This document shows positions 1 through 26,358 of a stretch of DNA of 26,358 nt, piece after piece. The notes under the pieces were generated by a model. The model searched no databases, had not been told where the DNA came from, and saw nothing but the letters and a program-made list of their open reading frames with translations. Positions within the stretch are counted from its first letter, which is position 1. Each line of letters starts with the position of its first letter. A program made the position numbers and the translations under genes. This stretch comes from a virus (Duplodnaviria > Caudoviricetes): positions 1-26,358 of IMG/VR virus record IMGVR_UViG_3300022777_000016. One strand, 5' to 3'.

Positions 1-2678
1 GCCGCGGCGTTGACGGCTCGGTTGAAGGCTTGCTCGGCGCCCTGGCCGATCTCGGCGAAGCGCTGGCGGGCGCCGGATAGGATCCTGTTGAGCCCCGCGG
101 CTGTGCTTTTCGCGGCCTTCTGTGTGGCTTCTTTGGTTGCTTGCGCGGACTCTTTGGCCGTTTGCTCGACTTCTTTCTGCGCGCTCTTGGCCGACTGCTC
201 GGCCTGCTTGTTCGCCTTTTCGGCGTCATCGCCGGCCTTGTCGGAGGCACCGCTGATCTTCTCGAGCGCATCGACCAGGCCCAGCTCGGCGGCGCGGGCC
301 TTGAGCGAACTGCTCACGACGCCTTCGTTGGCCTTGATCGCGGCCTTGGCATAGACCTCGAACGCCTTGCGCACGTCGCGCTCGGTGGCGTCGGCTGACT
401 GCACCACCGTGTTGAGGTTTTCCTGCGCCTTCGTGGCGGCTTTATCGAGCGCCGCCGAGGTCTTGAATCCAAGCGCTTCGGCCGCCTTGCTCAGCGCGTC
501 GACGTCGCCCTTGGCGCGCTGTTGGGCGCGTGCGAAGCGCTCGGTCGCTTGGGAGGCGCGCTTTTGTGCCTTCTGGTATTGCTTGGCCGCCTCGAAAATC
601 TCGCGCTGGGTGGCGTCGTTGCTCTTGCGCAGCTCGGCCAGCCGTTGCTCAGCCTTGCGGGCCTCCTGGCGGGCTATGTCGGCCGACTTTTTCAGCTCGG
701 CGACGCTTGGCTCGCCGTCGTCTGAGCCGATGTTGTCGAGCTTCTCGCCGACCTTCTCGGCGATCCGTGCGAGCTTGTCGTAGCTGGCGGTCGCTGCGTC
801 AGCGACGCGCGCGGCCTTGCTGGTCTTGCTTGCTAACTCGTCAGTCGAGCCGCTCGCCCCACTGGCGGCCTCGTCGATCGCGTCGAGCGCTTCCGCGCCC
901 TTGCGGGTACGGATGAGGCGATTGGTGACTCGGTTGGTCAGGCCCGAAAGCCGGTCGAATTGCTGGGCCGCTTCGCGCGTCTTGCGCGGGACCGCGCCGA
1001 TGGCTTCGCTTACCCGTCGCGTCGTGCGCGCGAGGCGGTCGAACTTCGGGTTGGCTCGCTCGGCCGAATCGGCGGCGGCGTTGGTGGAGCGCGCCATCTC
1101 GTCTGTGACGCCGGTGACTTTGCCCGCTGCGCTGGCGGTTTTGCCGAGCGCATCGACCATGTCGCCGGCAGCGGTGGCGCTGTACCTGGCGGTCTCACGG
1201 GCGGCGGCACGCAGCCCGCCCTCGATCCGCGCGAGACTCTTGGCTGCCCCGTCACTGACGCCAGGGATGAGGCTGAACGCCTGGGCGACGGCCTGCACCC
1301 CACCGACCACGTCGGCCATGATCTTGATGAGAGCGCCGAGAATCGGCGACACGACGACCTGGATGAAGTTGAACAGGGCCCGGATGGGCTGGATAACTAG
1401 GTTGATCGCAGCCTTGGTCCGCTCGAACGCGGTCCCCAGCTTGTCGAGCGCCGATCGAGCCGTGTCGACCGCGCCTTTGATCGTGAACTCACCCAGGAAT
1501 CGGCGGACGGCGTCGACGCCATCCTGGAATGTCTCGGCGAGCTTGCGCCCGAGGCGCTGGAGCTGGCCGCTGTCGCTCAGGCGCGCGAGGTCGTCCTGGA
1601 GGCGCTCGACCTCAGCGCGCACCGTCGAGAGCACGGGCTGGCCGATCGTACGCTGGAGCGTGTTCCACGCGCTGCCGAGGCGCTCGAGGGCGTTGTTGAG
1701 CGTGTCGCGCATGACGCCAGCGGCGTCTGATGCTGCGCCCTCGGCATTGCGCAGCTGCTCGGAGAAGTCGTTGACGCCCTCGCCGCCTTGCTCGACGAGC
1801 AGCTCGAGAGCGGCGCGCGCCTCGACCGACATGGCGTTGATGGCCGAGCGCGTGCTCTGCCCGCCTTCTTGTAGTGCGGTCAGGACTTCCGTGAAGTTGC
1901 GGGTCTCGATCCCGGCCTCGGAAAGCGCCTCAGAAAAGGTCGAGGTCGGGTCGTTGAGCTGCGCGAGAATCTGGCGTAGGCCCGTGCCGGCCTTGCTTGC
2001 ATCGAGGCCGGCGTCTTGCAGCAGCGCGGTGGCACCCGCGGTTTCCTCAAGGGAGAGGCCAGCCGTTTTGGCGATCGGGGCCACCTGAGAGAACGCCTGC
2101 GACAGCTTGCGGACGTTGGTATTCGCGGACTGCGTCGCCTTGACGAGAACGTCGGAGACCCGCCCGGCCTCCGAGAACGCCAAGCCCATGCCGTTGACGG
2201 TCTTGGTGACCGTGCTGGCGGCTTCGGATAGGTTGAGCCCGGTGGCGGTCGCCAGGTCGAGGACCTTGGGGATGGTCTCGAGCTGCTCGGACGTGCTCAG
2301 GCCCGCACGGCCGAGGTTTTCAATCGCGCCCGCGGCCTCGGTGGCGGTGAACTGCGTCGACTCGCCGAGCTCGACGGCGGTCTCGCGCAGCTTGTCGATG
2401 TCCTGTTGGGCCGCGCCGGTAACCGCCTGGATGCGCGCCATCGCTTCCTCGAGCGAGGCGGCCTCACCGACGGTCGCCTTGAACGCGCCGATGACCGCGC
2501 GCCCGCCGAGGTAGGTGGCAATAGCACCGCCCGCTGCGATCGCCGCATTGCGGATCGCGTTGAATGTCGCACTACCGCGGCGGTTGAGGCGCCCCAGCGC
2601 GCCGCGCGCCTTATCGGCCGCGTTGCTGACCGTCTCTCTACCACGTAGCGCGATGCGGACGGCGAGGTTTTGGGCCAT
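1..2678 (-). CDS. Tail tape measure protein, TP901-type core (3' end runs off the window; about 892 codons visible)
   Basis: Not in the ORF track because it has no stop in the window. ATG at 2678 with GAGG/AGGA upstream; reads MAQNLAVRIALRG...LEEAMARIQAVTGAAQQDIDKLRETAVELGESTQFTATEAAGAIENLGRAGLS; Ala-rich and helical; downstream of the tail tube gene. Confidence 0.93.
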   Translation of the reverse strand, partial: MAQNLAVRIALRGRETVSNAADKARGALGRLNRRGSATFNAIRNAAIAAGGAIATYLGGRAVIGAFKATVGEAASLEEAMARIQAVTGAAQQDIDKLRETAVELGESTQFTATEAAGAIENLGRAGLSTSEQLETIPKVLDLATATGLNLSEAASTVTKTVNGMGLAFSEAGRVSDVLVKATQSANTNVRKLSQAFSQVAPIAKTAGLSLEETAGATALLQDAGLDASKAGTGLRQILAQLNDPTSTFSEALSEAGIETRNFTEVLTALQEGGQSTRSAINAMSVEARAALELLVEQGGEGVNDFSEQLRNAEGAASDAAGVMRDTLNNALERLGSAWNTLQRTIGQPVLSTVRAEVERLQDDLARLSDSGQLQRLGRKLAETFQDGVDAVRRFLGEFTIKGAVDTARSALDKLGTAFERTKAAINLVIQPIRALFNFIQVVVSPILGALIKIMADVVGGVQAVAQAFSLIPGVSDGAAKSLARIEGGLRAAARETARYSATAAGDMVDALGKTASAAGKVTGVTDEMARSTNAAADSAERANPKFDRLARTTRRVSEAIGAVPRKTREAAQQFDRLSGLTNRVTNRLIRTRKGAEALDAIDEAASGASGSTDELASKTSKAARVADAATASYDKLARIAEKVGEKLDNIGSDDGEPSVAELKKSADIARQEARKAEQRLAELRKSNDATQREIFEAAKQYQKAQKRASQATERFARAQQRAKGDVDALSKAAEALGFKTSAALDKAATKAQENLNTVVQSADATERDVRKAFEVYAKAAIKANEGVVSSSLKARAAELGLVDALEKISGASDKAGDDAEKANKQAEQSAKSAQKEVEQTAKESAQATKEATQKAAKSTAAGLNRILSGARQRFAEIGQGAEQAFNRAVNAA

Positions 2679-2715
2679 GGGTCCTGCCTCGTGTTGGGCG
2701 GTGTAATCGCAGCGG

Positions 2716-2735
2716 CGGGGCGTAGATGCCCCGCT
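2716..2735 (-). other. GC-rich stem-loop between the small tail gene and the tape measure gene
   Basis: GCGGGGC-gtagat-GCCCCGC inverted repeat in the intergenic space; no clear U-tract. Confidence 0.4.
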
Positions 2736-2747
2736 CCTGTCGAGTCG

Positions 2748-2957
2748 TTACTTGCACACGCCTTGCGCGCGCAGATTTTCGGCCGTCGCCTTGGCGACGG
2801 TGATGCGCTCGCCCGCCTGGCGGACGACGCGGTTGTGCGTGTGCTGGCAGCGCAGCGTGACGGTCTCGGTCGTCGCCTTGCTGCCGCGAGTGCTCCCTAG
2901 TTGGGGCTCGCTCGGTTCATCTTCGCCCGGGGTGGGTTCATTCTCATCTTCGGCCAT
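2748..2957 (-). CDS. Small virion-associated hypothetical protein (acidic N-terminus, DUF7210-like C-terminus)
   Basis: 69 aa, GGAG RBS; motif VTL..QHTH....AGERITV....AENLRAQGV resembles small Mu-like phage structural-region proteins. Confidence 0.7.
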   Translation of the reverse strand: MAEDENEPTPGEDEPSEPQLGSTRGSKATTETVTLRCQHTHNRVVRQAGERITVAKATAENLRAQGVCK

Positions 2958-2997
2958 CGGCTCGGCTCCATTGTTGGGGCTGTCTACGCTTGCCCCA

Positions 2998-3018
2998 GCC
3001 CGGTCATGGCGACCGGGC
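2998..3018 (-). terminator. Stem-loop after the tail tube gene (possible terminator or mRNA stabiliser)
   Basis: GCCCGGTC-atggc-GACCGGGC perfect 8-bp stem about 20 nt after the stop codon; weak U-tract. Confidence 0.45.
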
Positions 3019-3039
3019 CAGGGTCATTGATCGACGTCG

Positions 3040-3810
3040 TTAGACGCCGGCCTGCGCGATGTGCATGAACTTGGACACGCCGGAGCCCGTCTTGGCCGGA
3101 TCGGCCAGCGCCGTGCCCTCGAGCTGCATGCTGGTGAACTCGTCACCAATCGCCGCCAGACCGCCCGTCGGGTTGAACTTCACGCGGTGGTAGCGGATGA
3201 GCACCGCCTGGCCGTTGTTGGCTTCGTTGAGCCCATCCTGGACCAGCTCGAACTCGGTGGCGGCCTCAGTGAGCGCCTCGACGATCACTTGGGCGGCCAC
3301 GGTGTAATCGACGCCCACGGTCATGTCCTCGGTGACGTTGGGCCCGCCCTCGAGTAGTCGGATGCCGACGTTGGTGAACTCGTAGTCGTCACCCTCGACC
3401 ATGCCCGTGGCCGAGCCGCCGGGGTCGGCCGTCACGGTGATCGTGTTGCTCGCGTCCGACATATCGGGCAGCTGGTCGAACGCGATGAGCTGGCCGGGAC
3501 CGCCCGTGTGTTGTTCACCCGTCACGGTCGTGCCGCCAGTGACCTCGTTTTGCGTGCCGCGCAGCGCCATCGCGAGGTTGTGCGGGCTGATGTCGAGCAT
3601 CGTGATCGTGACGTTCACGCTGTCGACGCGCGTGACCTTGTTAGCCGCACCACCACCCGCACTGGTGAAGTCGGGCTGCGTCTGCTCGCTGGTCTCGATG
3701 CTGATGTTGTGCTCGGAAGCGTTGCCGATGCGCTTGAGCCCGGCGGTGCCGTTGCGGTCGCGCACGTAGAGCGGGCCCTTGCCGATGTAGCTGTAGTCTT
3801 TCGTGGTCAT
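3040..3810 (-). CDS. Major tail tube protein
   Basis: 256 aa, N-terminal YSYIGKG.LY...IGNAS and C-terminal GDEF..MQLEG..LADP.K motifs typical of tail tubes in Mu-like siphoviruses; lies between tail terminator and tape measure. Confidence 0.85.
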   Translation of the reverse strand: MTTKDYSYIGKGPLYVRDRNGTAGLKRIGNASEHNISIETSEQTQPDFTSAGGGAANKVTRVDSVNVTITMLDISPHNLAMALRGTQNEVTGGTTVTGEQHTGGPGQLIAFDQLPDMSDASNTITVTADPGGSATGMVEGDDYEFTNVGIRLLEGGPNVTEDMTVGVDYTVAAQVIVEALTEAATEFELVQDGLNEANNGQAVLIRYHRVKFNPTGGLAAIGDEFTSMQLEGTALADPAKTGSGVSKFMHIAQAGV

Positions 3811-4256
3811 TACTGGTCTCCTGCAATCTTGACGTCGGAGTAGAAGGCAACGGGGACGTAGATGAAGCCGTTGCTGTAAGCGGTCTGGAACGGGCTGTCG
3901 GTGAGCACGAGGGCGCTATGTTGTGCCGTCGGTGCCCAGCCCATGAGGGTCTGCATGACCGCGAGGACACGGGGGCCAATGGCCGCTCGTTGTGCCGCTG
4001 CCTGGTTGGTCTGGCGCACGTTGCGGTCGACGATCACGACCACCCAGGTCTGTCGAACGCGCGCCTTCTCACCGAAGCCCGGGGCCTCGGCGACGGTGTA
4101 GTCGGAGAACAGGACGTGCGCCGCCGGTACGGCCTGGCGCGACTCTTGGACGCCTTCAAGGTCGGCCGCACTCAACACTTGGCGTAGGTCGGTCACGCGG
4201 TCGCGGAGGCGCTGCTCGATGGCGTCGCCGGCTGCTAGGAAATCGCCCGTAAGCAT
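3810..4256 (-). CDS. Tail terminator / Mu gp37-like tail completion protein
   Basis: 148 aa; PAAHV, QTWVVVIVDRN and LMGWAP motifs; stop overlaps the tail tube start (TAATG). Confidence 0.75.
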   Translation of the reverse strand: MLTGDFLAAGDAIEQRLRDRVTDLRQVLSAADLEGVQESRQAVPAAHVLFSDYTVAEAPGFGEKARVRQTWVVVIVDRNVRQTNQAAAQRAAIGPRVLAVMQTLMGWAPTAQHSALVLTDSPFQTAYSNGFIYVPVAFYSDVKIAGDQ

Positions 4257-4259
4257 CGC

Positions 4260-4769
4260 CTACCCGAGTACCTCGCTGTAGTGGTTGAGCACCCGCTGGC
4301 TCGCATCGCTCGCCCAGGCCGTCGGCAGCTCGACCGCCCCCGATGGCCGGATCGGCAGGTAGGGCCGCGCCGGGATCGTGACCGACTTGGTTTTGACCCA
4401 TCGGCCGCCGACCTTGAAGTGCAGGAACGGGTGGTTCTTGGCCTCGATCGTCGCGCCGAACTGATGGACGGCGGCGTACTTCGACGCCGCACCACCCGCG
4501 ACGACACGGGCTTCCTCGGCCGTCGCCGCCGGGCGGATGCTGCGTTGCAAGATGCGGGCGTCGCGCAACGGTTGGCCGCTGCGGCCTTTGACCTTTTTCC
4601 ACTTCGGGCCGTAGGGGCTCTGGCTATTCTTGAAGCCGCGCATCACACGCGAGTGGATCGCCCCGGCGATGTCTTGCATGGCCGGCTTCGTGTTCTGGCC
4701 TTTCTGCTCGAGCTGTTGCAGCACGGCCAGGACTTGGGCGTCGTTTTGGCTGTACTCACCTGCTGCCAT
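4260..4769 (-). CDS. Phage virion morphogenesis protein (Mu gpG / Phage_tail_S family)
   Basis: F...SP.G.KW, L.D..IL.RSI, YAAVHQFG and IPARPYLP signatures. Confidence 0.92.
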   Translation of the reverse strand: MAAGEYSQNDAQVLAVLQQLEQKGQNTKPAMQDIAGAIHSRVMRGFKNSQSPYGPKWKKVKGRSGQPLRDARILQRSIRPAATAEEARVVAGGAASKYAAVHQFGATIEAKNHPFLHFKVGGRWVKTKSVTIPARPYLPIRPSGAVELPTAWASDASQRVLNHYSEVLG

Positions 4770-4771
4770 GA

Positions 4772-5200
4772 CTAGCCGGTGAAGCCGCGCAACGAATCGC
4801 GGTCGAACACGCGCAACCCGTTGCTCTTGGTAGAAATGGCCGCCGGCTCATCCTTGGCGCCGCCGGCCGGATCGGTGATGGCGTCCGCTTTGCCATCGGC
4901 CACCCGCTTGAGCCAGCCGATCGCCTCGTCTTTGCGGCTGGTGACGGCCTCGGGCACGTTGGCGTCGTAGAGCCGCGCGCGAGCGATGTCGCAAACGGCC
5001 GACACGAGCACCAGCGGCGCCGGGTCGAGCGGCACCGTGTGGCGCCGCGCCAGGTACGAATCGGCGATCGCGCTGGCGTCCTCGAGCGCCCGGTCGACCA
5101 CGGCCTGGTCGGCCGTGTCGTCACCGTTGCGATCGGTCAGCTGGACGATCTCGGTCTCACCGAATCGTTGCTTGAGGTCGTCGAGGGTGGCGTAGGCCAT
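4772..5200 (-). CDS. Head-tail adaptor, Mu gp36/gpJ-like (DUF1320)
   Basis: MAYATLDDLKQRFGE.EI.QLTDR...ALEDAS..ADSYL..R..VPL...CDIARARLY...AI.WLK.VA.G. Confidence 0.93.
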   Translation of the reverse strand: MAYATLDDLKQRFGETEIVQLTDRNGDDTADQAVVDRALEDASAIADSYLARRHTVPLDPAPLVLVSAVCDIARARLYDANVPEAVTSRKDEAIGWLKRVADGKADAITDPAGGAKDEPAAISTKSNGLRVFDRDSLRGFTG

Positions 5201-5203
5201 CGG

Positions 5204-5461
5204 TTACTCCGTGACTTCCTCGTCGGACTCGCCCTCGTCGGACTCGCCCTCGCCGGAGCCGCTGTCACCGGCCTGTGGGCCGCTGTGGCTGTCGCTCTGC
5301 GAACCCTTGCCGGAGGCCTTGCTCGGGCGCCCGCGCACGGTCTCGGCGGTGCCGCGCTCGACCCAACGGTCGGCGTCGGCTTGGTTGGCATCGAAAACGT
5401 CACCGGGCTCGTGATAGCCGGCGGCGTCTTTCAATACTCGGAGCGCTCGGACTTTCGCCAT
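5204..5461 (-). CDS. Small virion-associated hypothetical protein with acidic low-complexity tail
   Basis: Start revised to ATG 5461 (MAKVRALRV, GAGG upstream); 85 aa; lies between capsid and adaptor, the position of Mu gp35-like genes. Confidence 0.7.
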   Translation of the reverse strand: MAKVRALRVLKDAAGYHEPGDVFDANQADADRWVERGTAETVRGRPSKASGKGSQSDSHSGPQAGDSGSGEGESDEGESDEEVTE

Positions 5462-5490
5462 GGTTGGCTGCCTCGCGGTCGGTTGGTTGA

Positions 5491-5521
5491 TGAAGGCGGA
5501 CGGGTACACCGCCCGCCTTCA
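5491..5521 (-). terminator. Stem-loop after the major capsid gene
   Basis: TGAAGGCGGaCGG-gtaca-CCGcCCGCCTTCA, 13-bp stem with one mismatch, about 30 nt after the capsid stop. Confidence 0.5.
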
Positions 5522-5551
5522 CGTTGTCGCCGGGGCTACTGCGTCGCCGCG

Positions 5552-6487
5552 TTAGGCGGTGACGTCTTGCAGCAGGTAGCCGACGTCGGGGGCCACGACG
5601 ACCTCACCGATCGACTCGCCGGTACGGACTCGCGTGCCACCACGCAGGCCGATGTCGTCGTCGGGCTTTTGCATCGCCACGCGGTCACCGAATACCGGCG
5701 ACATAGCGAATGTGACGCCCTGGCGCGTGTCGGCGAGGTTGTTGCGATGGAGCAACGCGAAGTGGTCGCCCCAAACACGCTTGAAGTTGGCGGCCTGGCC
5801 GGGCCGGGCCGTGTTCATGCGCGCGCGGCCGACGATGATCTCGTCGAGCTCGAGCAGCTCCGCGACCTGGTCACGGGTCGCCACACCGGAGTCGCCACTG
5901 TTGCCGTGGATTGCCTTGATGATCTCGGGATGGCGGCTCAGCGTGCGCCATGCCTGGTGGCCCACCACGGCGATGTTGGCGTCGGCCAGCAGCGTGTCCT
6001 GACCCTTGTGGATGTCGCCGATCGGGTCGCTGTTGGTGTAGTCGCTCCACTGAGTCGAATTGCTCAGGTCGACCTTGTTCGACGCGGGATACGTCGCCGG
6101 GTCGTGGACGATGTTGGCCACGCGAATCTCGCGATCGAGCATCACGAGGTCGGTCATGGCCTCAGTGGCGTGACCGATCGGGTCGTAGCCCTCGGGCGCG
6201 TTGTCCACGTCCTGCTGCGGGATCGCATCTTCGAGGCCGTAGTCCTCGACGCTGCCGGTCGCTTCACCGGCGCCGAACTCGACCTCGGGGGTACGGCTCT
6301 TACGACCCACGCGCGTGTTCGGCACGGTAAAGCGTTCCTCTTGCTCGTACTTGAGGTAGCGGAACTCCCGCTGACCGACCGGGGTGCGGGGCATCACACG
6401 ATCCGCAATCATCGCCTCGTTGATGTACGCGACGGCGATGTTGGTCAGGCGCGGATCGGTGACGAAGGGGGCCTGTTGCTTGGACAT
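5552..6487 (-). CDS. Major capsid protein
   Basis: 311 aa; PFVTDPRLTNIAVAY.N...IADRVMP..PV and WSDY.NSDPI motifs; follows protease and decoration genes; GAGG RBS. Confidence 0.9.
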   Translation of the reverse strand: MSKQQAPFVTDPRLTNIAVAYINEAMIADRVMPRTPVGQREFRYLKYEQEERFTVPNTRVGRKSRTPEVEFGAGEATGSVEDYGLEDAIPQQDVDNAPEGYDPIGHATEAMTDLVMLDREIRVANIVHDPATYPASNKVDLSNSTQWSDYTNSDPIGDIHKGQDTLLADANIAVVGHQAWRTLSRHPEIIKAIHGNSGDSGVATRDQVAELLELDEIIVGRARMNTARPGQAANFKRVWGDHFALLHRNNLADTRQGVTFAMSPVFGDRVAMQKPDDDIGLRGGTRVRTGESIGEVVVAPDVGYLLQDVTA

Positions 6488-6547
6488 GGCTGGTTTCCTC
6501 GTCTAGTGCCTGGTGCTTGGGGTTACTGCCGCCGGGCTGCTACGCGC

Positions 6548-6934
6548 TTACGCGCCTTGCAGCTCGAACGGCTGGATGAACGCGGCGCCGATGTCGCCGG
6601 CGACGCCCGAGACCTCGGCCTTGCCGAGCACTTGGACGTTGACGCCACTGGCCGGTGCGGCCTCGACGGCTCGACCGTCGGCGTCCGACGTGAGCCAGTT
6701 GCCGCGCGTGACGTTGCCGCCGTACTCGACACGGCCGATGCCATCGCGGATGGCGTCGACCGGGCCACCGGCCACGGCATCGACGTCGGTGCTCACGCCT
6801 AGGAACGGGTCACTGTTGCCGGATGCCTGGACCGCCTCGTAGTCAGCCGCGCCGTACGCGATGATCCGGCGCCGGGTGATGTCGCCGCCTGCGTCGTAGT
6901 TGACGATCAGGCCGTCGTGCTTGCTGGGTTCCAT
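6548..6934 (-). CDS. Capsid cement/decoration protein (DUF2190-like)
   Basis: 128 aa Gly/Ala-rich; GIGRVEYGGNVTRG..LTSDADGRAV motif; between protease/scaffold and capsid. Confidence 0.8.
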   Translation of the reverse strand: MEPSKHDGLIVNYDAGGDITRRRIIAYGAADYEAVQASGNSDPFLGVSTDVDAVAGGPVDAIRDGIGRVEYGGNVTRGNWLTSDADGRAVEAAPASGVNVQVLGKAEVSGVAGDIGAAFIQPFELQGA

Positions 6935-6961
6935 AACTCCACCTCGCTGTCGTATTGCTGC

Positions 6962-6984
6962 CCCGCCCCCTTACCGGGGGCGGG
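6962..6984 (-). other. Stem-loop between protease and decoration genes
   Basis: CCCGCCCCC-ttacc-GGGGGCGGG perfect 9-bp stem, intergenic. Confidence 0.45.
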
Positions 6985-7005
6985 CGTGATTGCTTGAGCG
7001 CCGGG

Positions 7006-8115
7006 TCAGGCGCTCGCCTTGTCTGCGCCGGCAGCGACCGCGTCCATCGCGACCGTGTGGCTGCACCCGTGCTGGCGCTGGTACGCGCGGGCGCGCTGCG
7101 CGAGGCTCGGGTCGCTGTAGTCGACCGTCTGGTCGCCTTCGTCACCGCCAGCGGCCTCGCCGTACTCGACCGCCTTGGGCAGCTGGCCCATGAGCTCGAT
7201 GAACTGATCGCGCGGCGTACGCTCGACCGAGCCCTCGCCTTCGCTGAACTCGACGGCGGTCTCGCTATCGAGCGATGCCGCGAACTCGGCGGCGGTGTCA
7301 GCCAGCGCCGGCGGGATGCGGCCGGCGTCGACGTGCGGCTGGACGGCCTCGCGGGCCTTGCGTTGGCGCTCGGCGGCACGCAGCCGCTCGAGCTCTTGCT
7401 TTTCGGCTTCGGACATTTCGACTACCTCGGTGTCGGGATTGGGGGTGCCGTCGCCGCCGGATTGGTCACCGTCGGCGCTCGGATCGGAAAGGTCGGCCGA
7501 CTGGGCCTCGGCGTCGCCCGCGTCGTCGCTGTCGTCGGACTTGGCGAACGCCTCGATGTCCTCCGGGACGTAGGTCGGCACGATCTCGTCGGCTTTCTCG
7601 GTGCCGTGTTGCTCGATCAGCCACTCGCGCAGCCGGCGCATCGTCCCGGCGAGCACGGAACCGAGCATGCCCATGTCGGCGAGCTCGACGACGCCGTCCT
7701 CGTCCTCGGCGAAGCTGATCCCCTTGTCGGAAAGGCCCTTCACCGACGGCGGCTGGGCGCCCAGGAAGCCGACGTGGCGCAGATAGAACACCCCCGGCAC
7801 GGGGTTGTTCGGCGCGTCGGGCTTGTAGAACGACGCCGAGCGTTTCTTGAACCTGCCCGCACCGACCATTTCCTCGAAGTCGGCGTCGACCTGATCGGGC
7901 ACGGCGACCATCTCGCCGTCGTCGTTGCGCTGTAGGCCCTTCACCCAACCGAACGCCGGCGCGTTGTTCTTGGGGTGGCCCACCACGATCGGGGCCTCAC
8001 TCACCGCCGGGTCGTAGTGGTCGATCGCCTCCTGTAGTCGGTCCTCGGTGAAGTCGTGCGCCTCGCCGTTGGCGGCGGTATGCCGGCCGGATCGGAAGAT
8101 CGAGAAAGGCTGCAT
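7006..8115 (-). CDS. Prohead protease/scaffold, Mu gpI-like
   Basis: Start revised to ATG 8115 (GGAG RBS); IFRSG.H, EAPIVVGHPK.NAPAFGWV, FKKRSASFY and YLRHVGFLGAQPP.VKGL motifs; acidic linker followed by a helical scaffold region. Confidence 0.92.
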   Translation of the reverse strand: MQPFSIFRSGRHTAANGEAHDFTEDRLQEAIDHYDPAVSEAPIVVGHPKNNAPAFGWVKGLQRNDDGEMVAVPDQVDADFEEMVGAGRFKKRSASFYKPDAPNNPVPGVFYLRHVGFLGAQPPSVKGLSDKGISFAEDEDGVVELADMGMLGSVLAGTMRRLREWLIEQHGTEKADEIVPTYVPEDIEAFAKSDDSDDAGDAEAQSADLSDPSADGDQSGGDGTPNPDTEVVEMSEAEKQELERLRAAERQRKAREAVQPHVDAGRIPPALADTAAEFAASLDSETAVEFSEGEGSVERTPRDQFIELMGQLPKAVEYGEAAGGDEGDQTVDYSDPSLAQRARAYQRQHGCSHTVAMDAVAAGADKASA

Positions 8116-8215
8116 AGCGGGCTCCGGTCGTTGTCGGTCGTGCCCGCACGGGCCGCATGGGCGCCCGGTCGGGCGAATGGTGCCCATCCTGGCGGCGCGC
8201 GTAGGTTGTGGACAT

Positions 8216-8229
8216 GGGGAGATTTATCC
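8216..8229 (-). promoter_or_regulatory. Candidate Mor/C activator-binding site of the head-operon late promoter (PI-like)
   Basis: GGATAAATCTCCCC on the minus strand, 13/14 identical to 24712-24725; a CAGGAT -10-like hexamer at 8191-8186 places the motif at about -50 to -37. Confidence 0.55.
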
Positions 8230-8244
8230 CCTGCTGGTTTCCCC

Positions 8245-8312
8245 TATTGCGCTACATATAAATCTATGGTTTATTACGGGGTGTCGGGCGAAGGGCCCGG
8301 CGGATCAACAGC
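8245..8312 (+). promoter_or_regulatory. Island promoter module, copy 1 (sigma70-like promoter, palindrome, 5' hairpin)
   Basis: TTGCGC-17 bp-TTTATT with an extended TG; AAATC-N3-GGTTT palindrome at 8260-8272; GTCGGGC/GCCCGGC hairpin at 8283-8301; near-identical to 10603-10667. Confidence 0.75.
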
Positions 8313-8326
8313 AGGGGGTATCTGCA

Positions 8327-8629
8327 ATGGCACTAGGAAAAGACACGCACAAGACCGCGATCATCGCCTGCGGGCAAATCGCGCAGTCGATCATGCGCGA
8401 CGCGCGCGATGCGGGGATCTCGGGGCAGGAGAATCACTCGGCTGATTTATGGGCCTTGGCGAAGGCTTGGGCCCGGATGGAAGGCGCGCTCGAGCGCGGC
8501 GATCCCCAGGAGGCCCGCGGCATCTACGACGCGATGGGCTCGTATGGCCAGGGCTACGGCGTCGAGAAGGCCCGCAAGGACGAGCGCCAGGCCCTCGGCT
8601 ACGTGCTCGGGCTCGGGGAGGCCGCCTGA
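8327..8629 (+). CDS. Hypothetical protein (100 aa), first gene of the inverted island
   Basis: ATG 8327 after an AGGGGG RBS, directly downstream of promoter copy 1; TGATG overlap with the next gene. Confidence 0.8.
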   Translation: MALGKDTHKTAIIACGQIAQSIMRDARDAGISGQENHSADLWALAKAWARMEGALERGDPQEARGIYDAMGSYGQGYGVEKARKDERQALGYVLGLGEAA

Positions 8630-8808
8630 TGTTCTGGCACGACTTCGACGACGGCGAGCCGCCCGGGTATGGCTTGGCGAAGCGTCGCCTGCGGGCAATG
8701 CGGCGCCAGTGCATCGAACACTGGCATCCGCAAGACCCGGACTGCCCGGAGTTTGACCTGGACGACGTAGACGAGGCCGAGCGCGAGCTCGACCGCAACG
8801 TCGGCTAG
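8629..8808 (+). CDS. Small acidic hypothetical protein (59 aa, MFWHDFDD...)
   Basis: GGGGAGG RBS and TGATG coupling to the upstream gene; HPQDPDCPE motif. Confidence 0.7.
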   Translation: MFWHDFDDGEPPGYGLAKRRLRAMRRQCIEHWHPQDPDCPEFDLDDVDEAERELDRNVG

Positions 8809-8819
8809 GCGATCCGCTC

Positions 8820-8841
8820 AGGCCCCGCAGGCGCGGGGCCT
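8820..8841 (+). other. Intergenic stem-loop within the island
   Basis: AGGCCCCGC-aggc-GCGGGGCCT perfect 9-bp stem, no U-tract. Confidence 0.5.
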
Positions 8842-8886
8842 CGGCGGGCCGCTTGGTCCGGTTCAACAGCAGACAAGGGGATAGCA

Positions 8887-9393
8887 ATGGCTACACGCTC
8901 GATCGTTTCGATTCGCCTGGGACGGGCGATCACGCACTTCTACCGCCACCACGACGGGATGCCCTACCGCGCGGGCCGCGACCTGGCCGTGCTCCTGGAG
9001 CGCACCAAGATCGGCGGCGCGGGGCGTCTGATGGAGAAGCTCAGCGAGGCGCGCTATGCCGATCAGCCCGGGCGCCTGGTCTACGACCAAATCGGGTGCC
9101 AGGACGAAAACCTCGACATCGAGGACACCGACGCCGACTGGCTCTACGAGATCGCTTTCCCACCACCCGATCGCTACGGCCGGCTGTCTGATCTGTCAGT
9201 GCGGGTCCATCGCCGCGGCCAGGACGACCCGGCCTTCATGGGCGACGGCGTCGACTTCGTGATCTGGATTTCGGACTACGTACGCTGGGTGAACTTCTGG
9301 CACGAGGCCGGCGTACCCCAGCTGATCGGGGACGGGCCGGGCGGCTTCGGCCTATGTGACAAGATCACGACGTTTGAGGAGGTCCGGGGCTGA
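8887..9393 (+). CDS. Hypothetical protein with M[A/S]TR...Y.H.DG.P N-terminal motif
   Basis: 168 aa, AAGGGG RBS; MATRSIV...FYRHHDGMP..AG.DL pattern, which I recall from uncharacterised phage/plasmid proteins. Confidence 0.8.
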   Translation: MATRSIVSIRLGRAITHFYRHHDGMPYRAGRDLAVLLERTKIGGAGRLMEKLSEARYADQPGRLVYDQIGCQDENLDIEDTDADWLYEIAFPPPDRYGRLSDLSVRVHRRGQDDPAFMGDGVDFVIWISDYVRWVNFWHEAGVPQLIGDGPGGFGLCDKITTFEEVRG

Positions 9394-9650
9394 TGATTTC
9401 GCGCACTGTCGAAGTGGACACCACGGTATCGGTCGAAATTGAGCTGAGCGAGATACCGGCTGAGGATTTACAACACGAACTCGACCGCCGCGAGGTCGCC
9501 GTATCTGGCGGCGCTTACGAGCATGTTCTTCGCCGCATCGTCCGCGAGCACCACGTGCTCGGTATGCCGCTCAAGGACGTCGTTGACGATCTATTACGCG
9601 AAGGCGGGTTCCTCGCTTTGGCGTCCGAAGCGTTCGCCACGGAGGAATAG
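9393..9650 (+). CDS. Hypothetical protein (85 aa)
   Basis: GAGGAGG RBS, TGATG overlap; V.VEIELSEI..EDL..EL.RR N-terminus. Confidence 0.75.
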   Translation: MISRTVEVDTTVSVEIELSEIPAEDLQHELDRREVAVSGGAYEHVLRRIVREHHVLGMPLKDVVDDLLREGGFLALASEAFATEE

Positions 9651-9653
9651 GGT

Positions 9654-10160
9654 ATGTGGGTTTTCACGCCGACGTCCTTTGTCTCGCTGGTCGAGGACAC
9701 CAACGACATGACCCGCCTGATCGCCCGGGCTCGGTTCCCGGGCGACCTTGAGCGCATGTTCCCCGCCCAGGCGGACAAGGTCATGGTCACGCCCTGGGCC
9801 GACTACCGCTACCGCGTCTTTGTGGCCCGCCACGTCGCCGCTGAGGCGGTCGCCGCGGCCGCGCGGGCCGTGACCTACCCCAATTTCAAGGACGCCGCCA
9901 AGGCGGCCGGGGCGGATGATGTACGCCTCGGGGCACTGGGGCGCGTTTGGAGCGCACTCTACGACGGCCAGGCGCGGGCCCACGGCGATCCGTTGGCGGG
10001 TTTCGGTGGGCCTGTGTTTACCGACTACGCCGACGCGGGGGACCTGGATACCCGGGACCTGGACCTATCGACCCCCGAGGACGACAGGGCGCCGGGGTGC
10101 GCTTTCTGCGGGGACCAGCCCGACCTGTGCGATTGCGGGTATCTCGACGATGCCTCGTGA
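9654..10160 (+). CDS. Conserved phage hypothetical protein (MW.F...F.S.V / RAR / DYRYR / Y.NFK family) with C-terminal Cys cluster
   Basis: 168 aa, GGAGG RBS; motifs MWVFTPTSFVSLV, ARAR..GDL, ADYRYR, TYPNFK, VW..L; tail C-x2-C-x6-C-x-C. Confidence 0.85.
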   Translation: MWVFTPTSFVSLVEDTNDMTRLIARARFPGDLERMFPAQADKVMVTPWADYRYRVFVARHVAAEAVAAAARAVTYPNFKDAAKAAGADDVRLGALGRVWSALYDGQARAHGDPLAGFGGPVFTDYADAGDLDTRDLDLSTPEDDRAPGCAFCGDQPDLCDCGYLDDAS

Positions 10161-10245
10161 TCCAGCCGAGTACGAAGGCAGCGACAAGCGCCGGCGGGAT
10201 GAGGCCCGCCGGCTTCATGAGCAACGCGGGGGGAGTGAAAGGTGA
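10150..10245 (+). CDS. Possible 31-aa peptide (MPRDPAEY...)
   Basis: Fills the gap between two genes; overlaps the upstream stop region and has a GTGA overlap with the next gene. Confidence 0.35.
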   Translation: MPRDPAEYEGSDKRRRDEARRLHEQRGGSER

Positions 10246-10544
10246 GCGACGTAACGAATCTGTGGCGGTGGTACGGCGCCGACGATACTAGCGGCCGTCG
10301 ATATTCCGGCAGGAAGTACCAATGCTCACACGGGAAATTGCGCGAATTGTGCGAGGTCTGCGCGCGGGGCGACGAGATCGAATACCTGCGTGAGCGTTGC
10401 GAGGACCTTGTGCGCCAGCGGGAGACCTGGCGCGACAAGGCCGAGCGTGCCGCGCAGGAGGCACGCGAGCACAAGGCGATGGTGCGCGAGATTTACGCGA
10501 TCGCCGCGGGCGCCACACCCGAGCCCGGCGACCGCGGCGCGTAG
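10242..10544 (+). CDS. Hypothetical protein with C-x-H...C-x2-C putative Zn site and coiled coil
   Basis: 100 aa, GTG start with GGGGGAG RBS; QCSHGKLRELCEVC followed by a heptad-like helix. Confidence 0.7.
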   Translation: MSDVTNLWRWYGADDTSGRRYSGRKYQCSHGKLRELCEVCARGDEIEYLRERCEDLVRQRETWRDKAERAAQEAREHKAMVREIYAIAAGATPEPGDRGA

Positions 10545-10563
10545 GGCAAGCGACCGGCGGGCG

Positions 10564-10598
10564 GCCCTCGCCACCCTGGCGGGGGCGCCTGTTGGTTT
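10564..10598 (+). terminator. Putative terminator closing the first island transcription unit
   Basis: GCCCTCGCCA-ccc-TGGCGGGGGC stem followed by a T-rich run (ctgttggttt), immediately before promoter copy 2. Confidence 0.5.
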
Positions 10599-10602
10599 GG
10601 GG

Positions 10603-10667
10603 TATTGCCCTATATAGAAACCTGTGGTTTACTAGGGGTGTCGGGCAAGGCCCGGCGGATCAACAGC
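10603..10667 (+). promoter_or_regulatory. Island promoter module, copy 2
   Basis: TTGCCC-17 bp-TTTACT with an extended TG; perfect AAACC-N3-GGTTT palindrome at 10618-10630; same hairpin at 10640-10656. Confidence 0.75.
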
Positions 10668-10682
10668 CACAGGGGTCAAATC

Positions 10683-10844
10683 ATGAACAACCTTTCCACC
10701 ATTCGCCAATTCGCCGCCAGCTGCGCGGCCCAGGGCTTCACCGAGCAGGAGACGGTCGAGCGCGTCCAGATGGCGCTGTCGATCAGCGTTCTCACCGCGC
10801 AGCGCGCCCGCCGCGCCTTCCGCGACCAACAGGCCAAGGGGTAA
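10683..10844 (+). CDS. Small hypothetical protein (53 aa) co-transcribed with the AcrIF11-like gene
   Basis: Start revised to ATG 10683 (AGGGG RBS), after promoter copy 2; stop is 4 nt before the next ATG. Confidence 0.7.
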   Translation: MNNLSTIRQFAASCAAQGFTEQETVERVQMALSISVLTAQRARRAFRDQQAKG

Positions 10845-10848
10845 GGTC

Positions 10849-11313
10849 ATGGTCTATCTGGTTCACGAGGGCGCGCATCCGGGCAAGATGGACCCCCTTG
10901 GGCCGTTCGGCACCTTTTTGTTTTTTCAAGAACAAGAGCACGACCGCTCCAGCTCAACCCGTGGTACAAGCGGCACGCTATATGCCATTGAAGTTGACGA
11001 CCACCTAATATGCACACCGCGCGACATCGTGTTTGATTACAGCAACGACGCGCGCTTGCAGCCGTGGATCGACTACGTCACCGATCGATACGGCATCGAC
11101 GAAGGTGACGCTCTTGATGTTATTGGCGACAAGCCTATCCAGCACATGCTGGATCTGGAGGAACCAGGCGAGGAAGGCTGGCTACAGCAATGGGTTATTG
11201 CCGAGGCGGCTCGCTCGCTGGGCTTTGCTGGCGTCGAGGTACAAGATGAGCTCGGCTACTCGATCATGCTCGATATGGAGGGCCGTGAGGATCAATTGCA
11301 GCTGCTTACGTAA
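10849..11313 (+). CDS. acrIF11: AcrIF11-family anti-CRISPR ADP-ribosyltransferase (putative)
   Basis: 154 aa acidic protein; pattern L.H...G.FG.FLFF...LY.I...GW..Q....A..LGF.GVE.QDE.G...M.DM matches my recollection of AcrIF11 (LFHGS...GVFGGLF...GWELQ...LGYTSVEMEDEHGT); visibly more AT-rich than flanking genes. Confidence 0.8.
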   Translation: MVYLVHEGAHPGKMDPLGPFGTFLFFQEQEHDRSSSTRGTSGTLYAIEVDDHLICTPRDIVFDYSNDARLQPWIDYVTDRYGIDEGDALDVIGDKPIQHMLDLEEPGEEGWLQQWVIAEAARSLGFAGVEVQDELGYSIMLDMEGREDQLQLLT

Positions 11314-11355
11314 AGCGCGCGCGGTCGAATTGTCGCCGCGTCACTTGCCGTTTTG

Positions 11356-11379
11356 GCCCCGCTCTGGCGGGGCTTTTTT
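11356..11379 (+). terminator. Rho-independent terminator ending the island
   Basis: GCCCCGC-tctg-GCGGGGC-TTTTTT; the T-tract overlaps the stop codon of the convergent minus-strand gene. Confidence 0.85.
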
Positions 11380-11773
11380 ATGCCTGGGGGTCGGGGTTGG
11401 TCGGGCCGATCACTTGCTCGATGGCCTCACGCGCGCGCTCGCGGGATGCGTCGAGCTCCTGGCGCACGCTTTTCCATTGGCTCCACTGGCGCACCAGCTC
11501 CGGCTCGATTTGGGGGATGATCGGGCGAATCGTGTAGGTCCCCGCCGGGTCCTCGAACGTCCGCGGGCCGTCGTCGGGCGCGGGCAAGACATGGAACGGG
11601 TGGCCAGGGTTATCCGGCACGGCCCAACCGACGTCGACCATCACGATCTCGCCGGTCTCGAGCGTGTAGACCTCAGCGACTAGGCGCCCGGTCTCGGCCG
11701 TTTCCGGCGGTATGTCGAGGACGAACGGCGTGTCGCTATCGCGCGCCGCTAGGTGTTCGCGCACCACTTCCAT
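11378..11773 (-). CDS. Hypothetical protein, candidate immunity/partner of the MuF effector
   Basis: 131 aa acidic; starts 4 nt after the MuF stop; immunity role inferred from position only. Confidence 0.7.
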   Translation of the reverse strand: MEVVREHLAARDSDTPFVLDIPPETAETGRLVAEVYTLETGEIVMVDVGWAVPDNPGHPFHVLPAPDDGPRTFEDPAGTYTIRPIIPQIEPELVRQWSQWKSVRQELDASRERAREAIEQVIGPTNPDPQA

Positions 11774-11777
11774 AGGT

Positions 11778-14700
11778 TTACTTTACCACTTCCTCAAGGG
11801 CCCGACCATCGGGCCACTCATTGAAGCCGTTATCGCGGAGCACTTGCAGCACGCGCTCGCGCTCGCTCGCGCTGCTCGTCTGGATGCGGTCGAGGCCATC
11901 GAACAACGATAGCCCGCCCTTGAAGATGGTTTCGTTGGTGGGCCTCTTGGCGGCCCCTTGCCATTCCTCGGTGCCGACCTGGCGGTTTTTCTGCACGAAG
12001 TCGCCCTGCCCGTCGCGGTCGACGACACGGCCGAACTCGTCGCCCGAGTAGCTGATGCTGTCGAGGCGCTTGAGGTGGTCGGCCTTCCAATAGAAACCGG
12101 GGGACGAGGACTGGCGCTTTTTGATGCGGGTGAAGAAATACGACGCGCCGCCGGTCTCCATGTCCTGGTCAGGCGACATGCCCCCGTGCGGGATGCCGCG
12201 GCGTAGGCGGTCGGTGTTGGGCGACATCTTGCCGCCGGATTTGAGGACGTTATCGAGCGCGCTCGCGAGGTCCCCGCGCGTGTTCTCGTGATAGAGCCGA
12301 TGCTGGCGTGCGAACTGGCGAAACTCGGGCGTATCGAGGTCCGGGCGCTCGCGGCGCACCAGGCCGTGGCCGAACGCCTCGTGATCGCCCTGGGGTCGGT
12401 AGTTGGGCATCTTCGTGATGTCCTGGCCGACCTGCCCCGATAGCCACCGCTGCATTGCCGCAACCCGCTCGGCCTGGTCCTCGATGCCCTCGGTTTCTGC
12501 GATGAATTGATCGAAGCCGTCGCGCCGGTGGCGGGCAATCTGCGTGAGGTAGAGCTCCTCGCCGTCGAGGTCGGTGGCACGCGCGCCGTTGACCCCGAGC
12601 TCATCGAGCGCCTGGATTGTCTTTTCAGCCGCGCTCGTGTCGTCACCGGGGGTCTCGATGATCAGCCGGTTACGGATGGCGGTGCTGCGGTTGCTCGATG
12701 GGAAGTACAGCACGCGCCGGCCGTCGGATAAGAACGCCTCGTAATGCGTGGGGTCGCCAAGGCGCTGTACCTCGTCGGTGTCCTGGGCGAAGCCCCGGTC
12801 GAAGCGCGCCATGGTCCACGGGTGCTCGGTTCGCTTGGTCCACTCGATCGACGGCTTGTCGGCCTCGGGCTGCTCGGCCTTGGTGATGACACGCGCACCC
12901 TTTTCGAGCATGGACGCGGGCGGCGCCCAATCGGGGACCTCGCCGAGCGGGCTTTGGCCGGCTTTGTTGAGCGCGTCGACCCACGGCTCGAAGCGCTGGC
13001 GCAGCGCCTCGATGCTTTCCGGGGCGAGCTCGCCGTCGGCGACCCGTTGCTTCACCGCCGCCAGGGCGTCGTCGTAAGACTGGCGGGCGGTGGCGATGCG
13101 GTCGGCGTCCTTCTGGCGTAGCCCGCCCTTGAGCGCTTGGCTGCTCAGGCCCTTCGACGCCTCGATGATGCGGGTCTCGAGGGTGGCCTGCTCCGGTAGA
13201 TCGGGCAGCTTCGTGGCGGCACCCTCGATCTGCTCGTCCAGCTGGCGAGCTGCGGAGCGGCGCACCTTGAGGTCGGCGTTGGTGAACACGTCGCCGTCTT
13301 GGCTTCGCTGGCGCCACACGAGCACCTGCTGGTCCTCGATCTGGTCCTCATCGGTGCGGAAGGCCACCCCGTTGCTGCGCGCGTCGTCGACGAGCTTGGA
13401 CTCGGTCTCGGTCACACGGGCACCGGCCGGTTTCGGCTCGACGTCGGCACGCTCGGCGGCCTCGGGGAAGCGCTCGAGAATATCGTCACGTCGCGCCTTG
13501 AGCGTCGCCGCCAGGTTGGCCGCGGTCTGCGGATCGGCCGGGCCGTTGTTCTCGATCAGCTCGTCGATCTGCTCGTCGGTGATGCGGGCGACCTTGCGGG
13601 CACCGGCGACCATGTCCTCGCGGCTGATGTTGGCGAACGCCTGGGCCGACTGCGGGTTGATCTGCGGGTCGCGCAGGGTCTCGATCTCCTGGACCTCGCC
13701 GGTCCACTGACTCGCCGACTTCGGTGAGCCTTGGGCGCGGTAGCGTAGGGCGCCACCCGTATCGACACGCACCGCGCGCCCCGCCTTGATGAGCAGGTTG
13801 TCGTAGTCCAGGCCGGCGACGTCCCAATTGCCCAGCCAGGCATCGACGACGAAGTTGCGATGCGCACCGTCGATGCTCGACCAATCGGTGCCGGGGCCGC
13901 CGGTTTCCAGGCCCTCGATGATCTGTGAAGCGAGGCTGCGCGTACCGTCCAGGTCGATCATCTCCATGCGCGGGACCTCGACACCGGCCGCCTCGTAGAG
14001 CTTGCCCGCGAGCACTTCGTTGCGCGCGATCTCGGGTGAGTCCGGTTGCTTGATGTACCACTTCTGGCCGGTCTCGGTGTCGAGGTACGTCCCGCCCGGA
14101 TTCGAGCCTTGCTGCTCGCCCACCTTTGTGAGCGCTTCTGTGTTGATCTGTGGCGCGGGCTCGGTCTCGGGCGGGCCCTGCTCCGGGGTAGCGTCGGGGA
14201 CCGAATCTGACTCGGCGCTGGCGTCGCTGGCGGCGAGTTTGGCCTTGGCGCTGTCTGGCAGCGTGACGCCGTTGTCGTCGGCCATGTTGGCGAACGCCTG
14301 GCCCGTGCCACGCGCCTTGGCGATACCCGCGGCTTCCTCGAGGACGTCCTCGACCGCCGGGCCCTTGCCCTTGAGGACCTTGAGCCCGGGGCCCTGGGGC
14401 TCGTCGAAGTTTTCGGGGTCGATGAGCCACTTGAGCGCCTTGGCGGCGTCCGCCTCGGCGTCGGGCGTAAGCGGGAGGTCCGCGGCGAGCACGTCGGTCA
14501 CCAAGTCGTCGGCCTGGTCGCTGGCTTCCTTGGCGCTGATCGAGGCCGCGGGCGACTCGATTACGGACTCCGGCGCCTGCGCGGCCGCCTGATCGGCCTT
14601 GGCCTTGTCCAGCTTGGCGAGGAACTTGTCTTGCTCGGCCTCGTCCATGGCATCGAACGCGGCCTTTTGCGCGGGCGTGGGAATCTTGCCGGCGAGCACC

Positions 14701-16115
14701 TTTTTCTTGTAGCCCGACAGCGCACTCGCCTGTTGCTTTTTCTGTTGCTGGACGAGGTAGCGGGCGTTGACCTCATCGAGCAATTCGACCGGGCCCATGC
14801 CCTCGTCCTCACCGTTGGCTTTCATCTTGGCGAGGATTTCGGCCTTGAGCTTTTGGCCCTGCGGGTTGGCCTCGATGTCGTCGAGCGTCGCCTGGGCCTG
14901 GTCGATCTCGGCGGCCTTCGCTAGCTGGGCGTCGATCGCCTGGTCGATGTCGGCCTGGGCCTGCTCGGGCAGCGCATCGTAGGCGGCCTGGGCCTCGGGC
15001 CCTGGTTCCTTGCCCTTGAGCTTGGCTGACTTGTAGTGCGCGAGGTCGCTGTTTTGCTTTTGCTTGGCGGCCTTGGCCTGCACCGCGTCCAGCTTCTCGG
15101 ACGGGCTCATGGCCTGGCCTGTCTTGGTCTTGTTGAGCTGCTTGAGGGCAGAGGCCAGGTGGGGCTCGTTGTTGTCGGCGATCTCCTTAAGCCGCTGCGC
15201 CGCCACGGTGTCGGGGTCGAGGTTGGCTAATTCCTCGTCGGCGACCTTCTTGCCCTTGGTCCACGCCTTGTCGGCGAGCTCCTGGACGGCCGGCGCGGCT
15301 TGCTTGAGGGGCTCGGGCAGCGCGTCGATCTTCTCCTGGAGCACCGATTCGAGGTGGTCCTGGCGGGCCTTGCCGATGTGGTAGTCCCAGCCGCGGTCGA
15401 TGCCACGGGGGACCTGCAATACCTCGCCCGTGGTCGGGTTGGTCCAGGACACGGTCTCGATCGGCGGGGCCGTCGACGAAGGCTGGATGCCCATGCTTTC
15501 GAGCTCATCGCCCGATAGCTGGATCACACCACAACGGCACTGGAAGCCATTAGGGGGGTAATGGGTGTCCCACCACGGGTCGTCGACGGGCAGCGTCGTG
15601 TTGTCCCAGGCGTTGTGCATCGGCCGGGTGCGGTGGTCGTCGACCGCGTCGTACATTAGGTACGGCGCGACCTCGCGCTGCTCGCGGATTTGCTGCCACT
15701 GGCCCTGGGCGTAGGCGGCCTGGACGTTGGAGCGGTAGATGTTATTGAGGCGCGCGGCGCTACCGAGCTGGGCCTGCGTTGTGGCCCCTGTGTTGGGGTC
15801 TGTGACGTCCGCCTTCCCCCACCAGCCCTTCTGTTGCATTTTCGGCATGAGCCGCTTGCGGAAGTCGCGCGGGGTCTCTCCGTTGGCGATGGCGTCGTCT
15901 ATCGCGCTTTTGACGTCGGCGAGCAGGTCCACGTCCATCATCTTGGCGACGGTGAACGCCGCGACGTGTTCCTCGGCGACCATGTCGTCGAAACTGAACG
16001 ACGTCTTGAGGCCCTTGTCACGGAAGAACGACACGGCGGCCTCGGGCGTCTGTTGGAAGATCGACGCGAGGCCGTCACCGCTGGAGAAGTCACGGAAGTC
16101 GAGGGTGAAGCCCAC
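11778..16115 (-). CDS. MuF (Mu gpF / SPP1 gp7) head morphogenesis protein with long C-terminal extension (helical repeats, kinase-like domain, putative ADP-ribosyltransferase)
   Basis: GTG start with GGGAGG RBS after the portal gene; MuF motifs AFTVAK, RL..IYR.N...AY..G.W, YDAVDD.RTRP.H..W, PPNGF.CRC in the first ~255 aa; 1445 aa in total. Confidence 0.93.
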   Translation of the reverse strand: MGFTLDFRDFSSGDGLASIFQQTPEAAVSFFRDKGLKTSFSFDDMVAEEHVAAFTVAKMMDVDLLADVKSAIDDAIANGETPRDFRKRLMPKMQQKGWWGKADVTDPNTGATTQAQLGSAARLNNIYRSNVQAAYAQGQWQQIREQREVAPYLMYDAVDDHRTRPMHNAWDNTTLPVDDPWWDTHYPPNGFQCRCGVIQLSGDELESMGIQPSSTAPPIETVSWTNPTTGEVLQVPRGIDRGWDYHIGKARQDHLESVLQEKIDALPEPLKQAAPAVQELADKAWTKGKKVADEELANLDPDTVAAQRLKEIADNNEPHLASALKQLNKTKTGQAMSPSEKLDAVQAKAAKQKQNSDLAHYKSAKLKGKEPGPEAQAAYDALPEQAQADIDQAIDAQLAKAAEIDQAQATLDDIEANPQGQKLKAEILAKMKANGEDEGMGPVELLDEVNARYLVQQQKKQQASALSGYKKKVLAGKIPTPAQKAAFDAMDEAEQDKFLAKLDKAKADQAAAQAPESVIESPAASISAKEASDQADDLVTDVLAADLPLTPDAEADAAKALKWLIDPENFDEPQGPGLKVLKGKGPAVEDVLEEAAGIAKARGTGQAFANMADDNGVTLPDSAKAKLAASDASAESDSVPDATPEQGPPETEPAPQINTEALTKVGEQQGSNPGGTYLDTETGQKWYIKQPDSPEIARNEVLAGKLYEAAGVEVPRMEMIDLDGTRSLASQIIEGLETGGPGTDWSSIDGAHRNFVVDAWLGNWDVAGLDYDNLLIKAGRAVRVDTGGALRYRAQGSPKSASQWTGEVQEIETLRDPQINPQSAQAFANISREDMVAGARKVARITDEQIDELIENNGPADPQTAANLAATLKARRDDILERFPEAAERADVEPKPAGARVTETESKLVDDARSNGVAFRTDEDQIEDQQVLVWRQRSQDGDVFTNADLKVRRSAARQLDEQIEGAATKLPDLPEQATLETRIIEASKGLSSQALKGGLRQKDADRIATARQSYDDALAAVKQRVADGELAPESIEALRQRFEPWVDALNKAGQSPLGEVPDWAPPASMLEKGARVITKAEQPEADKPSIEWTKRTEHPWTMARFDRGFAQDTDEVQRLGDPTHYEAFLSDGRRVLYFPSSNRSTAIRNRLIIETPGDDTSAAEKTIQALDELGVNGARATDLDGEELYLTQIARHRRDGFDQFIAETEGIEDQAERVAAMQRWLSGQVGQDITKMPNYRPQGDHEAFGHGLVRRERPDLDTPEFRQFARQHRLYHENTRGDLASALDNVLKSGGKMSPNTDRLRRGIPHGGMSPDQDMETGGASYFFTRIKKRQSSSPGFYWKADHLKRLDSISYSGDEFGRVVDRDGQGDFVQKNRQVGTEEWQGAAKRPTNETIFKGGLSLFDGLDRIQTSSASERERVLQVLRDNGFNEWPDGRALEEVVK

Positions 16116-16125
16116 GGGGCCCTCC

Positions 16126-17622
16126 CTAGCGCTGCTGACGCAAGTGGCCCATCATCCGCGCGACCACGCCGCCGCGGCGCTGTTGCTCGACGGCCTGCTC
16201 CGGCGGGTCCTCGATGAGCATTTCGGCTAGGTGCGCGCGCACGGCGTCCCAATCGTCGGTCTGCTCGGCGTGCTCGAGGACCTGGTTGATGCGCTCGCCG
16301 ACCACACCCGGGTATTGGTGCGCGTAGGCACGCGCGGCCGCCACCACCGCCTGGGCGTCGGCCCGGTGGCCGTTGCGGGCCGACTGCAATTCCTCGTGCT
16401 CGGCGAACGAGGCGGGCTCACCACCGCCCCCGCCTGGATCGCCTGGACCGGCCGGGCGACGCATGGTGTCCGACTCACGCGGGACCCAGCCCTCGCCGTA
16501 GGTCTCACGGATATACGCCTCGGTGGGCTTGAAGCCCAGGCCGTAGACTTTCTTATCACGCTCGGCGCGCTGGTTGAGGTCCTCCTCGGGCTCGAGGTCA
16601 CGATAGACCGACGGCAGGCGCGCGTTGGGGAAATTCCAATCACGCAGCCAGCGCACGGGGCCGGCGGTGAACGACTCGTCGATGAGGTCGGCGTCGGACT
16701 TGACCACCTCGTCTTTGACGTCCTGGTGGACCTCGGCCTGGGCGCGACTGCTCCCGTTGTCGGTGGTCATGGTCTGCGACAGCACCACCTTGGCGATGGC
16801 CGAATCGAGCACCGACAGGAGCTCGCCCTGGTTCGATGCACCGCTGCGGAACGCCTCGAGCAGCTCCACCTCGGCGTCCTGGGGGATCACGACACTGCTG
16901 TCGGTATGGATCGCTTGTAGCGCGTCGTGGACCTTGGCGCGGAGGTCGTCGTCGCTGAACTGGCCCATCGGGACCTTGGCCATGGCGGTCGGCGAGCCGA
17001 ACTTCTCGACCGCCGATAGCCAGAACTGGAAGTCGTGGCGCTTGAAATACACTAGCCAGTAGAGGCTGTGCGCGAGGCCGAGGCCATAGGGGTCGTCGTC
17101 GTTGTCCGAGCCCGTCGCCAGCGTCCAGAACTTGCGCTCGGGCATGCGCTGGGGCTGGACCATGTTGTCGACCAGATAGAGCCGCCGGTCCCGGTCGAAG
17201 CCGAAGCGCTCACGCCGGCGCACCTTGATGTCGTCGAGCACGACGCGGTTGCCCTCCCGGCTCCACATGCACTCACCCACGGCGTAGCCGTAGAACACGC
17301 CGTAGTGCATTTTCGCGGTGTGATCGTCCCAGCGCAGGCCCTCGAGCTGCTCACGGATGAAGTCGGCCAGGGCCTTGTCCTGGCGGTTCTCGCTTGCCGG
17401 GTCGACGCGCCACTCGGACTGGGTGAGCGCCAGGCGGCGCTGCTGGAGCGTGCTCGATACCTGGTCGTCACGGAGCAGGTCGGAATAGATGCGGTAGTGC
17501 CCACCACGCTGACGCAGCACGGCATCGCTAGGCACGACGAGGCTGGACCCGAAGCCGCGGGTTGTGTGCGCGGTATCGTCGGTGGCGAGCTCCTGGAAGT
17601 TGGGCTTGACTACGGGTGCCAT
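16126..17622 (-). CDS. Portal protein, Mu gp29-like (DUF935)
   Basis: Start revised to ATG 17622 (GGAGG RBS); D.QV.S.LQQRR.A, GYAVGE..W, PYGLGL, EKFG.P, IAKVVLSQTMTT..GSSRAQAEVH motifs. Confidence 0.95.
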   Translation of the reverse strand: MAPVVKPNFQELATDDTAHTTRGFGSSLVVPSDAVLRQRGGHYRIYSDLLRDDQVSSTLQQRRLALTQSEWRVDPASENRQDKALADFIREQLEGLRWDDHTAKMHYGVFYGYAVGECMWSREGNRVVLDDIKVRRRERFGFDRDRRLYLVDNMVQPQRMPERKFWTLATGSDNDDDPYGLGLAHSLYWLVYFKRHDFQFWLSAVEKFGSPTAMAKVPMGQFSDDDLRAKVHDALQAIHTDSSVVIPQDAEVELLEAFRSGASNQGELLSVLDSAIAKVVLSQTMTTDNGSSRAQAEVHQDVKDEVVKSDADLIDESFTAGPVRWLRDWNFPNARLPSVYRDLEPEEDLNQRAERDKKVYGLGFKPTEAYIRETYGEGWVPRESDTMRRPAGPGDPGGGGGEPASFAEHEELQSARNGHRADAQAVVAAARAYAHQYPGVVGERINQVLEHAEQTDDWDAVRAHLAEMLIEDPPEQAVEQQRRGGVVARMMGHLRQQR

Positions 17623-17635
17623 CAGGGGACCTCCG

Positions 17636-18958
17636 TTACATGGTGACGTCGGCGCTGGCGCGTCGCCCGCCGCCGCCGTAAATCTGGATCGCGTCGCGGC
17701 TGGCGTGCCGGGCCGCATAGGTGAGCGCCTGGACGATCGAGTCGACCTGGTCGTCGTTGGCGCCCTCGGGGAAGATGGAGAGCTCGATCTCGACGTCCTG
17801 CAGCCACGGCGCCGTGCGCGGGTGGAACACGCGGCCGGCTTCGTAGAGGCTCGTTATCCCCATCGCCCGCGTGACCTTGTCCTCCTTGCCCGGCTCGTAG
17901 GGCACGATCGGCAGCGCGGTCTCGGCGCGCAGCTCCTGGATCGCCGAGGTGCCGCTGCCCTTGTCCTCGATGAGCACCGCCCGCGGCGACCACAGGGCGG
18001 CGTCGTCGACGATCGCTTGCTTGAGCCCCGGGTACATGAGCTTGCGCCGGTCCACGTCGGCCAGAAAGAAGCCCAGCCGGGATACGGCCCAGGTCGTGCA
18101 AACGCTGTAGTCGTGGAGCTCGCCGGCCTTGCTTGCGGTGTCCCACGACTGGATGAAGAAGGCGTCGGGCGGCAGGTCGTCGTAGTAGTAGAACCACTCG
18201 GGGTTGAATACGCCGCCATCGGCGCTGGCGTTCCAGTCGCCCTCTAGCCAGGCTTGGACCAGCCAAGGCGGCCCCGACGCCTTGAGGCGCTCGACGTAGT
18301 GCGGGTCCGCGTCGAGCAGCGCCGGGTTGTCCTGAACCCGGCTCGGGATATAGACCCGCTCGGCGCCGGTGGTCTCGTCGCGGAACGGGCGCATCGGTGG
18401 CGCCGGGTCGAGGTAGCGTTCCTTGATCCAAGCGTGACCCACACCACCGGGGTTGCCCGTGAGGCGCAGCAACGGCGGCACGCCCTGGGTCGAGCGCATG
18501 GTCCCGCGCAGGCGGTCGATGCCCGCGGGGCTGGGGAAGTTGCCCGCCTCGTCGATGCCCAGCCAGGTGTAGGAGTGACCCTGGTAGCGGCTGGCGTGGC
18601 GCTCGGCTTCGAGGTAACGGAGCTTCAAGAAGCCCCCACTCGGGCCCCCACCGGGCATGTAGAACGTCTTGGCGCCGGCGCGATACTGCGCCCCCAACAC
18701 GGGCAGGATTTCGAGCAGGCGCGAGAGCACTTCCTCGAGCTCGTCGTAGGTGCGCCGGAACAGAATCCCGCGCGCGGCGTTGCCGTGGTAGCCCCAATGG
18801 CGCAGCCACGAGCCCGCCAGGCCGTCCGTCTTGCCGCCACCACGCGCCCCGCCATACAGGACTTCCTCGATCGGGCAATCCACGAGCGCCGTTTGGGGGC
18901 CGGGCTGGGGCTGCCATGCTACGGGTCGCCCTGGCTCGGGGCGTGTCGCTGCACCCAT
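17636..18958 (-). CDS. terL: Terminase large subunit (Terminase_6-type ATPase plus RNase H-like nuclease)
   Basis: Walker A GGARGGGKT, Walker B LGIDEAG, TGNPGG coupling motif, nuclease motifs SWDTA, IEDKGSG, FP....DDQVD. Confidence 0.96.
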   Translation of the reverse strand: MGAATRPEPGRPVAWQPQPGPQTALVDCPIEEVLYGGARGGGKTDGLAGSWLRHWGYHGNAARGILFRRTYDELEEVLSRLLEILPVLGAQYRAGAKTFYMPGGGPSGGFLKLRYLEAERHASRYQGHSYTWLGIDEAGNFPSPAGIDRLRGTMRSTQGVPPLLRLTGNPGGVGHAWIKERYLDPAPPMRPFRDETTGAERVYIPSRVQDNPALLDADPHYVERLKASGPPWLVQAWLEGDWNASADGGVFNPEWFYYYDDLPPDAFFIQSWDTASKAGELHDYSVCTTWAVSRLGFFLADVDRRKLMYPGLKQAIVDDAALWSPRAVLIEDKGSGTSAIQELRAETALPIVPYEPGKEDKVTRAMGITSLYEAGRVFHPRTAPWLQDVEIELSIFPEGANDDQVDSIVQALTYAARHASRDAIQIYGGGGRRASADVTM

Positions 18959-19383
18959 GCCTCGGCGTCCTCAGCGGTTGGGGGGAGGTAGACGATGCCC
19001 TGAGCTTCGTGTTCGCCGTCCGGGGTGGTCGGGGCGACCTTTTGCGGCGCTTCCGCGCCTTGGACCTGCGTGATGCGCTTGGCGAGCTGCATAGCCCGCT
19101 CGACCGCCTTGAGGTTGCCCTTGAGCGCGTCGGCCCACACCGCCGCCAGCAAGCGCTCGTTGCGCGCGACTTCGAGCTGGCGCACCTGCTCGGCGTAGGC
19201 ACGGGTGTCGTCGTCGATGGTCGCGAGCGCCTTGGCGACGTGCTTGTACGCGCCTTGCTTGGACCCACCGATGACCTCGGCGATCTGCTCGTAGGTGTAG
19301 CCCGCGAGCCGGAATTGCAGCGCCTTCTGGCGCTTCTGTGCCGCGGTTAGCCTCGCCGGGGTGGTCTGCTGGTTCCGGGCCAT
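18919..19383 (-). CDS. terS: Terminase small subunit (N-terminal HTH)
   Basis: ALQFRLAGYTYEQIAEVIG.S...AYK HTH followed by helices; overlaps the terL start. Confidence 0.8.
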   Translation of the reverse strand: MARNQQTTPARLTAAQKRQKALQFRLAGYTYEQIAEVIGGSKQGAYKHVAKALATIDDDTRAYAEQVRQLEVARNERLLAAVWADALKGNLKAVERAMQLAKRITQVQGAEAPQKVAPTTPDGEHEAQGIVYLPPTAEDAEAWVQRHAPSQGDP

Positions 19384-19401
19384 ACGTCAACCGCTTCTGC
19401 G

Positions 19402-20043
19402 TCAACAACCGTCGTGGCCGAGCGCGATCAGCTCGGGGCGAAAGAGCGGCGGCGCGTCGATGGACGGCTCCCACGTCGCCAGGCGCGCGTCCTGGGGACG
19501 GCCGGCCTGGTAGCCGTCGTGGGCAATGCGCGAGGCGACCTCGGAGAGCAAGCGCAGCCCGAGGGGCCCGAGGCGCTCACGCCACAGGCTCTCGGCGGTG
19601 TCGTCGGGGTCGACGAACACATGCTCCTGGGCGAGCACGGGGCCCCCGTCGACCGTGTCGGTCAGACGAAAGACGGTGCCGCCGGTGACGGCCTCACGCA
19701 TGCGCAACGTCCAACGGATCGCATCACGCCCGCGGTGGCGCGGCAGCAACGAGGGGTGGTAGCCGATGGCGCCGTGGCGAGCCCGCCAGCGCGTAGGCGC
19801 ACCGATGAAGTCGTGACTGTGCGCGGCGACGATGAGGTCGAGGTCATCGGGGACGGTACGCTCGCGCAACGTACCCGCGGGGATCACGGGCACACCAGCG
19901 AGCTCGGCGGCGGTGGCGAGGCGGTCGGGCTTGTCCTCGCGCACGGGCGCGGCCGCGGCCACCACTTCCACGCCGGGCGTATGGCTTAGGATCGTGAGCG
20001 CGTTGGCGCCGAACCACTTTTGCCCCGTCACCAGTACCTTCAT
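19402..20043 (-). CDS. Formyltransferase (Fmt/PurN-like N-terminal domain), phage-encoded
   Basis: Start revised to ATG 20043 (ATGA overlap); GYHPSLLPRHRG..AI.W, GGTVF...DTVDGGPVLAQ; 213 aa, lacks the Fmt C-terminal tRNA-binding domain. Confidence 0.92.
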   Translation of the reverse strand: MKVLVTGQKWFGANALTILSHTPGVEVVAAAAPVREDKPDRLATAAELAGVPVIPAGTLRERTVPDDLDLIVAAHSHDFIGAPTRWRARHGAIGYHPSLLPRHRGRDAIRWTLRMREAVTGGTVFRLTDTVDGGPVLAQEHVFVDPDDTAESLWRERLGPLGLRLLSEVASRIAHDGYQAGRPQDARLATWEPSIDAPPLFRPELIALGHDGC

Positions 20044-21179
20044 GCCGCCTGCTCCCCGTAGTAGCGAAAGCCCTGCACGGCGCGGAAGTGGCCGCCGTAA
20101 CCGGCACCGACGCTCGACTTGCCCGTGCGCTTGATCGACGCCTTGGACTTGGCCTTGTTGCCGCCGTAGAGGTTCGCCGATAGCTGGCGCCACCGCGGGT
20201 CACGGCGCAGGGCCGCGCATAGGCCGGGGTGGCTCGTATGGAAAATCGTCGTCACCTTGCGCCCGGGCAGGCGCGCGAGCTCATCGCCTTGCATCTGCGC
20301 CTCGCACACGGCGTTGAGAAACCGCATCCCGACGCCGGCGCCTTGCCATTCAGGCTTGACCACCATGCGGCACGCGCGCGCCTCGACCTGTTTGCCCTTG
20401 TTCTTACTACCGACCGCGAGGTGGCACACGCGCTCGCCGTCGACCAAGCCAACGTAGCAATGCGCGCCCACCATCCGCGGGATCTTCAGATAGTGATGCG
20501 GCTCAAACTCCGGCCAGTAGCGCCAGTCTGTCTGCACGACATCGAGCGTGAATCGAGGCCGCTTCCATCTTTCGCGCCCCCTGTGGTACTCGCCCGTCGC
20601 CACGTCGAACATCCAATCCGGCTCCAGCCAATCGAGGATGTCGTAGTGGCACGACAGCAGGACCACGCGCGAGCCGGTGCGGCGCCACGCTTTCTGGAAC
20701 GCTGACGCGCCGATCTTGGCGATCTGGCGGTCGACCACGGAGGTAAACTCGTCGAAGATGATGGGGTCGGGCGCTTGGGTGACGATGCGCGCGAGGTCCG
20801 CGCGGAAGCGCTCACCATTGGATAGCGCGTGATAGGGGCGCAGCCACGACGGCACGTTGCCCAGGCCCACCGCCGACAGCGCACCCGTGACCGCGTCGAA
20901 GCTGTCACCACCGATCGCGTCGATGATGGGCTGGTCCTCGGGCCAATTCGCGCCGGGGTCGTAGATGTAGCCCCCACCGAATAACTGGCGGCCGATGCTC
21001 GTCTTACCGGAACCGCTCGGGCCCACGATCACACCGATCTGCCACTGGCCGTCGTCGATCGGCAGGCTCGCGTCGAGGGTGAACTCCGCGCCCGTGTCGA
21101 CGTTGAACAACGACTTGACGCGCGCGGCCCGGTAGCTCTGGAAGTCGGTCGTCGTGTTGTGGACGTGAATCTCGGTCAT
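20040..21179 (-). CDS. ABC-type ATPase fused to a GNAT-fold acyltransferase
   Basis: Walker A GPSGSGKT, signature LSNGE, Walker B FDEFTSVVDR, switch His (SCH); C-terminal acetyl-CoA motif RMVVKPEWQGAGVG; no transmembrane partner nearby. Confidence 0.9.
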   Translation of the reverse strand: MTEIHVHNTTTDFQSYRAARVKSLFNVDTGAEFTLDASLPIDDGQWQIGVIVGPSGSGKTSIGRQLFGGGYIYDPGANWPEDQPIIDAIGGDSFDAVTGALSAVGLGNVPSWLRPYHALSNGERFRADLARIVTQAPDPIIFDEFTSVVDRQIAKIGASAFQKAWRRTGSRVVLLSCHYDILDWLEPDWMFDVATGEYHRGRERWKRPRFTLDVVQTDWRYWPEFEPHHYLKIPRMVGAHCYVGLVDGERVCHLAVGSKNKGKQVEARACRMVVKPEWQGAGVGMRFLNAVCEAQMQGDELARLPGRKVTTIFHTSHPGLCAALRRDPRWRQLSANLYGGNKAKSKASIKRTGKSSVGAGYGGHFRAVQGFRYYGEQAA

Positions 21180-21751
21180 GTATTGACCACCCGTACCTTG
21201 TAGCCCTCGCCCGTGAGCTTGGCGTACAGCGATTCCTGCTCGGTCTCATCGCCGCACTCGATGAACACGCCGTGGGTGCCCTCGGTCTCGTCGTCGTCGT
21301 CGCCCTCGCCGTCGTCGTCACCGTCGCCGGTGTCCTCGCTCTTGGGTGGTTTCTCCAGGTCGTGCAAGCGCGCGGCGATCTCGGCGGCGCTCTCGTCGGC
21401 GATGGCCTCGAGCGTGGCGCGTAGCTGCTCGTCGTCGGTGCTCGCTAGGTTGGTCAGCGGGTCCAACGACAGCAGCGCCTTGCGTTCCTCGGCTTCACTG
21501 AGGCGCACGTAGGTCACGGGGACCTCGCTCTCGTCCGCGGCGAGTGCAATCCCGACGCGCAGGTGGCCGTCGACTAGGTGGCCGGTGGTGACGTTGACGA
21601 TGACCGTCTGCACCCAGCCGACATGGGCGATGGTGTCGCGCACCGCCTGGCGCTGGACCGAGGGGTGGATGCGCCAATTGTTCGGGTTGGCGAGCAGCTG
21701 GTCCGGGGCGACCGTACTGGTCTCGACGATGCGGTCGCTCCAGTCGCTCAT
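21176..21751 (-). CDS. ParB/Srx N-terminal-domain protein (paralog 2)
   Basis: NPNNWRIHP...GW...VIVN..TGHLVDGHLR; acidic linker; C-terminal IEC.DE.EQ..L...L...G motif. Confidence 0.85.
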   Translation of the reverse strand: MSDWSDRIVETSTVAPDQLLANPNNWRIHPSVQRQAVRDTIAHVGWVQTVIVNVTTGHLVDGHLRVGIALAADESEVPVTYVRLSEAEERKALLSLDPLTNLASTDDEQLRATLEAIADESAAEIAARLHDLEKPPKSEDTGDGDDDGEGDDDDETEGTHGVFIECGDETEQESLYAKLTGEGYKVRVVNT

Positions 21752-22278
21752 ACGGTGATCGCCTTGGCCTTGAGCCCGAGCGCCTGCATGTCGCCGAGGG
21801 CCTGTTCCTGCTCGGCCTTGCTGTCACACTCGATGATGAGCCCGGCCTGGGCCTGGTATTGGTCCTCGGGCGGGGTCTCGTTCGGGTCGGCCGGGGTGAA
21901 CAGGCGCGCGAGCGTGGGGTCGTCGAACGCCGTGTCCTGGCGTAGCTGCTCGATGATGTCGGAGTCGAAGTCGGCCAGCGCCGCCGACGGGTCGAGCGTG
22001 GCGAGGATGAAGTGTTCCTCGCCCTCATCGACGTCGACGTAGAGCACCGGCACGTGCTCGCCGGCCTCACGCGCGAGCTCGGCGCGCAGGTGGCCGTCGA
22101 GGATGCGCCCGGTCTGCTCATTGACCACGACCTGGCGAATCCAGCCGATCTCGCCGAGGGCGCCGTTCATGGCCTCACGCTGCGTACTCGGGTGCACACG
22201 GAAATTGGCCGGGTGCGCAAGCAGCTGGTCAGCCGCTTCGACGCCGCTTTCGATGATGCGGTTGTTCCATTCAGTCAT
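21748..22278 (-). CDS. ParB/Srx N-terminal-domain protein (paralog 1)
   Basis: Start revised to ATG 22278; HPANFRVHP...GW...VVVN..TGRILDGHLR; same C-terminal IECDS..EQ motif; ATGA overlap with the next gene. Confidence 0.85.
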   Translation of the reverse strand: MTEWNNRIIESGVEAADQLLAHPANFRVHPSTQREAMNGALGEIGWIRQVVVNEQTGRILDGHLRAELAREAGEHVPVLYVDVDEGEEHFILATLDPSAALADFDSDIIEQLRQDTAFDDPTLARLFTPADPNETPPEDQYQAQAGLIIECDSKAEQEQALGDMQALGLKAKAITV

Positions 22279-22504
22279 GGGGAATATCAGCCGCCTCGTC
22301 GTCGCCGTGAGCCAAGCGCACGAGCTTGGTCCCAATGAAGGCGCCCTCGGCGTTGGTGATGCCCGACGCGCGCCAACGGATTTGGCCTCCGGTGTCGAGC
22401 CAAGCGACCAACGTGGGCGTGTCGGGCGAGATTTCCTCGAGCGCCGATTGCAAGGCAGCACGCGCGTTGTGCTCGCCGCCTGGTCCTAGCATGAGTCGGC
22501 TCAT
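22271..22504 (-). CDS. Hypothetical protein (about 77 aa)
   Basis: ATG 22504 with GAGG RBS; fills the gap and overlaps the ParB start. Confidence 0.6.
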   Translation of the reverse strand: MSRLMLGPGGEHNARAALQSALEEISPDTPTLVAWLDTGGQIRWRASGITNAEGAFIGTKLVRLAHGDDEAADIPHD

Positions 22505-22540
22505 TGGGCCTCGCTCCATCCCGTGATCCGATTGGTCCGC

Positions 22541-22894
22541 TCAGCCATCGGTATGTCGCCGGGTTGATAGCAGGTGGGTCTCGACGCGCGACAACGACTC
22601 ACTAATGCGCCCGACCTGGCCTTCCAACGCCGCCAGCGATTGGCTCTGGCTGTTGATACGTTCGTACAGCTGGGCGAGGTCGCTATGCGTCGGGAGGGTT
22701 TCTTGCTCGCGCTCGACGACGGCCAGGCGTCGCTCGAGGTCATTGGAGCGTGTCTGCAACGCATTGACGTCGTCGTCGACATGGGCTTGGCGCCGGCGCA
22801 AGCGCTCGTGAATCCAGGCATAGACACCTGCGCCCCCGCCGACGAGAAACATCGCCGCCGAGGCGATCGCATGCACCATTGTCCAGTCCATCAC
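22541..22894 (-). CDS. DUF2730-family membrane-anchored coiled-coil protein (Mu gp25-like)
   Basis: N-terminal TM helix, then RL..VE.....LPT..DL..L...I..L.G coiled coil; lies at the end of the lysis block. Confidence 0.75.
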   Translation of the reverse strand: MMDWTMVHAIASAAMFLVGGGAGVYAWIHERLRRRQAHVDDDVNALQTRSNDLERRLAVVEREQETLPTHSDLAQLYERINSQSQSLAALEGQVGRISESLSRVETHLLSTRRHTDG

Positions 22895-22910
22895 GCGCCC
22901 TCGTTTTCCG

Positions 22911-23063
22911 CTATGAATTACGCGAGCGCTCGAGGCGCTCGGTGGCTGCGCGCAAGCTCTTGAGGGCGACCTCGCGCTCGCTGTCTGTTGACAGCCGGTG
23001 CCCGACCGTTTCGGCTAGGCGGATCGCCTGGCGGATGAGCAGCAGTTTAGCCTGTAGCGGCAC
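22911..23063 (-). CDS. Possible 50-aa hypothetical protein
   Basis: Open frame fills the gap between the lipoprotein and DUF2730 genes; GTG 23063 preceded by GGGGGGAG with short spacing. Confidence 0.3.
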   Translation of the reverse strand: MPLQAKLLLIRQAIRLAETVGHRLSTDSEREVALKSLRAATERLERSRNS

Positions 23064-23490
23064 GACTCCCCCCAACGGCCATCGCGCTCGCTTCACGAAT
23101 CCAGGTCATCACCTTCTGCACGACGACGCGGTCGTCGGGGGCGAGCGTACCGCCGTCGATGCGGGCCTCGATCTCCACACGCACCGCATCGACCAGGTTG
23201 CTCGCGACAAGCTGTTCGGCCTGATCGAGCTGATCCCAGCGGATTTCGTCGCGTACGCGCTTCTCGACGGCGTCGAGGGTCGCCTCGGCGTTGCCGTCGA
23301 CGATCTCGAGGACCTGGCCGGCGATCTTGTGCACGCGCTGCGCACGCTCGGTGTCACTGTCGATGACCTTCAGTGTCGCGGACTGGATCGCCAGCTTGGC
23401 GGCGGGGGTGGTGTCGCCCTTGAGGGCGGCGCAGCCGCTGACGATCAGGGCGACGATCGCGAGCGCGACTAGGGCTTTGCGTGGCTGCAT
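23047..23490 (-). CDS. Lipoprotein in the lysis cassette (possible spanin component)
   Basis: Start revised to ATG 23490; MQPRK, hydrophobic stretch and lipobox VSG-C; helical mature region. Confidence 0.75.
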   Translation of the reverse strand: MQPRKALVALAIVALIVSGCAALKGDTTPAAKLAIQSATLKVIDSDTERAQRVHKIAGQVLEIVDGNAEATLDAVEKRVRDEIRWDQLDQAEQLVASNLVDAVRVEIEARIDGGTLAPDDRVVVQKVMTWIREASAMAVGGSRAATG

Positions 23491-23491
23491 G

Positions 23492-23719
23492 TCAGGTGTC
23501 CGCGTTGAGGTATTGAACGAGGGCATGTGCTAACACCCACACCATCGCGGCCGCCGGCAGGATGACCTCGTGGATCGGCACGTCGATGCCATAGTGCTGT
23601 TGCACGCCGGCGGCGAGTACCGTCGCCAGCTCCACGAGCCGGTCGGCTTTCTTGCCGGTGCCGCTCAGGGCCCGCTTGACGGGGCCAGGCACGCTGGCCG
23701 CCTCTTGCTCAGTTGACAT
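23492..23719 (-). CDS. Small membrane protein, holin candidate
   Basis: 75 aa with one strong and one weak hydrophobic segment, within the lysis block. Confidence 0.5.
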   Translation of the reverse strand: MSTEQEAASVPGPVKRALSGTGKKADRLVELATVLAAGVQQHYGIDVPIHEVILPAAAMVWVLAHALVQYLNADT

Positions 23720-24110
23720 ATCGCGCTCCCAGGCCGAGGCGCGCGCGCAGGTGTTGCCACGCGCCGTTGAGCCGCACCGCGTTGACCATCACGACGCGGC
23801 GCCAAGGGCGCACGCCGAGCTCGCGCATGGCGCGGTCGAATAGCCGGTTGCTGTGCTTCCAGCCGAGGCCACTGGCGAGTGCGTGGTCGTGGACGATAGC
23901 GGCGACGAAGTCGGTGCCGACGGGCGGGAAGATCGGCCAGAATGCGCGCGGCACGCTGGCGCCGTCGGTGGTGAAGCCGGCGGGCACGCGGTGGTCGACG
24001 TGCTGGATGTCGTGGCGCAATCGCCAGCGCGCGCGCTCGTCGGCGCTGATCGGGATGATCGTGTCGGTCCCGACGACGTACTCGATCGTGGTTCCCTGCG
24101 TGTCGGTCAT
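23709..24110 (-). CDS. DUF1353-family protein
   Basis: VPAGFTTDGASVPR.FW...AAIVHD...LF..AM..LGV motifs. Confidence 0.9.
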   Translation of the reverse strand: MTDTQGTTIEYVVGTDTIIPISADERARWRLRHDIQHVDHRVPAGFTTDGASVPRAFWPIFPPVGTDFVAAIVHDHALASGLGWKHSNRLFDRAMRELGVRPWRRVVMVNAVRLNGAWQHLRARLGLGARYVN

Positions 24111-24640
24111 GCGTAGGCCCGGCGCATCCAGCCGTCGATGAACGATTGGAACTTATCGTCGTGAGCGACGAGCGTGCGGTAGTAGCCCGCCGCCTCGGAT
24201 CGGATCGCGGCCAACAAAGCCATCTTCGGCGCCCCGTTGACCCGCTCCAGGGTCTCGGGGCCAATCAAGCCATCGACGGTGGTGGGCATGGAGATGGCGC
24301 GCAGGGCGTTCTGTAGGCACTTCACGCCACGGCGGTCGCCCATGTTCACGCAGAGGTCGAACACCTTGGCGGCGATCACTTGGCTTTCGATCGCGCCGAC
24401 GTCTAGGCGATTCCAGACCTGGCGGTAGTACTCAATCGCTCGATCGCGGGAGAGCTCGCGGATGTCGTCGACCTCGACGTCGCCGCCGTTGTCGCGATCG
24501 AACAAGTCGCCGTGTTCCTGGGCGGTGCGTAAACTGATGCCCCAGCGCGTCGCCCCACCGGGGTCGTCGGGGTGGTTGACGAACTCGCTGCCGCCCTCAC
24601 GTTCGAGGGTTTCCCCGACGGCGTCCATAAAATCGGCCAT
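24107..24640 (-). CDS. Endolysin, glycoside hydrolase family 108 with peptidoglycan-binding domain
   Basis: EGG...NHPDDPGGATRWGI catalytic motif; FD..VNMG, DG.IGP.T, F..GW..R. Confidence 0.94.
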   Translation of the reverse strand: MADFMDAVGETLEREGGSEFVNHPDDPGGATRWGISLRTAQEHGDLFDRDNGGDVEVDDIRELSRDRAIEYYRQVWNRLDVGAIESQVIAAKVFDLCVNMGDRRGVKCLQNALRAISMPTTVDGLIGPETLERVNGAPKMALLAAIRSEAAGYYRTLVAHDDKFQSFIDGWMRRAYA

Positions 24641-24711
24641 GTTGTTTTCTCTCCCCTCTCCGACAATCTAAGGTTTGACTATTCGTACCAAACTGCACCC
24701 GTAGATTGCAC

Positions 24712-24725
24712 GGGGAGATATATCC
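24712..24725 (-). promoter_or_regulatory. Candidate Mor/C activator-binding site of the lysis/late promoter (Plys-like)
   Basis: GGATATATCTCCCC on the minus strand, between the activator and endolysin genes; TACGAAT begins at the same 25-nt offset as CAGGAT at the 8216 copy. Confidence 0.55.
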
Positions 24726-24747
24726 GCGCCCGTCGTAGGCGCCGGCG

Positions 24748-25095
24748 CTAGTCTCGCCGGCTTTGCACGTCGCGAATATGGCGCACGTGGCGCGGCGACA
24801 GGCCGTGCTCGGCCGCCCCTTCGCGCGGGCTGGCGCCGGCTTCCAGGCGCTCGAGGATGGATTGGTCGCGTAAGCGGATGAGCGCGTTTCTTTCGGCCGG
24901 GAGCTCGATGGTCGCGCCACCGAAGTACGCCGACAGCTGACGGGCCGGACCCTCGCCGATGCGCAGGGCCACGGCACTGTCAGGTCGAGGCTGTTTGCGG
25001 ATATAGAGGCGGCGGCCGCCGTAGCCGCGCACGAGATCGAGGGTCGCTTGGGTGCCGATCACTTCGATGAGCCGGTTGATGCTGGCGAACGTCAC
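24748..25095 (-). CDS. Mor/C-family transcription activator (late-gene activator)
   Basis: Start revised to GTG 25095 (GGAGG RBS, GTGA overlap); IG..A...L...YGG.RLYI, FGG..I.LP, R...I...G.S....A..HGLS.RHVR HTH. Confidence 0.85.
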   Translation of the reverse strand: MTFASINRLIEVIGTQATLDLVRGYGGRRLYIRKQPRPDSAVALRIGEGPARQLSAYFGGATIELPAERNALIRLRDQSILERLEAGASPREGAAEHGLSPRHVRHIRDVQSRRD

Positions 25096-25571
25096 GTCGT
25101 GCCTCCAATGCGTCGGTCTTGGCGTCGTTGGGCGGCGGTCTGCTGCCCGTTGAGGTATTGCCATACGGTGTCGCGCGCCGACTCCCAGCCCCAGCACACG
25201 ACTGCCAGATGCCCGGCCTGGGTCATGCGATCGAGCCAAGTACGCTGCGAGGGCTCGGGCTTTCGCTCATAGGTCGCACGCACGGGCCCGCCACCGGGCG
25301 GGCGTTTCTGCACGATCGGCTTGAGCTCGACCCATAAGCCGTGGAAGCCGGCACGCGCGAGCGGTAGGTGAATATCGCTCACCCCGGCCAGGACACCAGC
25401 CCGCTTCAATCGAGCGGCCTCGCGGGCGTTGCGTCGGCCACCATTGGGGATCGCGTGGAGGTAGTCGGCGACCTTGGCGCCGGCTTCGACGTCGCAAGCG
25501 CTCGGCACATGCACGGATCGTGCCCATGAGAACAGCGCCATCTGATCGGATTCCTCACGACTTTGGGCCAT
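25092..25571 (-). CDS. VRR-NUC domain nuclease (Holliday-junction resolvase-like)
   Basis: Start revised to ATG 25571; E..DQ, HAIPNGG.R...EAARLK..GV.AGVSD, LWVELK, Q..W...M...G. Confidence 0.9.
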   Translation of the reverse strand: MAQSREESDQMALFSWARSVHVPSACDVEAGAKVADYLHAIPNGGRRNAREAARLKRAGVLAGVSDIHLPLARAGFHGLWVELKPIVQKRPPGGGPVRATYERKPEPSQRTWLDRMTQAGHLAVVCWGWESARDTVWQYLNGQQTAAQRRQDRRIGGTT

Positions 25572-25728
25572 CGCTCGTGCGCCCTCTGTATCCCAGGTCC
25601 TCGGTATCCATGACGTAGCGGTAGCGCCCGCACACGCCACACTGGCGCGTGGTCCCGGTGAACGTACCGGGTGGCATCCGCCACCCGGCATCGATCGCGC
25701 ACCCTCGGCAGATGTAGGGCGCTTCCAT
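25555..25728 (-). CDS. Small Zn-finger hypothetical protein (57 aa)
   Basis: ATG 25728 with TAATG overlap; two CxxC pairs (CRGC, CGVC). Confidence 0.65.
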   Translation of the reverse strand: MEAPYICRGCAIDAGWRMPPGTFTGTTRQCGVCGRYRYVMDTEDLGYRGRTSDGPKS

Positions 25729-26063
25729 TACGCCGACGCCGCCGTGGGCACGCCCGTCGGTCGGCACACCATCGCCCGCTTGCCGGTGACCGAGCAGCGC
25801 CGTGTCTCGGGGGCATCGGCATCGTAGCCGAGTATTTGAGCCCCGCCACGCTTGCGAAGCTCCGGCATCCGGCGCCCGACGATGTAGCGGTCAAGGCCGG
25901 CCGCCTCGGCAAGCTCAGCGGTGGTGATGCCATCGCGGCCGTGGCGCATGAGCGCCCGGCGCACCAGCTCGCGCTGGTTGGCGGCTCGCCCGCTGTGCTC
26001 GATGTCGGCGCCGGCGAGGTGGCTGGTGACGGGGTCGGTGTTGCGTGCGTTGGTCGTCGTCAT
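25728..26063 (-). CDS. Winged-HTH DNA-binding protein
   Basis: ARNTDP.TSH.A N-terminus and GITTAELA...GLDRY..GRRMPEL HTH; GGGAGG RBS. Confidence 0.8.
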   Translation of the reverse strand: MTTTNARNTDPVTSHLAGADIEHSGRAANQRELVRRALMRHGRDGITTAELAEAAGLDRYIVGRRMPELRKRGGAQILGYDADAPETRRCSVTGKRAMVCRPTGVPTAASA

Positions 26064-26080
26064 GGTTGCCTCCCTTGGGG

Positions 26081-26358
26081 TTACTGTGTGCCGCCGAACG
26101 CCAGGACGGGCGCCCCGTCCTCGGTCAGCCGTCGCCAGATGCGATCGCCGAGGTAGTGCTGCATCTCGTCGCGGGTGAGGTTACCCATGAGCACGGTCGG
26201 GCGCATGGCCTCGTAGCGGCCGTTGACGATGTCCAACAGCTGCGCCTGGCGCGTTTCCTCACGCCCGATCGCCACCCCGACCTCATCGAGGATGAGCAAG
26301 TCGGGCTCGGTGAACCGGGCCACCGCCTCACTCTCGGTCGTGTTGTCGCGGTAGCTAT
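26081..26358 (-). CDS. DnaC/IstB-like replication ATPase, C-terminal part (5' end outside the window)
   Basis: Frame is open to the window edge; PDLLILDEVG Walker B, IVNGRYE..RPT....NL, LGDRI..RL. Confidence 0.88.
   Translation of the reverse strand, partial: SYRDNTTESEAVARFTEPDLLILDEVGVAIGREETRQAQLLDIVNGRYEAMRPTVLMGNLTRDEMQHYLGDRIWRRLTEDGAPVLAFGGTQ

Follow-up and report, generated by a model that had tools for sequence, protein, structure and literature searches.

The minus-strand head genes of the phage analysed here are interrupted by an inverted block of nine small genes, which we interpret, with a probability of roughly 55%, as a variable cassette hotspot that carries an AcrIF11-family enzyme, a partner gene of a MuF-fused kinase domain and swappable cargo likely directed at counter-defence or host takeover. 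The window, i.e. the whole stretch of viral DNA that was analysed, comprises 26,358 nucleotides.

Layout and gene content of the block

Nine ORFs (o1 to o9) are encoded on the plus strand at 8327-11313, set between the minus-strand gene for a B3-type head maturation protease (7006-8115), which diverges from the first leader of the block (P1), and the minus-strand genes for MuF and a 131-aa immunity-like protein. This confirms the inverted block within the head genes that the initial annotation had described. Eight of the nine ORFs were predicted by a gene caller that relies on codon usage learned from core genes; o6, which was missed, shows 71% identity over 24 aa to the ORF at the same place in L257, the closest relative. 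Contigs from the DNA run X1 cover 7389-9468, 9448-11218 and 11228-12139 with zero differences, a match that is not independent support for the assembly because X1 may be the source sample.

The block starts with o1 (8327-8629, 100 aa, no family) and o2 (8629-8808, 59 aa, acidic), followed by o3 (8887-9393, 168 aa), a member of an unnamed viral family with an FYxHxDG motif, and o4 (9393-9650, 85 aa), which is acidic and has a low GC3 of 0.69. Further downstream are o5 (9654-10160, 168 aa), whose unnamed family is tied to a HipA-like kinase domain, the 31-aa Arg-rich peptide o6 (10150-10245) and o7 (10242-10544, 100 aa) with a Cys/His motif and a coiled coil. The block is completed by o8 (10683-10844, 53 aa), predicted to form a two-helix hairpin, and o9 (10849-11313, 154 aa), an AcrIF11-family ADP-ribosyltransferase. 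Searches of o1 to o8 against PADLOC, Pfam and PHROGs gave no meaningful match, no homolog was found for o2 and o8, and the o3 and o5 alignments did not match any PDB sequence. A distant o3 homolog is the first gene of a Thioalkalivibrio prophage block, and two further o3 homologs are located in the same operon as ArdC.

An AcrIF11 homolog at the end of the block

The presence of an acrIF11 homolog, which had led to the initial anti-defence reading, was borne out. o9 scores 65.5 bits over residues 14-140 against the NCBIfam AcrIF11 model NF052490 (cut-off 50) and matches PDB entry 8DWQ (AcrIF11_Pae2) with an E value of 3.2e-11 and about 30% identity, D133/E134 aligning with D146/E147 of the catalytic loop of AcrIF11_Pae2. 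Profile score, D/E pair, similar size and phage location are shared with known AcrIF11 proteins (NF052490; PDB 8DWQ, 6KYF) whereas the o9 sequence is divergent and has no aca gene next to it. An ART fold is inferred from these sequence comparisons; a single-sequence structure model of o9 reached a pLDDT of 39.9. The GC3 of o9 is 0.65 compared with 0.86-0.89 for three core genes. Homolog searches returned only o9 itself or nothing, with the family search also silent in control genomes.

We predict o9 to be an ADP-ribosylating inhibitor of the type I-F CRISPR complex. It is conceivable, if unlikely, that o9 is instead an AcrIF11-fold ADP-ribosyltransferase aimed at another defence protein or a host factor and not at Csy1. 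The distant match, the lack of a close homolog and the rarity of type I-F systems in the candidate host families would suit such a target, with Csy3 detected in 0 of 13 genomes of the family to which the closest relative's bin belongs and in 4 of 55 genomes from the Thioalkalivibrio family. Against such a target, o9 lies above an equivalog cut-off, and even the two Pseudomonas homologs that have been tested are only ca. 27% alike.

Duplicated leaders and regulation

Two leaders of the block are near-copies of each other (82% identity over 83 nt, E 1e-17) and both are conserved in L257, for which reason we regard them as promoter-like, albeit unproven, elements. Leader P1 (8247-8311, plus strand) precedes o1 and consists of a -35-like TTGCGC (8247-8252), a TAAATC-N3-GGTTTA inverted repeat over the likely -10 (8259-8273), a 7-bp 5' hairpin (8283-8301) and the motif TCAACAG (8305-8311). 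The corresponding parts of leader P2 (10605-10666, plus strand), which precedes o8, are TTGCCC (10605-10610), the inverted repeat (10617-10631), the hairpin (10640-10656) and TCAACAG (10660-10666). An internal element before o3 (8820-8886, plus strand), likewise conserved in L257, combines a G+C hairpin without U tract (ca. 8820-8841) with a partial leader copy, including TCAACAG (8863-8869) and a ribosome site. The block ends at its sole clear intrinsic terminator (11355-11374, also given as 11355-11380, plus strand). Promoters and terminators belonging to the block, as postulated initially, are thus represented by two promoter-like leaders and one clear terminator, while a sigma-70 scan gave 0 sites. 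The usual A at -11 is missing from the likely -10 of the leaders.

The inverted repeat overlaps the likely promoter in 4/4 leader copies of the window and L257, and the 5' hairpin retains 7/7 pairs in 4/4 copies, including one compensatory pair (four sequences from two genomes). Within the 2.9-Mb L257 genome, the repeat pattern occurs only at the two block leaders, and a host regulon motif was rejected for this genome. Outside the window and L257, a weight matrix for the leader motif gave no convincing copies; searches of viral and metagenome contigs yielded nothing, or one unrelated match.

In Aca-regulated anti-defence loci, several adjacent operons each carry a promoter inverted repeat and a 5' RNA hairpin, an additional motif lies between genes and the aca gene (HTH or RHH) is found inside one operon (Feussner et al. 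2026, PMC13551039). Our block shares the promoter inverted repeats, the 5' hairpins and the extra intergenic motif with these loci but no aca gene was found in it or in the L257 block. This is in agreement with the earlier remark that the block lacks an HTH gene: Pfam and NCBIfam searches detected none, and the HTH profile of the relatives matched nothing in the window. o8, suspected by eye of being a hidden HTH/Aca protein, was modeled as a two-helix hairpin (pLDDT 93.8) with no fold match and is thus presumably not an HTH protein. Both leaders resemble those of Aca-controlled operons in having an operator-like inverted repeat together with a 5' hairpin, which makes it likely that a repressor is encoded outside the block. 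A small HTH gene is present in 6 of 20 related o5-block loci, and a promoter inverted repeat was found in 5 of the 6 HTH-bearing loci compared with 1 of 337 other loci. To read o6 and the hairpin as an N/nut-type system is speculation.

Phage type and variability of the site

The window phage has a B3-type head and a TerL of the Terminase_6 type with a DnaC/IstB-like gene. Two relatives that were read end to end are lambdoid integrated prophages; their gene lists include a tyrosine integrase, CI and a recombinase, and show no transposase. Judged by its head type and these relatives, the phage is probably not of the D3112/Mu type, as had been proposed at first, and is likely a lambdoid temperate phage with a B3-type head. 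The lambdoid assignment rests on the two relatives because the window contains no immunity region. The host of the phage is probably a halophilic gammaproteobacterium, as inferred from L257 and the acidic proteins.

In transposable Pseudomonas phages of the D3112/JBD30 type, small acr-aca1 genes with their own promoter are located just upstream of the head protease. The suggested correspondence to this position holds in that the block consists of small genes immediately upstream of the head protease; it fails in orientation and in the lack of aca1. Unlike the D3112/JBD30 locus, the block is inverted and gpG is not adjacent, and unlike these phages, ours has a B3-type head and relatives that integrate via a tyrosine recombinase. 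No block was present at the corresponding site in B3, JBD18 and JBD67.

Inverted o5 blocks with 2-13 genes each were found in 20 related loci, the protease-retrieved loci L001-L007 being left out of the comparison as too distant. Their content varies, in line with the variability that the initial annotation had looked to. L257, whose head and MuF proteins are 60-83% identical to those of the window, retains o1 (33% identity to the first gene of its block), o3 (40%), o5, o6 and both leaders. Different genes take the places of o2, o7 and o8-o9, o4 is missing and acrIF11 is absent. With acrIF11 absent from the block of the closest relative, we see in the site not the acr locus first envisaged but an accessory hotspot of the whole lineage that has received acrIF11 by insertion. 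Cargo in related and similar blocks includes ArdC, Dam, Dcm, DUF4942, DUF932 and KTSC. No Acr family was found among 107 (46 + 61) proteins of the relatives' blocks, so guilt by association is modest for the other ORFs, most of which had been named as anti-CRISPR or anti-defence candidates via acrIF11. By association only, the seven unassigned small genes (o1-o4 and o6-o8) are likely counter-defence or host-takeover cargo.

A MuF-fused kinase domain and its likely partner

MuF (11778-16115, minus strand, 1445 aa) combines MuF, kinase-like and C-terminal domains. In the HipA/CtkA-like kinase domain (ca. 13446-14150, minus strand), K34, E45, D110, N118 and D130, covering the Lys, alphaC Glu, catalytic Asp/Asn and metal-binding Asp, are invariant across 27 sequences. 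The domain matches HipA_C weakly (E 0.009), its sole PDB matches are CtkA and HipA (E 0.6-0.9), and it is present in ca. 600 viral contig stretches. The C-terminal domain (ca. 11784-12389, minus strand) shows an ART-like motif order, as read by eye, and relatives L086 and L088 have a different ART class at this end. Homologs of the 131-aa gene downstream of MuF (11378-11773, minus strand) occur only beside the MuF C-terminal domain, namely in 43 of 68 loci with that domain and in 0 without it (duplicates included), and the gene likely encodes an immunity protein. This is the layout of a polymorphic effector, with a MuF domain, an exchangeable C-terminal enzyme and a downstream immunity-like gene.

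MuF-fused enzymatic domains, presumed to be packaged and injected, and exchangeable ART C-termini have been described (Iyer et al. 2017, PMC5512222; 2022, PMC9503650), and both features recur here. In the relevant passages of these papers, the MuF-fused kinase comes from phages of Verrucomicrobia and Bacteroidetes and is of a truncated Ser/Thr type, and a dedicated small partner is not mentioned, whereas the kinase described here is HipA/CtkA-like. 'Gratiaviridae' phages are similar, by description only, in having a HipA-like kinase inside the head module, but there it is described together with an AAA ATPase and a glycosyltransferase (PMC8008677).

We consider o5 a likely antidote or cofactor of the MuF-fused kinase domain. 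A kinase was located near o5 in 30 of 80 o5 loci, with none within the examined flanks of the other 50. Conversely, of 80 viral kinase loci, 54 had o5 nearby, as did 39 of the 46 loci with at least 6 kb downstream; the use of a kinase profile made from o5-linked kinases favours these counts. Kinase and o5 form stand-alone two-gene pairs on three unrelated contigs, o5 occurs in 1 of 78 kinase-free capsid loci, and among 40 GTDB kinase loci that lack MuF parts, only 7 contain it. In place of a HipB-type HTH antitoxin, the HipA-like kinase is linked to o5, which belongs to no known family. Given the 39 of 46 kinase loci and the stand-alone pairs, the ORF at 9654, originally listed as an anonymous Acr candidate, is better explained as a MuF-kinase partner.

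Interpretation of the block

If the block is a cassette hotspot as proposed, host RNA polymerase would transcribe P1 and P2 directly upon DNA entry and stop at the terminator at 11355, and a repressor from outside the block would later bind the inverted repeat over the -10. MuF would enter the cell along with the DNA and bring in its kinase and ART-like domains, o5 would serve the kinase-like domain as antidote or cofactor, and o9 would ADP-ribosylate and disable the type I-F CRISPR complex. New cassettes may arrive through recombination at the repeated leader, with o8 and acrIF11 replacing other genes behind P2.

In several relatives' blocks there are lambdoid genes of an ordinary early type (Ref, DUF1367, DUF3268, DUF6948, dUTPase) as well as methylases. 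These could point to a general early accessory region of recombination, methylation and nucleotide helpers, in which acrIF11 would be a single recent arrival and the functions of o1-o4 and o6-o8 would be unrelated to defence. The lack of Acr matches among the 107 proteins and of acrIF11 in L257 would fit this explanation. We nevertheless find it rather doubtful since relatives contain an Aca-like HTH gene and operator, ArdC occurs in a comparable block and beside o3 homologs, and the operator-plus-hairpin leaders are as described for anti-defence operons (PMC13551039). It appears quite improbable that the block is a moron expressed from the prophage, with o5 guarding the lysogen when sibling virions inject their kinases, AcrIF11 preventing self-targeting and the remaining genes providing superinfection exclusion. 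Such a role would suit the integrated state of the relatives, a block with its own leaders and terminator opposed to the late operon, and the prevention of self-targeting by AcrIF11 indicated in 10.1101/2024.08.26.609590. It would also suit the finding that, in two relatives, the CI-Cro region shares no operator with the promoters of the block, a weak comparison by eye on which CI control of the block was rejected. Conservation of an operator-like repeat across the -10 speaks for shut-off instead, and co-orientation of o5 within the late operon in 7 of 17 MuF-kinase-to-protease loci fits a need during the lytic cycle.

Conclusions

The findings on the block may be combined into a broader reading, which we consider unlikely to hold as a whole. 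Hundreds of phages would pack a HipA-like kinase in the head as a pre-formed anti-defence weapon, with o5 as its dedicated, undescribed antidote or targeting subunit. In this lineage, o5 would have seeded an inverted array expanding via recombination at the repeated operator-hairpin leaders, and a new type of repressor without an HTH would shut the array off. Several orphan genes would inhibit defence systems that have no known inhibitor. Taken alone, the AcrIF11 homolog is simply a new, divergent family member. The block as a whole yields a short ranked list of genes for screening, and o5 is a marker gene for an accessory hotspot which, in this sub-lineage, would escape mining guided by aca. 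Together with o5, the virion-borne kinase domain of the ca. 600 viral contig stretches becomes a testable two-part system.

Results and discussion

In the window, an entire viral contig of 26,358 nt, the late operon runs on the minus strand through lysis, terminase, portal and MuF genes and then protease, capsid and tail genes. It is interrupted by nine plus-strand ORFs (o1 to o9, 8327-11313) between a 131-aa gene following MuF (11378-11773, minus strand) and the head protease (7006-8115, minus strand). Eight of the nine were recovered by a codon-usage gene caller trained on core genes, and DNA contigs of one run, the possible source sample, matched the block without differences. The inverted block of small ORFs described in the initial annotation was thereby retained, its own promoters and terminators only in part: a sigma-70 scan of the window returned 0 promoters, the candidates being promoter-like leaders, and a single intrinsic terminator ends the block. 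Elsewhere, a formyltransferase, an ABC-ATPase/GNAT fusion and two ParB-like genes lie between the lysis and terminase genes (19402-22278), possibly a DNA-modification or packaging-linked module.

The reported acrIF11 homolog was confirmed. The last ORF, o9 (10849-11313), scored 65.5 bits against NCBIfam AcrIF11 (cut-off 50) and matched PDB 8DWQ (E 3.2e-11), which is AcrIF11_Pae2; its residues D133/E134 align to D146/E147, which are affected by NAD binding according to passages of 10.1101/2024.08.26.609590. Homolog searches returned no close homologs of o9, and its GC3 of 0.65, compared with 0.86-0.89 in three core genes, fits a recent gain. Csy3 was present in 0/13 and 4/55 genomes of two candidate host families, so the target of o9 is assigned here only provisionally.

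The site between MuF and protease is a hotspot. MuF followed by protease on one strand was found in 39 of 80 loci retrieved by capsid, and two of these 39 hold an inverted block of more than 3 kb, both encoding an o5 homolog and a long MuF that carries the kinase. Inverted o5 blocks from 20 hand-picked loci, some of them truncated by the contig end and some closely related to one another, span 0.6-5.5 kb and comprise 2-13 genes, most of them small. The comparison of relatives proposed at the outset did reveal variable content. The closest relative, L257 (Ectothiorhodospiraceae bin), has head and MuF proteins 60-83% identical to those of the window and shares o1 (8327-8629, 33% identity), o3 (8887-9393, 40%), o5 (9654-10160, 54%) and o6, carries different genes at the o2 (8629-8808), o7 (10242-10544) and o8-acrIF11 positions, and is without o4 (9393-9650). 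Both o4 and o8 (10683-10844) are recent gains, with o8 sharing leader P2 with acrIF11.

Cargo of relatives' blocks includes ArdC, Dam, Dcm, DUF4942, DUF932 and KTSC as well as Ref, DUF1367, DUF3268, DUF6948 and dUTPase. Two distant homologs of o3 occur in operons that also contain an ArdC-like gene and lie opposite a terminase small subunit (Pfam check at one of the two loci), and o3 itself falls among unnamed viral clusters in the atlas. NCBIfam Acr families were not found in sets of 46 and 61 proteins from relatives' blocks, the former including some proteins from co-oriented blocks. The proposal that the remaining ORFs are anti-defence genes by association thus gains from the ArdC-type cargo and o3-ArdC operons and loses from the missing Acr families, leaving moderate support for defence-related cargo.

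Leaders P1, ahead of 8327, and P2, ahead of 10683, align at 82% identity across 83 nt (E 1e-17), and o3 has a partial leader copy in front of it in the window and in L257. The four full leaders, two in the window and two in L257, have TATTG and TCAACAG in common, together with a 15-bp inverted repeat that covers the likely -10 and has GGTTTA as its end, and a hairpin of 7 bp in which one pair is compensatory; genome-wide, the repeat pattern is absent elsewhere in L257. Similarly, Aca control is described in passages of PMC13551039 as involving paired DNA repeats and RNA hairpins ahead of several neighbouring operons. The absence of aca from the block was borne out: its ORFs matched no HTH or RHH family, the relatives' HTH profile had no match in the window, and o8, considered as an HTH, was modeled as a two-helix hairpin. 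A repressor would therefore act from outside the block or sit unrecognised among the shared ORFs. Six related inverted blocks (L104, L107, L108, L109, L115, L180) do encode a small HTH protein, weakly like Aca3 (E 0.003, ranked behind generic matches), and five of the six have a different promoter repeat found in 1/337 other loci, a partly circular count as the pattern derives from the same loci. This HTH family is apparently a new Aca-like regulator, and no known acr genes accompany it. Additionally, an Aca-like HTH gene (L286:11002-11142) closes the inverted block of a Thioalkalivibrio prophage beside six or seven orphan small genes, and in an inverted mini-block belonging to an unrelated head type, the gene immediately preceding o5 is of the ribbon-helix-helix (NikA-like) kind (L098:3560-3724). 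The Arg-rich 31-aa peptide o6 (10150-10245), following o5 and conserved in L257, could speculatively be an RNA binder, with the leader hairpin as one conceivable target.

D3112-like Mu phages keep acr genes just upstream of the protease/scaffold gene, co-oriented and followed by aca1. The capsid protein of the window shares 50% identity with its counterpart in Pseudomonas phage B3; no block was present at the MuF-protease junction of B3, JBD18, JBD67 or POA1180. The terminase is of Terminase_6 type and a DnaC/IstB-like gene lies at the right end. Two relatives read end to end, the Thioalkalivibrio prophage and a 38-kb Halomonas-bin contig, carry tyrosine integrase, CI and RecT/ERF-YqaJ genes, and no transposase was seen among 13 selected proteins scanned and gene lists for the rest. 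Because of the B3-type capsid but integrase- and CI-bearing relatives, the initial label "Mu-like" holds for the head module only.

MuF (11778-16115, minus strand, 1445 aa) has a kinase domain, recognised by invariant residues of the HipA/CtkA-like kind; an unnamed domain occupies the middle (12441-13415), and the C-terminal domain resembles an ART by eye in the order of its motifs. The latter is exchangeable, L086 and L088 having a different ART at this position; the 131-aa gene tracks this domain, not the kinase, and is likely an immunity gene. The kinase occurs in about 600 viral stretches. Passages of PMC5512222, PMC9503650 and PMC8008677 describe effectors fused to MuF and a HipA-like kinase encoded by a phage; a limited literature search including these passages returned no mention of an o5-type kinase partner.

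A kinase lies within the fetched flanks of 30/80 o5 loci versus 2/80 capsid loci, with none near the other 50 o5 loci. Conversely, using a kinase profile built from o5-linked examples and overlapping locus sets, o5 was found in 54 of the best 80 of 593 viral kinase loci, chosen by likeness to the window (39/46 with at least 6 kb downstream; 14/18 clusters at 60% identity). GTDB kinase loci contained o5 in 29/80 cases and in 19/53 with at least 6 kb downstream, and in 12/13 with MuF parts versus 7/40 without. One of 78 kinase-free capsid loci had o5, with a kinase at the other end of that contig. Three unrelated contigs carry the kinase as a separate gene directly 5' of o5 (L155:2660-3703, L130:6202-7450, L173:1043-2956), stop and start abutting in one; one pair belongs to an AT-rich phage, where its neighbours are T4-like, and one kinase is fused to a NUDIX-like domain by eye. 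Of 17 MuF-kinase-to-protease loci, 10 have o5 inverted and 7 have it co-oriented. In four large phages (L126, L132, L135, L161), o5 comes just before a terminase-like gene; ahead of o5 are the gene for a giant protein that bears the kinase, a 165-aa gene and a gene that looks NUDIX-like by eye. From this linkage we infer that o5 may restrain or direct the kinase.

Overall, the initial reading is partly supported. We propose, with a probability of about 0.55, that MuF-borne kinase and ART-like domains would be injected with the DNA, as suggested by MuF biology in the cited passages, that P1 and P2 would be transcribed early, that o9, by its family, would act against type I-F CRISPR, that o5 would restrain or direct the kinase, and that the varying cargo would be exchanged at the repeated leaders. 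For screening, o8 and o4 rank first, followed by o3, o2, o7 and o1, while o5 is set apart as it pairs with the kinase question.
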